Shown here one piece after another: positions 1-64,000 of a stretch of 64,000 nucleotides of DNA (positions are counted from its first letter, which is position 1; every line of letters starts with the position of its first letter). The notes under the pieces are model-generated. The model did not search any database and was not told the DNA's origin. It saw nothing but the letters and a program-made list of their open reading frames with translations. The DNA comes from Candidatus Hodarchaeota archaeon (GTDB lineage Archaea; Asgardarchaeota; Lokiarchaeia; Sigyniarchaeales; SOKP01): positions 6,146-70,145 of the forward strand of contig JBHLJZ010000002.1 in assembly GCA_048887165.1 (NCBI GenBank). The letters are read 5' to 3'. The translations under genes were made by a program, and so were the position numbers.

Positions 1-1434
1 AATAATGAAGGCAAAGATCTTGAGTTAAATGTTGGTATAATAATTACAGCTACAGGAGCTTATGAATACAAGCCTGAAGGTTGGTATCATTATGGTGAAA
101 ATGAAAACGTTATGACTCAGCTTGAATTGTCAGAAAAATTAAGAAAAAATGAATTAACTGATGGTGAAACTCTCGTTTTTATTCATTGCATTGGATCAAG
201 ACAACCAGAAGGTGGTAATGGATTTACGTATTGCTCACTTATTTGTTGTTCGGAATCTATCAGGCATGCTCTATATGTAAAAGAAAATTATCCAAAATCT
301 AATATCTATGTACTTTACAGAGATATACGAGTAGGTACTGATGAAGAACCTTACTATTGGAAAGCTCGGGAAAATATCAATTATATTAGGTTTAATGATT
401 ATCCTACTGTTGATATTGTTAATGGTAAATTGAAGGTAAATGTTAAAGATATTTTAACTCAAACGGATCTAGATATTGAAGCTGATAAGATTGTGCTTTC
501 CACACCTTTAGTTCCTCATGATACACAAAAATTGGGTGAACAGATAAAGTGTGCAAGAGATCAAAATGGTTTTTTCTTAGAAGCACACATAAAATTACGA
601 CCAGTAGATTTTGCTACCGATGGAATTTATTTAGCAGGGACATGTCATGGACCTAAAGGCATTGCAGATTCTATTTCTCAAGGTAGAGGTGCTGCTGCTC
701 ATGCATTAATCCCATTAATCTCTGGAGAGGTAGAAAATGAACCTCTAGTTTCCGTTGTAAATCCTGCTTTATGTATTGCATGCCAAAAGTGTGAAGAAGT
801 ATGTAATTTTGGAGCTATAGGAGTCAATTTCGATAATGAAGTATTAGTTTCAGAATCCAACCCACTTTTATGTAAAGGATGTGGAGACTGTTCAGCTGCT
901 TGCCCAGCAGGAGCAATCACTATGAGTCATTTCTCAGATCAACAAATCTATCCTATGATAAGTGAAGCATTAAAGGGTGATTTTGTTGATGAAAGACCAA
1001 GAATAGTTGCGTTCTTATGTAATTGGTGTAGTTATGCTGGAGCAGATACATGTGGAGTAAGTCGGTTTCAATATCCTACAAATATAAGACCTATTAGAGT
1101 AATGTGTACAGGCAGGATTCCAAAACACTTCATACTACAAGCATTTCTAGAAGGTGCTGATGGTGTTTTTGTTGGCGGATGTCATATAGGTGATTGTCAC
1201 TATTTAGAAGGTAACTATGATATGCTAAGAAGATATAACGAAATTCATGAACTTTTAGATAAAGTTGGAATTAATCCTGACAGATATAGACTTGAATGGG
1301 TATCAGCAAGTGAGGGTAAACGATTCTCTCAAGTAGTAACAGAATTCGTAAATAAAGTTAAAGACCTTGGACCCTTACCTAAAACTGGTGATAAAATAGA
1401 GCAAAAGAAAGAGAAAATTAAAGAGGTGGGATAA
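1..1434 (+). CDS. hdrA: Heterodisulfide reductase subunit A with fused C-terminal MvhD domain (5' end outside window)
   Basis: Frame 1 is open from base 1 into the listed ORF (NNEGKDLELNVGIIITATGAYEY...), so the gene is 5'-truncated by the window. It has the HdrA-type CSLICC motif and two 4Fe-4S ferredoxin motifs (CIACQKCEEVC, CKGCGDCSAACP). These are followed by an MvhD/FlpD-like domain (FLCNWCSYAGAD...GGCHIGDCHY). Confidence 0.85.
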   Translation, partial: NNEGKDLELNVGIIITATGAYEYKPEGWYHYGENENVMTQLELSEKLRKNELTDGETLVFIHCIGSRQPEGGNGFTYCSLICCSESIRHALYVKENYPKSNIYVLYRDIRVGTDEEPYYWKARENINYIRFNDYPTVDIVNGKLKVNVKDILTQTDLDIEADKIVLSTPLVPHDTQKLGEQIKCARDQNGFFLEAHIKLRPVDFATDGIYLAGTCHGPKGIADSISQGRGAAAHALIPLISGEVENEPLVSVVNPALCIACQKCEEVCNFGAIGVNFDNEVLVSESNPLLCKGCGDCSAACPAGAITMSHFSDQQIYPMISEALKGDFVDERPRIVAFLCNWCSYAGADTCGVSRFQYPTNIRPIRVMCTGRIPKHFILQAFLEGADGVFVGGCHIGDCHYLEGNYDMLRRYNEIHELLDKVGINPDRYRLEWVSASEGKRFSQVVTEFVNKVKDLGPLPKTGDKIEQKKEKIKEVG

Positions 1435-1437
1435 AAG

Positions 1438-1968
1438 ATGACTGAAATGTTAAAAAAGAATGCAGTAGATTTGGATAAAGAGTTTAGATATGAAATAGCT
1501 GATAAGGTTGGTGCTAAATCACTATTAAAATGTATACAATGTGGTGTATGTAGTTCTGGCTGTACTGTTACAGAATATGTTGATATGCAGCCACATAGGG
1601 TTGTAGCCTCATGTCTCTTAGGTTTGAGAAAGGAAGTGCTCACGAGTAATGCAATCTGGACTTGTTCTTTATGTCATAGATGTACCGAAAGATGTCCGAA
1701 AAATGTTGATTATTCATTTATTTTAGCTCTTCTAAGAAATTTAGCTGTAAAAGAGGGAAAAGTACCTAAAGAATATTCAAGTACAGTAGTAACAATATAT
1801 AATAACGGATTCGTAGTACCCTACACTGGTGGATTAAAAGATAATATAGATAGAAGAAGAAATAGAATGGGACTTCCAGAACTTATTGCGCCTAATTTGG
1901 ATGAAATAAGATTTATTATCGAAGAAACTGGCTTGGGAGATCTCGCAAAAAAAAAGGAGGATGATTAA
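1438..1968 (+). CDS. hdrC: Heterodisulfide reductase subunit C-like (2x[4Fe-4S])
   Basis: Has CIQCGVCSSGC and CSLCHRCTERCP cluster motifs. GAGGTGGGA Shine-Dalgarno lies 6 nt upstream of the ATG. Starts 3 nt after the hdrA stop. Confidence 0.8.
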   Translation: MTEMLKKNAVDLDKEFRYEIADKVGAKSLLKCIQCGVCSSGCTVTEYVDMQPHRVVASCLLGLRKEVLTSNAIWTCSLCHRCTERCPKNVDYSFILALLRNLAVKEGKVPKEYSSTVVTIYNNGFVVPYTGGLKDNIDRRRNRMGLPELIAPNLDEIRFIIEETGLGDLAKKKEDD

Positions 1969-1970
1969 AA

Positions 1971-2852
1971 ATGGAATTTGCGTTATTTTTAGGATGTACA
2001 ATACCTTTAAAGCTCCCTCATTTGGAAAAAGCCTTTAGAGATGTAGCAAGTATTTTAGATGTGAAGTTAAAGGAAATGGAGGGTGTAAGTTGCTGTCCCG
2101 AACCAGTATCACTACAATCTCTAAATATTGATACTTGGGTAGCTTTAGGAGCAAGAAATCTGGCTATTGCTGAAAAAATGGGTTTAGATATATTAACTAT
2201 ATGTTCAGGTTGTTATGAAACTTTAAAGACGGTAAGTGTTTTATTAGAAGAGGATGAGGAATATCTAGAAAAAATTAATGGAATCTTAAAGAAAATTGGT
2301 TATACTTATACTGGAAAAACCAAAGTATACCATTTTGTTGAACTTTTTAGCAGACCAGAATGGTTAGAAAAACTTAAAAATCTCCTAATTAAACCTTTAG
2401 ATAATCTAAATCTCGCTGTACATTATGGATGTCATCTAGTTAGACCAAGTAAAATTATGCGGTTTGATCACCCTGAGAAACCAGAAAAAATAGATATTAT
2501 ACTTGAAGCACTCGGTGCTAATACTGTTGAATTTGCTAACAAATTAGAATGCTGTGGTTTTTGCGCTAGACTGCAAGAAGAAATTGGCGAAAAACTTGTT
2601 GAAGATAAAATGACAGAGTTATGTGAGTTAGATGAAGAAGTAGATGCTCTAATAGCTGTATGTCCTGCTTGTACGACTCAATATGACAGAAAAGAAAAAA
2701 TTATTGCTCGGAGAACGAGTAAAGAACTGGATATACCTGTCCTTTATTTAGCTGAAATGATGGCGATAAGTTTAGGAGTAGAGCTGGAAGATCTTAGCTT
2801 GAAAAATAGAAGTGTAAAACCTGATAAGTTAATTGAAAAATTAACGACCTAA
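1971..2852 (+). CDS. hdrB: Heterodisulfide reductase subunit B-like (two CCG domains)
   Basis: Cys-rich CCG-type motifs are present (VSCCPEP, CSGCYETL, ECCGFCA, CPACTTQY). AAGGAGGATGA SD is upstream. Starts 2 nt after the hdrC stop. Confidence 0.8.
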   Translation: MEFALFLGCTIPLKLPHLEKAFRDVASILDVKLKEMEGVSCCPEPVSLQSLNIDTWVALGARNLAIAEKMGLDILTICSGCYETLKTVSVLLEEDEEYLEKINGILKKIGYTYTGKTKVYHFVELFSRPEWLEKLKNLLIKPLDNLNLAVHYGCHLVRPSKIMRFDHPEKPEKIDIILEALGANTVEFANKLECCGFCARLQEEIGEKLVEDKMTELCELDEEVDALIAVCPACTTQYDRKEKIIARRTSKELDIPVLYLAEMMAISLGVELEDLSLKNRSVKPDKLIEKLTT

Positions 2853-2929
2853 ATAATGTATTTTTCTTAATATAAAAGATAAATTTAATGAATTTAAAAA
2901 AAAAATATGAAATTAAGGAGTTATATGAT

Positions 2930-3628
2930 ATGATAATTACTCAACAAAAAGATTTAGACGAAATATACGAAATGGTAAAAGATTACAACAAAATATTGAT
3001 TACTGGCTGTGATGGATGCTGTCAACCACCTCGATCATTGAATGAAGCCAAATTGTTAGGACAGCTTTTAGAACTGAAAGCAAGAACTGAAGGAAAGAAA
3101 TTAAAATGGAAAGCAATAACTGTTTTGAGACAGTGTGATGATAGAATTGCAGCAACCACGGTTAAACCTCATGTTGAGGATTTTGAGGCAATTGTATCAT
3201 TAGCGTGTGGTCTTGGGGTTGTCATGTTAAATAAAGTATTGCCTACTATCCTAACTTACCCTTCACAAGATAGTCATTTTGGTGGTGTTCAAAATAATGG
3301 TGAAAATAGTTTTATTGAATATTGTGAGGAATGTGGAGATTGTATAATTGGAGAAACAGGGGGTATATGCCCACGTGCTGGATGTGCTAAACACTTGAGC
3401 AATGGACCCTGCGGAGGTATGGTGGAAGGCATGTGCGAAGTTGGTGATTATACCATTCCTTGTGCATGGGTGAGAATGTGGCAACGTTTAAAAGAATTTA
3501 ATCGATTAGACTTGTTCAAAAAATATCGCGGTCCAAGAGACTATCGAACCTCCACAAGTCCAAGCTATATAACAATATATAAAGAATACGTTAGTGAAGA
3601 AGAACAAAAACAGGAGGCGAAGGAATAA
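2930..3628 (+). CDS. metV: MetV, Zn/Cys-rich small subunit of methylene-THF reductase (MTHFR C-terminal-domain family)
   Basis: Has GGICPRAGCAKHLSNGPCGG and CEV...C motifs. It is paralogous to ORF 44613-45284. The track start is 2888. I prefer the ATG at 2930 because AAGGAG lies 9 nt upstream and MIITQQK aligns with the MVVITTKK N-terminus of the paralog. Confidence 0.75.
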   Translation: MIITQQKDLDEIYEMVKDYNKILITGCDGCCQPPRSLNEAKLLGQLLELKARTEGKKLKWKAITVLRQCDDRIAATTVKPHVEDFEAIVSLACGLGVVMLNKVLPTILTYPSQDSHFGGVQNNGENSFIEYCEECGDCIIGETGGICPRAGCAKHLSNGPCGGMVEGMCEVGDYTIPCAWVRMWQRLKEFNRLDLFKKYRGPRDYRTSTSPSYITIYKEYVSEEEQKQEAKE

Positions 3629-4582
3629 ATGCCAAAAAGACCCGCATTTAGTAAATTATGCAAAGCAATTGAAGAAGGTCACTTTGTGTTCACTGGTGAA
3701 CTTGAACCTAAAAAGATCCTTAATCTGGATGAGATTTTTCATTCTGCTGAAGAGATGAAAAAGACAGGAAAAATCGTGGCAGCAAATGTAACGGATGGTC
3801 CTCAGGGAGATGCATATATGTCTTCACTGGTACCGAGTTATCTTATTCAAGAAAAAGTAGGAATAGAAGCTGTGTGGCAAGTTACTGTTAGAGATCGGAA
3901 TCGGGTAGCTCTATTTGGAGATGTAATTGCTGGTGCTGTATTGGGACTAAAAAATATATTAACACTGACAGGAGATCATACAGCTTTAGGTGATCATAAA
4001 AAGGGAAGACCTGTCTATGACATTGATAGTACTCAATTCTGTGAAATGCTTTCAATAATGATAGATAAAGGTACTGATTATGAAGGTAATGAACTCGAAG
4101 GTGGAAAAATAGAGATGAACTTTGGATGCGTGGCTAACCCAAATAGTAATCCAAGAGAACCTGAGATTCTCAAGGTTGGCCGTAAAGTAGAGCAAGGAGT
4201 AGATTTTATACAAACTCAAACAGCTTTTGATATTGATCAAGCGAAAGAGTTTCTCAAGGATTTGGAGCAGTTTAATGTACCTGTCTTACTTGGAGTATTT
4301 CCACTTAAATCATATGGAATCGCATGGTATTTTGATGCTTATATACCTGGTGTTTCAGTTCCTAAGGACTTGTTAAAATCCTTAAAAAAAGCAGAAAAGG
4401 ACAATAAAGGAAATAAGCCAGCTAAATATGCAGCACTAGATAAAATAAATATCGAATTTTTCGAACCATTTATCAAAGAAATCAAGAAGACTACTAAAGC
4501 TGCTGGTATACATTGCATGGCAGTTGAATATGAAAGACTCTTTGACCCACTTCTCAAGGAATATCCTAAATATGTCAAGTAA
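3629..4582 (+). CDS. metF: Methylenetetrahydrofolate reductase
   Basis: MetF family signature stretches are present (ANVTDGP, LTLTGDH, FIQTQ, GVFPLKSY, GIHCMAV). The start codon directly abuts the metV stop. CAGGAGGCGA SD is upstream. Confidence 0.85.
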   Translation: MPKRPAFSKLCKAIEEGHFVFTGELEPKKILNLDEIFHSAEEMKKTGKIVAANVTDGPQGDAYMSSLVPSYLIQEKVGIEAVWQVTVRDRNRVALFGDVIAGAVLGLKNILTLTGDHTALGDHKKGRPVYDIDSTQFCEMLSIMIDKGTDYEGNELEGGKIEMNFGCVANPNSNPREPEILKVGRKVEQGVDFIQTQTAFDIDQAKEFLKDLEQFNVPVLLGVFPLKSYGIAWYFDAYIPGVSVPKDLLKSLKKAEKDNKGNKPAKYAALDKINIEFFEPFIKEIKKTTKAAGIHCMAVEYERLFDPLLKEYPKYVK

Positions 4583-4682
4583 ATATCCTAAAATAAAAAT
4601 AAAATCAAAATAAGTAATTTTTATAATAAAACTTAAATTTTTTTTAAATAGAAAGAACCAAATAAAAGGGTAGGAATTAAGT

Positions 4683-5159
4683 ATGAAAAATTTGGATGAA
4701 AAAGACAAGAGAATTTTAGAATTATTAATTGAAGATTCACGAATATCATTTACAGATATTTCAAAAAAGCTTAAAGAAGAAGGTTTATCTTTAGAAGAAT
4801 CCACAGTAAGAAAACGTGTTATTAAGTTACAAGATGAGGGTGTAATTGAGAAATTTACAATAAAGATTTGCCGTGAAGAAGAACGATGTATATATGCTTT
4901 TATTACATTAATCCCAAAAAACGAATCGGAAATTAAAGAATTAATACGCGAAACTCAAATCCTGCCACAATGTGAAGAGGTCTATTTTTTAGCAGGACAA
5001 TGCGGAGTATTAATTAAAGTGAATGTACCTGAAATAACTGAACTGGATGCGTTAGTTGAAAGTTTCCGTGGTAGAAGTGATATTAAAAGTGTAGAACGAG
5101 TATGTGTTGTATTAAAACCAATTAAAACTGTTTCTCAAGAAAGTAAAGTTTCATTCTAA
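4683..5159 (+). CDS. Lrp/AsnC family transcriptional regulator
   Basis: N-terminal HTH (LDEKDKRILELLIEDSRISFTDISKKL...STVRKRVIKLQDEGVI) is followed by a RAM/ACT-like C-terminal half. Confidence 0.8.
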   Translation: MKNLDEKDKRILELLIEDSRISFTDISKKLKEEGLSLEESTVRKRVIKLQDEGVIEKFTIKICREEERCIYAFITLIPKNESEIKELIRETQILPQCEEVYFLAGQCGVLIKVNVPEITELDALVESFRGRSDIKSVERVCVVLKPIKTVSQESKVSF

Positions 5160-5326
5160 ATAATTTTGTTTCTAATTTTCAAGTGCAATATCTAAATATA
5201 TATTAATAAATTTAGAAAAAAGCACTTTTTCCCTAAAAAATTGAATATTAATTTTATGATCGAAAGTCTTATATATTTACTTATATAATAATATATATAT
5301 CAAATAAAATAAAATAAACCTCAAAG

Positions 5327-5845
5327 ATGCCATATAGATTTGGTTATTATATTATAAATTCCCATATAAATGATGTTTGGGATAGTACTTTAGCATTTTG
5401 GCAAAATAAACGATCAGTAAAAATAACTAATAGCTTTATTTCTGAAAATTCTTTCTACCGTGAACTCGAAGTGAAACATGGCATGTCAATACATGCCTAT
5501 GGCACTTCTACCCGCGAAATTTATAAGATGACATTTGGTTATAAACCTTATGAAAGAAAAACTTACATTGGTGTTGAAATTTTCTTTTCTTGGGCTGGTA
5601 GAGGATTCATTTGGTTGGTACCTCAAAATGTCATGAAATCATGGGCTTTGGAAATGGGAATTCTACCTCTAAAATTATTACATAAAAAAGATGAGTACTA
5701 TTTAGAAAAGTTTAATGAAATATGTAATTATTCTGGACAAGAAAAAATTGGCGAAAATATAAACTTTTGTCCTATCTGTGGTAATCAACTTTCTATACAC
5801 TGTAAATTTTGCGCAGAATGTGGAACAAACTTACAAGTTATTTAG
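5327..5845 (+). CDS. Hypothetical protein with C-terminal double zinc ribbon
   Basis: The C-terminus carries CPICGNQLSIHCKFCAECGTNL. No other recognisable domain. Confidence 0.5.
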   Translation: MPYRFGYYIINSHINDVWDSTLAFWQNKRSVKITNSFISENSFYRELEVKHGMSIHAYGTSTREIYKMTFGYKPYERKTYIGVEIFFSWAGRGFIWLVPQNVMKSWALEMGILPLKLLHKKDEYYLEKFNEICNYSGQEKIGENINFCPICGNQLSIHCKFCAECGTNLQVI

Positions 5846-6021
5846 AAAATCTAAACTTAGATATTTTACTTTTCAATTTTTTTAATCTTTTTTAGAAATG
5901 CCTTCATAATTTTTAAATTATAAATTTGATGAAGATAATTTTTTTAAATATCAAAATCAAAATTTAATACGAAATTCATTTTTGTTGTATATTTGAAATT
6001 TCTATTTTTATAATCTAAAAA

Positions 6022-7182
6022 GTGGTTTGCATGAACGATTTAAAAGAAAATCCAATTAAAGAAAAATCTAAAATCAAATATTATTTCCAAGTAGACCTGT
6101 TAAAAGCTATTATGATAATTTTTGTTATTTCCGAACATGCTCTTGTTAGACTTCCACCAGAAATAAGAGATGTAATGGTTGTTCATTTATGGCAAAGACT
6201 TTCAATCCCTTTTTTTGTAGTTATCTTAGGATTTAATATGGGATTGTCTTTTAAAAAAACCGAAAAAACTAAATTAAAGAACCTTTATTCATGGCATTAT
6301 TTTAAAAAAAAATTTTGGAGATATGTTTTTCCTTATCTCATTTTATATACTGTATCCCTTATAGTTGGTTTATTCATCTATGGTTCTTTTGAAAGTATTG
6401 TTTCTAATCAATTATATCCGACTATGGACGAAAGACATCTATATTTGGGTATTACTCCTTTTTGGGGGCCAGGTGTATGGTTTATTCCTTTTCTTTTCCA
6501 AACAATATTAATAATGCCAATAATTTATAAGGGATTCTCTGGAAAAACTGTTTGGGCTTTATTAACCCTAGTTTTATGCATTGCTATTAACTTTATAACT
6601 AGTATTATCATGTTTTTATTTTTTGGAGAAATTAGTTCAATTGAGGAATGGCGCACAATGACTTTCCTTTACATGACAATATTTATGTATATTGGTGGTA
6701 TTGGATTAGGAATGTGGTTTTCTAGAAATCATAAACTTTTTAGTTTGCATAATTTATTTATGTGGATTGTTTTTCCATTATGTGTTTATTATATCTATCA
6801 ATTTCAATTCCATGATTTTGAAATTGAATTTTTGAGAAGTGATTATAATATAATCTTTTATAGCTATACAGCTTTCATATTTCTAGTTGTATTGTTAATT
6901 TTTCCGCATAATCCACAGAATTTTTTAGCGAAAGGTATAGCTTGGATTGGAAAATCATCATATCATATCCTCTTAGTACAAATTTTTTATTTCGGCTTGA
7001 TGAAAGCGTTCACAGGTAACTTTGCATGTATCCTTCCAGATCCATATGAAACTTCTGACCTAAACAACTGTATAATTTATGATATAATTACTATAGTTAT
7101 CTGCGTTTTAATTGGTGTGTTATGGTGCTTCACAGAAACAAAAATTAGGAACTATCACTTAAACAGAAAGCAAGCTATATGA
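6022..7182 (+). CDS. Polytopic membrane protein, acyltransferase-3-like
   Basis: About 10 hydrophobic segments. The N-terminal YFQVDLLKAIMIIFVISEHA resembles the acyltransferase_3 opening motif. The listed start is GTG at 6022. An ATG at 6031 is an alternative. Confidence 0.55.
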   Translation: MVCMNDLKENPIKEKSKIKYYFQVDLLKAIMIIFVISEHALVRLPPEIRDVMVVHLWQRLSIPFFVVILGFNMGLSFKKTEKTKLKNLYSWHYFKKKFWRYVFPYLILYTVSLIVGLFIYGSFESIVSNQLYPTMDERHLYLGITPFWGPGVWFIPFLFQTILIMPIIYKGFSGKTVWALLTLVLCIAINFITSIIMFLFFGEISSIEEWRTMTFLYMTIFMYIGGIGLGMWFSRNHKLFSLHNLFMWIVFPLCVYYIYQFQFHDFEIEFLRSDYNIIFYSYTAFIFLVVLLIFPHNPQNFLAKGIAWIGKSSYHILLVQIFYFGLMKAFTGNFACILPDPYETSDLNNCIIYDIITIVICVLIGVLWCFTETKIRNYHLNRKQAI

Positions 7183-7197
7183 AAGAAGACAAAAAAT

Positions 7198-8220
7198 TTA
7201 AGACTTATAATAAAATTTCCCATTTTTTTCATTTTTTTGAACTTTTCCTTCATTTTCTAAGTATATCAAATGACCCAATACTTCGCTTAATGCCATATAT
7301 GAATTAATGTCGTCAAGATTTACTCCAAAATGTTTCTGTGAGATTTCTAATGGTGTCTTTGGATTATCCTTAATTAAGTTCGAAATTTCTGTCAATCTAT
7401 TTTTATGATGTTCTTTTATCGCTAAAATTCGTTCATGAGGATTATAAATTATTTCTTGATGAGCTGGAAAAATTATCTTTGGTCCTAACTCATCAATTCT
7501 ATCTAAAGATTTTAAATAATGATCTAATATATTCTCAAAATTTTGATTTTTATATTTATTTCTTAAAGCAGGACTAATTACAAAGTTACCAATATGAGGT
7601 GTAATTCTTGAAAGAATGTGATCTCCAGCGAATAAATATTTTCTTTTTCTATCAAAAATACATATATGACCAAAACTATGTCCTGGTGTCCAGATAATTT
7701 CCAAATCTCCTAAAATTACATCGTAATCATTAACAACTATATCAGGTTTTTGATATTGAAGATATCTTGGCCAAAATGTGAAAAACTGAATAACTTTTTG
7801 AGCTTGTTTTTCAGCAATACCGTATTTAACCATTAGATCTGCAATTCTTCTAGATTCTTCTTTCATTTCATTAAGATTTTCCTCATTAGTCTCCCATTTT
7901 AAAACTTTGTGAGTTATATCATTCATCACTATATTCATTTCAGGATTTTTAAGCTTAAAGCTTCTTACTAATCCAATATGGTCTAAATGAATATGAGAAA
8001 TAATGCAATAATCAATTTCTTTTATAGATAATTCCAGACTCTCAAGAGCAGAGAAAAGTTTTCGCTCCCAATTCCCCATATTGAGCCCAGCATCAATTAA
8101 TACTTTACTTCCATTCACTTCAAACAGGTAAAGGCAAACATATTTAACGGCAAAAGGGACATCGATCTTAATTTGGAAAATGCCTTCAATTTCATTTATC
8201 TCTGATTTAAAATTATACAA
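7198..8220 (-). CDS. MBL-fold metallo-hydrolase
   Basis: Has the HxHxDH motif (SHIHLDHIG) and downstream TPGHSFGH and D/H ligands. TTG start lies immediately after an in-frame stop. Confidence 0.8.
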   Translation of the reverse strand: MYNFKSEINEIEGIFQIKIDVPFAVKYVCLYLFEVNGSKVLIDAGLNMGNWERKLFSALESLELSIKEIDYCIISHIHLDHIGLVRSFKLKNPEMNIVMNDITHKVLKWETNEENLNEMKEESRRIADLMVKYGIAEKQAQKVIQFFTFWPRYLQYQKPDIVVNDYDVILGDLEIIWTPGHSFGHICIFDRKRKYLFAGDHILSRITPHIGNFVISPALRNKYKNQNFENILDHYLKSLDRIDELGPKIIFPAHQEIIYNPHERILAIKEHHKNRLTEISNLIKDNPKTPLEISQKHFGVNLDDINSYMALSEVLGHLIYLENEGKVQKNEKNGKFYYKS

Positions 8221-8383
8221 TCTATATTCATGTTGTTAATTTATGTATCTTTATTTAGAAAAAATTTGAAGATTTTTTTACTTTCCGATATTCTTCTTTT
8301 AAAATTACCTTCTTAAAAATTAAAAATTTTAAGCTAAAAACATATATTAGAAATGTAGAGAATTACATTGAATTCTTAAAAAA

Positions 8384-9007
8384 ATGTCAGATTTAAGTAA
8401 TTTATTACGTCTTTCAAAAAAACACATTAAATCCGCAAGTTTAGTATTATCAAGGGCTTTTTTAAACGATCCAATAATCCGTTGGCAGATTCCAGATTTT
8501 AATATTAGAACGAAAAAACTTCATTATTTATGGGAAATAACCCTAAGAATTGGAATAAAATATGGTGAAGTATATGGTACTTCAGAAAATTTAGAGGGGA
8601 TAGCTATGTGGCGACCTCCTAAAAACGTTAATATATCTTACTGGAAATTTGTAAAAAATGGTGGTATAAAGCTTCCATTCAAGTTTGGAGTACAATCAAC
8701 TAAAAGAATGTCATTTATTCAAGCTGTTAATGATTCTATTCGTAATATCTATATGAAGGCTCCTTACTGGTATTTTGGACCGATTGCAGTCGATCCTAAA
8801 TACCAAGGACAAGGATTTGCAAGTGAGTTAATGAGACCTATGTTAGAACGTATAGATAATAATGAAAAATTACCCATTTATTTAGAAACAAATATCGAGA
8901 GAAATATCTATATTTATGACCATTTTGGGTTTAGAGTTCTTGAAGAAATTATTATTCCTAAGACAAATATTGTAAATTGGTCAATGATAAGAATAAAAGA
9001 TTTATAA
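8384..9007 (+). CDS. GNAT family N-acetyltransferase
   Basis: Acetyl-CoA binding motif A-like stretch IAVDPKYQGQGFASELM. Confidence 0.7.
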   Translation: MSDLSNLLRLSKKHIKSASLVLSRAFLNDPIIRWQIPDFNIRTKKLHYLWEITLRIGIKYGEVYGTSENLEGIAMWRPPKNVNISYWKFVKNGGIKLPFKFGVQSTKRMSFIQAVNDSIRNIYMKAPYWYFGPIAVDPKYQGQGFASELMRPMLERIDNNEKLPIYLETNIERNIYIYDHFGFRVLEEIIIPKTNIVNWSMIRIKDL

Positions 9008-9070
9008 TCTATAATTCTTTTTTCCAAAAAAGGAAAAAATCTTCTTTAATTACACTCTAATTTTAAGAGC

Positions 9071-9766
9071 TTATTCCTTTAAACCATAATACATGAACCA
9101 GAAACTACTTAAATATCCTATTCTTACAATGATTACAAGTAAACCAGGAGCAGTTAACCCTTCAATAAGTCCGAATATGCAAAAACACAATGATCCAAGA
9201 GCAATAAGAAAAAATTTCCTTCTAATGACTCCAGATGATTTAAAACTTTTAATTAGAAATCCCATTCCAAGTAAAAGTATTATAGATAATAAAAACATAG
9301 CCATTAGAACACCTGCCATTGAAAAAGTATTTACATTATAATCAATTAACTGATTGATTGGATATGCGAAATTAAATGTCCCTAAAGGATTCAAAAAAAT
9401 GAAAAATTCAAACACTAAACTTAAAATGATGAAGATTGTAACCCAATACCACTTTTTCGAAGGGATCAAAAGCTCGCTTCCAATATATATTGCTGTAATC
9501 ACTGCAGGCGCCATCCAAATGTAACTCAATATCCCAACTATACCGTTTGTGTTATTAATATTACTATCAGTTATTAGAACAATTAAAAAATCCAAAAACA
9601 CCCCAAGGAACATAAGTCCTGCAAAAGCATTTGCTAAACCTAAATATAATAAAATTTTTGCATTTGATTTTCTTGATTTATAAATAAAAAACCCTCCAAA
9701 AAGAATTCCAAATACTACTACACCTGATGCAGTTAATCCATCAATCCAACCTAAAAAATTTAACAT
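9071..9766 (-). CDS. Integral membrane protein, unknown function
   Basis: Seven or so hydrophobic helices. GAAGGCGA SD-like motif lies upstream of the ATG. Confidence 0.5.
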   Translation of the reverse strand: MLNFLGWIDGLTASGVVVFGILFGGFFIYKSRKSNAKILLYLGLANAFAGLMFLGVFLDFLIVLITDSNINNTNGIVGILSYIWMAPAVITAIYIGSELLIPSKKWYWVTIFIILSLVFEFFIFLNPLGTFNFAYPINQLIDYNVNTFSMAGVLMAMFLLSIILLLGMGFLIKSFKSSGVIRRKFFLIALGSLCFCIFGLIEGLTAPGLLVIIVRIGYLSSFWFMYYGLKE

Positions 9767-9913
9767 CCAAAATCGCCTTCTTTTAACTTTAGCTAATTAT
9801 AGAATATTAATAATATTAAACCAAATCCTACTTATAAATGAATCTTCATAGACAATATTTATATATTAATATATTAATGAAAGATGTTAAAATACTGAAC
9901 TAACTTCAGAAGT

Positions 9914-10198
9914 CTATTTTTTTTCATCCTTTTCGAAGAAAAGCGATTTTTTCATATCAAACTCTAAGTCTCTTAATTTTCGTTTAATCTCTGCCGGATT
10001 ATAATCATGTTGAAGCATATCCATGATGGTCTCTTTTAGATTTTCAAGATTGTCAACAGCACATTGATAAAAGATATTGTTTTTATCCATACTCATACTA
10101 AGGATATCATATAGACCTGTTAGTGCTGAATGAATTTTTTCATAATATTCCCAAGCTTTCTCTAAATCAGAGTCATCTCTCTTCTCTTCTTCTGGCAT
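9914..10198 (-). CDS. Hypothetical small helical protein
   Basis: ORF only. Acidic and helical composition. Confidence 0.4.
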   Translation of the reverse strand: MPEEEKRDDSDLEKAWEYYEKIHSALTGLYDILSMSMDKNNIFYQCAVDNLENLKETIMDMLQHDYNPAEIKRKLRDLEFDMKKSLFFEKDEKK

Positions 10199-10370
10199 TA
10201 TAAAAAAAAATGAATGATAAAAAAAATAGTTTTCAGCTCAATTAAATATCAAAAAAATACTAGCTTTCAGCAAAAGTTTCAATATTTAAATAATCAATTC
10301 ATAAAACTAAGAGAAAGCTAAAAAATTATAACTCAATCTATAAAATAAAATAAGATAAAAAAATATTCAA

Positions 10371-10706
10371 TTACTGTAAAAGCTCTTTAATATTTTTGGC
10401 TAATTCTTGTTCTTCTGCCTCTTCTAATAACTTGAAAGTTGCTTCTGCGTTAACCCTTAGCGAACCGTGAAGTAATTTTTCAAGGCCAATTCGGGTATTT
10501 AATCTTTCGGTTTTTTGTAAATGGAAAATAACTCGTCCAAGTTCATTTTTCAAGACGCCACCCTCGGCACTTAAACAAATATCTAACAAAGCAGGACATA
10601 TTTCTTCAATCGCGTCTAAACTAACTTTAGATGCTAAGGAATACAATTCTTTTAGTTGCTCATCAGAAATAGCCATTACTTTTTCTTGAAGTTCTAACAT
10701 TGACAT
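10371..10706 (-). CDS. Hypothetical helical protein
   Basis: ORF with AGTGA SD-like motif 6 nt upstream of the ATG. Lies downstream of the long motif-rich spacer. Confidence 0.45.
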   Translation of the reverse strand: MSMLELQEKVMAISDEQLKELYSLASKVSLDAIEEICPALLDICLSAEGGVLKNELGRVIFHLQKTERLNTRIGLEKLLHGSLRVNAEATFKLLEEAEEQELAKNIKELLQ

Positions 10707-10803
10707 ATTTTATCACTTTTTTTTATTATTTTTTGTTTTTATTCCTAACTTTAATAAGAATAGTTTAATATTTAAATGTATTGGGATAATTTCCTTCTCT
10801 TAA

Positions 10804-11137
10804 ATTGCGAAATCGGGCAAATATTTAGAAAACTGATTCTTTCCGCAATCTTTTTGACAGAATCCGGAAATCATATTCTTTATAATTTCTTTTTCCGAAA
10901 ATAACATTTTTACTAATTTTAGATGATTGATCGATGACAGAAAACTGATTTTTATTGACAATTTCGTTACTTTTTTCTTAAGATGGGTAAGAGACGGGTC
11001 TAGGGATTCGTGAAAAAAGTCATAAAAAAATTATTAATTCCGATAAAAAATCACTTTTTTTTAATGAAATTTCGAAATTTTTTGATAAAATTTTTTCATT
11101 TCAGATCAAAATGATGGTTTCTCTACGTTTTCGCAAG
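10804..11137. promoter_or_regulatory. Cluster of CG-core dyad motifs (TTYCGRAA-like) in a 533-bp non-coding spacer
   Basis: Motif copies read directly: ATTGCGAAAT 10804-10813; TTTCCGCAAT 10840-10849; ATCCGGAAAT 10862-10871; TTTCCGAAAAT 10892-10902; TTCCGATAAAA 11038-11048; perfect 14-bp palindrome AAATTTCGAAATTT 11067-11080; TTTTCGCAAG 11128-11137. A direct repeat AGAAAACTGATT occurs at 10827-10838 and 10939-10950. Confidence 0.35.
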
Positions 11138-11239
11138 AAATTATTATCAGAATTACAAATTTTTCAGTAAAAATTATTGATTTAAATTATTTCTTAAAAT
11201 GATTTTGATGATTTTAGATAAGATTTTATCTTACTAAAA

Positions 11240-12373
11240 CTAAACTAATTCTGAAAAAGTCTTTGTACCAAACTTGAATTTTTCAGACGGTATATTATCT
11301 CTGACTTTCACCAGTTTAATTGCATTGTTGGGGCAGTTAGTCGCACAAACACCGCATCCTATACAGTATTCTTCATTAATAAACATCTTTTCATCAGATT
11401 TATCTACTAAATTTGGAAGTTTATGATGAATTGCTTCCATCGGACACTTTTTTAGACAGGTTTCACATTTAGTACAAAGATCATCATTTATTTTTGGTAT
11501 ATAATTTGATACCATAGAAGCAATGTATTTTTCTTTTGCTGCGAATGCTCCACAGTGGCAACTACAGCAATTACATACAAATAGTGTAGATTCAATGCTA
11601 TCATCTGCAATACAGCTATGAACTAATCCTGCTTTTTCAGTTTTTCTCAAATATTCTATAGCTTCTTGTTTATTCATTTTTGGTGCCCCCCTCTCTATGG
11701 AAGAGAGAGCACCTTCTCCCGCTAAGAAGCAGCCCATCTCTGCTGGAGCAACTTTACATGGATCTCCGGTGTATTCACCTATTAACCGACATTGACATGG
11801 AATAACAGTAAATATATCATAATTATCAATTAATTGAGAAACTAATTCATAAGGTAAAATTTTAGATTCAGCATCCAAGGATTCATCAATTTCAATTAAT
11901 TTTTCCTTAGCGTCCACTGGCAAACGAGGCCGAAAGAACTTTAAATTAGCTTCAGTTAAAAAGGGTGGTATGAAGTTTTTAAAAATAAAATTCCGATAGA
12001 TTTCTGCTACTTTTTTTAAATTTTCTTCTGAATCATTCTGTCTAATAAAGTATTTCTCAAATATACCTGGAAGAATTGGAATAAGACTATAGAGCGTTGC
12101 CTGTTCAGTTTCAACTTTAGCAATTGTACCTTTTTCATTCAATTTGTCTAATACAACTTTTATGTCTGCTTTTGGAATACCTGACTTCTGTTCTAATTGT
12201 TCTAATGTATTATACTTATCAGCACCTTCTAAATATGTGAGAATCTTAACTTCCTCTTCACTCCATAAAATTTTCATAAGTTCATAGACTTTTTTATGTT
12301 TAGGTGCATATAGTGGTCCAAGACTTAATTTTTGTCTTACAATTTCATAATTATCAGTCTCAGTCATAATCAT
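11240..12373 (-). CDS. Fe-S protein: N-terminal winged-helix-like region plus Cys-rich domain and 2x[4Fe-4S] ferredoxin domain
   Basis: Has CTKCETCLKKCP and CIGCGVCATNCP motifs plus extra CQC / CNCCSCHC cysteine clusters. Confidence 0.65.
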   Translation of the reverse strand: MIMTETDNYEIVRQKLSLGPLYAPKHKKVYELMKILWSEEEVKILTYLEGADKYNTLEQLEQKSGIPKADIKVVLDKLNEKGTIAKVETEQATLYSLIPILPGIFEKYFIRQNDSEENLKKVAEIYRNFIFKNFIPPFLTEANLKFFRPRLPVDAKEKLIEIDESLDAESKILPYELVSQLIDNYDIFTVIPCQCRLIGEYTGDPCKVAPAEMGCFLAGEGALSSIERGAPKMNKQEAIEYLRKTEKAGLVHSCIADDSIESTLFVCNCCSCHCGAFAAKEKYIASMVSNYIPKINDDLCTKCETCLKKCPMEAIHHKLPNLVDKSDEKMFINEEYCIGCGVCATNCPNNAIKLVKVRDNIPSEKFKFGTKTFSELV

Positions 12374-12415
12374 CTTTAATATTTGTTAGTATTAAAATAA
12401 TTCTTTCAGATACAA

Positions 12416-14758
12416 TTAAACCTCTAAAGCTAACATTCTTGATAACAATAATAATGCTCCTTTTTTATCTAAAGGTTCGTTATTATTTCCACACTTAGGT
12501 GACATTAAACAAGCTGGACAGCCATTATCGGCAACGCAGCTGCAAGAATTAACTAAATCATAAGCAAGCTTCATTAATTCAAATAAATTACTAAATAATA
12601 ACTCAGATATACCAATTCCGCCCGAATAGGCGTCATAAATGTAGATTAAGGGCTTCTGTTTAACAGGATCAAAATCTATAGAAACACCGCCTAAATCCCA
12701 TCTTGAGATTTGGGCTAAAGCCGGTGCCATAGCAATCATAGCATGCTCTATTGCGTGAACTGTACCCCCTAAATCGAATCCTTTTAATTCTAATTCTTTT
12801 TGATATTCGAATGGAATTTCAAACCACACAGACTGGGTTTCAAATTCAACGATTGGAATATCATCTAGGGGATGCCGTGATAGTGTTTCCTGAGTTAAAG
12901 TATTAATTACTTTATAAGCATAATACTCATGTTCTACTCTGACATTTCCAAAGTAGTATTCAATTTTTTCCTTAAAATCCTTAAAATTGGCTTTATCATT
13001 AAAAATAGTTTCTAATGGAGTAATTTCTGTGTGCTTTAAGGACTGTGTATAAAATTCAACATCTGCTCTCGTTAAATACACAAGCCTCTCTTTAACATTA
13101 AGCTCTTGAACAATATATGTTTCTGCTTCATAGAGATAAACAGCTCCAGGATGTAAATCTCTAAAGACATAACTTTCATCTTCAACAGCTAAAAGTTCAT
13201 TGCCATTTGATGTTTTTAATATCACTTTATAACTTTTTGAAGATAGATCATTTAACCCATATTTTTCATTTGGAAAAAATTCGCCTCTCCAATAAAATTT
13301 GTCAGTTCGTTTCATAATTAATGATTCTGTTATTAGTTCATCAATACACTCTTTGAATAAATTTACATCTTGAACTCCAAATTTAGTGTAATCTTCCATT
13401 AGCAAGGGAATCTCTTTTGCACCACAGCATAGGTGATTTTTTAGAATATACTTATTATTTAAAGTTATTAGTATATCTTCTTGAATAGGTCCAAATAATT
13501 TATCTGGATTATGAATATAAAATAAGTCTAAAGGATTTTCCATTGGAATAAAAGTTGATATTGAAAGATCACTCCCCCTTCCGGATCGTCCTATCTGTTG
13601 ACGAAAACTTGAAATGGTTCCAGGAAATCCAGAACTTATTGTTGCATCCAAAGAACCGATATCAATGCCTAACTCTAAAGCATTAGTTGAACTAATTCCA
13701 ATAATATCCCTGTTTTTAAATCCTTGTTCTATTTCTCTCCTTTTCTTTTTACTTATTCCAGCACGATAACTAAAAATTTTGTTCTTCATATATGGTAATT
13801 CTTTTCTAGTCCAAATAGCCATTAACTCCGCCATCTTTCTTGAAAGTGTAAAAGTTAGTGTCTGAATTCCTCCCTTATATCTTAAATGACTAATAAATAT
13901 ATTTTTAGTTTCTTGATGAGCTGATCGATACTTTTTCGATATTTCATCATATGGTAGATCCCACAAAATCACTTTTTTAGCCCCTGCTGGAGAGTCATCT
14001 TTATCAACGACATAAAATTCCTCTCCAATCAGTTTCTCGCAAAATTCCTTTGGATTATGAATAGTTGCACTTGATAAAATCCAAATAGGCTTAACTCCAT
14101 AAGAATCCAAGATTCTTTTCAATCTTCTGATTAAAAGAGCAAAATTAGAACCGAAGATACCTCTATAAATATGAATTTCATCCAGGATTATGTACTTAAG
14201 ATTATTACATATTCTTCTCCATTTTTGTTTAAACCATGGCAAATAATAGTGTAGACCATAAGGATTTGTAACAATTATGTTTGAATTTGCTAAAATTTTT
14301 CTTTTTTCAACAGAATCAACATCTCCATCATATACACCTATTCTATTCTGCTTAATATTGGTTTCTTCCAAGATTTTAGATACAATTGTGTATTGATCTC
14401 GAGCTAATGCTTTCGTTGGAAAAAGATATAAAGCAGTTGTTTTTTCATTGTTTAAGATTGCTTCAAGCACAGGTAAGTTATAACATAGAGATTTACCTGA
14501 AGCAGTAGAAGTTACTATAACTGTATTGTTTTCATTACGAATTTGATTAATTGCCTCAGCTTGATGCCTCCACAATTTAATATTGTTATTACTTAGCCAA
14601 CGTTGCAGTCTCTTTCTCAAGGGTTTCTCTAAATCATCAAATCTGGCTTTTAATTCTGGAATATTTTCAATATGAGCGATTTGACCATTATAATAGTCTT
14701 GAGATTTGATGTAATTTAAAAACTCTTCAAAATCAACCATAAATAGATTCAATATCAA
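12416..14758 (-). CDS. DEAD/DEAH-box helicase with C-terminal DUF1998/MrfA-type Zn-binding domain (YprA/MrfA-like)
   Basis: Helicase motifs are present: Walker A TSTASGKS, DEIH box, SAT, QQIGRSGR. The C-terminal 4-Cys motif CSCVADNGCPACLMSPKCGNNN is typical of DUF1998. The real start may be the ATG at 14740 (MVDFEEF). Confidence 0.85.
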   Translation of the reverse strand: MILNLFMVDFEEFLNYIKSQDYYNGQIAHIENIPELKARFDDLEKPLRKRLQRWLSNNNIKLWRHQAEAINQIRNENNTVIVTSTASGKSLCYNLPVLEAILNNEKTTALYLFPTKALARDQYTIVSKILEETNIKQNRIGVYDGDVDSVEKRKILANSNIIVTNPYGLHYYLPWFKQKWRRICNNLKYIILDEIHIYRGIFGSNFALLIRRLKRILDSYGVKPIWILSSATIHNPKEFCEKLIGEEFYVVDKDDSPAGAKKVILWDLPYDEISKKYRSAHQETKNIFISHLRYKGGIQTLTFTLSRKMAELMAIWTRKELPYMKNKIFSYRAGISKKKRREIEQGFKNRDIIGISSTNALELGIDIGSLDATISSGFPGTISSFRQQIGRSGRGSDLSISTFIPMENPLDLFYIHNPDKLFGPIQEDILITLNNKYILKNHLCCGAKEIPLLMEDYTKFGVQDVNLFKECIDELITESLIMKRTDKFYWRGEFFPNEKYGLNDLSSKSYKVILKTSNGNELLAVEDESYVFRDLHPGAVYLYEAETYIVQELNVKERLVYLTRADVEFYTQSLKHTEITPLETIFNDKANFKDFKEKIEYYFGNVRVEHEYYAYKVINTLTQETLSRHPLDDIPIVEFETQSVWFEIPFEYQKELELKGFDLGGTVHAIEHAMIAMAPALAQISRWDLGGVSIDFDPVKQKPLIYIYDAYSGGIGISELLFSNLFELMKLAYDLVNSCSCVADNGCPACLMSPKCGNNNEPLDKKGALLLLSRMLALEV

Positions 14759-14921
14759 TAATGAAATATATCTATTAAAAATTTCAAAAGATAATTGATT
14801 TTATAATTTCTCAAATTTTAAAAAAATTTAAAGAAGAGAAATTTTATTTAAACTCTAATAGAAAAACCTTTTAATTAAAATATATCAAAATTGATATAAT
14901 TCACACAAATCTCTTATAAAA

Positions 14922-15917
14922 ATGTCCTTAACTGAATGGGGTAAAGTAGATTTTCAAACATTCATCAATGAATTCAATAAAAAACTTGTCATTGAAAATG
15001 CGCCAATTATCCTATATTCAAAAAAGGATAAGGAACCCGAGGCTTTTTATTCCTTAATTGCTTTTTTCTTTCTTACAGGGGGGTTATTCATTTATATCGC
15101 ATTATCAACATTTTTAATATCACTATATTTTAGCTTAATAGTTTTTTTAACAGTAATTTTAATAGGAGCTGTACTTGATGCATTCCTAATAATAAATTAC
15201 ATTCGTTCTAATACGCCTATTAGACCTTTAGAATGTTGGGTAGAAATTTTCCAAGCAAAAGAAACTTATTACTGCCTCTCCTATTATCCAATCTTTACAG
15301 GGAAGAGTCTTCCAAATAAAGCCAAAAACATAATCTATAAGCTCTATCAAGATGAAGTTTTAAAAAGTAAAATTGATGTAACTCAAATTGAAGTTTACTT
15401 TAGACTAATGAATGATAATAATAAATTTCTTCAAAATTTAGGATACTTTTTTCAAAGTGGAGAAGGAGTTCCATTTAAATCTGAAAAAATAAACAGAAAT
15501 TCGTGGAGATTCTTTCATTCTGAGAAAACAAGAAATGATAATTATCTTGCTACTGCTAATTGGGATCATCAATATGAATGGCAAGACGATTTAGAGCTTG
15601 ATTATGATAAATTACATACATATGCTCCTTGGGTTATTAAAAAATGGGATGAAGTTAACTTAAAACCAATTACAGATGAGTTTAAGACACAAATCAACTG
15701 GGATTTAAGGAGAATTGAGTCTTTACCTAAATTAAAACCTTGGATAGGAACTTTAGAAACTCAAACATATGAAAGTTTCAAAGCATACAAGGATTTACAG
15801 ATAGTGGATAATGTAATTGAAAAAATTATTGGGTCTGAGATAAAAATACATAAACTGAAAGACATTAAAGATAAACTATTAGAGATTAAAGCATATTTTA
15901 GAGATTTAATTAACTAG
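14922..15917 (+). CDS. Hypothetical membrane protein (2 TM near N-terminus, W/Y-rich soluble C-domain)
   Basis: ORF and hydrophobic segments only. Confidence 0.5.
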   Translation: MSLTEWGKVDFQTFINEFNKKLVIENAPIILYSKKDKEPEAFYSLIAFFFLTGGLFIYIALSTFLISLYFSLIVFLTVILIGAVLDAFLIINYIRSNTPIRPLECWVEIFQAKETYYCLSYYPIFTGKSLPNKAKNIIYKLYQDEVLKSKIDVTQIEVYFRLMNDNNKFLQNLGYFFQSGEGVPFKSEKINRNSWRFFHSEKTRNDNYLATANWDHQYEWQDDLELDYDKLHTYAPWVIKKWDEVNLKPITDEFKTQINWDLRRIESLPKLKPWIGTLETQTYESFKAYKDLQIVDNVIEKIIGSEIKIHKLKDIKDKLLEIKAYFRDLIN

Positions 15918-15973
15918 TAAAGTTTTAAACATTTTCAAAATGAATTAAAATAAATATTTATGGAGTATAAAAA

Positions 15974-17374
15974 ATGGAATCATTACAAACAATAAATAAT
16001 CTTCAAATTCCTACAAATAATTTGTTCTATGATAAAAAATCTGAAGTTTTATCAATTTATATTTTCGATTTCGTATTTATTGGAACTTACAAAGGATCTA
16101 TTAAAATTAGGAAAATTTTGGATGATCTTTATCGCTCTTTAGGAGAAGTGCAACTAAGAAGAGAAAATGTCAAGATTGTCGATTTTATTACTTCATCACC
16201 TATATCTGAAAACACAAAACTAAAACAATTGAAATTAATTTCTGCTAAAGAAAAAGAAAAAAGAAAATTAGAAAAAGTGTTAAAGAAACCTGTGGTAAGA
16301 GAAATTACGCCTTTAGAAGAAGAAAAAGTTGCAACTAAACAAGTAAAGGCATCACCAAAAAAAAAGAAAGCTGCAGATAATAGACGTAAAGCTAAAGAAG
16401 AAGCCTATGATAAGGAGGAGGTCCTATACGAAGAAGAAGCCGAAGAATTACTATCAATGGATGATGAGTCTTTTGGAGAAGCTGAGAAATTTCGATCATA
16501 TGAACCTGAGCCCCCTCCACCAGCAGGAGGTGTTGCCCCACCACCTAAAGCAGCTCCACCGGTCCCATCAGCACCCACTCGTGATGCATTAACAGGTCCG
16601 GAAGCTCCTCCTAAGAAAGATTTTGCTGAACTTGAGCGAATTGAAGAAGTTGAACCTAGTAAACCAAAACCAACGGTATATGAAATTAACATGGGGCTTC
16701 AATATTACTCAGTAATGATGGAACAAAATAGCTATTTATTCTATGTATACTTTTCTCATAAAGAACTAAAAATTGTGGATGAAGAAGGAAAAACCATCTT
16801 TGAAACTAGTTTTAGAATAGAAACGATAAAAAAAGAACCACCCATCTTAGATTTAAAAGTTGAAGGAGAGGGTTTCGAAGTTCATCCATTATATGGAAAA
16901 GTGGAAGTAAAAAAGGATGCTATAAATCCGCCTGTTATGATTTTTTCTATCCTTCCAACAAAGAAGAAAAAACGTACGAAGAAAGAGAAAAAAGAAGGAG
17001 AAAGAAGATATTTACATGTCTATATAGATTTCGAAGGTAAAACAATAAATCATTCAATATTATCGATAATTGTACAACCGAAACATTTTCATCTTGACAT
17101 TGGTCCAATACATTTGGATATAAGTAAAAGAGCAGCCATGATAATATCTTTCATTTCAGTTCTTGTAGCAGTTGGATCTCTAATATTTACCTTCTTAACA
17201 ATAGATCCAGGTTCCACATTTGTAGATTTTATAAGTAACTTTGCACCAGGATTAGGCTCGATTCTGTTCATTGTAATCTTTTTGGTGACTCTTTTTAAGG
17301 AAGGAATTTATCCTCTGAAAGAGAAAATAAGTTACTTCCTGAATTTCGATAAGACAGGAATGCTGATTAAATAA
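15974..17374 (+). CDS. Hypothetical C-terminally membrane-anchored protein with K/E-rich linker and proline-rich motif block
   Basis: A GC-rich island at about 16499-16615 encodes EPEPPPPAGGVAPPPKAAPPVPSAPT...GPEAPPKK. Two C-terminal TM helices. ATGGAG SD-like motif is upstream. Confidence 0.55.
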   Translation: MESLQTINNLQIPTNNLFYDKKSEVLSIYIFDFVFIGTYKGSIKIRKILDDLYRSLGEVQLRRENVKIVDFITSSPISENTKLKQLKLISAKEKEKRKLEKVLKKPVVREITPLEEEKVATKQVKASPKKKKAADNRRKAKEEAYDKEEVLYEEEAEELLSMDDESFGEAEKFRSYEPEPPPPAGGVAPPPKAAPPVPSAPTRDALTGPEAPPKKDFAELERIEEVEPSKPKPTVYEINMGLQYYSVMMEQNSYLFYVYFSHKELKIVDEEGKTIFETSFRIETIKKEPPILDLKVEGEGFEVHPLYGKVEVKKDAINPPVMIFSILPTKKKKRTKKEKKEGERRYLHVYIDFEGKTINHSILSIIVQPKHFHLDIGPIHLDISKRAAMIISFISVLVAVGSLIFTFLTIDPGSTFVDFISNFAPGLGSILFIVIFLVTLFKEGIYPLKEKISYFLNFDKTGMLIK

Positions 17375-17394
17375 ATTTTATATTTTATTTTTTT

Positions 17395-18294
17395 TTATAT
17401 TTTTTCCTTGATATATTCCCAAAAAATATTTTCAAAATGACTTAATCTTTTATCTTTTTGTTTAACAAAATAGAGAGCTCTTTTTACTATTTGGGGATAT
17501 TCTTCGATCTCTAAAATTTTAATTAATCCTGCTTTTTCAGCTTTATTTGCCATCATATCACTCATAATACTTATATAATTTGATTCACTGACGGTTGATA
17601 TTATAGAATCATTATCATTTATTTCAAGTTTGATATTTAATTTTTTATAATCAACAAATTGACTTTTGAATGTATTTCTCATACCTGAGCCTTTTTCTCT
17701 CCAAACAAATGGATACTTAAGAAGTTCCTGGAATTTTACTTTTGATTTTCCTTGCTTCAGCAAATTATGATTAGGAGAACAAATAAATTTAAAGTTATCC
17801 TCTCCAATCTTAATATAATCATAATCTGCTTTATTATAACTCATAAAACTGCCAATTCCTGCAAAATCAGCAACATACTTATTTAAATTTTCAATTGATT
17901 TCTTAGAATTATTAATTAATATTTTAAAATTTACATTAGGATGCTCATTTCTGAATTCAGCTATATATTTTGGCAGAATGTGGGAACCTGGTATGGTCGA
18001 TGCAGATATTACAATTTCCTCAAATATTTGTTTGCTATATTTTTTTAAATCTTCTTCACAATCATTATATAATTTTACAATCTTCTTGGCATAATTAAGC
18101 AGTATTTTCCCTGCTTCAGTTAACTCAAATTTTTTTGTTGTTCGATCAATAAGTGTTATTTCTCCAAAATACTTTTCTAATTGAGAGATTTGATGCGATA
18201 ATGTAGATTGAGTAATAGGAAGATCTTTTGCTAATTCTGAGAAGCTCTTATATTCAACTAATTTAATAAAATTTCTGAGGTATTCGATGTTCAT
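17395..18294 (-). CDS. LysR family transcriptional regulator
   Basis: N-terminal LysR HTH (FIKLVEYKSFSELAKDLPITQSTLSHQISQLEKYFG) and a LysR substrate-binding-like C-terminal domain. Divergent from the DsrE/TusA pair. Confidence 0.85.
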   Translation of the reverse strand: MNIEYLRNFIKLVEYKSFSELAKDLPITQSTLSHQISQLEKYFGEITLIDRTTKKFELTEAGKILLNYAKKIVKLYNDCEEDLKKYSKQIFEEIVISASTIPGSHILPKYIAEFRNEHPNVNFKILINNSKKSIENLNKYVADFAGIGSFMSYNKADYDYIKIGEDNFKFICSPNHNLLKQGKSKVKFQELLKYPFVWREKGSGMRNTFKSQFVDYKKLNIKLEINDNDSIISTVSESNYISIMSDMMANKAEKAGLIKILEIEEYPQIVKRALYFVKQKDKRLSHFENIFWEYIKEKI

Positions 18295-18469
18295 ATATAT
18301 TACCCATTTTCTCGTTTAACTTTAAAAGGCGTCTAATTATTAATAAATAATTTAATGCTTTCTTATTTATTTTTATTTATCGACAAAATAAATAATTAAT
18401 TACAAAAAAATTAATAAATATCAAAAATTTTTCTAATGTAAGAATAACTGTCTTTTGTAGTGATTTTAT

Positions 18470-18829
18470 ATGGCAGAAAAGGAAAAGACATTCACAATTG
18501 TTATAGGAAATGGTGCTTATACTTCAGAAAGACCTTTCACTATGTTAAGGTTTGCTTACACGGCTTTATTGGAAGGTCATCAGATTAATATATTCCTTGT
18601 AGAAGATGGTATATTTGTAGGAAAGAAAAATCAGGATCCTACTACATATGATAATATAGGTAAATGGATGACAGATGTAATCCAAGAAGGTGCGAAAGTT
18701 AAGGCATGTGGAGTATGTATGAGAGCACGAGGTTTAAATGAAGAAGAACTAATTGATGGAATTTCTAAGACTAGTATGCATGGATTCGTGGAAATGTGTG
18801 TAGAATCAGATAACATTCTATTTAGTTAA
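18470..18829 (+). CDS. DsrE/DsrF-like sulfur-relay family protein
   Basis: Size and pattern fit the family (TFTIVIGNGAY...KACGVCMRARG). Confidence 0.7.
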   Translation: MAEKEKTFTIVIGNGAYTSERPFTMLRFAYTALLEGHQINIFLVEDGIFVGKKNQDPTTYDNIGKWMTDVIQEGAKVKACGVCMRARGLNEEELIDGISKTSMHGFVEMCVESDNILFS

Positions 18830-18845
18830 AATCTTGAGGAGATGA

Positions 18846-19079
18846 ATGAGAATGGGTAAATCATATGAATTAAATTGCGAAGGATTGGTCTGCCCTTTAC
18901 CAGTTGCGAAAACCAAACGTAAACTGTTAGAACTTGAAAGTGGAGATGTTTTAAATGTATCTGGTGATTTCGCTGAAGCTGGTGAAAATATTAAACGATA
19001 TATTGAAAAAACTGAAAATGAAATCTTAGCATTTGAAAAAGAAGGAGAAAATTTTTGTATTAAAATCCAAAAAGCTTAG
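18846..19079 (+). CDS. tusA: TusA/SirA-like sulfurtransferase
   Basis: CPLP active-site motif (CEGLVCPLPVAKTKRKL) in a 77-aa protein. GAGGAGATGA SD is upstream. Confidence 0.75.
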   Translation: MRMGKSYELNCEGLVCPLPVAKTKRKLLELESGDVLNVSGDFAEAGENIKRYIEKTENEILAFEKEGENFCIKIQKA

Positions 19080-19241
19080 ATTTTTTAGTTTAATTCTAAT
19101 TCAACTTTATTTTCATCTTTTATTAAACCCCTTAGGCATAAATTGGGCAATTTAGAAAGTAATTAATTATTCAATTTCTTATTCTTACATACAAACTTTT
19201 TAAATAATTGAAATCTAATTACAAGTATTTGTGTTTAAATA

Positions 19242-19643
19242 ATGGCAGAATTATCAAAAGAAATGAAAATTGTTATTTTGATTAATACTATTGTCGCTTT
19301 AATATACGGTATATTTCAGTTGTTTTTAACAGAATGGTATGCAGCAGTAACTGACTTTCCAATTTTTGACATCCATTTTACGAGAGTTTCTGGAGGAACT
19401 CTATTTGTTCTTTCACTCTTCGGTTTCTATGTTTTCTTAAGGAAGCAATGGGAGGATTTTAAACTCTTCCTTGAATTTGTTATTGCTTATCAAATAATGT
19501 TATTAATTTTAGATATTGTTTATATTGCAACAATTACATACTCAGCAACAAATTTCGCTAGCATTTTACTTGCGACAATAATAACCGCGGTCTTAATTGT
19601 TGTTAATATTTACATTTATCTTAAAGAACAAAAACGGGAGTAA
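19242..19643 (+). CDS. Small integral membrane protein (4 TM)
   Basis: Hydrophobicity pattern only. Confidence 0.5.
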   Translation: MAELSKEMKIVILINTIVALIYGIFQLFLTEWYAAVTDFPIFDIHFTRVSGGTLFVLSLFGFYVFLRKQWEDFKLFLEFVIAYQIMLLILDIVYIATITYSATNFASILLATIITAVLIVVNIYIYLKEQKRE

Positions 19644-19728
19644 TTTTATAAATTATTTAACTCATTTTTTTTATTAAAATTAATTCATTATTATAGTACA
19701 ATAAACTTAAATCAATTAAGGTAATAAT

Positions 19729-19935
19729 ATGCCAGTTATTCATGTAAATATGTGGAAAGGGATCTCTGAAGAAAAAGTGAAGCAAATCATAGCAGGAATA
19801 ACTAAAGTTTTTGTTGATATGGATATACCGCCTCAAGCAGTAGAGGTTATCGTTCATGAAATACCAAAATCTCATTGGGGCATTGAAGGTAAACCCGCTA
19901 CAGAATCACGACCAAATGCGCAACCACCTAAATGA
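19729..19935 (+). CDS. 4-oxalocrotonate tautomerase family enzyme
   Basis: Starts MPVIHVNMWKG (catalytic Pro1 after Met removal), is 68 aa and has the conserved ...HEIPKSHWGIEG tail. AAGGTAATAAT SD is upstream. Confidence 0.75.
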   Translation: MPVIHVNMWKGISEEKVKQIIAGITKVFVDMDIPPQAVEVIVHEIPKSHWGIEGKPATESRPNAQPPK

Positions 19936-19998
19936 TAAAGTAAAAAATCAGAATCCTGAAAGGAATACTAATAATAATTGGGTTTAACATAATCTTAA

Positions 19999-20106
19999 TT
20001 ATTGAAAAAAGAAGCTACTAAACACTAGTATCACGTAACCTAAAGCAAATAAAGCTGAAAACCCTATGATTGTAAGTATCAATGTATAAACCCTAGTGAA
20101 TTTCAT
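19999..20106 (-). CDS. Candidate 35-aa hydrophobic micro-protein
   Basis: Not in the ORF track. GGGGTGA SD lies exactly 7 nt upstream of the ATG. Translation is MKFTRVYTLILTIIGFSALFALGYVILVFSSFFFQ, a single TM helix. Confidence 0.4.
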   Translation of the reverse strand: MKFTRVYTLILTIIGFSALFALGYVILVFSSFFFQ

Positions 20107-20324
20107 TTTACTTTCACCCCTAATAAACCCCATTATCACTCTATCTAGCTAAATAGACTATATAAAACTTCTCTATATAGTATATAGCTAATTAGCAATA
20201 ATTACAAATTATAAATTAAAAATCTTAGCATCATTCAACTTTTTTTTTATTCTATTTATAATTGAATTTAGTTAGATACTCAAGAAATAATTAAATATAA
20301 TAATTTTAATGAGGTGAAATTTTC

Positions 20325-20432
20325 GTGATTGAAGTCAAATGTTCTAAATGTGGAGAAAGTTTTGAAGGAAAAACAGAAAAAAAAGGAAAGAAAAAATTAA
20401 TGAAGCACGCAAAAAAGCATCATTCAAACTAA
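20325..20432 (+). CDS. Candidate 35-aa zinc-finger-like basic micro-protein
   Basis: Not in the ORF track. GAGGTGA SD lies 7 nt upstream of the GTG. Translation is VIEVKCSKCGESFEGKTEKKGKKKLMKHAKKHHSN, with a CxxC...HxxxH(H) arrangement. Confidence 0.45.
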   Translation: MIEVKCSKCGESFEGKTEKKGKKKLMKHAKKHHSN

Positions 20433-20897
20433 ATTCTAATTATTTTTTCATTTTTTTTATGTAGGAAAACGTTTGGAAAATGAGTTTATAGAAAATGAAA
20501 TACCAGTAATAGTTAATGCAATTAATTGTTTAATTGATTTTTACATAATAATTTAGAATATTATACTTTCTTCCTATAATATTATAGTAATTACAATCAA
20601 AATAATTAAAATTATTACTGCAGCAATAATAGTACATATACAATTTAAATCTGTTCCATCAAAATCTGCCGTCATTTTTGAAAAAAAAATTACCCAATTA
20701 CTCCTTTGATTAATACTTTGGATTATTATTATATTTAAAACTTTATAATTGTAAAATTCATACCTTTATTTCAGTGAAATAAGGTCATTAATCTTGTAAT
20801 CCATCATTATTATTAGAGCTTTAATATTAAAGATTTTTCTAAAAGAATTAAGATAAATTTTAAAAAAAATAAAATGAATTTTATTTAGCAATACATC

Positions 20898-22061
20898 TTA
20901 TCGTTTTAATTTTGCTGAAACCCAATCATAATAACCTAAATCTTCCATAGTTTGTGGCATGTCAGCAAAAAATTGGGCCGTAATATCTTTAACATGTTTA
21001 GCAGCTACTGGGTGGAACATCATCGCGAGATCTAAACCTACCAAACTTAAGGAAAGTGCATTTATTATTTCCCAAATAGGACCTCGATACTGTCGTAGAC
21101 CCCATTCTGGGGCTTGCTTTTCACTCATCCAAGCTTCGCGAGCACCCCATGCGTTAGTAGTACCGCCACTAATAGGATATGCTAAATCCTCTTCACCTAA
21201 GAGCCCAGCAATACGCATTCTCTGATAAATACTGAAAGAATACTCCATTCCATAGCCAAGCGTTGCACATGTGGGATCCATCACAATTCGATTGCGTGGA
21301 AGTCCAAGTTCAATCGCATCCTTATTCATTTTAATTTGATTATTTAGATCAAGAGAAGTCCATAGTAAACAATTATGATCATGTTTTACTGCTAATGGTA
21401 TAACTTCTTCCCAAGTTGCTTTATCTGCAGCTGAGAGCATTAGAACTTCACTTTCTGTAGCTGCAGCAGTAACTTTAAATAATTCAATGTCCTTTGCTTT
21501 ATTTCCAGAGCACCCTATGATAACAGGAACATCAACAGCTTGAAGTATGTCTTCAAGAAACTTTACTGATTGAGAAACTGGAGCGTCACCCATTGCTGGA
21601 TCAATTTCTAGTGAATGAAAAGTAATACATTCAGCTCCAAACTTATCAACTGCAAATTTCGCCCATTGAGCGGGTCTTGCTAAGACTTCCCCATACTCTT
21701 GCTTAATAGGTTTTGGAAGCATCATTTTGGAACCCATATCGAATACATCATAAGTAACCAATGGCGGGTTTGGATTTCGTTTGTCTAATCCAAGAAAGTT
21801 GTAAAAAGGAGGGACAACTTCTCCACCAATGACAGCCTTCTTTCCATTGGATCGAACAAATTCAATAGTCTGAATTTTTCCTGGGAATTCTAAATCTAAT
21901 GAAAATTTAGTTGGAGTCCATTCAGCTTTACCTATTCCTGGTAAAACAGCTTGGGCAGCAGCTTGAACGATACTTGGCAGCATTTGAAACTCTAGATATT
22001 CTGCGAATAAATCTACATCCTTTAATTCAATTTCTTCAGTTTCTTTCATTAATTCGGCCAA
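20898..22061 (-). CDS. cdhD: Acetyl-CoA decarbonylase/synthase complex subunit delta (corrinoid Fe-S protein small subunit)
   Basis: Strong family stretches: ITFHSLEIDP, VPVIIGCSGN, DPTCATLGYG, GGTTNAWGAREAWM, QYRGPIWEI. The listed start is TTG at 22061. The exact start is uncertain (ATG at 22049, or an upstream ATA after GAAGTGA). Confidence 0.85.
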   Translation of the reverse strand: MAELMKETEEIELKDVDLFAEYLEFQMLPSIVQAAAQAVLPGIGKAEWTPTKFSLDLEFPGKIQTIEFVRSNGKKAVIGGEVVPPFYNFLGLDKRNPNPPLVTYDVFDMGSKMMLPKPIKQEYGEVLARPAQWAKFAVDKFGAECITFHSLEIDPAMGDAPVSQSVKFLEDILQAVDVPVIIGCSGNKAKDIELFKVTAAATESEVLMLSAADKATWEEVIPLAVKHDHNCLLWTSLDLNNQIKMNKDAIELGLPRNRIVMDPTCATLGYGMEYSFSIYQRMRIAGLLGEEDLAYPISGGTTNAWGAREAWMSEKQAPEWGLRQYRGPIWEIINALSLSLVGLDLAMMFHPVAAKHVKDITAQFFADMPQTMEDLGYYDWVSAKLKR

Positions 22062-22291
22062 TTTTTTACTAATCTCATCAAATGATATTTTTAATCACTT
22101 CATTTTATTGTGAAATCATATAGATAGGCTATTGTTGAATAGAATTTAAAATTATGTGATGGAAATTGATCAATGATCGCTCGACTCCATTAATATTGGA
22201 TGATTTCCTTAAAAAAATTAACATTACATTATCGAAATTGATAATCATTTAAATAGTAGTCATTATTAAAATCCGACAATGAAATTCGATA

Positions 22292-22813
22292 TTAAACACT
22301 TTTTTTTTTAATGACTTTTCTATATTTTAAGAGAATTATAAATGATACTGGTAATAATACTGAGAACAGTAGAATTTTTAGATGATATCCAGGGATAATT
22401 GGGAGATAATACCTTGTTAAATCTTTATTACAGTAAAGGGAAAAGATATCTGGTCCATTTTCTAATAGGATAAGTTGAATATAATAAATTTTAGATTGAG
22501 TAGCGTTATAATTTATATATGGATTTTCAATTAGACTATAATTTATTGCGATATCAAAAATTTCCTCATTAAGGCTTTTATCGAATTTAATATAATCTTT
22601 ATTAGGGCGTCTATCGAACAGGAATAAAGTAAAATTACCTTCATTAGCATGAGTCACATTTACTTCAATTACTTCACCTGCATCTAGATTAACTAAAAAG
22701 AAGATAGAAATACCATCGTTAATGCTATCTATATATTCAAAAGCAAAAACATTCGAGACTGGTATTAAAGTAAATAATAGAATTACTGATATTATTGTTA
22801 TTCTCTTTTTCAT
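22292..22813 (-). CDS. Secreted/anchored hypothetical protein (signal peptide, PPC-like beta domain, C-terminal TM)
   Basis: N-terminal hydrophobic leader MKKRITIISVILLFTLIPVSNVFA and a C-terminal TM. The central region resembles pre-peptidase C-terminal (PPC) domains. Confidence 0.5.
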   Translation of the reverse strand: MKKRITIISVILLFTLIPVSNVFAFEYIDSINDGISIFFLVNLDAGEVIEVNVTHANEGNFTLFLFDRRPNKDYIKFDKSLNEEIFDIAINYSLIENPYINYNATQSKIYYIQLILLENGPDIFSLYCNKDLTRYYLPIIPGYHLKILLFSVLLPVSFIILLKYRKVIKKKSV

Positions 22814-23017
22814 TTTAATTAATATTTATAGCATATTGAAATTCAAATGATAATATGATCTTATGATTGTTTATTTTTTAAAATCTAGGTTTTAAGACCG
22901 ATCTTTTAAAAATTGTCAAAAATTTGTATAGTAGAAATTTTTTAGTATAACCGATTAATTTCATTATTAATCAATGGATGAATATAGCAACATAAGTATA
23001 AGGATAATTATTCTAAA

Positions 23018-23890
23018 ATGAATCTTAAGAATTTAGATTTTGAGAAGCATCAAGGATTAGGAAATGATTATATAATTATAAATAATCAGAAATGGCAGAT
23101 TCCTGACGACTCTAAAAGTAAATTAGCTTCCATTTTATGCACACCTCACTTTTCAATTGGAGCAGATGGTATGCTATTTGTCTGTAATTCTGAAAGAGCA
23201 GATATAAGTATGAAAATGTTTAATCCAGATGGTAGTGAAGCTGAAATGTGTGGTAACGGGATTAGATGCTTTGCTAAATACATTTATGAAAATAATATTT
23301 TAAAAAAAGAAATGATAGAAATAGAGACTATTAAAGGAATAATTTCTGCTAAATTATATCTCGATAATTTGATTGTTAAATCGGTAAGAATAAATATGGG
23401 TCCTCCTATTTTAGATTGCGACCTAATTCCGGTTAATTTGGATGATAATATAGATAGATGTGTTAATGAATCGATTGTTATATTAGATAAAATATTTAAA
23501 TTCACAGCAGTTTCTATGGGTAATCCTCATGCTATAATCTTTACAAATGAAAAATTTAATGATGAAGATTTAAATAAATATGGTGCTGCCATTGAGTCGC
23601 ATAAATATTTTCCAAGAAAAACAAATGTTGAATTTGTCAATGTAATATCAAAGGAGGAAGCTCAATTAAGAGTTTTTGAAAGGGGGGTTGGCATCACCCA
23701 ATCTTGCGGAACCGGAACTTGTGCAGCTGTAGTGGCAGGGACCATCTTAGGTAAATTTACTAAAAATATTCCTGTAAAAATACATAATGATGGAGGAGAT
23801 CTAATCATCACTTTTGATGGTAAAAATGTTTTTATGGAAGGACCTGCTGAAAGAGTCTTTAGAGGCATAATAGATGAAATAGAATTCTAA
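23018..23890 (+). CDS. dapF: Diaminopimelate epimerase
   Basis: GLGNDYIIIN, the catalytic Cys motifs MCGNGIRCF and SCGTGTCA, and GNPHAIIF. Confidence 0.9.
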   Translation: MNLKNLDFEKHQGLGNDYIIINNQKWQIPDDSKSKLASILCTPHFSIGADGMLFVCNSERADISMKMFNPDGSEAEMCGNGIRCFAKYIYENNILKKEMIEIETIKGIISAKLYLDNLIVKSVRINMGPPILDCDLIPVNLDDNIDRCVNESIVILDKIFKFTAVSMGNPHAIIFTNEKFNDEDLNKYGAAIESHKYFPRKTNVEFVNVISKEEAQLRVFERGVGITQSCGTGTCAAVVAGTILGKFTKNIPVKIHNDGGDLIITFDGKNVFMEGPAERVFRGIIDEIEF

Positions 23891-23942
23891 ACTAAGAGGT
23901 TTGTCTCAAGACTAGTTAATTTATTATTTAGTGAGATGAGAA

Positions 23943-25256
23943 ATGAATTATAAAGATTGGTTAAGGAGAAAGGATTTAGAATATCAAAATGGAATTTTGC
24001 ATATTGCAGACGTTAATACTCTCGATTTAGCTAAAAAATTCGCAACCCCCGTTTACATTGTAAATGAAAGATTAATAAGAGAACGATACAGGACTCTCAA
24101 ACAGGTTTTAAATTCTGAGTATAGTAATAATCAAATTCATTATGCTGTTAAGGCAAATACAAACTTGTCTGTATTGAAAATCCTTCTGTCAGAGGGGTCA
24201 AGTTTCGATTGTTCATCTATCGGAGAAATATATTCTTGCTTTAAAGCTGGAGCAAAAGCGAAACAGATAATTTATACTGGAAATATGTTTACAAATGAAG
24301 ATTTTCAATTTGCCGTGGAAAATGACATATTGATTAATTTAGATAGTATTAGTCAAATAAAGAGATTAGCTAAAATTTATGATGACTTAGGCAAGGAAAA
24401 AAATACAATTTCTTTTAGAATCAATCCTGAATTTGGAGCAGGTCATCATGTTCATACAATAACCGCAGGTAAAGAGATAAAATTTGGTATATTGGATCAT
24501 CAAGTTATAGAAGCATATTCAAAAGCTAAAGAATTCGGATTTGAAAAATTTGGAACACATATCCATATTGGCTCAGGTATTATTAATGCTTCTGATTATA
24601 AAAAAGCAATTAATAAATATTTAGAGATAATAATTAATTTGGCAGATACATTGGATATAACCTTTGAGTTTCTTGATTTTGGTGGAGGTTTAGGAATACC
24701 ATATCGTCCTGAAGAAGATCCATTGGATTTAACCCTATATAAAGATGTAGTTATGACAAGATTTAAAGAAACTATTACTAATATGGGGATTGAAGAACCT
24801 GAATTTAAGATTGAACCTGGTCGTTATTTATCAGCCGAAGCAAGTATAATTTTAACTCAAATAAATACGATTAAAGATAATGGATTTAAATTATTTGCTG
24901 GAGTTGATGCTGGATTTAATACTTTAATTAGACCGACGTTATACGGTTCATACCATCATATAATTAATTGTGATATAAAAAATAAAGAAAACTTTTACAC
25001 ATACGATATTGCAGGGCCAATTTGTGAATCTGGCGATATTCTTGGAAAAGACAGAGAAATGTTAGAATTAAAGGAAGGTGAAATACTCGCAATTCTTGAT
25101 ACAGGAGCTTATGGCCATGTAATGAGTAGCCAATATAATTCTAGACCCCGTCCAGCTGAAATCTTAATCTGTGATGGTAAATCATTTAAGATCAGAGAAG
25201 AAGAGAATTTCGAAGATCTTTTAAACCACCAATCCATCCCCGAACATTTAAAATAA
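23943..25256 (+). CDS. lysA: Diaminopimelate decarboxylase
   Basis: PLP lysine motif HYAVKAN, FGGGLGIPY and CESGD. GTGAGATGAG SD is upstream. Confidence 0.9.
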   Translation: MNYKDWLRRKDLEYQNGILHIADVNTLDLAKKFATPVYIVNERLIRERYRTLKQVLNSEYSNNQIHYAVKANTNLSVLKILLSEGSSFDCSSIGEIYSCFKAGAKAKQIIYTGNMFTNEDFQFAVENDILINLDSISQIKRLAKIYDDLGKEKNTISFRINPEFGAGHHVHTITAGKEIKFGILDHQVIEAYSKAKEFGFEKFGTHIHIGSGIINASDYKKAINKYLEIIINLADTLDITFEFLDFGGGLGIPYRPEEDPLDLTLYKDVVMTRFKETITNMGIEEPEFKIEPGRYLSAEASIILTQINTIKDNGFKLFAGVDAGFNTLIRPTLYGSYHHIINCDIKNKENFYTYDIAGPICESGDILGKDREMLELKEGEILAILDTGAYGHVMSSQYNSRPRPAEILICDGKSFKIREEENFEDLLNHQSIPEHLK

Positions 25257-25507
25257 ATCTATTAAAATAGAGAAGAAAAAAGATAAAAACTCAACTGATT
25301 TCTATTATCACGAGATAAAATTATAAAAAAAGGATGACCAAAGACAGGATACCCTTTGATCATTCGAAATGAAGAGTTGGCATATTGAAATCTGTGACTT
25401 ATAGATTAATGATAGAACTGATCTGCTCTGATAATCTTTTATAATTTTATCTCCTTATAGAAAAATCATCGAAAAAATCGCATTAATTATCCTACTTTCC
25501 ACCAAGT

Positions 25508-26329
25508 TTATAAGCCTAATATTTCATTAGTTGAAAATATTTTTGCTTCTTTTGCTTTAGCTATATATTTAATGGCTTTAATTGCTCCGTTAGCAAAACA
25601 TTCTCTACTATGAGCTTGATGTCTTAATTCAATTCTTTCTCCAGGACCAGCGTATAAAACAGTATGATCTCCCACAATATCACCCCCACGAATAGCATGA
25701 ACTCCTATTTCGTTCTTAGCACCCACTTTCCTTTTATTAAGCCCCTTTGAACGTCCAAATTTTATAGTTTCCTCTGGATCGCACCCAAGAGTATCACAGA
25801 TTGTATTAGCAATCCTCAATGCTGTCCCTGAAGGCACATCTGCCTTGCGATGATGATGACTTTCAATTACTTCAATATCCCAATCAGCTAAATATTTTGT
25901 CAATAATGCAGCCATTTTAAATAGAATGTTAACACCAGTAGCCATATTAGGAGAAATTACAGCAGGAGCCTGGTTTTGTTTTACTAATATTTCAAATTCT
26001 TCATAAAACTCTTTTGACATCGCAGTAGTACCAATAACGCAACGAATGCCATTTCTTACACATATTATACAATTCTTTTCTGTTGCTTCTGCTACAGTAA
26101 AATCAACTGCAACATCTGGATTTGTTTCTTCAATAATTTTTTGGAGATTATTAACATTTGTGATTATAATATTATTTGGATCCTTTGAACTAACAAGCGA
26201 ACTTAATGGTTCTCCAATATGGGAAACATCACAAGCCGCAACAATTTGGATTTCTGGTTCATTTAAAGCTAATTCACTAATTAATTTACCCATGGAACCT
26301 GATGGGCCTAAAATTAACAATTTTATCAA
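25508..26329 (-). CDS. dapB: 4-hydroxy-tetrahydrodipicolinate reductase
   Basis: GPSGSMGK dinucleotide fold and ESHHHRKADVPSGTA signature. TTG start lies 25 nt after the dapA stop. Confidence 0.9.
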   Translation of the reverse strand: MIKLLILGPSGSMGKLISELALNEPEIQIVAACDVSHIGEPLSSLVSSKDPNNIIITNVNNLQKIIEETNPDVAVDFTVAEATEKNCIICVRNGIRCVIGTTAMSKEFYEEFEILVKQNQAPAVISPNMATGVNILFKMAALLTKYLADWDIEVIESHHHRKADVPSGTALRIANTICDTLGCDPEETIKFGRSKGLNKRKVGAKNEIGVHAIRGGDIVGDHTVLYAGPGERIELRHQAHSRECFANGAIKAIKYIAKAKEAKIFSTNEILGL

Positions 26330-26354
26330 ACTAATCTTACCACTACTTTCTCTT

Positions 26355-27263
26355 TTAAATTAGTTTTAAATTTTTTAAAACTTGTTTTATCTTTTCTTGA
26401 TTCTCATCCAATGGAGGCGTAAGCGGCAATCTCATTCTTTTATTTATTATACCCATTACTTCAGCAGTAAATTTTACTGGACCGGGATTGCTTTCAATAA
26501 ATAATACTTTAAACAGATCATATAATTTTAATTGTAATTCTCTTGCTTTAATCCAATTACTTTCATTCATAGCCCGAGTGAACTCTACCATTTCAGCGGG
26601 AATAATGTTTGAAGCTACACTTATTACTCCAATTCCTCCTAACGCCATTATATGATAAGTAAGAGCGTCATCTCCACTTAAGACAATGAAGTCATCTGGA
26701 GTTGACTTTATTATCTTTGTTATTTGATCAATATTTCCACTAGCACATTTTATACCTACGATATTTTCTTTAAGTTTTGATAATTTTGATACTGTTTCAG
26801 GCTCTAAATTCGTTCCAGTACGACTAGGAACATTGTATAAAATAATTGGTAATGATACTGAATCAGCGATAATTGAGAAATGATCAATCAAAGAATGTTG
26901 TGCTGGTTTGTTGTAATAGGGAACTACTATGAGTAATCCATCTGCTCCTGCTTTCTCAGCGTACTTACATAGTGATATCGACTCTTTAGTGGAATTACTT
27001 CCTGCACCCGCTAAAACAAAAGGATCTTTTCCACTTTTCTTCGCCTCATCTATAGCTATATCCATAGCTACATGATGTTCTTCATGAGACATAGTAGCGC
27101 TTTCACCAGTTGTCCCCATCGTTAAAATTTGACAGCCGTTATCTATTTGAAACTTAATGAATTTTCGATATGCATGCTCATCTAGATTAAGATTTTCATC
27201 AAAAGGTGTAATCATCGCTGTTATTACATTTTTTAGTTTTTCTAATTTTGACATATCTATCAT
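26355..27263 (-). CDS. dapA: 4-hydroxy-tetrahydrodipicolinate synthase
   Basis: GTTGESATMS, YNVPSRTG and the IVGIKCASG lysine region. Confidence 0.9.
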   Translation of the reverse strand: MIDMSKLEKLKNVITAMITPFDENLNLDEHAYRKFIKFQIDNGCQILTMGTTGESATMSHEEHHVAMDIAIDEAKKSGKDPFVLAGAGSNSTKESISLCKYAEKAGADGLLIVVPYYNKPAQHSLIDHFSIIADSVSLPIILYNVPSRTGTNLEPETVSKLSKLKENIVGIKCASGNIDQITKIIKSTPDDFIVLSGDDALTYHIMALGGIGVISVASNIIPAEMVEFTRAMNESNWIKARELQLKLYDLFKVLFIESNPGPVKFTAEVMGIINKRMRLPLTPPLDENQEKIKQVLKNLKLI

Positions 27264-27391
27264 TCAGTGAAATATCTAAAAATCTATTTAAAATATAAAT
27301 TGTTCGAATTACCTTTTAAGGATTATTAATAATTTTTAAATAATATAATTAAGAACATCTAGTTCAAGGTAAATATTAATTTTAATTAGAG

Positions 27392-28402
27392 ATGAAAATT
27401 AATTATTTAGATAAATTTTCTGGGACTCTATTAGGAGTAGCTTGTGGTGATACTTTAGGGCACCCATTTGAAGGGTGGTTAAGAGAAAAAATTTTCACTA
27501 ATTTCGATGATTTTGAGACGTTTATAGAAGACAATAAAAAAAAATTCAATACTTATACCGATGACACTCAGTTAACATTACATACTGCAGAAGCTTTAAT
27601 TCAAGGAAATGGTTTTAAAGTTCACAATTTTATCAGTGAATACATTAAATGGTTAGATGATCCTCCTATTGGACCTGGTTATGGATGTCTTACGTCTATA
27701 CGTAAACTAAAATATGGAATATCTTGGGAGAAGGCGTCTTCTAATTCGGGTGGGAATGGGACTGCAATGAGGGTTTCTCCTATAGGTCTTTTTTATTGTA
27801 ATGATATAGAAAATCTCATTAAAGCTGCCTTAAAATCAAGTATAATAACTCATTCCCATCCAGCAGCCTCCGTGGGAGCAATAGTGATAGCTAGAGCAAT
27901 TGCGTATCTTATTGATAAAGTACCTGATAAAGGATTTTCCATAGATGAATTTTTTGAAACAATAATATCATCTATTTCAAATTCAGATGTAGAAATATGG
28001 AATGAATTTATAGATATCTTAAATAAGGTAAAAACTAATCTTAATACCAATATCGAGGCTGGATTAATAAAGTTCTCGCAAATTGGTGTAAAATCGCCTT
28101 ACTTCATAGAACAATACTTAGGTAAAGCATTTGTGCATCCTTATACACTTAGCACCGTAGCTTGTGCAATTTTTATTTTCTTGAAAAATTTAAAATCTTT
28201 TAAAAATTGCATCTTTACATTAGCTACTGCTGGAGGTGACAGTGATACTGTAGGAGCAATTGGAGGAAGTTTGGCAGGAGCTTATTTTGGTTTACAAAGT
28301 ATCCCGATGGAGCTTTTAAAGCTAATAAAAAATTATAAAAAAATTTTAAGAATAAGTGAAGAGCTGTGTAATATTTTTAAGAAAAAATATAACATTAGCT
28401 AA
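27392..28402 (+). CDS. ADP-ribosylglycohydrolase family protein
   Basis: GVACGDTLGHPFEG, YTDDTQLT, GNGTAMRVSPIG and GGDSDTVGAIGG motifs. Confidence 0.85.
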   Translation: MKINYLDKFSGTLLGVACGDTLGHPFEGWLREKIFTNFDDFETFIEDNKKKFNTYTDDTQLTLHTAEALIQGNGFKVHNFISEYIKWLDDPPIGPGYGCLTSIRKLKYGISWEKASSNSGGNGTAMRVSPIGLFYCNDIENLIKAALKSSIITHSHPAASVGAIVIARAIAYLIDKVPDKGFSIDEFFETIISSISNSDVEIWNEFIDILNKVKTNLNTNIEAGLIKFSQIGVKSPYFIEQYLGKAFVHPYTLSTVACAIFIFLKNLKSFKNCIFTLATAGGDSDTVGAIGGSLAGAYFGLQSIPMELLKLIKNYKKILRISEELCNIFKKKYNIS

Positions 28403-28973
28403 AACTATTTAAAATATTATCTAACTCCTTAGCGCATAAATCACAAAATATTGGTGGTTTATTATCCGTATCTCCAATCCAATTAGAGAAGATCATTATG
28501 CATTGGTTATTGCAATGAATTAGACCTAAAGTATGTCCAATTTCATGAATTGCTTCCTTTAATACTCTTAATTCAAATAATGAGGAGTTCTCTTTCCTAT
28601 TCCAGAACTGTTCCCTAAGACGGGTTACAGAGATTAAAGCAACAGGTGAAAATTGAAAAAACTCTCTCTCTGGGTTGCTCGCTGTGCCAAAAATGAAATT
28701 ATAGTTCCTAACATAAATGTCTTCATCCATTATTCCTAATATTCGAAAAAACTTTTTTTTACGATTATATTCGAGAAGTTTTTTCATAACTAAATCGGCC
28801 TTGTATTGCCTTCTTTTTCTATTATATTCTACCTCATTTAAGGGAATTACATCATTAAGGATTTCTACTGGTAGATTAAAATCCTTAAATGACCACTCCA
28901 AATTTTTCCTTAGTTTTACAAGAATTGATTTATCTATTTCACCGATTTGTTGAAGATGTATAACTTTTTTCAT
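28395..28973 (-). CDS. amzA: Archaemetzincin (zinc metalloprotease)
   Basis: Has HEIGHTLGLIHCNNQCIM...CDLC, i.e. HExxHxxGxxHC...C...CxxC. Its 3' end overlaps the convergent neighbour by 8 nt. Confidence 0.85.
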   Translation of the reverse strand: MKKVIHLQQIGEIDKSILVKLRKNLEWSFKDFNLPVEILNDVIPLNEVEYNRKRRQYKADLVMKKLLEYNRKKKFFRILGIMDEDIYVRNYNFIFGTASNPEREFFQFSPVALISVTRLREQFWNRKENSSLFELRVLKEAIHEIGHTLGLIHCNNQCIMIFSNWIGDTDNKPPIFCDLCAKELDNILNSFS

Positions 28974-29180
28974 TTTAGATAAATTAAAAGCCTTATTTAC
29001 TTCGCTTATTTATTATTTAATATACAATATTTGAGAGATTGTTATAAACTTTTACAAAAGAAAGAATAAGAATGAAAAAATTAAAAATTGAAAATTCATT
29101 TTAAAATTTGTTATTTACATTTATTAAAAAAAATTATGATTTAGAGAAGTTAGAAAATTAAGAATCCCTTCAGAAATAAC

Positions 29181-29254
29181 GGGAGGGTGGTCTAGCTTGG
29201 TATGATTCTTGGTTTGGGACCAAGGGGTCGGGGGTTCAAATCCCCCCTCTCCCA
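29181..29254 (+). tRNA. tRNA-Pro (anticodon UGG)
   Basis: Hand-folded cloverleaf. Acceptor GGGAGGG/CTCTCCC (one G-U). Anticodon stem CTTGG/CCAAG with loop TTTGGGA (UGG, G37). T arm GGGGG-TTCAAAT-CCCCC. Discriminator A. No encoded CCA and no intron. Confidence 0.9.
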
Positions 29255-29299
29255 TTTTTCGTGGTTATTCTTCTATTAGTTAAAAATGATCTTTAAGTT

Positions 29300-30235
29300 A
29301 TGAGCGATAAACATTCCCTTAATATTAAGGAAATTGTCATTAATCCTTTATTACAAAAGCTTAGAGAGAATCCGATTGCTAAGGAAAGCGAGAATTCATT
29401 CTTTGAAAGTTTTGATAGGACCAAAATCTTTTATCGTCTATGGCAACCAGAAACAATTAAAAAAATCTTAATTATCAATCATGGAATGGGTGGACATGGT
29501 GAATATTTTGTCTTATTAGCAGATCGATTAATTGAAAATGAGATTATGGTTATAGTTCCAGATTATAGAAATCATGGATTTTCAGAGGGAAAAAAAGGAG
29601 ATCTTAAAAAGTTTCGATATCTCTTGAAGGATCTGCATTGCTTTATAAACTTTATATCAAATAGATATAAAAATATCCCCATTTATTTATGCGGCGATAG
29701 TATGGGTGGGACAGTCTGTATTAATTTTGCTAAGGAGTTCCCGGAAACCTTTTTAAGCCTTTCAGGATTAGTATTGTTTTCTCCTGGAATTAAAATTAAA
29801 TTATCGAAAAAATTTTTACTTGGATTGATTTTTCTAGCTTTCCCATTATTTTTAATTAGAATTTGTTTTCCCTCCATTCCTATTATCTCGGTAAAAGGCA
29901 GAGAAGAACTAGGAATAAAAAATCGAATACATCAACAATATGATCGAGAGGATCCAATTCATCTAAAAAAGATTTCGACAAGATATCTTTTTCAATTGTT
30001 TAAATATATGCGAAAGACAAGAAAAATTGCTCCTTATATTCCTATTCCCACAGTAATTTTTCAAGGTACAGAAGATAAAGGAATTTCTATGAAATATGTT
30101 CAGATATTCTTTGAAAATATATCATTCAAAGATAAAAAGCTTGAATTAATAGAAGGAGGCTATCATGCTTTATTAACAGACCCAGACTTTCAAAATAAAT
30201 GGAGTGTTATGATTAATTGGTTTAAACAACATTAA
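29300..30235 (+). CDS. Alpha/beta hydrolase (lysophospholipase / monoacylglycerol-lipase-like)
   Basis: HGMGGHGEY oxyanion region, GDSMGG nucleophile elbow, C-terminal GGYHALL histidine. Confidence 0.8.
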   Translation: MSDKHSLNIKEIVINPLLQKLRENPIAKESENSFFESFDRTKIFYRLWQPETIKKILIINHGMGGHGEYFVLLADRLIENEIMVIVPDYRNHGFSEGKKGDLKKFRYLLKDLHCFINFISNRYKNIPIYLCGDSMGGTVCINFAKEFPETFLSLSGLVLFSPGIKIKLSKKFLLGLIFLAFPLFLIRICFPSIPIISVKGREELGIKNRIHQQYDREDPIHLKKISTRYLFQLFKYMRKTRKIAPYIPIPTVIFQGTEDKGISMKYVQIFFENISFKDKKLELIEGGYHALLTDPDFQNKWSVMINWFKQH

Positions 30236-30265
30236 TTATTAAATTAAATATCTTAACTTTTAATT

Positions 30266-31612
30266 ATGAATCAAGAAGATATTCTTATTAGAAGTAAAAG
30301 TTCAACAAGAAAATTTTTAATATTTGGGCTGCCAAATTTAGGAACATCTATTATTATGGGTTTTGCAGATTTTGCACTTTTTACTCTCTATAATCTAGCT
30401 TACAATATAACTCCATTTCTCGTCGGAATTGCTTTAGGACTAGGAAAATTTACTATCGCGGCATCTCAGTTTTTCTTTGGATGGATTAGTGATGCTAAAT
30501 ATACAAAATGGGGAAGAAGGAAACCCTATTTAATAATTATGAGTCCAATTTTGGGTTTATCTTTTATATTTTTATTATTACCTGGTTTAATATTAGATCC
30601 TAAGGATCTCAATGCTATGTTCATTTGGTTATTATTATGGTATCAAATTTTTAACATATGTTATGGGGTCACTTCACCCTACGGAGCATGGATGGCAGAA
30701 CAATTTGAAGTAAAGGATAGACCTAGAGCATCCCAATACCAACAATTGTTTGGTTTTGTTGGATATGCAGTTATTACTGCATTTTCAATGATTGTATTAA
30801 CAGATTTTATCAATAACATAGAAGAGAATCCAAATTTTATCCCACCAGGCTTTTTTTATAGTATATTAATTTTTGGGGTTATACCAATCCTATTATTTTA
30901 TTTAACTAGTTTTGTCATTTCTAAAGAACCACATTTTAAGATTGATTCAAAAATAATATATAATCTTAAACTTATTTTAAAAAATAAGAACTTTCTATTG
31001 GCGACAGTTATGCAGGGAATCTCTAGTATTGCTACAATAATGATAGTAGAAGTAATGTTAATATTTATTATAGAAGTTTTACAATTTAGTGATACAGATT
31101 ATTATATAGCCGCTGGCATAATGATCCTTGGCATTTTATTCTTTCTCTATATTTGGAAAAGGATAATAAATAAGTTTGGAAAGAAAAAGAGTCTTTTATA
31201 TATCTTTTCTTCTGCAATTATTATTCTTTCATTAACATTAATTGGCTTAATTCCAATGCATTCATATTTTGTTTTTGGATTACTTTTTATAATTGGATTA
31301 TCTGGATGTCTGGGTGGTTGGGCTTTATTTCCAGCAATTATTTATGCAGATATTGCTGAAGATGATGAAAAAAGAACAGGAGAATTAAAAGCAGGTATAT
31401 ATACAGGTTTTCCAAGCATAACTTTAAATATCTTTCAAGCTTTGGGGATATTTATTATGGGTATAATATTAGAATTACCTAGAGTTGGGAATTTATCTTA
31501 TTCTATTGGTTTAATACTATGGGGTCCTTTCTGTTCATTAATATTTCTCATTACTTATTTATTTACGAGAAAATTCATAAAACTTGATTTTGAATGGGAA
31601 AAGAAACAATAA
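30266..31612 (+). CDS. MFS transporter, glycoside-pentoside-hexuronide (GPH) cation symporter-like
   Basis: About 12 TM segments. SDAKYTKWGRRKPY loop motif is typical of the GPH/MelB family. Confidence 0.75.
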   Translation: MNQEDILIRSKSSTRKFLIFGLPNLGTSIIMGFADFALFTLYNLAYNITPFLVGIALGLGKFTIAASQFFFGWISDAKYTKWGRRKPYLIIMSPILGLSFIFLLLPGLILDPKDLNAMFIWLLLWYQIFNICYGVTSPYGAWMAEQFEVKDRPRASQYQQLFGFVGYAVITAFSMIVLTDFINNIEENPNFIPPGFFYSILIFGVIPILLFYLTSFVISKEPHFKIDSKIIYNLKLILKNKNFLLATVMQGISSIATIMIVEVMLIFIIEVLQFSDTDYYIAAGIMILGILFFLYIWKRIINKFGKKKSLLYIFSSAIIILSLTLIGLIPMHSYFVFGLLFIIGLSGCLGGWALFPAIIYADIAEDDEKRTGELKAGIYTGFPSITLNIFQALGIFIMGIILELPRVGNLSYSIGLILWGPFCSLIFLITYLFTRKFIKLDFEWEKKQ

Positions 31613-31666
31613 AATCTAAAATTCTTAAAGCTTCTAATAAAAAAGTGCTAGATAGAGATGTAAAAT

Positions 31667-31954
31667 CTATAAGTTAATGTGTTCCTTCATTTCTATTGAT
31701 TCTTCTTCATTGAAGTAAATTTCAGCTATTAAGTCTTGAACTGTTGACATTAAGGATATCATAATAGCAGGATTTTCTGATGTTATCTTGTAATATTGAA
31801 AAAAACGCGACTTTATAGTAAAACTTATTTGATCCCTAAAAAATTGTAAAAGCTGTTGAATTTCACTTTCGAAATCTTTACGTTTTTGAATCCATACTAC
31901 TAATTTTTTCTCTTTACTTTTCTTGGCTGTTTTTATTTTTAATTTTATTATCAT
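31667..31954 (-). CDS. Hypothetical protein
   Basis: ORF only, with a basic N-terminus. Confidence 0.4.
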   Translation of the reverse strand: MIIKLKIKTAKKSKEKKLVVWIQKRKDFESEIQQLLQFFRDQISFTIKSRFFQYYKITSENPAIMISLMSTVQDLIAEIYFNEEESIEMKEHINL

Positions 31955-32067
31955 TTCTGTTTCTACTTAAGATTCTTTGATTAAAAGGTGCTTAGGATAT
32001 AATAATTATAAATATAATTATTTAAAGAAGAAGATTTTTAAAAGAAAAAATGAAAATTTTGAAAATT

Positions 32068-32628
32068 CTAAGTTTTTTTAGATATTTTAATAATAATCAG
32101 TTTGACTATAGTGACAAATATCCATCCAAATCCAATGAACATAACAATGTATTTTACTAATGCAAAGTATGAGTGTGTAATTGCCCAACCATCAGGAAAA
32201 CCTAACGGATCTGAAAGCATCAATAAGATAAAAACATTCTCTATAGCATCACAACTCGGTGCTATTATTGCTAAAGAAACCAGTATAAAACTAACTTTTG
32301 CCCATAATGATCCTTTTTCAAATTTGCGAGCAATTTTTAATCCAAGACTAAAAAAAATTCCGCCATAAGAAACCATAAAGCCATAATCTAATATATTCGC
32401 AAATCTATACAAATCAATATTTGCTACACTATTAAAGGTTTTAATCGCAGTACCACTAAATGAAAGTTGACTTTCTATAAAACTCACAGGATATGAAATT
32501 AAGAATAGCCATGTAAGAAAGGGATATACTAAAAATAATAAAACAATACTAAAAATAAGGAGATAATTCGTATTCTTTGGAGAAGGCTTTTCAACTAAAA
32601 AATCGATTACCATCCTTTTATCCTCCAT
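32068..32628 (-). CDS. Integral membrane protein, unknown function
   Basis: Hydrophobic helices. The start lies 4 nt downstream of the stop of the unlisted TIGR04076-like ORF, so an operon is likely. Confidence 0.5.
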   Translation of the reverse strand: MEDKRMVIDFLVEKPSPKNTNYLLIFSIVLLFLVYPFLTWLFLISYPVSFIESQLSFSGTAIKTFNSVANIDLYRFANILDYGFMVSYGGIFFSLGLKIARKFEKGSLWAKVSFILVSLAIIAPSCDAIENVFILLMLSDPLGFPDGWAITHSYFALVKYIVMFIGFGWIFVTIVKLIIIKISKKT

Positions 32629-32632
32629 TCCA

Positions 32633-32902
32633 TTACTTTCTTATCCTTTTTAATTCCATTTTCACAGCATTCATTCTATCAGGGCATTCTACTTCAACTA
32701 CATCGGGATCTGAAGACCAAGGAAATGATCCCCCAAATTGAAGCGTCAAAATCATTGGAAATATATCATGATAAAAAAAACCGCATAACCCATTCATATT
32801 ATGACCAGTCAGTTCGAATTTATCACCAGTTTTGTGGCCTGCATTACAGTGACCTTTAATATCTTTAATTGTTCCAACTATTTCAAAAATCTTTTGAGCT
32901 AT
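32633..32902 (-). CDS. TIGR04076-like small Cys-rich protein, apparently initiated at ATA
   Basis: Not in the ORF track. My translation is IAQKIFEIVGTIKDIKGHCNAGHKTGDKFELTGHNMNGLCGFFYHDIFPMILTLQFGGSFPWSSDPDVVEVECPDRMNAVKMELKRIRK. The G-x-C-x-A-G-H-x-x-G-D, GGSFPW and CPD motifs match the TIGR04076 family as I recall it. GAGGTGGAG SD lies 4 nt upstream of the ATA. There is no ATG/GTG/TTG between the upstream stop and the conserved N-terminus. Confidence 0.55.
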   Translation of the reverse strand: MAQKIFEIVGTIKDIKGHCNAGHKTGDKFELTGHNMNGLCGFFYHDIFPMILTLQFGGSFPWSSDPDVVEVECPDRMNAVKMELKRIRK

Positions 32903-33031
32903 ATTTCTCCACCTCTTAAAAGTTTATTTTAGAAATTAGAAATTCTAAAAATAATGTAGTATTGAGATAATAGTATAAAATAGTTTATTATTATTAAATT
33001 AAAAATATTAGGATTACTTCTAAAGAAAATT

Positions 33032-34108
33032 TTATTTTGAAAGTTCTTTTCTTAATTCTTCTGTTACTTTCTCAACTTTCTTATCTTTTATCCAATACCT
33101 TACTTTTGAAGATTTCAAAAATTTTTGCACTTTTTGGTTGAGTTCCTGTAGGTTTTTCCGATCTTTTTCACTTAGTTGTGGAATTTTTTCTAATTTTTTT
33201 GTAACTTTCTTAACTTCTTCTTCTATTATAGGTATTTCTATTTGTTGTTTTCCTTTAATTAATCTTTCCCGTAAAATCTCTTTAATATTTTTTACCCATC
33301 CTTGAATCCATGGATAAGTTCCTTGTTTACTTGGATCAATTATCTGGATTTTTTTCCTGTTTACGACTATTAAATCATCAGGGCATGAATTTTCACATGC
33401 TCCACAATAAAAGCAATCTTCTTCATTGCAAGCTATTTTCCCATACTTAACTACATCTTCTGCACTTTCAGGAATAAAAAAAGACTCAACTGGACAGATG
33501 TTTACACAGGCTTTACATCCTTGAGGATCACATTTGTAAAGCATATTTTTTTTTATTATTACTTCTCCTTCAATAGGAGAATCAATGTGAAAACATTTAG
33601 TAGGGCATTCTTTTTCGATTTTATAATATTCTTTTATACTATTTCTCTCTCTAAGAGTTAAGCATAAATTACAAATTTTATTGCCCTTGTCTTCAATGCA
33701 ATTTTCCATATCAATTATAAAAAATTTTCCTATTGATGGGAATTCATCTAACGAGATTTGTCCTTCAGGTTCAATATTTTCATGGAATGCATCATTAGGA
33801 CATACAACAGCACACAACATGCAGTAACAGCATTTATCATGGTCGATTAACAGTTTTGGATTGGAATCATCAATAATGTGTTGTGAGATTTCGGGAATAG
33901 GTCCGAGTTCAATAGCATCGACTGGACATACAAGTTTACATAAACTGCATCCAATGCATTTCTTTATGTCATAGATAAGCTTTTTCTTCACATCCTTAAA
34001 GTTCCAGTTAAAAATCAATTGGTCTGGCCCTAATTCTAGACTTTTTTCTATCGTATTTTCTATATCCTGTGATTTTTTGGAATTTGAATTTGAGCTAATC
34101 TTATTCAA
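33032..34108 (-). CDS. Polyferredoxin-like protein (multiple 4Fe-4S motifs) with K-rich C-terminal tail
   Basis: CIGCSLCKLVCP, CCYCMLCAVVCP, CKACVNICP and CFYCGACENSCP plus extra Cys pairs. TTG start. Confidence 0.75.
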   Translation of the reverse strand: MNKISSNSNSKKSQDIENTIEKSLELGPDQLIFNWNFKDVKKKLIYDIKKCIGCSLCKLVCPVDAIELGPIPEISQHIIDDSNPKLLIDHDKCCYCMLCAVVCPNDAFHENIEPEGQISLDEFPSIGKFFIIDMENCIEDKGNKICNLCLTLRERNSIKEYYKIEKECPTKCFHIDSPIEGEVIIKKNMLYKCDPQGCKACVNICPVESFFIPESAEDVVKYGKIACNEEDCFYCGACENSCPDDLIVVNRKKIQIIDPSKQGTYPWIQGWVKNIKEILRERLIKGKQQIEIPIIEEEVKKVTKKLEKIPQLSEKDRKNLQELNQKVQKFLKSSKVRYWIKDKKVEKVTEELRKELSK

Positions 34109-34308
34109 CCATTCTATGTATATTGTTATCTAATTATCATATAATTTAATTTCAAATAAGATTAATTATTATAGTTAGAAAGCCATCCAAAATTTTTTAA
34201 AACAAAATATCTATTTTATTACTTAAATTCTGCTGGAATGTCAACATGACATTTTTTTCTAATTCATGTAATAAAGTATTGATTTCATTAAAAATTAGAT
34301 GAATGAAA

Positions 34309-34809
34309 TCAAGAAAAATAAGATTGACTCTCTCTATCGAAACCGTATACATACTCAATAGCTATTCCATCAGGTCGTCGTTCTGGAGGAATGTATGTTA
34401 TCCGTAAATCTGTGATAAAGGCACCAATACCTTCTTTTGCTAAGATAATGGCAGGATGATCAGCTTCTTTAAAAATCGCTTCACTAATTTTCAAAGTAAT
34501 TGCCCTACACTTTTCTTCATCAATAATACCTAAGGAATGCACATATTCATGCAATAAAATATGATAAGTATATGACCATACTATTTCATATGGTTGCGAA
34601 TCTAGAATTAGTTTTAATGGTGTTTTATTCATTACGATTTCAGTACCAGGATGAAAATGCATCCCGCCAATAAAGCCACCACGCACTATCCCCATTTCGA
34701 CTAAACCTAGGCTTAAACCTGCTCGATGGCGCCCTAATACTTTTCTTACATCTTTCTTAACCTTTTCAAAAATATTAGGAATTTCCTTTTTCAATTCTTG
34801 AAGTTTCAC
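34309..34809 (-). CDS. Hypothetical protein with HExxH metallopeptidase-like motif
   Basis: Contains HILLHEYVHSLG (HExxH). GTG start with GGGGT SD-like motif upstream. Confidence 0.5.
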   Translation of the reverse strand: MKLQELKKEIPNIFEKVKKDVRKVLGRHRAGLSLGLVEMGIVRGGFIGGMHFHPGTEIVMNKTPLKLILDSQPYEIVWSYTYHILLHEYVHSLGIIDEEKCRAITLKISEAIFKEADHPAIILAKEGIGAFITDLRITYIPPERRPDGIAIEYVYGFDRESQSYFS

Positions 34810-34854
34810 ATAATACCCCGCATTAAATTATAAATTTTAATAATAAAAAAAAAA

Positions 34855-35673
34855 TTAAAAATCAAAAAACCAATCATCTTCATCTTCATGAAGAAACCCC
34901 ATTAGTCTTGATAAATCTTCTAATAAGGGTCTAATGGATACAAATTTTTGAGCTCGCTCTGTCCGATCCATGTCTGAAAAGAATAAATCATCCATAAGTT
35001 TTTCTATATTAAATCTATTGAGATATCTTTCAGGATTGAAAAATAAAGTATAAAAAATTTCTTCAGTTAAGTTTATACTCTCTTTAATATGCTTTTCTTT
35101 ATGTCGTCTTTCTGTTATAGTTTTAATAAGTTTTTCTCTATATTGCTTATCCATAATATTTTTTAATTCTAGAATAAGACACTCTTTTTTATTCAAATTT
35201 TTCATTCTCTCATTCTCTAATTTTACAATATTATTATCTATATCTCTTATTTGTTCCCCTAGAAATTTCACTTTTTCATCTGGAGATTTTATTTTTGTAT
35301 AATCTACTGGAAAATCAAGATCTCTGATTTTAAGATTTAAAGATTTATCTTTTATTTCACTTGTAGAATACTTGACATTATAATAATCAGGGCTTACATC
35401 AATTCTCAATGAAATATTACTTTTTATTCTATATTTACCTCCACGTGTTTCTGAAGGATCAAGATTTTCAACTAAATTATTATCCATAAGCAATTTTAAC
35501 TGGCTATGAACTGCTTGACGTGATATTCCTAAAGAATGAGCTAGCTCTGAAGCTGAATGAGGGACTTTAGCTAATTTGGATAGTATAACCCTCCTTGTAG
35601 GGTTTCCTAAAGTTTCTAATAATGTGTCTAAATTAATCATTCTTCCACTTTCATTATTATTTTCTATCTGCAA
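34855..35673 (-). CDS. ArsR-type winged-helix transcriptional regulator with long coiled-coil C-terminal region
   Basis: LGNPTRRVILSKLAKVPHSASELAHSLGISRQAVHSQLKLL is a classic ArsR/SmtB HTH. Start is TTG at 35673 (AGAGTGAT SD) or the ATG 11 codons downstream. Confidence 0.7.
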   Translation of the reverse strand: MQIENNNESGRMINLDTLLETLGNPTRRVILSKLAKVPHSASELAHSLGISRQAVHSQLKLLMDNNLVENLDPSETRGGKYRIKSNISLRIDVSPDYYNVKYSTSEIKDKSLNLKIRDLDFPVDYTKIKSPDEKVKFLGEQIRDIDNNIVKLENERMKNLNKKECLILELKNIMDKQYREKLIKTITERRHKEKHIKESINLTEEIFYTLFFNPERYLNRFNIEKLMDDLFFSDMDRTERAQKFVSIRPLLEDLSRLMGFLHEDEDDWFFDF

Positions 35674-35704
35674 ACTTTAATCACTCTCACTCAATAAATT
35701 TTAA

Positions 35705-38023
35705 TTATCTATACATTTCTTCTAGATCTTTAGAAGATCTCTCTTGAGCAACCTTAGCTTTATCAGCTCCTTTTAGTATCTTTTCTGTTGCGGTATCAAA
35801 TTCCTCTTTAGAAATTAATATTTTGCTAACTATTTCGGAATTTATTGTCTCTATTTTTTGTTCCAATTCATTAATCTCTTTAATGTCTGCATAGTCAATT
35901 TTTAATTTTTCTAACTTAAGATCATATTCCAAAAGTTGTTTCTTTTTCTCATTAACAATTGGAATTGATTTTCTAATCGTTAATAACGTCGCTTCTTCGC
36001 ATATAGCTTTAATATCAGCTCCAGTATAGTTTTCCAAAGCATTAGCTAAACTTTCAACATTTACATTCTTCGCCAAAGGTTTGTTTTTTAGATGTATCTT
36101 AAATATTTCTTTACGTGCTTCAAAATCTGGCATAGGTATTTCTATATGCCTACCAAATCTACCCGATCTTAATAGCGCTGGATCCAACATATCTGGTCTA
36201 TTAGTTGCGGCAAGTAATATAACATCCTTTAAATCTTCTAAACCATCCATTTCAGTCAATAATTGAGAAACTACTTGCTCAGTCACTTCAGAACCTGCGA
36301 ATCTACCTCTTAATCCAGCGATTGCATCGACTTCATCAAAGAATATTATACATGGGGCAGCAGAGCGTGCTTTTCTAAAAGTTTCTCTAACTGCTTTTTC
36401 ACTTTCTCCAACCCACTTGGATAAAAATTCAGGACCTTTTACAGAAATAAAATTTACTTCACTTTCATGTGCTAATGCTTTTGCTAGGAGCGTCTTTCCA
36501 GTTCCTGGAGGGCCATACAGAAGAATTCCATTAGGTGGTCTTGAATTTAAATGTTTATATAACTCAGGATATTTTAAAGGCCATTCTATTACTTCTCTTA
36601 ATTGTAATTTTGCTTCTTCTAAACCTCCTACATCGTCCCAAGTTTCTGTTGGTTGAGATATTACCACTTCTCTTAACGCAGAAGGCTCAATACTATTTAA
36701 TGCTGATAAAAAGTTTTCCATTTTAATCTGAAGATTATTTAAAACCTCATAAGGAATTGGTTTATCTAAATCAATCTTAGGAAGCATTTCTCTAATTGCT
36801 AACATTGCGGCTTCTTTTGCCAAAGCTTCAATATCTGCTCCTACGAAACCATGTGTTCTTTCTGCAATTAAACGTAGATCAACATCTTCACTTAAAGGCA
36901 TCCCTCGTGTATGAATAAGTAAGATTTCATAACGACCATCAGTATCGGGAACCCCAATTTCAATCTCACGATCAAATCTTCCGGGTCTTCTCAATGCTAT
37001 ATCGATATCATTCACTCTATTAGTTGCACCAATCACTATAAGTTCTCCTCTTCCTTCTAAACCATCCATTAGTGATAATAGTTGCGCCACAACTCTTCTT
37101 TCAACCTCTCCAGTGACTTCTCCTCTTTTGGGGGCTATAGAATCTAATTCATCTATAAATATTATTGACGGTGCCTTTTCTCTAGCCTCATCAAACACAT
37201 TTCTTAGATTCTCTTCACTTTGTCCATAGAATTTACTCATAATTTCAGGACCACTAATCGTAAAAAAATTAGCGTCAGTTTCATAGGCTACAGCCCTCGC
37301 TAATAAAGTTTTTCCAGTACCAGGTGGACCGTGTAGCAATACTCCTTTAGGTGGGCTAATCCCAATTCTTTTAAATAGCTCAGGATGTCTTATAGGTAAT
37401 TCTATCATTTCTCGAATACGTTGAATTTCCTCTTCTAAGCCTCCGATATCTTCATAACTAACCTTTGCTCTCTCTCTTTCAATAAGCTCTTTATGACTTT
37501 TTTCACTAAAGTTTATTTTTGTATCTAAATGAATTCTAACAGCTTCAACTCTTGGGTAAAAGTCCACAACAACAAGATCTACCCGCGTGAAGTTTGAATG
37601 AAAGCTTAGGATATCACCTGTCATAATAACACGATTTTCCAAGATCCTAGCTAATTGTTGAGAATTTTTTGTTACAACTGCTTCTTTTAATCCTGCGAAG
37701 GTGACCTTTTCAGCTAATTCCGCTTCAATTCTTCTTATTGAAACCAAGTCGTCAATATTAGCATCTAAATTTCGTCTAACAAATTGATCTAATCTAATGA
37801 TTCCTGTTCCTTTATCTTCATGCCTCCCTGGGTATAGTAAGGCAGCAGTTTTAGAATCGTTAATTGGATGAGAGATTTCAATAACATCTCCAGTTTTTAA
37901 TCCTAATTTGCTAACTATATCAGGATCAATTCTTATTATACCTCGTCCAGAATCTTCTTTAAATGCATCCTTTACTCTTAATTTATTTTTATTCCCTCTG
38001 AATTCTCTTGTAAACCCACTCAT
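35705..38023 (-). CDS. cdc48: Cdc48/VCP-type AAA+ ATPase (N domain plus D1 and D2)
   Basis: Two Walker A motifs GPPGTGKT and Walker B motifs IIFIDELD / IIFFDEVD. Cdc48 N-domain-like start ([21 protein letters not shown]). A coiled-coil C-terminal extension ends in MYR, a hydrophobic-Tyr-X (HbYX) proteasome-docking motif. Confidence 0.92.
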
Positions 38024-38072
38024 ATTTTTAATCTCTTCTTTAAATATTTTTTAATTTTATTAAGAATTTAAA

Positions 38073-38726
38073 CTAAGTTTTTTTTCTTAAAATAATAGTA
38101 GCAATACCATTATTTACTTCTAATTTATAATTTTCCATAGATGATTGAAAAGGTAAATTAATCTCTTTCAAATATCTCCTTATATCACTTTCTGCGGAGA
38201 CTTTTAATTCTCTTCCATCCTCACTAAGGCTAAGAATTACATGACCTTTTTCTATTCCAGGTAATTCCATTATAATTTCTATATCATCTTCAATAATATT
38301 TAATTCGGTAAAAGGTTCAACTAAATTAGAATGTTTATTAATTTCAGCAGAATCCAATTTAACATTATTTAAATCGATTACTTTTCTTTTATTCGCCAAT
38401 TTTCCAAATCTTTTAAAGTTTGATATATTTAAATTCTTCAAATAATCTTGAAGTTTATTTTTATCAATGTCTCCTTCAATTTTTATGTCGGGTTTATCCA
38501 TACCTGGCTCAAAATGGTATGAAACCTTAAATCCCTTAATATTCTTATTTTTAAGACTCTGATTAGGATCTAAACTTGATTCTGGTAAAAATAACAAATC
38601 TATATCAAACATATCTGCATTTAATTTGAAAAATTCCTTAATCTTCTCAAAAAAATCATCATATTCATCATAATCGTCTGACAAATAATTCACCTTTTTA
38701 ATTAATTGTAAATTACCTCTTGACAA
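38073..38726 (-). CDS. Hsp20/alpha-crystallin domain protein with long N-terminal extension
   Basis: C-terminal IIMELPGIEKGHVILSLSEDGRELKVSAE...NGIATIILRKK fits the alpha-crystallin domain pattern. The exact start is uncertain (TTG directly after a stop). Confidence 0.6.
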   Translation of the reverse strand: MSRGNLQLIKKVNYLSDDYDEYDDFFEKIKEFFKLNADMFDIDLLFLPESSLDPNQSLKNKNIKGFKVSYHFEPGMDKPDIKIEGDIDKNKLQDYLKNLNISNFKRFGKLANKRKVIDLNNVKLDSAEINKHSNLVEPFTELNIIEDDIEIIMELPGIEKGHVILSLSEDGRELKVSAESDIRRYLKEINLPFQSSMENYKLEVNNGIATIILRKKT

Positions 38727-38787
38727 TTATTGCATGCTAAACTAAATATAAATACTTATCGTTTTTAAAAAATAAGAGTATAAGGGG

Positions 38788-39864
38788 CTAAATACCATTT
38801 TTCTTAAAATTATTTTTTGCTTTATCAACTATATTATAAGTTCTACGTAACAATTCAAATGCAACCTGAGGAATACGCCATCCTCCTAATCCGCAATCAG
38901 GGCCAACATATCTTAATCTTTCGCTGTACATATTCAATGCATCGTAAAGATTTTTCTTGATTTTATCTTCAGAATCAATTAAACTCATCATTCCATTGTA
39001 AGTTTTTAAGTAATCCCAAGAACTTCCCGAATCTATAGCTTCGGCTATAATGTTATCTACATTTGTTCGGGTTATTCCTACACGAATAAATTTATCATAT
39101 TGATCTAATAGTCTTTTTGAAATTTTGTTTGTTTTATCTGCTGCATATTCACATGTAATAACTTGTAAATTTTTAGCTTTAAGTGGAATATCAGCCCGTT
39201 TCAAACTATGAATGTGTATTTGGGTTGTAATTTCTTTCTTATTAATACCTTCTAGGCATGTATCAAATATTTTAACTAAATCAATATCATTAATGTTGGC
39301 TAAATCTATAAACCCAAAAGAGGGCTCGTCTATAGAAATTATTGAAGTTTTAAAATATTTATTTGAAATTACAGAATTTTTTAAAAAAGAATTAATCGAT
39401 TTAGCAAAATTTAATGCAATATCTTGATATATTGTGAACTTATGTTTTTTAACATATAATTCAACTGGACCAGTTATGCACAACTTAACTTTTAAGGAGC
39501 CTCCTGTTTCTTCATAATTTTCTTTAGCAAATTTTTCGAGAACAAACATTTCAGAGATATAAGCTTTTTCTGGATTGATTAAATCAGGTTCGATTTCATA
39601 GTCAGAAATAGGCTTTAAAAATTGTTCATTCATTTCCATTAATTGGGGATAATTTATGATTTGAATTCCTGAATTCAATTTTAATTTGAAAGTTTCAATC
39701 AAGGGATTAATATAATAAATTTGAATACCCTTATTTGAAAAAATGTCAACTTTATTCGCAAATGCTTTATAGGCTATCCAATAAAATTGGTTAAACTTTT
39801 CTTTATTAATATTCTCAGGTAGAGGAAAACTACCTACATCATCTAATTCGGGAAATTCACTCAT
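38788..39864 (-). CDS. MetE-like (cobalamin-independent methionine synthase catalytic-domain family) protein
   Basis: Size and the C-terminal VGPDCGLGG zinc-ligand Cys motif fit the short archaeal MetE/COG0620 family. The rest is weakly recognisable. Confidence 0.55.
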   Translation of the reverse strand: MSEFPELDDVGSFPLPENINKEKFNQFYWIAYKAFANKVDIFSNKGIQIYYINPLIETFKLKLNSGIQIINYPQLMEMNEQFLKPISDYEIEPDLINPEKAYISEMFVLEKFAKENYEETGGSLKVKLCITGPVELYVKKHKFTIYQDIALNFAKSINSFLKNSVISNKYFKTSIISIDEPSFGFIDLANINDIDLVKIFDTCLEGINKKEITTQIHIHSLKRADIPLKAKNLQVITCEYAADKTNKISKRLLDQYDKFIRVGITRTNVDNIIAEAIDSGSSWDYLKTYNGMMSLIDSEDKIKKNLYDALNMYSERLRYVGPDCGLGGWRIPQVAFELLRRTYNIVDKAKNNFKKNGI

Positions 39865-39901
39865 TTTTAAATTAATTTTGGATTCTAAGATTATTTTTAA
39901 A

Positions 39902-41863
39902 TCAAAAATTATAATATTTCTTCATTAAATAATCTATTTCTTCTTCATCTAAATTAAATAGAAGAAAAAATAATTTATCTATAAATCCCTTAATATATAT
40001 TTGGTTTCTTTCCTTTAATGCTACTAAAATTGACTCATCGTTATAAAATGTAAAAAATTCTGATGCGTGGATTTTTTCATTTAAATTCCTCAGAACATCA
40101 GACTTATCTAAAAGATTAAACTCTATTAACCAAGAGCTCAAAAGCTTTATTAACGATATGATTGATAATTCCCTTTTAGAATTGAATAAATTCAAATTTG
40201 GAATTAATAATCCATTTTCTAATTTCGTTTTACTTCTTTTTATAGAAATGTTTTTTGCTTTAAATAGAAACCTAACTAGTTTCGAATTTAAATAAGCAAT
40301 CAGAAATAGATAAAATCCTTTGTCATACTTCGAATTAGGCCATAAAAAATAAGTGTCAGAAGTTGCAAAATAAGGATTGTCTGAATAACCAAACATATTT
40401 TCTTTAGAAATATATTTAAAAAATATTTTTGGTCTATTATCGTAAAATGGTTCAAGATCAATTAATCTCTGTTTTCTTATGTCATCAACTATAGTTATAA
40501 GACTTCCTCTTCTGGGGAAATATATGTCATGTGGATTTTCTTTTGCATTTATTAGTATTTGCTTTAAATATTTCTCGTATTGGCTTATATACAATGATAA
40601 TGTAGGATATTTTTGTTTAATTAATTTATTTCTTTCTTCAGGATTTGATGTGATAAACTCGTTCTTATTAAAATAAATTAAATAACCAATAGATTCTAGT
40701 TTCTCAAACCCGTAAGGTATAATAGACTTACTTTTATAAATTTTTTTTAATCGTCTTTTTTCAGCATCTCTCAATACATGAAATTCTTTATCAATCTTTA
40801 TTGAAATATCATTTTCATTCACTTTAAGATTAGTTCCTTGTTTTAAAATAAAAAACGCATCTTTAATTAATATTAATCCATTTCTAACAAAGAAATAGTC
40901 TTTTAAATATGATATTTTGTCATTAATTTTACAAAATCTTTTGATTTTATTAATAGTAATCTTAACTTCTTCTGGATATAATAAATTCCAACTTCCTGCC
41001 CTCTCTAGATCATGATTAGATAAGCTCGATTGATAAATCTTAATATTGGGTGAAGGTTTATCATTTATAAGTTTATAAAATATCATTTTATTATAATCTT
41101 CATCAGAAAGCGATTGAGACGTGTTTTTTTGGATATTTATCACTTCAATCTTTTTATTTGCATGTACAAGTTTTTCTTGTTCTGTTTTTTTCTGAAGAAT
41201 AAAGATACAGTTATGCTGTCCTAAAGCATTTTTAAAGATTTTTAAATTAGCTAAATCGATATATTGGATTAAAAAGCATTCATCGATAATATGAGGTTTT
41301 AAATGTTTTATCCCTGTTTTTTTAGATTTAGTAATCCAATATTTAGTTGTAATAAAGGAAAGGAGACCTCCTGGTTTTAGCATTTCTATCCCTAAATGGA
41401 TAAAGTAGTAAAATAAATCCATATTTCCGACGAAAAATTTTCTACAAATAGGAAAATGTTGTGCATAATTTTGAAAAAGTTCCGAATTATAGTTTTGTCC
41501 TAAATAAGGAGGATTTCCTATTATAACGTTGAATTTTTTATTAATATCTGCTCCTAGATAATCTTCAAATTGAAAATTTACTTGTGGATATAAAATTTCA
41601 AGGTGTTCTTTAAAGCTAGTATCAAGTTCGAATGCCGTAATTTCATTAAAATTGTGTTTAAGAAGTTGTTCTAAAAATACACCTGTACCAGTAGCAGGAT
41701 CTAAGACTTTTAAATCCTCGAATGCAATATTACATCCTTGAGTGTCTTGTGCTTTATTGATGATTTTTTTTACATTTTCAACCATGAATTTAGCAAGATA
41801 GGAAGGGGTAAAAATTTGCCCAATGGAATTATTAACTAGAGCATCGTCTTTTTTAATAATCAT
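39902..41863 (-). CDS. Gamma-class N6-adenine DNA methyltransferase (Eco57I/TaqI-like MTase plus target-recognition domain), no nuclease domain
   Basis: Motif X GQIFTP at residue about 15, motif I LDPATGTGVF, motif IV IIGNPPYLG, and LKPGGLLSFITTKYW. The long K/N/I/F-rich C-terminal region is probably a TRD. Confidence 0.85.
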   Translation of the reverse strand: MIIKKDDALVNNSIGQIFTPSYLAKFMVENVKKIINKAQDTQGCNIAFEDLKVLDPATGTGVFLEQLLKHNFNEITAFELDTSFKEHLEILYPQVNFQFEDYLGADINKKFNVIIGNPPYLGQNYNSELFQNYAQHFPICRKFFVGNMDLFYYFIHLGIEMLKPGGLLSFITTKYWITKSKKTGIKHLKPHIIDECFLIQYIDLANLKIFKNALGQHNCIFILQKKTEQEKLVHANKKIEVINIQKNTSQSLSDEDYNKMIFYKLINDKPSPNIKIYQSSLSNHDLERAGSWNLLYPEEVKITINKIKRFCKINDKISYLKDYFFVRNGLILIKDAFFILKQGTNLKVNENDISIKIDKEFHVLRDAEKRRLKKIYKSKSIIPYGFEKLESIGYLIYFNKNEFITSNPEERNKLIKQKYPTLSLYISQYEKYLKQILINAKENPHDIYFPRRGSLITIVDDIRKQRLIDLEPFYDNRPKIFFKYISKENMFGYSDNPYFATSDTYFLWPNSKYDKGFYLFLIAYLNSKLVRFLFKAKNISIKRSKTKLENGLLIPNLNLFNSKRELSIISLIKLLSSWLIEFNLLDKSDVLRNLNEKIHASEFFTFYNDESILVALKERNQIYIKGFIDKLFFLLFNLDEEEIDYLMKKYYNF

Positions 41864-41958
41864 CTAAATTTATTATTAACTTTGATATCTAAAAAGATGA
41901 TGTTTTAGAAATTAAATGAAATTTAGTACAATAAAAAAACTTGAATTTAAGAAAAAAA

Positions 41959-43503
41959 TTAATGATGATGATTATGATCGTGGGGTTTTATTTTTATATT
42001 GACTGGCCTAAGAGAGCCTATTGCCCAACCAGCTACTTCATTAAGGGAAGGATGAATTACCATTGATTTATAAATAGGCATAAATGACCCTCCTTCTGGA
42101 CAAGCACGCTCAAGTTTTGGAATATCTGCTTTTTCAGATAATTCAGGTAATACACAAGTAAATCCTGCATTCATTAAATATACAAACGGTTGTACTAATA
42201 TAGCTGCATGTGGACCTACTACATGTGCGCCCAATATTCTATAAGATTTATCAACTATTAATTTTACAAAGCCATCATCATCGTTTTCACTTTCATACCC
42301 CATTGCAAATCCCTTAGCTACCGAGGAATAATGCTTAATAGCAACAAATATTTCATGTCCATTTTCAATAGCTTCTGATTGCGTCATTCCTACATGTCCA
42401 ATTTGAGGATAAGTAAAAATAGCCCAAGGAACTGCGGAATAATCCACCGATTGTTTATTTTCTTCAGGACCAAATATATTGTTTACACATATTTCGGATT
42501 CATAATTTGCTTTATGCCGAAACTGGTATAACCCATTAGCATCTCCGATGCACCAGATATTGTTCTTATTAGTCTCAAGATAACTATTAGTTGTAATCCA
42601 GCCACGTTTATCTACTTCAATTCCCGTTTTCTCAACCTTCAGCAAATCTGCATTTGACTTTCTTCCCGCTGCAACTAAGATTTCTTCAGCTTTAATTTCT
42701 ATTTCTTCCCCAGTTTTAGTATTTTGGGCAACTATTGCTTTCATTTTATTTTTTATTTTTGCTTTAATTGCTTTATGATTTACTAATATATTCATAGTTT
42801 TCTTAAAATTTTCTGCTAAAAAATCGCTGATTTCTGGTTCCTCGGTCATAACTAAACGAGGAAGCATTTCTATAATAGTAACCTGAGTTCCGAAAGTAGA
42901 AAAGACATGTGCAAATTCTGCTGCAATTACTCCGCCTCCAATAATTATCAGGCTCTCCCAAGGCTTATGTGGAAATTTATCGCCAAAGAAATTTTCATTA
43001 GTAATATATCCTACTTCCTCTAAATTTTCAATAGGGGGTATAAACGAGCGGGCACCAGAAGCTATTACAAACTTTTCTCCCTTGAAGGTACCTATAATTT
43101 TGTTATCTTTTTTTTTTTTAACTTGCATTTCATATTCTCTGGTAAATTCACCAATACCCTTATATAAGGTAAGATTTGGAACCTGCGACAATCCTTCCTC
43201 AATTTCTTTGCTTTCATCAATCTGACTCCACATTCTCTTACTAATGAACTCCCAATCGATTTTTTCAACCCTAAAATTCACTCCAACCTTAGAAGCATGT
43301 TGTGCTTCACGAATTAAATCAGCAGGATGAACTAAAACTTTAGAAGGAATACATCCTCTGGTTAAACATGTAGCTCCAAGTTTTGTATCTTCCACTAGTG
43401 CGCATTTTAAGCCCATTTGAAGTCCTGTGTTTAATACATTTAAACCAGCCCCACTTCCAATGACTACAAGATCATATGATTCCATAAAATCAATGTTTAT
43501 CAT
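41959..43503 (-). CDS. Class I pyridine nucleotide-disulfide oxidoreductase (dihydrolipoyl dehydrogenase-like) with His-rich C-terminal tail
   Basis: FAD fold DLVVIGSGAG, redox disulfide GATCLTRGCIPSK, second Rossmann IIIGGGVIAAEF, and an interface-domain HPSLNE His-Glu pair. Ends in KPHDHNHHH. Confidence 0.8.
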   Translation of the reverse strand: MINIDFMESYDLVVIGSGAGLNVLNTGLQMGLKCALVEDTKLGATCLTRGCIPSKVLVHPADLIREAQHASKVGVNFRVEKIDWEFISKRMWSQIDESKEIEEGLSQVPNLTLYKGIGEFTREYEMQVKKKKDNKIIGTFKGEKFVIASGARSFIPPIENLEEVGYITNENFFGDKFPHKPWESLIIIGGGVIAAEFAHVFSTFGTQVTIIEMLPRLVMTEEPEISDFLAENFKKTMNILVNHKAIKAKIKNKMKAIVAQNTKTGEEIEIKAEEILVAAGRKSNADLLKVEKTGIEVDKRGWITTNSYLETNKNNIWCIGDANGLYQFRHKANYESEICVNNIFGPEENKQSVDYSAVPWAIFTYPQIGHVGMTQSEAIENGHEIFVAIKHYSSVAKGFAMGYESENDDDGFVKLIVDKSYRILGAHVVGPHAAILVQPFVYLMNAGFTCVLPELSEKADIPKLERACPEGGSFMPIYKSMVIHPSLNEVAGWAIGSLRPVNIKIKPHDHNHHH

Positions 43504-43666
43504 ATCAAATATAAAGTTTTTAGTAATGAACTAAAAACCATATTAAATATACTATAAAATGCTGTATTTCAATAAAGAGAGACTGAAAATAGAAACCAAA
43601 TAAAGTTAATAAATAAAACAATAAAAATTGGAATATTTGTTGATATCAACAATTATTCCTATAATT

Positions 43667-44596
43667 TTAACCTTTAATTATTTCCATTAATTTAGGGAAG
43701 ATTCTAGGATAATGCACGGCCATACAATGGATTCCCGCCAACAAATTTTTTTTTCTCAATTCTGAAATAAAGGGTTTGAAAAACTCGTAATTATATTGAT
43801 CATATAGTTCTTTTTGTTGGTTTTTATCAGAAATATCAGTTTTTACACTCTTCCATCTGGCTAAAATTTCTTTAGGGACGCTTACCCCAGGAACAAAAGT
43901 ATCAAAACCTTTCGCAATACCATAGCTCTTCATAGGAAAGATTCCAAGTAAGATAGGGACTTTATATCTATTAATCTCAGTTAAGAATTCAATTGTCCTG
44001 TCAAGATCATATACAACTTGCGTTTGTAAAAATTCGGCTCCTGCTTCCGCTTTTCGGCCAATCTTTAAAATCTCTGCTTCCATTGGTTCTGCATTTGGAT
44101 TTGCAGCAGCACCAACATGGAGAGTAGGGGGATGTTCAATTTCATGACCATTTACCTTTCCTGTATCAACCATTTCTCTTACAAGTTTTACTAAGGTTGC
44201 TGAATCTAAATCAAATACAGGCTTGCTTTCAGGCATATCTCCTAATGCTGTATGGTCACCCGTAAGAGAAAGAATATTCCTTAATCCTAAAGCATGACCC
44301 CCCATCAACATTCCGGCAATTCCAAGCTTATTTACATCTCTTACTGTTAATTGCCAAATTACTTCTAAATTCGCTTCCCTTTGAATAACATGTGAAGCAG
44401 CCATGCTATTAATTGTAACAATACCTAATGGGCTATCAGTTACATTTGCAGCTATGACATAAGGAGCCATTTCTTTTGCTTCATAAATAGTGTGAGAGAG
44501 ATCACATGTCTTTTCTGGCTCTAATTCACCGGTTAATATGAAATCACCTTTAACTAGGGCTTCTCCTAATCTTGAATATGTTTTCATTTCTGCCAT
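43667..44596 (-). CDS. metF: Methylenetetrahydrofolate reductase, second copy
   Basis: Same MetF signatures as copy 1 (ANVTDSP, LSLTGDH, FLQTQ, GIFPMKSY, GIHCMAV). By eye, roughly half of positions are identical to copy 1. GAGGTGA SD is upstream. Confidence 0.85.
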   Translation of the reverse strand: MAEMKTYSRLGEALVKGDFILTGELEPEKTCDLSHTIYEAKEMAPYVIAANVTDSPLGIVTINSMAASHVIQREANLEVIWQLTVRDVNKLGIAGMLMGGHALGLRNILSLTGDHTALGDMPESKPVFDLDSATLVKLVREMVDTGKVNGHEIEHPPTLHVGAAANPNAEPMEAEILKIGRKAEAGAEFLQTQVVYDLDRTIEFLTEINRYKVPILLGIFPMKSYGIAKGFDTFVPGVSVPKEILARWKSVKTDISDKNQQKELYDQYNYEFFKPFISELRKKNLLAGIHCMAVHYPRIFPKLMEIIKG

Positions 44597-44612
44597 TTTT
44601 TTAGTTCACCTC

Positions 44613-45284
44613 TTATCTAAATATAACCTCTTGTTGATGACCACTTTCAGACCAATCTCTAGCATCGCGTAATCTACTGAATAAATCTAACCTATTAATT
44701 GCTTTTAAACGATTAAATATTAATATCCATCCACAATCTTTCTCATAATTGCCAACTTCACACTTTCCATCAACCATACCACCACAAGGACCATTCATTA
44801 ATCCTTTAGCACAAGTTGCAATTGGACAAACTCCGCCTGTATAATTTAAATAACAGTCACCGCAAGCCCTACATCGCATATAAAATCTACCTATTCTTTC
44901 TGTCATACCAATAAATTTTGTGTTATTAGATATAAGAACAGGTTTCTCTGGATATTTATTTTGTAATACTGTTACTATACTTTGAACTCCAAGCCCGCAA
45001 CTGAGAGTTAAAACAGCATCTGAATCCTTTAATTCATCATCAATCTTTCGTAAGTCCTTCTTCATGACTCGATTATCGCATACATCTTCACTTACTACAA
45101 CAGAAGTAATTTGATAACCTTTTTCTTCTAATTTATTTTTCCATTCTTCAGCACCTTCAGTCCCACCAGTCTGACATAAAGCAGCACAAGTCCCACAAGA
45201 AATAAGAGCTAACTTCCTTATATTATAGTTCTCTAAAGCTTCAAAAACTTCTACATCCGGTTTTTTTGTAGTTATAACAACCAT
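44613..45284 (-). CDS. metV: MetV, second copy
   Basis: GGVCPIATCAKGLMNGPCGG...CEV motifs. Lies 16 nt upstream of metF copy 2. Confidence 0.8.
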   Translation of the reverse strand: MVVITTKKPDVEVFEALENYNIRKLALISCGTCAALCQTGGTEGAEEWKNKLEEKGYQITSVVVSEDVCDNRVMKKDLRKIDDELKDSDAVLTLSCGLGVQSIVTVLQNKYPEKPVLISNNTKFIGMTERIGRFYMRCRACGDCYLNYTGGVCPIATCAKGLMNGPCGGMVDGKCEVGNYEKDCGWILIFNRLKAINRLDLFSRLRDARDWSESGHQQEVIFR

Positions 45285-45462
45285 TTCCTACCTATCCCAA
45301 ATATGTATTTTTAAATTAAAAATTATCTTAAGAGGAGAAATTAATAAATGCATTTTAAGTTAATTATTAAAATTGAAAACAAAATTGACAAAATATTTTA
45401 TCAGAATGACTAATTTTACTCTTAAAAATTTAAAAAAAGATAAGTATAATGTTAAAATAGGA

Positions 45463-46962
45463 TCATATGAAATTGAAAGCCCCAAAAGTTAATCTATGTT
45501 TCTGTCGAATGTATAAAATTACAACTAAAGAAAGAATACTTATGATAGCGATAATCGCTATAAAAATTATAATTTCAACTGCAAATGGAACAGGAGTGAG
45601 TCCGCGGCAATAAAATATATCCATTGCATTATTTCGTCCATCGGACCAAGCTATGTGCGGGATATTGTTATAAAGCTGTATAGCAAAATATTCACCCGGT
45701 CTAGAAAACTCGCTAGAAGTAAATTCTTCTGCAATAGCAAGTTCTTCAGAAAAAACTGTCACATTTCGATAAGGACCGGTAAAATTCAAAGTTCGATAAT
45801 ATGGTTTATATTTATCTTTTTGTTCACTATAATAAACGATATGGAGTTTACCTGATCCATCAATTGCCATATCTGGGTTCCATTGATGTCCTGGAGTTGA
45901 TGGATTAACTCTTACTCTATTACTCCAAGTCGAGCCAAAATCATCTGAATATCTTAAATAAACATCCCATGTGTCTGCTTGATGATCAAATTTATCAGCC
46001 CATAATACATAAAGCCTTCCATTTTCATCAAATTCAAGAACAGGTAAGGTTCCTTTGCTGGCGTATCCTCCAACAGTTTCAAACATGCAGTAATTACCAT
46101 CTAAGTTTATAATTTCTGGAGGATCAAATGTTAAGCCCCCATCTATGCTCTTGGTAAAATACAAATTTCCACCTGATTCAGGGACCCAAGACCATGCAAT
46201 GAAGATTTCTCCTGTACTATTTAAAGTTATATATGGGCCTACGAAGTAATAATCTTCTCCTAAGCTTAGGATTTCTTGATATGTATTTCCTTCATCTAAT
46301 GATCGACTAACTCTCACAGTTGCATTCCCATTTGGATTGATATCGATATCATCATATACAACGTAAATGGTATTATTTTCTCCAACTACAATCGTCTCTT
46401 TATCTGCAAAATAAGCTCCATCTGTTGCATTGACGGTAATCCACGTCTCACCATCATCATAACTTTTAGCAACAGTAATCTGCGTAAGATAACCACCTTC
46501 TGGATCTATAAAGTACTGATTTTCAAATTCGAGATAAGCATAATATATCGTATCATTATACCAGTAGAGCCAAGGATCAGACTGTCTTGTTGTTCGCCCC
46601 TCAAACATAGGCATATTGTATGGATTAGTCCAAGTCTCTCCTTCATCAGTTGATCTTACAACACTTACTCTCGCTCCCCCGCCATTATGAGTCTCTGAAT
46701 TCTTCCATCCTACAAAGATAATTCCGTCATCACTTATAGCCATTGAGACTTCTACATGATGTGGGTAAATACTATCATCAATTGATAAGCATCTATCATT
46801 AGAAAATGCCAATATCTCAGGATAAACCTCCTGATTTAACTTAACTTCATATCCAGTATTAAAATAAAGTTTAAAGGAAGCCAAAAAGGGTAGTAATGGT
46901 TCAATCGTGAATAAAATAATAACAAATAATTTTATTATTATTATTCTATTTGACAATTTCAT
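45463..46962 (-). CDS. BNR/Asp-box repeat beta-propeller protein (sialidase-like fold), signal peptide plus C-terminal TM anchor
   Basis: Five Asp-box motifs (STDEGETW, SYDDGETW, SLDEGNTY, SIDGGLTF, SDDFGSTW). Hydrophobic N-terminal leader and C-terminal TM. Confidence 0.75.
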   Translation of the reverse strand: MKLSNRIIIIKLFVIILFTIEPLLPFLASFKLYFNTGYEVKLNQEVYPEILAFSNDRCLSIDDSIYPHHVEVSMAISDDGIIFVGWKNSETHNGGGARVSVVRSTDEGETWTNPYNMPMFEGRTTRQSDPWLYWYNDTIYYAYLEFENQYFIDPEGGYLTQITVAKSYDDGETWITVNATDGAYFADKETIVVGENNTIYVVYDDIDINPNGNATVRVSRSLDEGNTYQEILSLGEDYYFVGPYITLNSTGEIFIAWSWVPESGGNLYFTKSIDGGLTFDPPEIINLDGNYCMFETVGGYASKGTLPVLEFDENGRLYVLWADKFDHQADTWDVYLRYSDDFGSTWSNRVRVNPSTPGHQWNPDMAIDGSGKLHIVYYSEQKDKYKPYYRTLNFTGPYRNVTVFSEELAIAEEFTSSEFSRPGEYFAIQLYNNIPHIAWSDGRNNAMDIFYCRGLTPVPFAVEIIIFIAIIAIISILSLVVILYIRQKHRLTFGAFNFI

Positions 46963-47076
46963 TTTCTTTAAATATAAACATTATTAACTTAAATTTATTA
47001 AGATGATAAGATACTTTGATTAATTAAATTTATTCTAATTTTAATTAGGTAAAAAAAAAAGATAGAATTAATAAAT

Positions 47077-48555
47077 TCAGATGCTTAACATATAAGGTAA
47101 TATTTTTACTAAGGGTACCGCTAAGCCACCCAATAAAGAGCCAATAGATGACAATTTCTTAAGATATGCTTTTAAATCCTTGGTAACTTTAATTACTCGT
47201 GTTTTACCCTCGATAATAATGCCGTTTTCAGATAATAAGAAAATTTGTATTGTTTGTTCGCCAGTTTGCCTTGGCTCCAAGGTAAGCCAGATAGTATCCC
47301 CATTTTCAAGCATACTAGAAAGAACTCCTGCTATATCTTGTCCACCTGGGGATATTAAAGGAATGGGTTTATCTGGAATTAAAAATGTACCCCTCCCTTC
47401 CACCTTTATATCAAGTTTTAATTTGCTAGGTTCAAATCCAGGCGCATTTACTTTTATAATATAATTTTTATCTTCAGGGGCATTATTATAAAGGAATACC
47501 ATAACGTTTAATTCTCGATTTAAATATACCACCTCTTGAGCAGTAGAATCCATATATATAGGATCGTTTGAAATCCGCTCAATATTATCAGCTAACTCCA
47601 GTTGGAGTCTATCAATTATATTAAAAAAACCAGGGTTATACTCTTTAATATAATTGAATAATTTATAGATATCTTTCGTAGAAAAATACCAAGAACCTTC
47701 AATTAATAATCCTCTATCAACATCAAAATCAACAGAGTCTACATTAATAATCTCTTTCAGCTCTCTGGCAAATTGATCGTCATTTAATACCCCTTGATAC
47801 TTAAGATAATATAAAAATAAGATAGACTCAACCGCGAAAGTTACAGGTAATTCTTCTTCTTCTTGCTCCCTTACTTTTTGAACGAAATTAGGATTTAAAA
47901 TTTTATTTAAGCCAACTAAATACTCATCCCATTTAAGAAATGTAACAGGATCAAGATGGTCTGAAAACACTTCAGCAAAAAAATTATCTAAGAAGATCTT
48001 ATGAGTCGTAGGTTTGTAAAAATCTTGTAGTCCATTAACATTATGTATATTTAGGTTTAAACTCCTAATTAGAATTGCTAAACCTAAACCAACTAAAGAA
48101 AAACCTGCAGCAAGAAATCCAATGTTTAGGTCAATTAAAACTAGCATAACGATAAATAACCCAAGAGCAACAAAGCAAATTAGTGCAATAATCTTTAATA
48201 AATTCACCACTCTCTTTACACTGCTAGATAACATATCAAATCCATCTAAACTGTCTATGGGGCGACCTCTTTTTCGTTCAAATTTCAATCTTAATTTAAG
48301 TGATGAGTTAGTAGAATTTGCACCTAGCAGCAACATGATAGAATTAAATGCATAAAGTGCTAAAATGATGAGAAATATAATGTTTAGAGTAAAATTGAGA
48401 GCCTGAATAAATGCTAAAATGGTAACAATTACCAATATAATTGGTAAAATAAATAGCAAAAGTTTTCCAACTTTGGATATGTAAGATACTAATCTCCCCT
48501 GAAAACGTTCTTTTTTTATAATTTTTGATAAGTCCTTTTCTAACTGTCTTTCCAT
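47077..48555 (-). CDS. Hypothetical membrane protein with beta-rich C-terminal domain
   Basis: ORF with 4-5 TM segments in the N-terminal half and a final TM. No recognised family. Confidence 0.5.
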   Translation of the reverse strand: MERQLEKDLSKIIKKERFQGRLVSYISKVGKLLLFILPIILVIVTILAFIQALNFTLNIIFLIILALYAFNSIMLLLGANSTNSSLKLRLKFERKRGRPIDSLDGFDMLSSSVKRVVNLLKIIALICFVALGLFIVMLVLIDLNIGFLAAGFSLVGLGLAILIRSLNLNIHNVNGLQDFYKPTTHKIFLDNFFAEVFSDHLDPVTFLKWDEYLVGLNKILNPNFVQKVREQEEEELPVTFAVESILFLYYLKYQGVLNDDQFARELKEIINVDSVDFDVDRGLLIEGSWYFSTKDIYKLFNYIKEYNPGFFNIIDRLQLELADNIERISNDPIYMDSTAQEVVYLNRELNVMVFLYNNAPEDKNYIIKVNAPGFEPSKLKLDIKVEGRGTFLIPDKPIPLISPGGQDIAGVLSSMLENGDTIWLTLEPRQTGEQTIQIFLLSENGIIIEGKTRVIKVTKDLKAYLKKLSSIGSLLGGLAVPLVKILPYMLSI

Positions 48556-48924
48556 TATTTATTTCCCTTTAAATTTATTATATCGAAAATTATATTATTA
48601 ACAATTATACTCCTCTAATTTATATTTATTGATTGCTCAAAAACAAATGATTTTTTAAAAAATATTAGAATAAACCATTTATATTAATTTGTTGAAACAT
48701 ATTCAATTTTTAATAAAAAAGACAAAGATAATCTAAAATATATGGTAATAGGAAGGTAAAAAATACGTAATGATATGCCATGAGCACATGTCTAACACTG
48801 AAGCTTGGAATCAAAATTTAGGTATAGCACATTTTTTTATCCAACAGGTTTGGGTATGGTGGGCTGCTCAACAGATTGTTATTATCCAAGAATTGGATAA
48901 AAAGAAGTAATAAATAAAAATTCT

Positions 48925-50763
48925 TTAAAAATCAGCTAATCCTAAAGATTTTAATTTATTCAAACTAGGCCTTCCTGTTACATTATCCCAATCTCTATAT
49001 TTATAGAAAAATTTCTTTAGGTTTTCGAAATCTGGAGATTTCCCGGCAGAACCACCACTATCAAATGGCTTTAACAAAATTTTAGGTATTTTGTCATCAG
49101 CAACAGTTAATCCCATTTTAAGATTAAACAACCTTTTTATAGTCAATAACCGCTCTCCATACAACTTAATTTCATCAATATCAAATTTTAAGCCAGTTGC
49201 GTTTTCAATTATGGCCGCAATCTGAGACGGTAATGGATTACAAAAAGAACACATTATCATGGAACTATATAAGGCACGATAATCCATATCTATGCTGCAG
49301 TATCTGGCCATTTCCTCATCGTCTCTATATTTATCAATAATTTCAATACCTAGTTCTTCTAAAGGCACACCTGCTAGTGTATAATAAGGATCACATGCAT
49401 TATGAGATGGACCTCTATAGGCGCCTCCCATTCCATAAGCGATTGCCATTCCGTAGTTAGAACGTAGATCATGATATGTGACTTCTAAACCTACGACTGT
49501 GGCTATTTCATCTTGAGAAATTTTAAATTTTTTTGCAAATTCATCAGAACCTTCTGCTAGAAGATTACCAATACCATCCCTATCTACAATTTTTTCCAAT
49601 AATGTTTCAACAATTTCAATATTTCCCCACTCAGGCAATAAACCGTCGATATCTTCAGATTTAATATTACCTTGTTCATAATGATACATTAAACACGCAA
49701 TTACTCCACCAGAACTAATTGTGTCTATCCCATAATCAAAACATTTCTTATTTAAATGGACGATTGCCTCAAGATTATCATTTAGGATTAAGCTACCAAA
49801 ACTAACTATAGATTCATATTCAGGTCCTTCTAATTCATCAGTTTTATATGGTCCATCTTTGATTGATACGCGACGACCACATCCTATTACACAAGAATGA
49901 CAAAATTTATTACCTGTTAAGATAGTTTCAGCCATAGTAGCACCAGAAATACTATATGATCCATCCCATTGAGCTTGAGAGAAGTATTTTATTGGTAATT
50001 CTCCTGTGGTATTATACATGTCTAAAACACCTGAAGTTCCTAATTCTTTAAGAACATCAGTTGCGAATGATGATTTCACATTATTTCGAGCTTTATTAAT
50101 AGCGTCTTTTAATTTTTCTGGATCATAAACATTTAGTTTGGTATTACTTCCTTTAACTACAATCCCTTTTAATTTTTTAGAACCTAATATTGCTCCCATA
50201 CCTGTTCTTCCTGCTGCTCTTTCTTCAGAGATGATATTAGCATATTTAACCAAATTCTCCCCTGCTGGACCTATACATGCAACCATAGCTTTTTGATTTC
50301 CAAATAATTCTTTCAATTTTTCAGTTGTATGATAAGTTCCTTTACCCCAAAGAAATTCAGCATCTTTTAATTTTACTTGTTCATCTCTAATTTCTAAATA
50401 TACTGGTTTATCTGAAGCACCTCTAATTATTAATCCATCGTATCCTGCTTTTTTAATTTCGGCACCAAACCAACTGCCACAATTAGATTCACCCCAAATA
50501 CCCGTATACGGAGATTTCGAACATACTACCCATCTGCCTGTATTAGGAGCGAAGGTTCCGTTTAATGGACCGGTCATTATCATTAAAATATTTTCTGGAG
50601 ATAATGGATCTGTTTCTTTATCTAATCTATCATATAGATAACGACACGCATAACCAGCTCCACCTAAGAAACTTTTGGCAATAATTTGATTAAGTGGCTC
50701 TTCGGCTATTTTTCCACTAGACAAATCTAAATTAAGTAATTTTCCTCTAAAAGCTTTTAAAAT
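48925..50763 (-). CDS. aor: Tungsten-type aldehyde:ferredoxin oxidoreductase (AOR family)
   Basis: AOR family throughout (GGAGYACRYL, GPLNGT, GPAGENLV, GPEYES, ...). The track starts at TTG 50724, but the conserved N-terminal strand (ILKAFRGKLLNLDLSSGKI, compare P. furiosus AOR GRFIRVNLSTGDI) lies upstream. The only plausible initiator is ATT at 50763, preceded by GGGTGAAGG SD. Confidence 0.88.
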   Translation of the reverse strand: MLKAFRGKLLNLDLSSGKIAEEPLNQIIAKSFLGGAGYACRYLYDRLDKETDPLSPENILMIMTGPLNGTFAPNTGRWVVCSKSPYTGIWGESNCGSWFGAEIKKAGYDGLIIRGASDKPVYLEIRDEQVKLKDAEFLWGKGTYHTTEKLKELFGNQKAMVACIGPAGENLVKYANIISEERAAGRTGMGAILGSKKLKGIVVKGSNTKLNVYDPEKLKDAINKARNNVKSSFATDVLKELGTSGVLDMYNTTGELPIKYFSQAQWDGSYSISGATMAETILTGNKFCHSCVIGCGRRVSIKDGPYKTDELEGPEYESIVSFGSLILNDNLEAIVHLNKKCFDYGIDTISSGGVIACLMYHYEQGNIKSEDIDGLLPEWGNIEIVETLLEKIVDRDGIGNLLAEGSDEFAKKFKISQDEIATVVGLEVTYHDLRSNYGMAIAYGMGGAYRGPSHNACDPYYTLAGVPLEELGIEIIDKYRDDEEMARYCSIDMDYRALYSSMIMCSFCNPLPSQIAAIIENATGLKFDIDEIKLYGERLLTIKRLFNLKMGLTVADDKIPKILLKPFDSGGSAGKSPDFENLKKFFYKYRDWDNVTGRPSLNKLKSLGLADF

Positions 50764-50910
50764 ACGCCTTCACCCTAAATTAATTTTAGCAAAGACTTTA
50801 ATTTTCATTTATTTTTTCTAACATATATTTTTATAAATTTAACTTTTATTTCTAGGCATTTATGATTCATTAAAAAAATTTTTTTTAAAAAAAGAATATC
50901 TTTAGTAAAT

Positions 50911-51414
50911 ATGAAAACCAAAGTAGATCTCAAATGGGATGACTTAGTCTCACCTACTATGACCCCTGAGGAGTATTTAAAACAGTTTGGAGATAAAATT
51001 GAATACAATTATGAGACATATAAACCTAAGAAAGATGTCCTTGAAAAGATTAATGAAATACTTGAAAATAAACAAGAAAAATTAAGAATTGTTGCTCTAG
51101 GGGCTGATTGGTGCCCAGATTGTTCAAGAAATGTCCCTCGTATGATCAAAATTGTAAAAATGCTTAGTAAGGATGTGGATTTAAAAATTCTTTATGGAAT
51201 TATGGTAGATGCTTTACATAAGCCAGGAGAGACTATTTGGCATAAAAAAAGATCTCCACCTGAAGCAGTCGATCCAAAATTCAATTTGAAAGCAATTCCA
51301 ACCTTTTATTTCTTTAATTCTGCCGGTGAATATTTAGGAGTGATTATTGAAAATCCCAAAATATCATCAACTTTAGAAGAAGACACTCTTGAAATTTTAC
51401 GGCATTTCTTATAA
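50911..51414 (+). CDS. Thioredoxin-fold protein with WCPDC active site
   Basis: GADWCPDCSRNVP CxxC motif and cis-Pro-like IPTFYFF region. Confidence 0.65.
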   Translation: MKTKVDLKWDDLVSPTMTPEEYLKQFGDKIEYNYETYKPKKDVLEKINEILENKQEKLRIVALGADWCPDCSRNVPRMIKIVKMLSKDVDLKILYGIMVDALHKPGETIWHKKRSPPEAVDPKFNLKAIPTFYFFNSAGEYLGVIIENPKISSTLEEDTLEILRHFL

Positions 51415-51486
51415 TATTCTTATTTTTTTCTAACCATCATTTTTTCCTCATTAAAATTTAAATTAGTATCTAGTCATAATAATTCT

Positions 51487-53523
51487 ATGTCTAAACTTAA
51501 AGTGAAAAAAGTAATTATTTTCAAACATGGAGTTTCTTATTACATTCTCGAAGGAATTGTAAAAGGATCTGATACTCTTGAACTAGAATTTAATCTTGAT
51601 GAGATGGATGATATTTTAAAATCTCTTTTTGTTCTAGATACAAGCGAAAAAGGTTATATAAGTTCAATATCTTATGATGCTGCCTTAGATACATCACAAT
51701 TATTAAAATCCATTATGTTAAATATTCCAGATAGAGATTCTCTTTCTTCACTTATTACACAAATCAAAGGAGCCAACGTTAATTTGACTATTGGAGGTGG
51801 AAAGAAGATCTCAGGGGCAATCATGGGTATAGAATTAGAAGAAAAATTTACCAAACAAGAAAAAATCACAGAAAAATTGCTAGTTTTCCTTCAAGATGAT
51901 GGTAATATTACAAAAATACCATTTTCTGATTTTAAATCATTCGAAATATTAAATGAGGAACTGAAAAAAGATTTAAATTTCTTTTTAAATACTGTAATTG
52001 CTGGTAAGAAAAAAGATGCTAAAAAAATCAAAATTAATTGTGAATCAGGCGGAGATGATGACATAGATAGAAATATTTACGTTTCTTATATTAGAGAGAG
52101 TCCTATATGGAAAACATCTTATCGCTTAATAATGAGTAAGCAACAAGCAGAAGAGAATAAATGTTTAATGTCTGGTTGGAGCCTCATTGAAAATACAACT
52201 AATCAAGACTGGAAAGATATAGAACTTTCATTAGTAGCTGGAATGCCCGTGTCTTTTAAATATGAATTTTATAGACCAATTTTTATTGAACGTCCAATAG
52301 TTCGCCCGCCTAAAGTATTAAGCGCTAGACCAACAGAGATCGAAGAAGGATTAGAAAAGGAGAGATTTGAAGAATATGCTATGGCTGAAGCTGAAGCAAT
52401 GCCAATAGCTAAGAAAAGCAAAGCAAGAATAGCGTCTTCACGACCCCCACCTGCTCCCGCAGGAGGTTTTGGGCGTTATCAAGCAGAAATGAGTGATGTT
52501 GATTTAATGGATAAAGTAAAAGCTCAAACTAAGACTCAAACTAAAGATTTAGGAGAATTATTTGAATACAACATTACAAATCCAGTTACAATTAAGAGAA
52601 AACAATCAGCTCTAGTTCCTATTTTAACTGAATCTATCAAAGCTTCGCGAGTTTTATTGTATAACAAAGATGAACATGATAAGAATCCTAATGCTTGCTT
52701 AGAAATAACAAATAACACGAATTTAACGTTGGAAAGGGGACCTGTTACGATTATATATGATGATAATCTAGCAGGAGAGGCCATTGTTCCTTTTCTCAAC
52801 AAAGGAGATACACGATTATTAAATTATGCTGTTGAACAAGCAGCTTTGATAACTCATGAACAAAAATCTGAAAATCTTAATGTCCATAAAGTTACTTTCG
52901 GAAGTGGTTATTCCTATGAGTATTACTTTTCCAATTTGATTACCGAATATAAGATAAGAAATAAAACAGAAGAAGTAAAGGTGCTATATCTTGATCATCC
53001 AAAAACATATGAATATAAATTTATCGAAAAGCCTATAGAACCAGAAGAAACTCCAAATTATTGGCGATTCAAATTGACTCTTAAACCTAAGGATGCTATA
53101 ACTTTTAAATTAAAAGAACAAAAAGAAAATTATTCAAGTAACTATATTTGGAACTGGTCAAAAGATGAGATCTTAAAAAGAGTAGGATTTTATGTAAAAC
53201 ATAAATTTATTGACGAAAAATTAGAGAACCAATTAAAAGAGATTGCAGATTTAATTCAGAATTTAAACGATATTAAGAGTAAGAGAGACAAATTACACAA
53301 TGAAAAAGATATGATGATTGAAGAGCAAGAAAGGTTACGGGAAAACATTTCCGTTTTAGGAGAGGATAGTCAATCATTAACATTAAAGGAGCGTTATATT
53401 AAAAAATTAGACGATCAAGAGAGTAGATTTGAAACCATTTCTACTGAGTTAAAGAAATTGGAAAAAGAAATAGACAACCTAAACAAACAAATTGAAGAAA
53501 AAATAAACAAACTAAAAGTATAA
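51487..53523 (+). CDS. DUF4139-like protein with C-terminal coiled coil
   Basis: The central WKTSYRLIM...GWSLIENTTNQDWKDIELSLVAGMP resembles the DUF4139 core as I recall it. The last ~110 aa are heptad-like and K/E-rich. Confidence 0.55.
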   Translation: MSKLKVKKVIIFKHGVSYYILEGIVKGSDTLELEFNLDEMDDILKSLFVLDTSEKGYISSISYDAALDTSQLLKSIMLNIPDRDSLSSLITQIKGANVNLTIGGGKKISGAIMGIELEEKFTKQEKITEKLLVFLQDDGNITKIPFSDFKSFEILNEELKKDLNFFLNTVIAGKKKDAKKIKINCESGGDDDIDRNIYVSYIRESPIWKTSYRLIMSKQQAEENKCLMSGWSLIENTTNQDWKDIELSLVAGMPVSFKYEFYRPIFIERPIVRPPKVLSARPTEIEEGLEKERFEEYAMAEAEAMPIAKKSKARIASSRPPPAPAGGFGRYQAEMSDVDLMDKVKAQTKTQTKDLGELFEYNITNPVTIKRKQSALVPILTESIKASRVLLYNKDEHDKNPNACLEITNNTNLTLERGPVTIIYDDNLAGEAIVPFLNKGDTRLLNYAVEQAALITHEQKSENLNVHKVTFGSGYSYEYYFSNLITEYKIRNKTEEVKVLYLDHPKTYEYKFIEKPIEPEETPNYWRFKLTLKPKDAITFKLKEQKENYSSNYIWNWSKDEILKRVGFYVKHKFIDEKLENQLKEIADLIQNLNDIKSKRDKLHNEKDMMIEEQERLRENISVLGEDSQSLTLKERYIKKLDDQESRFETISTELKKLEKEIDNLNKQIEEKINKLKV

Positions 53524-53642
53524 TTTAAAAATTATTGCTTTTTATTTTTTTTTAAATCAACCAATTAATAAATCCAATTTTTAAAACAAAAAAAAATTAA
53601 ATTATGAATTATTTAATAATATAACATCTAAAGGTGTGAAAT

Positions 53643-53855
53643 ATGAGTATTGATGATCTTCAAGAACAAGTTGATAAATTATTAGAAGAAATGGATGCCC
53701 TACAAGAAGTTTGTGATACGCTTCCTCAATGTGAAAAAGATGATGGATGTAAAACTTGTGAAACTAATAAAAAAATAGAAGAATTAGAAGAAAAAATCGA
53801 AAAGTTAGAAGAAAAAATTGAAGGATTAATGGGTGAAGAGGAAGAAGACGATTAA
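53643..53855 (+). CDS. Small acidic coiled-coil protein with 4-Cys motif
   Basis: AAGGTGTGA SD is upstream. Contains CDTLPQCEKDDGCKTC followed by an EELEEKIEKLEEKIE repeat. Confidence 0.4.
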   Translation: MSIDDLQEQVDKLLEEMDALQEVCDTLPQCEKDDGCKTCETNKKIEELEEKIEKLEEKIEGLMGEEEEDD

Positions 53856-54081
53856 ATACTTCTAAATTAAACAGAACTAATTAATTTTATTTTATTCTAG
53901 AATTTTTTACTTTTTATTAAAAATAGTTATTTCTTCAAATCATATAGCAAACAAGAGGCTGTATTTTTTTAATCTACTAATTATATAAAAAACTATTTGA
54001 AAAAAAATTAAAAAGTCAACTAGTATTTTTGAACCTATACTAATTATTCTAATTTAAAAAAATTTTGGAAGTGAAGAAATA

Positions 54082-55377
54082 TTGCCTGGAAAAAAATTTG
54101 AAACCCAAGCTATTAATGATGAGATTTTAGAGAAATTCAGTCTTAAAAACCGTTATGCTTTTTTAAACAATAATTTAACAGCAATTTTATCTCCTAAAGA
54201 ATTTAATTTTTTACGAGAAGTTCAACGATTTTGTATGCGTTATGAGAAGAAAAATAATATCACTCATGGTCCAGATGAAGATATTTACGATTGGGTGCCA
54301 GCTTTTGGCGAACAAGGGTATATTACACGTCAACATACTTTTGATATATGCGATGTTCATTATGATGATTGGGGTTTAGCGGCAGATTTGATGAGAAATA
54401 TCGCTGTAGATATGTTTGATCCTCAGTTTGCTATGGGAGGGGGAGCTACAGTTTTAGCAATTAACCCCGTTTATGAACACCATGACAATATTCCCGTGAG
54501 ATTAGAAGCATTAAATGAAATGGTAACTGGTAAATCACCTGGCGCTATATTAATTACAGAACCAGAGCGTGGCTCTGATGCGGTACATCAATTAACAACG
54601 TGTGATGAACAAGAAGATGGAAGCTTTTTATTAAACGGAGTGAAAATCTATAATACAAATGCCCCAAAATCAAAATGGGTTGTAGCATATGCTACTGCTG
54701 AACAAAATAACGGAAATACTATGGCCCAATTTTTAATTAATACAAATTGGGATGGTTTTCAAGTTGAACGCGTTAACATTCCCTGGGTACCTAAGCTTTA
54801 TCTGGGAAAAGAGACTTTAACGAATCTAAAAGTTCCAAAAGAATTTGTACTGGGGGGAGTAGGAAAAGGTCGAGAACATTTATTTGAAGGTTTAGTACCT
54901 GAGAGAATCTCCATAGCAATCATGGGAGTAAGCGAATGTTGGGGAGCTCTGGCTCACGCAGTTATATATGCCAATAACCGCAAGCAATTTGATCAGGAGA
55001 TCCTTAAATTCCAAGGTGTGGGTTTTCTCTTAGCTGATTTATGGGCGAGAACTACTAATCTAACTATTGGTCTTTTGAAATTTTGTGAATCATATGATGA
55101 AAAGTACGAGAAATTTGGTGGAGAAATACCTAGAAATATCTCTCAAGCCATGGTCGCCTCGGCAAGCCAATTCAAATATCAAGCTGCTAAATTGTCTAGA
55201 AAAGTCTGTTATGAATGTGCTAATAATATGGGTGGCGCAGGATTATGTGACAATACATTAATGCATGATTATCTGAATATATCCAGAATCCAAGAAATTG
55301 TCGGAGGATCTAGACAAATCCAACAATATATCATGTCTCTCTCGTTACGCACCTTATACAAGATGTCGGTTGGCTAA
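54082..55377 (+). CDS. Acyl-CoA dehydrogenase family protein (paralog A)
   Basis: ACAD pattern (ITEPERGSDA, FLLNGVKIYNTNA, C-terminal IQEIVGGSRQIQ with candidate catalytic Glu). TTG start with GGAAGTGAAG SD. Confidence 0.85.
   Translation: MPGKKFETQAINDEILEKFSLKNRYAFLNNNLTAILSPKEFNFLREVQRFCMRYEKKNNITHGPDEDIYDWVPAFGEQGYITRQHTFDICDVHYDDWGLAADLMRNIAVDMFDPQFAMGGGATVLAINPVYEHHDNIPVRLEALNEMVTGKSPGAILITEPERGSDAVHQLTTCDEQEDGSFLLNGVKIYNTNAPKSKWVVAYATAEQNNGNTMAQFLINTNWDGFQVERVNIPWVPKLYLGKETLTNLKVPKEFVLGGVGKGREHLFEGLVPERISIAIMGVSECWGALAHAVIYANNRKQFDQEILKFQGVGFLLADLWARTTNLTIGLLKFCESYDEKYEKFGGEIPRNISQAMVASASQFKYQAAKLSRKVCYECANNMGGAGLCDNTLMHDYLNISRIQEIVGGSRQIQQYIMSLSLRTLYKMSVG
54964..55032. repeat. 69-bp perfect inverted repeat, arm 1 (inside ACAD paralog A)
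   Basis: ATATATGCCAATAACCGCAAGCAATTTGATCAGGAGATCCTTAAATTCCAAGGTGTGGGTTTTCTCTTA is identical to the reverse complement of 55921-55989. Confidence 0.9.
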
Positions 55378-55538
55378 ATTGGAGCAACACATTAAAGATT
55401 TCTGTCTCTTAAAATTTTATTTATAATTTATTTTTTATATTCTGATCTTGTTGATAATTAAGGATTATTCCCGAAATATTTTATCTCTCTAAATCTTACA
55501 CTATATTCTTATTAGAAAGAATATATAAATATATTTTT

Positions 55539-55553
55539 AAAAAAAAAAAAAAA
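55539..55553 (-). terminator. T15 tract (archaeal oligo-T terminator candidate) downstream of ACAD paralog B
   Basis: A15 on the plus strand equals T15 on the minus strand, 22 nt after the minus-strand stop. An adjacent 9-bp-stem hairpin TATATTCTT/AAGAATATA lies at 55502-55525 between the convergent genes. Confidence 0.35.
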
Positions 55554-55575
55554 GTATGATGATTGAGAAATTGAT

Positions 55576-56868
55576 CTATATCCCAGTCATTTTGTACAAT
55601 GTCCTCATTGCCATTGACATAATATACTGCTGGATCTGACGTGAGCCTCCAACAATTTCTTGGATTCTTGAAATATTTAACAAATCATGCATAAGGGTAT
55701 TATCAGACAATCCAGCACCTCCCATTAGGTTTGCAGCTTCATAGCAAATTTCTTTTGAAAGCGCCGTGCAGTGATATTTAAACATTGAAGCAGAAGCAAC
55801 CATTGCTTGGGAAATATTTTTAGGAAGTTCTCCACCAAATTTTTCTATTTTCTCATCGTATGCCTCACAGAAGCGTAATAATCCTAAGGTCACATTTGTC
55901 AATCGAGCCCATAAATCAGTTAAGAGAAAACCCACACCTTGGAATTTAAGGATCTCCTGATCAAATTGCTTGCGGTTATTGGCATATATAGCTGCATGAG
56001 CAATTGCATTCCAACATTGAGATGTTGAATCAAGAGCTATACCAATCCTTTCTGGAACTAATCCTTCAAATAAATGTTCACGTCCCTTTCCAATTCCTCC
56101 TAATACATATTCTTCTGGGACTTTTAAGTTTCTAAAATACTCATGTCCTAACCATACACGCGGAACCCATGGTATAAATACTCTTTCACATTCCCATCCA
56201 TCCCAGGAAGTATCAATTAAAAATTGGGCCATGGTATTTCCGTTATTTTGTTCAGCAGTAGCATAGGCTACAACATAACCCGCTTTGGGGGCATTTGTAT
56301 TGTAAATCTTTTCTCCATTTAACAAAAAGCTCCCATCACTCTGTTCTTCACAAAGGCTTAACATATGAACAGCATCAGAGCCACGCTCTGGTTCTGTAAT
56401 ACAAATAGCGCCTGGACTTTCACCAGTTACAAACTTTTTTAAAATTTCTAATCTCACGGGAATATTCTCATGATGATAATATACAGGATTTATTGCTAAA
56501 ATAGTTGCTCCGCCAGCCATTGAAAATTGAGGATCAAAAAAGTTCAGTGCTAAACACCTCATTAATTCAATTGCCATCCCGTAATCTTGAAAATTAAGAT
56601 CTACTTCTTCATAAGGATGAGCTCTTGAGATAAAACCTTCTTTTCCGAAATCTGGGATCCATTGGTAAAGATCTTCATCGGTTCGATGAGAAATTTCTTG
56701 TTTTTTCTCAAAACGTGTACAGAATTTTTCCGCTTGCTTTAAGAAATTAAAATGTTTAGGTTGAAGAATAGTCATTAAATTAGTGTTTAGAAAAGTATAA
56801 CGATTCTTAAGGCTTAATTTTTCAAGGATCTCATCATTAATAGCCTGACTCATAAATTTAGAAGCCAA
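55576..56868 (-). CDS. Acyl-CoA dehydrogenase family protein (paralog B)
   Basis: Collinear with paralog A, roughly 70 percent identical by eye. TTG start with GAGGGATG SD. Confidence 0.85.
   Translation of the reverse strand: MASKFMSQAINDEILEKLSLKNRYTFLNTNLMTILQPKHFNFLKQAEKFCTRFEKKQEISHRTDEDLYQWIPDFGKEGFISRAHPYEEVDLNFQDYGMAIELMRCLALNFFDPQFSMAGGATILAINPVYYHHENIPVRLEILKKFVTGESPGAICITEPERGSDAVHMLSLCEEQSDGSFLLNGEKIYNTNAPKAGYVVAYATAEQNNGNTMAQFLIDTSWDGWECERVFIPWVPRVWLGHEYFRNLKVPEEYVLGGIGKGREHLFEGLVPERIGIALDSTSQCWNAIAHAAIYANNRKQFDQEILKFQGVGFLLTDLWARLTNVTLGLLRFCEAYDEKIEKFGGELPKNISQAMVASASMFKYHCTALSKEICYEAANLMGGAGLSDNTLMHDLLNISRIQEIVGGSRQIQQYIMSMAMRTLYKMTGI
55921..55989. repeat. 69-bp perfect inverted repeat, arm 2 (inside ACAD paralog B)
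   Basis: Reverse complement is identical to 54964-55032. Confidence 0.9.
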
Positions 56869-57152
56869 TTTTTACATCCCTCTTTTTTAAAATTAAGATT
56901 TTTTATATTATTACTTTGCTTAGAAAAATATAAATTAACTTTTTAACTTTTTTAAAATCGCACTTCTCAATTTGAAAATTAAAAAGGTTTAATTATTAAT
57001 TTTTAAGAAAATTCGTTATTTAAGAGAACAGTTTAAATTATATTATTTTCTCATATGGATCTTCTTTGTTTTTAAATTTAATAATAAATTACGGAAATGA
57101 AAATATCAAAAGAGGCTTAATTATTATTAACAATCTTGTCTAATCTTATTGT

Positions 57153-57908
57153 CTAGGTTATAAGTATTTTCAATCGATTTGAGAACTTTTTTGAAATGAT
57201 TAAAGCTGTTTCAAAAGGACAATTTTTTTTAAATTGTATTATTGAAATATAATTATCTATTCCAACTAATGATAGTATGCCATATTCTTCAAGTGAAATT
57301 AATTCATTAATTCTTGAATTTCCTATAATAAACCTACTTTCTAATAATCTAATTATTTCTGATAAAACATTTGAATTAAGGTATGACACAATAACTCTTC
57401 CAGTTTGTGTTAAAAGGGCTGATGAAATGACGAATGAAGAAAATTTATGCAACTCTTGAAATATATCGATTAAATCTTTTTGAATTTCATCGGATACTAA
57501 CTGTTTACTTCTTTCCATTATATCATCAATATTTCTTTCGAATTCTTGATATTTTGAGATTTCACCGTCGAAATTTTCTGTAATATGTAGTAAATCAAAC
57601 TCCCTTAGAAATTCTTTTTTGATTTCTCTCAATTGGTTTCTCAATTCAACTAGATTATCAGTTCGATCACTAAACAAAGCAAACATTAATTCACTATGAT
57701 TTGCTTTTTCAATCTCAAAAATAAATCTAAAAGGACCAACCTCTATTTCCGAAAGCTCCTTTGTTTTAAGTGTTTGTTTTACAAATGAAAATACAGCACT
57801 TAAAAAGCTACTTGTTAGTTTTATATTAAAAATATCTTCATAAGTCTTATAAAAAATTAATTCACCAGTCGATTTCATTATGAAAATATTCTTTATCATA
57901 AGACTCAA
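57153..57908 (-). CDS. Hypothetical protein with two longin/roadblock-like (beta-beta-alpha-beta-beta-beta-alpha) halves
   Basis: The residue pattern suggests two repeats of the longin-type order. Half 1 is IKNIFIMKSTGELIFYKTY / SSFLSAVFSFVKQTL / FRFIFEIE..LMFALFSD / helix. Half 2 is VISSALLTQTGRVIVSY / LSEIIRLLESRF / GILSLVGIDNYISIIQF / helix. The start is probably the ATG three codons after the listed TTG. Confidence 0.5.
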   Translation of the reverse strand: MSLMIKNIFIMKSTGELIFYKTYEDIFNIKLTSSFLSAVFSFVKQTLKTKELSEIEVGPFRFIFEIEKANHSELMFALFSDRTDNLVELRNQLREIKKEFLREFDLLHITENFDGEISKYQEFERNIDDIMERSKQLVSDEIQKDLIDIFQELHKFSSFVISSALLTQTGRVIVSYLNSNVLSEIIRLLESRFIIGNSRINELISLEEYGILSLVGIDNYISIIQFKKNCPFETALIISKKFSNRLKILIT

Positions 57909-58013
57909 TAAGAAATGTTATTGCAAATTAAAATTATATATTTCTAATGATAATTAAGCTTTAAAAATTCTTTTAAAAAAGAAAATTTAAATATTTTAGC
58001 AACTAAAATAAAA

Positions 58014-58775
58014 CTAAAAACCATCAAATTTAGCCCATTCATCATCATCTTCATAATCCTCTTCGTCGTCAACGTATTCTTCAACCTTTTCCTCTTTTTT
58101 CTGCTCTGGTGATTCTTCTTCTAATTCTTCATCTTCATCATCAAAACTTATTGCTTTTTCTAAGTCTGTTATTATATCTTGAGCAGTAACTTTTACTTCT
58201 GGAATTTCTATCATTTCAGGTTTTTTCTTCTCGACTAATTTTAAATAATCTCCGTGTATCTTTATTGTTATAGGAGTTTCTTCCTGTAATAATCTTACTA
58301 CTACTTCCTCACTACTTGACGTATCATGTGGCATTCTCATAACTAACGCTCTTGCCCCTTCGAATACTCCACTAATAATTTCAACTGTATCTCCTTCTTC
58401 TAGATATTCAGTAACGCTTCTTGGAAGTAATACATGTTTTAATTCAGTTAATTTGATATTTTGAACAATTCTTCCTTTAATATGTGGTATTCCTTGGACT
58501 GCGATCTGTACATCCCTCTTCTGTGGTGCTTCGAAAAAGATATAGCCTGGGAGCAAAGGAGAGACAAGCATGGCTCTTATGTCAGGAATAACATCTAAAA
58601 TCTTAAATCTGTAAAAAATTTGTCTTAAAATGTTGCTCTCTTGATTAATTGTCGTCCTTACAGCAAATAAGGTTGTTAAATCTTCTTTTTCTTCAAAATC
58701 TTCTACAGATATATCATTATCTATTTTAATCTCTTTCCCTTGTTCATCTTTTACTTCTTCCTCTTGATCAACCAT
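58014..58775 (-). CDS. spt5: Transcription elongation factor Spt5 (NGN + KOW) with acidic N- and C-terminal extensions
   Basis: NGN domain (LFAVRTTINQE...LPGYIFFEA...IPHIKG) and KOW (GDTVEIISGVFEGARALVMRM) align with archaeal Spt5. A ~34-aa acidic N-tail and a ~60-aa D/E-rich C-tail ending DDDEWAKFDGF are extra. Confidence 0.8.
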   Translation of the reverse strand: MVDQEEEVKDEQGKEIKIDNDISVEDFEEKEDLTTLFAVRTTINQESNILRQIFYRFKILDVIPDIRAMLVSPLLPGYIFFEAPQKRDVQIAVQGIPHIKGRIVQNIKLTELKHVLLPRSVTEYLEEGDTVEIISGVFEGARALVMRMPHDTSSSEEVVVRLLQEETPITIKIHGDYLKLVEKKKPEMIEIPEVKVTAQDIITDLEKAISFDDEDEELEEESPEQKKEEKVEEYVDDEEDYEDDDEWAKFDGF

Positions 58776-58958
58776 TTCTTCTTCACTTTTTCCTTATTTG
58801 AATTATCATAATTTTAGATAATTAATACAATTTCGTGAAAAAAAAGTCTAAGATCCTAAAGAATTAATAAATTTTAAAATTTTGCTTTTTAGGTATATTA
58901 AGAGTCAAATGATATGATGTTATCAACTTTTTAAATTATACAGAAAATTAAAAGATCT

Positions 58959-59363
58959 TTAAAGAGGGATGTTATTTATATCCAATATTTTAGGTACTCT
59001 ATTTTTTCGTTCAAGCCAAGAAATTTCAGCACGTGTATACCGCCAAGTAATTTCACATTTACCCGCTTGATCTGGTGTTTCAGTTTCAAATTCCCAAGGA
59101 TTGACAACCACCAAGTCTCCCTTCCTAATCCATACTCGTTTCTTGATTTTTCCGCGTATTCTGCCTATCCTATGTTTACCATCCTCACAAAAAACACCCA
59201 TGCGGTCATTACCATAAATATCAACAACTCTTGCAAACAACTCTCCTATTTTTCTATTTGGAAATTTTACACGACCACCAACAATCTCACTTTGATCTTG
59301 AGTCCCACGACCCTTTCCTTTTTTTCCTCCCTTAGTTTTCTTTTTAGCCATAATTAAAATCAT
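58959..59363 (-). CDS. aif1A: Translation initiation factor aIF-1A
   Basis: S1-like OB core (GELFARVVDIYGNDRMGVFCEDGKHRIGRIRGKIKKRVWIRKGDLVVVNPWEF, ITWRYT). The start is probably the ATG at 59351 (MAKKKTKGGKKGKGRG). Confidence 0.85.
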   Translation of the reverse strand: MILIMAKKKTKGGKKGKGRGTQDQSEIVGGRVKFPNRKIGELFARVVDIYGNDRMGVFCEDGKHRIGRIRGKIKKRVWIRKGDLVVVNPWEFETETPDQAGKCEITWRYTRAEISWLERKNRVPKILDINNIPL

Positions 59364-59394
59364 TCACTTTTTTAATTTAATTATAAGGTTTCAA

Positions 59395-59733
59395 TTATTC
59401 ATATTTATCTTCAGGTTTATATTCACCTTTAATAAATACAACTTTAATTAATTTATTAGAATCATTCCGAATATTATGTAATTCCTTCGGCTCACACAAA
59501 AAGACACTTCCTTGAGGAGCTTCAATATCTTTACCATCTACTATCATTATACCATCTCCTTCAACAAAATAGAATGTTTCATCTATTTCATTGTGCCCAT
59601 GTGCTTTATTTCCCATTAATTCGCCAGGTTTAAGTACAATTACTCCCCAATCAATAGAAGGACCTCTCATAAGATATTTTACACCAGAATCTCCTCCTCT
59701 ATACTCAAAATCATTCTCATTAACTTTTTTAAT
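59395..59733 (-). CDS. Cupin domain protein, probably initiated at ATT
   Basis: Cupin motifs (GNKAHGHNEIDETFYFVEGDG, GSVFLCEPKELHNIRN). The track starts at ATG 59670, but the in-frame upstream sequence (I)KKVNENDFEYRGGDSGVKYL looks like the normal cupin N-terminal strands. It begins at ATT 59733, 6 nt after a GGTGA SD. There is no ATG/GTG/TTG upstream of 59670 in frame. Confidence 0.65.
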   Translation of the reverse strand: MKKVNENDFEYRGGDSGVKYLMRGPSIDWGVIVLKPGELMGNKAHGHNEIDETFYFVEGDGIMIVDGKDIEAPQGSVFLCEPKELHNIRNDSNKLIKVVFIKGEYKPEDKYE

Positions 59734-59880
59734 GCTAATTCACCAAATTAACCTATTTTGATATAAAAGAAATTATCCAAATTAAGTTTTAAATCTTATT
59801 ATAAACTAAAAATTTATTTTTAAATCAAAGTTTTAAAAATTATTATAAAAGATTATGATTAAGGAATTTATAAGGATTAT

Positions 59881-61080
59881 TTGGTAATTAAAATGGAAGT
59901 TTCTTTTAATTTTGCACAAATTCCAAGTATTATTTTTGGAAATGGTAAATTAACTGAATTGTATAGAATTATTAGAGATTTTGGCGAAAAAGTATTAATT
60001 GTCACAGGAATAAGTTCTTTAAAATCTTCAGGTAAATGGGAAGAAATTATCACTCAATTAGAAAATAATTCAATTAAATTTACACAAGTTTCTATTGGAG
60101 GGGAGCCTTCTCCAATTATGATTGATACAATTATTGATGATGTTAGGGGGCAAAATTTCGATATAGTGGTTGGTATTGGGGGAGGGAGCGTTATTGATGC
60201 TGGAAAAGCGATTTCTGCAATGATCCCTAAAAAAGATTCAGTTAAAAATTATCTTGAAGGAGTCGGGAATAAGATTCATGATGGCGTGAAGATCCCTTAT
60301 ATAGCGATACCCACTACTTCTGGAACAGGGAGCGAAGCAACAAAAAATGCAGTTATTAGTGAAATTGGAGAAGATGGGTTTAAAAAATCCTTACGTCATG
60401 ATAATTTTGTTCCAAATTATGCAATTATCGATCCTCAATTAATTTTAAAGTGTCCTCCCTCGATAAGTGCAGCTTGTGGAATGGATGCTTTCACTCAGTT
60501 ACTTGAAGCATATGTTTCTTCGAATAGTAATCCTATGACTGATGCCTTAGCTTATAGTGGCATGAAATATATGAAAGATAATATAATTCCTGTATGTTCA
60601 ACAAAGGCAAACGATATTACTGTTAGGGCGGCGATGGCTTATGGATCATTTATGTCTGGTATAACTCTTGCGAATGCGGGTTTAGGGATTGTGCACGGGT
60701 TAGCTTCTGCGATTGGTGGATATTTTAAAATACCACATGGAATTGTATGCGGTACACTTTTAGCAGAAGCAACAAAAATGAACATAAAGAAATTGACAAA
60801 TCTAGGATTAAACGGTAAAAAAAAATTACTTAAACACGCTGAGATTGGAGCATTACTAATGGATCAATTCATAATTAAAGAGAAAAATGTAGCGGAATAT
60901 TGTTCCTATTTAGTAGGTAAATTAGAAACTTGGACAAAAACGTTAAAGCTCGAACCCCTTGGTAAATATGGAGTAAAAGTAAATGATATTGATAAAATTT
61001 TAGATAAAACGGGATTAAAAAACAATCCTGTTAAACTGAATAGAGAAGATATCAAAAAAATTTTATTAAATCGAATTTAG
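59881..61080 (+). CDS. Iron-containing (group III) alcohol dehydrogenase
   Basis: GIGGGSVIDAGKA, TTSGTGSE and a His-rich metal site (HGLASAIGG..HG). The ATG at 59893 is an alternative start to the listed TTG. Confidence 0.85.
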   Translation: MVIKMEVSFNFAQIPSIIFGNGKLTELYRIIRDFGEKVLIVTGISSLKSSGKWEEIITQLENNSIKFTQVSIGGEPSPIMIDTIIDDVRGQNFDIVVGIGGGSVIDAGKAISAMIPKKDSVKNYLEGVGNKIHDGVKIPYIAIPTTSGTGSEATKNAVISEIGEDGFKKSLRHDNFVPNYAIIDPQLILKCPPSISAACGMDAFTQLLEAYVSSNSNPMTDALAYSGMKYMKDNIIPVCSTKANDITVRAAMAYGSFMSGITLANAGLGIVHGLASAIGGYFKIPHGIVCGTLLAEATKMNIKKLTNLGLNGKKKLLKHAEIGALLMDQFIIKEKNVAEYCSYLVGKLETWTKTLKLEPLGKYGVKVNDIDKILDKTGLKNNPVKLNREDIKKILLNRI

Positions 61081-61610
61081 TATCCCTTTTTCTTTACCTT
61101 ATCTAAAATTTGTTTTGCTAATAGTTCAAATGCCATATTTACATTCTCTCCTGTTTTACTTGATACTCTAAGATAATCGAATAAATTATATTTTTCTTTA
61201 AATTCTGATATATAATTATCCTCTAAATTTACCATTTCCGTTAAATCTGCTTTAGAGCCAACCAATAAAATTGGTAAATCCGGTTGTTCTGATCTACAAA
61301 TATCAACCCATTCATCAATAGTTTCTAAAGTTATCGGTCTTGTGAGATCAAACATAAGAAGTGCACCTTTTGCGCCTTTTGCGTAATTTTTAAGAAGAAA
61401 TCTAAATCTTTCTTGACCTCCAAAATCCCATATTTGGAGGAGAATTCTTTCGGTATTAAACGTGAACTCTTTGAGGAAAAACTCCACACCTATCGTCATA
61501 CGCGTATCTATCAAAAATTTTCCTTCTATATATCTGTGGAGCAAGGTAGTTTTTCCTACACCTCCTTCTCCCGTAATAATTGTTTTTAGAACCTTAGGTC
61601 TTGACTCCAT
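61077..61610 (-). CDS. Rab/Ras-like small GTPase (paralog 2)
   Basis: G1 GEGGVGKT, switch I TIGVEF, G3 WDFGGQERFRFL, G4 GSKADL, G5 SSKTG. No C-terminal Cys. The stop overlaps the convergent ADH stop by 4 nt. Confidence 0.85.
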   Translation of the reverse strand: MESRPKVLKTIITGEGGVGKTTLLHRYIEGKFLIDTRMTIGVEFFLKEFTFNTERILLQIWDFGGQERFRFLLKNYAKGAKGALLMFDLTRPITLETIDEWVDICRSEQPDLPILLVGSKADLTEMVNLEDNYISEFKEKYNLFDYLRVSSKTGENVNMAFELLAKQILDKVKKKGY

Positions 61611-61697
61611 TTTCCTTCAAATTAATTATTAATGCAAGATATTATTCAAATTATAATAAAATTATGATTTTATTAAAATAATAAATTTTTTTTAATC

Positions 61698-62129
61698 TCA
61701 CTCAAAACATAATAATTTTTTTTGTCTCATGAAAATTACATTTATTCCTGAATTTTTTGCTTTCTTACGCAATTCAGAATCATTAGTTGCTATAAAAATA
61801 TGTTTACTTTTTAGCTTTAAATCAATGCATTTTCTTAATAAAAAGTCATCAGTAGTCTCAAAATCTTTCTTTATCGAATTATTAAAATTAATATTAAATT
61901 TATCTTTAAAATTGTCTAAATATAACAAACCCCCTTTTAAATCTTTTCTAAACTTTGTCTTTTTTGCATCTCTCTTCCTTTTAGCTTCTAACTCATCTAA
62001 GATTTGTTTGTAAATAAGAAATTCTGTTTTCCCTTCTAAATTTTGAGTTATCTCATCTAAGTAATCAATTTTGAATTGAAAGGGAAGCAGTAAGAAATTT
62101 GAATCTATAACAACATAATTTGTATGCAT
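61698..62129 (-). CDS. PIN-domain nuclease, Fcf1/Utp24-like
   Basis: Has VIDSNFLLLPFQFKIDYL (first acidic residue), ILDELE, and TDDFLL...IFIATNDSELRKKAKNSGINVIFMR. This matches the Fcf1 pattern ADDCL...[22 protein letters not shown]. Confidence 0.7.
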   Translation of the reverse strand: MHTNYVVIDSNFLLLPFQFKIDYLDEITQNLEGKTEFLIYKQILDELEAKRKRDAKKTKFRKDLKGGLLYLDNFKDKFNINFNNSIKKDFETTDDFLLRKCIDLKLKSKHIFIATNDSELRKKAKNSGINVIFMRQKKLLCFE

Positions 62130-62153
62130 TATTAAAACATTAGATATAATCTT

Positions 62154-62675
62154 TCAAAAAGTTTGGCGCTCTAATATTTTTTTAGTTATCATGTTAAATG
62201 CATTTTGAACATTTTCTCCAGATTTGCTTGAAACCCTCAAATAATCAAATAAATTAAATTGATCTTTAAAGGATAAAGCAAAATTATCGTCGACCGTTAT
62301 CTCATCAACAAGGTCTTTTTTTGTGCCTAAGAAAAGTATAGGAAGGTTTGGATCATTTTTTCTGCAAATATTTATCCATTGCTCTAAATTTTCTAATGTC
62401 ATAGGTCTAGTTAAATCAAACATTAGTAAAGCTCCTTTTGCACCAAGAACATAACTTTCTAATAAAAATCTAAATCGTTCTTGTCCTCCAAAATCCCATA
62501 ACTGTAAGGTGCAATGGTGATCGTTAACATCTAATTCTTTTAGGAAGAATTCAACGCCGATAGTCATTTTCGTTTCAGCACTGAATCTACCTTCTACGAA
62601 TCGATGAAGTAGCGTTGTTTTACCGACTCCCCCCTCACCAGCAGTTAAAATTTTCAATATAAATTTTTTAGGCAC
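62154..62675 (-). CDS. Rab/Ras-like small GTPase (paralog 1)
   Basis: G1 GEGGVGKT, TIGVEF, LQLWDFGGQERFRFL, G4 GTKKDL, G5 SSKSG. No prenylation Cys. GTG start. Confidence 0.85.
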   Translation of the reverse strand: MPKKFILKILTAGEGGVGKTTLLHRFVEGRFSAETKMTIGVEFFLKELDVNDHHCTLQLWDFGGQERFRFLLESYVLGAKGALLMFDLTRPMTLENLEQWINICRKNDPNLPILFLGTKKDLVDEITVDDNFALSFKDQFNLFDYLRVSSKSGENVQNAFNMITKKILERQTF

Positions 62676-62979
62676 TTTTACTCTATGCTCTCTCGTTTAA
62701 ACGATTTAATGTTTAAAATATAATTTATTTAATTGTTAAATACTTCATAAAAATTTTTATTTTTTAATTCTTTGATTTGCGTAAATTTAAATTTGAATTT
62801 TTTCTTAAGCACTTTTTTAGAAAAGTAATTTTAATCAATAATAGTTTGAAGATATTTAAGTGAAATTGTTTTACAACAAGATTGTTATATCCCCAATAAA
62901 TAATTAATTAATTTTAATCAATTTTATTATAAATAAGAAATTTTGAAATAAAATAGCAAAATAAAAAAAGGTTAATAAT

Positions 62980-63258
62980 ATGAAAAAGAAACTCCCAACG
63001 GATGAAGATTTAAAAAAATTGAATATAGAATCATGGGGAACATGGCAGAAGGAGAAAAGCGTTTTTGATTGGTATTATAACGATACAGAGACTTGTTACA
63101 TTTTAGATGGAGAAGTAGAAGTAACAGATTCAGAAACTGGGGAAAAACTCGAATTTAAAAAAGGAGATTTAGTTCAATTTCCTAAGGGCTTAAAATGTGT
63201 TTGGAATGTTAAGAAATCTGTAAGAAAATACTATATGTTTGGAGATCTCGATATTTAA
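62980..63258 (+). CDS. Small cupin (cupin_3 / DUF861-like)
   Basis: WGTWQKE...CYILDGEVEVT...GDLVQFPKGLKCVWNV pattern. AAGGTTAATAAT SD is upstream. Confidence 0.65.
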   Translation: MKKKLPTDEDLKKLNIESWGTWQKEKSVFDWYYNDTETCYILDGEVEVTDSETGEKLEFKKGDLVQFPKGLKCVWNVKKSVRKYYMFGDLDI

Positions 63259-63450
63259 AAAACACACACAATCAAAAAGCTTTTTAATATCCTTTTTTAT
63301 TCCAATTTCCCTATTTTTTTTTGAGATTTTAAATCCCCCAACCCTAAACTATAATTTTTAATTATTTTTTACAAACAATTAAATAATGACTTAACTAAAT
63401 AATTATGAATCAAAATTAAAGGTATTATTATTGATTTTTTAATCTTTCTC

Positions 63451-64000
63451 ATGGCGAATATTGTAGATAACTTACTTAATGCCAAAGATGCAATTAGGAA
63501 CTTATTTAACAGCATCCCCAATCCCTCCTATATTTTTAAACGGATTAATAATGATTTCGAATTAATAGATTTCAACAAAGCCGCAGAAAAAGCGACTAAT
63601 GGAAACATTATAAGTATGCTTAATAAAAAAGCTTCAGAATTAATTGATGGAAAGCCAGAATTAATCGAATTTCTTAATAAAACTTTAAGAGAAGAACCTA
63701 TTGAATCAAAAGAAATTAGCTATAGAATGAAATCAACAGGTGAAGTTTTAATCTTATCTATTTGGAGCCATTTTGTTAAACCAGATTTACTTATTATTCA
63801 TACAGAGGATATCACTAACCAGAAATTAGCAGAAGAAAATTTAAAGAAATCAGAACAAAAATATAGGCACTTGTTTGAACAATCTCCATATTCTATAGGA
63901 TTATTAAAAATAGATGGAACGATTTTAGACCTCAATTATACTACTGAGAAATTATTCGGTTATAAAAAAGAAGAAATTATTGGGAAGAATTACTTAGACT
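63451..64000 (+). CDS. PAS-domain sensor protein (3' end outside window)
   Basis: Not in the ORF track because there is no stop in the window. I translated 183 codons without a stop from the ATG at 63451. A coiled linker (LAEENLKKSEQKYRHLFEQSPYSIGLL) leads into a classic PAS start (DGTILDLNYTTEKLFGYKKEEIIGKNYLD). Confidence 0.7.
   Translation, partial: MANIVDNLLNAKDAIRNLFNSIPNPSYIFKRINNDFELIDFNKAAEKATNGNIISMLNKKASELIDGKPELIEFLNKTLREEPIESKEISYRMKSTGEVLILSIWSHFVKPDLLIIHTEDITNQKLAEENLKKSEQKYRHLFEQSPYSIGLLKIDGTILDLNYTTEKLFGYKKEEIIGKNYLD

Follow-up and report, generated by a model that had tools for sequence, protein, structure and literature searches.

An Asgard aldehyde:ferredoxin oxidoreductase gene with a probable AUU start codon behind a Shine-Dalgarno sequence

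In a 64-kb stretch of DNA from a Hodarchaeota metagenome-assembled genome (the window), the gene for an aldehyde:ferredoxin oxidoreductase (AOR) is, judging from comparative sequence evidence, very probably translated from a Shine-Dalgarno (SD)-directed AUU codon at 50763-50761, which initiator tRNA would decode to give a product of 612 amino acids. We put the probability of this reading at about 0.85. The NCBI annotation of the genome already uses the ATT, and its protein (P0001, 612 aa, MLKAFRGK…) is identical to the ATT-initiated product, so the start of this particular gene is not new. What appears to be new is the wider pattern of ATT, ATC or ATA starts (together ATH) in the AOR genes of Asgard archaea.

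Read on the minus strand, the AOR frame runs GGG TGA (50772-50770) AGG CGT ATT (50763-50761), followed by 12 codons (TTA AAA GCT TTT AGA GGA AAA TTA CTT AAT TTA GAT) and then TTG (50724-50722) TCT AGT GGA AAA, that is, a stop, RR-ILKAFRGKLLNLD-LSSGK in translation. After the TGA (50772) this frame holds no ATG, GTG or TTG until the TTG at 50724 is reached. A sequence-only reading of the same DNA had taken the ATT, reached by the three codons AGG CGT ATT after the TGA, as the sole plausible initiator and had seen the ORF track begin at TTG 50724. The frame agrees on both counts: no canonical start precedes the TTG, where the ORF lister begins a product of 599 aa that would start with (M)SSGKIAEEPLNQIIAK. 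A stop-free run of about 16 codons is common at 30% GC, so the open frame by itself is not significant. As for the SD-like element which that reading had placed before the ATT, the sequence at 50775-50767 is GGGTGAAGG, and its GGTGA core is separated from the ATT by 6 nt; given 66 occurrences of GGTGA on both strands of the window, the chance of finding one at 4-8 nt spacing is p ~0.003. Duplex energies were computed against GGAUCACCUCCU, an anti-SD assumed from general archaeal knowledge (the window holds no rRNA gene), and by this measure the AOR SD, at -8.5 kcal/mol, ranks 8th strongest among 52 window genes. The gene thus resembles the AUU-initiated genes of prokaryotes, among them infC, pcnB, ebpA and atubA, in two ways: no canonical start stands between the upstream stop and the conserved N-terminus, and a ribosome-binding site lies at a workable distance. 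The coordinates are collected in Table 1.

Table 1. Features of the AOR locus, in window coordinates.
Feature	Position	Strand	Remarks
AOR-family CDS, corrected	48925..50763	-	ATT start, 612 codons + stop
ATT initiation codon (AUU), predicted to give Met via initiator tRNA	50761..50763	-	same column as Met1 of ATG-start orthologs
Spacer AGGCGT, 6 nt, between SD and ATT	50764..50769	-	5-7 nt spacing also in most orthologs
SD sequence GGGTGA, core GGTGA at 50774-50770	50770..50775	-	its TGA is the in-frame upstream stop
13 disputed codons, ILKAFRGKLLNLD	50725..50763	-	N-terminal tail and β-strand 1 of AFOR_N
TTG, first canonical start, start in the ORF track	50722..50724	-	probably the internal Leu14 codon, not the initiator; no upstream SD
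Conserved block AAATAAATGAAAATTAAA	50797..50814	-	contains the in-frame upstream ATG 50808-50806
TATA-box-like TTTATAAAAATATAT, putative archaeal AOR promoter	50823..50837	-	conserved in the window, L003 and L005, partly in L001
Thioredoxin_9-family gene	50911..51414	+	divergent conserved neighbour of AOR, bounds the 147-bp intergenic region

By sequence comparison the product belongs to the AOR family, with AFOR_N, AFOR_C and the four cysteine ligands of the [4Fe-4S] cluster all present. Pfam AFOR_N (PF02730) matched residues 7-205 with profile positions 1-198 of 199 (264 bits, cut-off 29.8), and AFOR_C (PF01314, domains 2 and 3) matched residues 222-609 with positions 3-385 of 385 (341 bits). 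Profile position 1 of AFOR_N falls on residue 7, and only a start at the ATT gives the domain in full. The best PDB match, 1AOR, is collinear over the full length (E = 2e-111). With the tungsten AORs (P. furiosus 1AOR, 9MQX, 9G7J) the protein shares the AFOR_N/AFOR_C architecture, the CxxCxxxC motif with a distal Cys and the N-terminal β-hairpin. In phmmer alignments its residue 7 pairs with residue 6 of 1AOR and its residue 4 with residue 3 of 9G7J; relative to the ATT-initiated protein, the three best-matching structures are shifted by about one residue. Structure alignment set nkfChsCvigCgr against nkpCyaCpigCgr and imCsf against glClf; across 27 homologs C288, C291, C295 and C505 do not vary, and the cluster ligands of the P. 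furiosus enzyme (1AOR) are C288, C291, C295 and C494. AORs also carry a tungsto-bispterin cofactor and oxidise aldehydes, both of which are putative for this protein. In the AlphaFold (AF2) model, which is moderate overall (mean pLDDT 66), β-strand 1 comprises residues 8-13 (pLDDT 80-92) and lies wholly upstream of the TTG at residue 14. The earlier claim that the 13 upstream codons encode the conserved AOR N-terminus is therefore borne out by the 1AOR and 9G7J alignments, by AFOR_N position 1 and by the modelled strand; the residues before LSSGK carry the conserved strand when aligned with AOR structures, and the P. furiosus N-terminus cited in the sequence-only reading agrees with the 1AOR alignment.

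We weighed these data against a start at TTG 50724, which would yield 599 aa and leave the 13 codons as untranslated leader. TTG is an accepted archaeal start codon, gene callers took comparable fallback starts in relatives (P0002-P0004), and PGAP assigned TTG starts to three other odd genes of the window (acyl-CoA dehydrogenase at 54082, a 4Fe-4S protein at 34108 and DapB at 26329), for the first of which relatives have Met at the TTG column. However, no SD precedes TTG 50724, the Pfam and PDB alignments begin upstream of it, and on the AF2 model such a start would remove the first β-strand. The 13 codons themselves are conserved as protein: 10 of the 12 residues after the ATT are identical to the N-termini of relatives of 76-79% identity that have Met at the start column (as do relatives at 75-79% generally), which makes the homology of this segment significant, unlike the open frame itself. 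Compared with the relatives L001, L003 and L005 they differ mostly by synonymous third-position changes (AAA/AAG, AGA/AGG, GGA/GGG, TTA/CTA), as coding sequence would. The TTG column (Leu14) reads TTG, TTA or CTT in close relatives, the fallback start falls at another place in each of them, and some orthologs offer no canonical start for about 60 codons. A TTG start is accordingly given very little chance.

Across 40 Asgard AOR orthologs (57-84% identity), the start column holds ATH in 24; in the other 16, ATG or GTG stands there or 1-2 codons upstream. More distant orthologs with ATG at the ATT column confirm the identity of the start column. The ATH starts comprise about 19 ATT, 3 ATA and 2 ATC, compared with an internal Ile codon usage of 52/34/14%, so ATT is favoured over ATA and ATC. 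A GGTG(A) SD usually lies 5-7 nt upstream of the column, and among 18 ATH-start loci the GGTG block is the sole conserved upstream element. Fitch parsimony on these orthologs returned ATH as the root state, with at least 9 switches. Five non-Asgard AOR loci alignable here (from Desulfobacterales, Woesearchaeota and Methanosarcinales) showed no ATH start and instead had ATG or GTG near the column, in contrast to the mostly ATT, ATC or ATA starts of the Asgard orthogroup; the trait is thus not family-wide. When metagenomes were scanned with a degenerate pattern covering codons 2-8, the matches listed were mostly random AT-rich hits and included at least two true AORs, one starting with ATG and one with TTG, both with weak SDs. 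The sequence comparisons taken together support the ATH start as an ancestral, gene-specific trait of the AOR orthogroup across Asgard archaea.

The same column bears on the possibility that an ordinary ATG start was turned into ATT by faulty sequencing or assembly, or by a recent lesion. A single substitution separates the two codons, and a canonical start sits at or next to the column in the 16 orthologs just mentioned. Against this, a second public assembly has an identical AOR leader, ATT included, which speaks against an assembly error; the closest relatives (L001/L002, L003/L004), assembled independently from metagenomes, keep the ATT, and an ATH-type column occurs in more than 20 species-level Asgard genomes. 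The sequence-only reading had named an ATG in close orthologs, together with an assembly error here, as what would overturn it. Instead, ATT stands at the column in the three closest lineages, and behind GGTGA in the closest orthologs (83-84% identity). We regard the chance of an error or lesion as negligible.

Upstream of the SD, the position of the TATA-like box and the usual archaeal TATA spacing predict transcription to start near 50807, with a leader of about 44 nt. The block around AAATAAATGAAAATTAAA is probably a promoter or TSS-proximal element and not the start of a uORF. The sequence-only reading had passed over an in-frame ATG that lies before the TGA, at 50808-50806. This codon could serve as a start either with readthrough or recoding of the UGA at 50772 (for example as selenocysteine), or through a mini-ORF (MKIKVFAKINLG and a stop; 12 codons in the window) translated, perhaps leaderlessly, before reinitiation at the AUU 6 nt downstream. 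This ATG lies near the predicted 5' end of the transcript, the stop of the mini-ORF falls inside the SD, an ATG-initiated mini-ORF also ends at the TGA of the SD in L001, and termination-reinitiation over very short distances is reportedly known in archaea. However, L005 carries ATA in place of this ATG, and the first mini-ORF of L001 and L003, just 4 codons long, stops at a considerable distance from the SD. More distant loci hold no equivalent of the ATG or of the block, and in most ATH-start loci the 45 nt upstream contain no ATG. The peptide encoded upstream shows no conservation, and an extension from this ATG would exceed the N-terminus of every solved AOR. Readings based on the UGA also conflict with the lack of conserved coding across it and with the many orthologs that have no TGA, among them loci whose SD is GGTGC, GGTGT or GGTGG. 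We therefore rejected the ATG as a start, a readthrough or selenoprotein extension and a conserved uORF, and consider any of these schemes very improbable. A riboswitch or structured leader was likewise rejected: Rfam gave no match for the AOR leader at E <= 1, the leader folded no better than shuffled sequences (z = +0.70), and RNAalifold found 0 pairs across 18 loci. A sigma-70 promoter scan, a model irrelevant for an archaeon, showed no enrichment.

For initiation at the AUU, we propose that the GGGUGA of the short leader pairs with the 3' end of 16S rRNA, which would position the AUU, 6 nt further on, in the P site. Initiator Met-tRNA would then read AUU as a near-cognate codon and yield full-length AOR beginning Met-Leu-Lys-Ala-Phe-Arg-Gly-Lys, presumably with Met as the first residue.

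ATH-start loci have stronger SDs than canonical-start loci (median ΔG -8.3 versus -4.7 kcal/mol, Mann-Whitney p = 2e-4). With phylogeny accounted for, a modest link between SD strength and start codon persists: of 9 phylogenetically independent pairs, 7 show the stronger SD on the ATH side (Wilcoxon p = 0.02) and 2 the reverse, with a sign test at p = 0.09. Where a lineage has gone over to ATG, the SD has tended to disappear, from which we infer that the weak AUU codon depends on the SD. The pattern suggests stabilising selection on the initiation rate, AUU with a strong SD being roughly equivalent to AUG with a weak or absent one. A non-AUG start retained in one gene at 57-84% identity and coupled to SD strength amounts to a natural experiment on the archaeal trade-off between start codon and SD.

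Whether such a start carries regulatory meaning is a separate matter. It may be real and yet meaningless in this respect, an ATG having drifted to ATT under AT pressure (30% GC), been tolerated through the strong SD and flipped near-neutrally since; we take this for a serious contender, at somewhat less than even odds. The co-variation of SD strength with the start codon is what such compensation predicts, and no conserved RNA structure or known RNA element occurs in the AOR leader. The switches on the tree, at least 9, mean that ATH is not strictly maintained; they favour near-neutral drift in the sense that they fit it as well as they fit selection. The excess of ATT over ATA and ATC relative to Ile codon usage argues against drift, as does the persistence of ATH across lineages of 57-70% protein identity, where a single T-to-G change would restore ATG. 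Nor is the tolerance general: an SD with ATH at the 5' end was found in 0 of the 115 long open frames, AOR excepted, surveyed over 252 kb (the window and about 190 kb of Asgard flanks), which points to something particular to the AOR gene. Nearly every gene of the window offers an ATG no more than a few codons past its upstream stop, and the three odd genes named above are annotated with TTG starts; together with the survey of the 115 frames, this led us to reject ATT starts as a genome-wide habit for the sampled DNA. Asgard genomes mostly lack SDs; since most window genes do so too, an SD-anchored census of start codons in the window is uninformative.

In archaea the fidelity factor is not IF3 as in bacteria but aIF1, a homologue of eIF1. 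In S. solfataricus, aIF1 reportedly excludes AUU, and using this codon efficiently would therefore call for a strong SD or a relaxed stringency in Asgard archaea. Archaeal 30S initiation complexes can bind AUU, and aIF1 discriminates against it (PMC4705826), so that AOR synthesis would follow the start-codon stringency of the cell; such sensitivity to aIF1 is speculative. On a still broader reading, AUU, AUC or AUA with a strong SD would be an ancestral, selectively maintained form of Asgard translational control that tunes AOR by stringency, with a eukaryote-like near-cognate-start logic on an SD-led mRNA, and would count as the first reported archaeal case of a conserved, regulatory start other than AUG. 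We think this unlikely. The AOR start nevertheless offers a testable substrate for aIF1-dependent stringency in the lineage closest to eukaryotes.

Three known systems help to place the gene. In bacterial infC, which encodes IF3, the AUU start is conserved over long evolutionary distances (summarised in PMC4705826). As in AOR, AUU is long conserved in one specific gene and is expected to make expression depend on stringency. However, infC encodes the fidelity factor and thereby regulates itself, whereas AOR, a predicted tungsten/pterin oxidoreductase, plays no part in translation and has no evident feedback loop; we rejected an infC-type autoregulatory start, and AOR may be a passive target of stringency control. 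For ebpA of Enterococcus faecalis, the rare ATT start was proven by mutagenesis and lacZ fusions, with expression below that from an engineered ATG (PMC4447247). There too the downstream canonical annotation was wrong and the upstream ATT was found in silico (PMC4447247), but ebpA is bacterial with IF3-based fidelity, whereas the AOR start is archaeal, deduced from sequence and conserved across a phylum-level group. Closest in organism is the Lokiarchaeial tubulin gene atubA, whose deposited protein lacks the first β-strand and whose inferred upstream ATT, at a plausible RBS distance, restores it (PMC13394414). That case is a Methods-section remark on one gene in one genome (PMC13394414), whereas AOR offers 40 orthologs, an ancestral state, SD co-variation and specificity.

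Even if the AUU is merely tolerated, an annotation correction follows, which NCBI has already made for this genome. Truncated AOR entries distort structure prediction, domain boundaries and Asgard metabolic reconstructions; AOR is a common catabolic enzyme in Asgard archaea. Among the 120 closest database homologs, 52 (about 43%) are below full length. All 15 short homologs inspected begin inside the conserved N-terminal domain, and in 5 of 5 whose DNA was checked the truncation arose because the gene caller cannot use ATT. Between 11 and 64 residues are missing from the short entries, at worst the entire first β-hairpin and helix of AFOR_N.

The frame of the aldehyde:ferredoxin oxidoreductase (AOR) gene reads …TTA GGG TGA(50772-70) AGG CGT ATT(50763-61) TTA AAA GCT TTT AGA GGA AAA TTA CTT AAT TTA GAT TTG(50724-22) TCT AGT GGA AAA… on the minus strand, just as the sequence-only reading had it. 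A mechanical ORF list begins the gene at the TTG (599 aa). Between the TGA and TTG 50724, ATG, GTG and TTG were all absent, as that reading had stated, and the only near-cognate codons were an AGG abutting the Shine-Dalgarno (SD) element and the ATT it had proposed as the initiator. The SD-like element claimed ahead of this ATT is a GGTGA core. The window (30% GC) has 66 copies of GGTGA, both strands counted, so the chance of finding one at 4-8 nt spacing is p ~0.003. The observation is real and was interpreted correctly.

The proposal that the 13 upstream codons complete the conserved first β-hairpin of AOR enzymes was borne out by structure alignments, the Pfam profile and the N-termini of relatives. 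In a phmmer search of the PDB, residues 7, 5 and 4 of the 612-aa ATT product paired with residue 6 of P. furiosus AOR (1AOR, E = 2e-111), residue 4 of 9MQX and residue 3 of 9G7J, respectively; the ATT start therefore places the N-terminus no more than one residue from that of solved AORs. Position 1 of the AFOR_N profile fell on residue 7 (AFOR_C covers residues 222-609). Relatives at 75-79% identity start with MLKAFRGKLL or MLKSFRGKIL exactly at the ATT column, and 10 of the 12 residues following the start are identical to theirs. Compared to the closest loci, changes were largely synonymous and at the third codon position. An AlphaFold2 model (27 homologs) was moderate overall (mean pLDDT 66) and confident for the first 30 residues (block means 80, 92 and 87), with hairpin strands at residues 8-13 and 18-23. 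Since the TTG is codon 14, a start there would, according to the model, delete the first strand.

The best database match was the NCBI record P0001 of a Candidatus Hodarchaeota MAG, with 100% identity across 612 aa and the N-terminus MLKAFRGK…, so for this gene the NCBI annotation already has the ATT as its start. The three closest relatives (83-84% identity) were called short (599-601 aa). Both of those examined as DNA (loci L001 and L003; the entry P0004 was left out) carry GGTGA, a 6 nt spacing and ATT at the same column (ggTGA ATA TCT ATT TTA AAG GGT TTT AGG GGA and ggTGA ATT TTT ATT TTA AAG AGT TTT AGA GGA, respectively). The identical leader, again with ATT, is present in a second assembly (GCA_048886165.1, locus L172); the codon is not an error. 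The comparison of close orthologs had been proposed as a check, with ATG there plus an assembly error counting against the ATT; the codons of L001 and L003 and the L172 leader speak for it instead.

With one genome scanned per species, 46 loci were obtained, about 40 of them Asgard AOR orthologs (57-78% identity). Start codons inferred in 40 orthologs, scan and closest loci combined, were ATT (~19), ATA (3), ATC (2), ATG (14) and GTG (2). Two of the ATG codons (L024, L032) lie one or two codons 5' of a retained Ile codon, and both GTG codons lie one codon 5' of a retained ATT. In many loci GGTGA supplies the in-frame stop with its TGA, which excludes upstream extension there. ATT, ATC or ATA starts (ATH) were present in every deep clade of a midpoint-rooted NJ tree, and Fitch parsimony gave ATH as root state with at least nine changes. 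Among ATH starts, ATT was over-represented relative to internal Ile codons of the same genes (52% ATT, 34% ATA, 14% ATC). Non-Asgard AORs from the same scan had ordinary ATG or GTG starts. Within 252 kb (the window and 42 Asgard loci; 152 open frames of at least 150 codons with intact 5' end), GGTG followed at 5-9 nt by ATH at the frame's 5' end occurred in AORs only (0 of 115 non-AOR frames). What is new is that the ATH start and its SD form a trait of the Asgard AOR orthogroup that is ancestral, specific to this gene and widely mis-annotated; the literature searched, with incomplete coverage, gave no account of a conserved ATT start in these genes.

SD strength was estimated as hybridisation energy between the 20 nt upstream of each start and the archaeal 16S 3' end, which we take from established knowledge to be GGAUCACCUCCU. 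The median was -8.3 kcal/mol for ATH versus -4.7 for ATG/GTG starts (Mann-Whitney p = 2e-4), and a GGTG core preceded 18 of 23 ATH versus 4 of 15 canonical starts (Fisher p = 0.003). In 7 of 9 phylogenetically independent pairs the ATH member had the stronger SD (Wilcoxon one-sided p = 0.02; sign test p = 0.09). In L005 (79% identity), sister to the window's clade, ATG stands at the ATT column and GGTGA is lost. The association is real but modest.

Among the best 120 AOR homolog clusters, 52 were below full length. All 15 short entries inspected begin within the conserved N-terminal domain, five of them at Met residues of LMIMTGPLNG. For three ~550-aa entries we examined the DNA (L173, L174 and L175; 1-400 each). 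In L173 and L175, the called start follows 62-64 open, conserved codons, the first of which is ATT or ATA just behind GAAGTGA or GAGGTGA; in L175 this stretch is free of canonical starts, and in L173 it has a single one, two codons ahead of the called Met. L174 has 84 open codons with one canonical start, at codon 66. Judged from the DNA, the true start of these entries would be the upstream ATT or ATA, unusable by gene callers. At least one affected entry, P0116 (549 aa, Lokiarchaeota), stands in an NCBI genome record. A typical Asgard AOR (L016, DATKTW010000038.1; 72% identical, ATT start, GAGGTGA SD) lies on a contig deposited under the actinobacterial family name 'Candidatus Nanopelagicaceae bacterium'; that MAG was probably binned wrongly or contaminated.

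AUU initiation is of a known kind, with bacterial infC as the classic case; the logic here is not infC-like, because AOR has no role in initiation fidelity. The best-supported reading is that the SD would direct initiation at the AUU by initiator Met-tRNA. In S. solfataricus, AUU mRNA is bound by 30S complexes only when the fidelity factor aIF1 is absent (PMC4705826). E. faecalis ebpA had been annotated wrongly from an ATG further downstream; its ATT start is proven by experiment and attenuates expression (PMC4447247). Recent work on a Lokiarchaeial tubulin gene likewise inferred an ATT start from a β-strand absent without it (PMC13394414). The weak codon may be under selection, either to throttle expression or to make it conditional and sensitive to aIF1, or may simply be tolerated thanks to the SD; at least nine switches and SD compensation are compatible with both. 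Gene specificity and ATT bias favour some selection.

In nearly all other window genes an ATG comes at most a few codons after the upstream stop, and only about a dozen of 52 have an appreciable SD (~40 without), which suggests SD-less or leaderless initiation as the norm in this Hodarchaeota genome and agrees with SDs not being prevalent in a Lokiarchaeal genome (PMC7531240). The strongest SDs stand before genes inside apparent operons (1438, 1971, 3629, 44596). Three other genes without early ATG are all annotated with TTG starts. In-frame ATA or ATT codons, unused in public annotation, lie just upstream of the 4Fe-4S protein gene (34129, 34123, 34117) and of DapB (26335). The two acyl-CoA dehydrogenase genes are convergent paralogs sharing the N-terminal motif QAINDEILEK; ATG 56853 looks like the true start of the minus-strand copy.

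Features of the AOR locus and of other window genes with their starts
Feature	Position	Strand	Remark
SD core GGTGA	50774-50770	minus	ends 6 nt before ATT; its TGA is an in-frame stop
TATA-like TTTATAAAAATATAT	50837-50823	minus	common to close relatives
Thioredoxin_9-family protein, 167 aa	50911-51414	plus	divergent from AOR; adjacent in close relatives too
678-aa protein	51487-53523	plus	no Pfam match; follows Thioredoxin_9 gene; 679 aa in L001
Acyl-CoA dehydrogenase family gene	54082-55377	plus	no ATG in first 50 codons; TTG 54082 at Met column of relatives
Acyl-CoA dehydrogenase family gene	55576-56868	minus	first canonical codon TTG 56868; ATG 56853 (MSQAINDEILEK)
4Fe-4S-binding protein	33032-34108	minus	annotated TTG start, no nearby SD
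DapB (4-hydroxy-tetrahydrodipicolinate reductase)	25508-26329	minus	annotated TTG start, no nearby SD

About 27 nt downstream of the TATA-like element, close relatives share a block AAATAAAT[G/A]AAAATTGAA; together they would predict transcription starting near 50807, with a leader of some 44 nt. An in-frame ATG (50808) inside this block is ATA in L005, opens a mini-ORF of 12 codons in the window and 4 in L001 and L003, and has no equivalent in more distant loci; a conserved uORF and a readthrough extension from it were therefore both rejected. The leader had no Rfam match, no stable fold (z = +0.70) and no conserved pairs among 18 loci, and the GGTG block and ATH were the only conserved upstream features. 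Between AOR and the Thioredoxin_9 gene, 50856-50878 (minus-strand sense TTTTTTTAATGAATCATAAATGC) is almost invariant in the window, L001, L003 and L005, amid variable intergenic sequence; it contains a small palindrome (ATGA-A-TCAT) and may act as a shared site for a regulator or as promoter of the thioredoxin-like gene. The order AOR / Thioredoxin_9 / 678-aa protein is kept in close relatives, and the C-terminus of the 678-aa protein is coiled-coil-like and Lys/Glu-rich.
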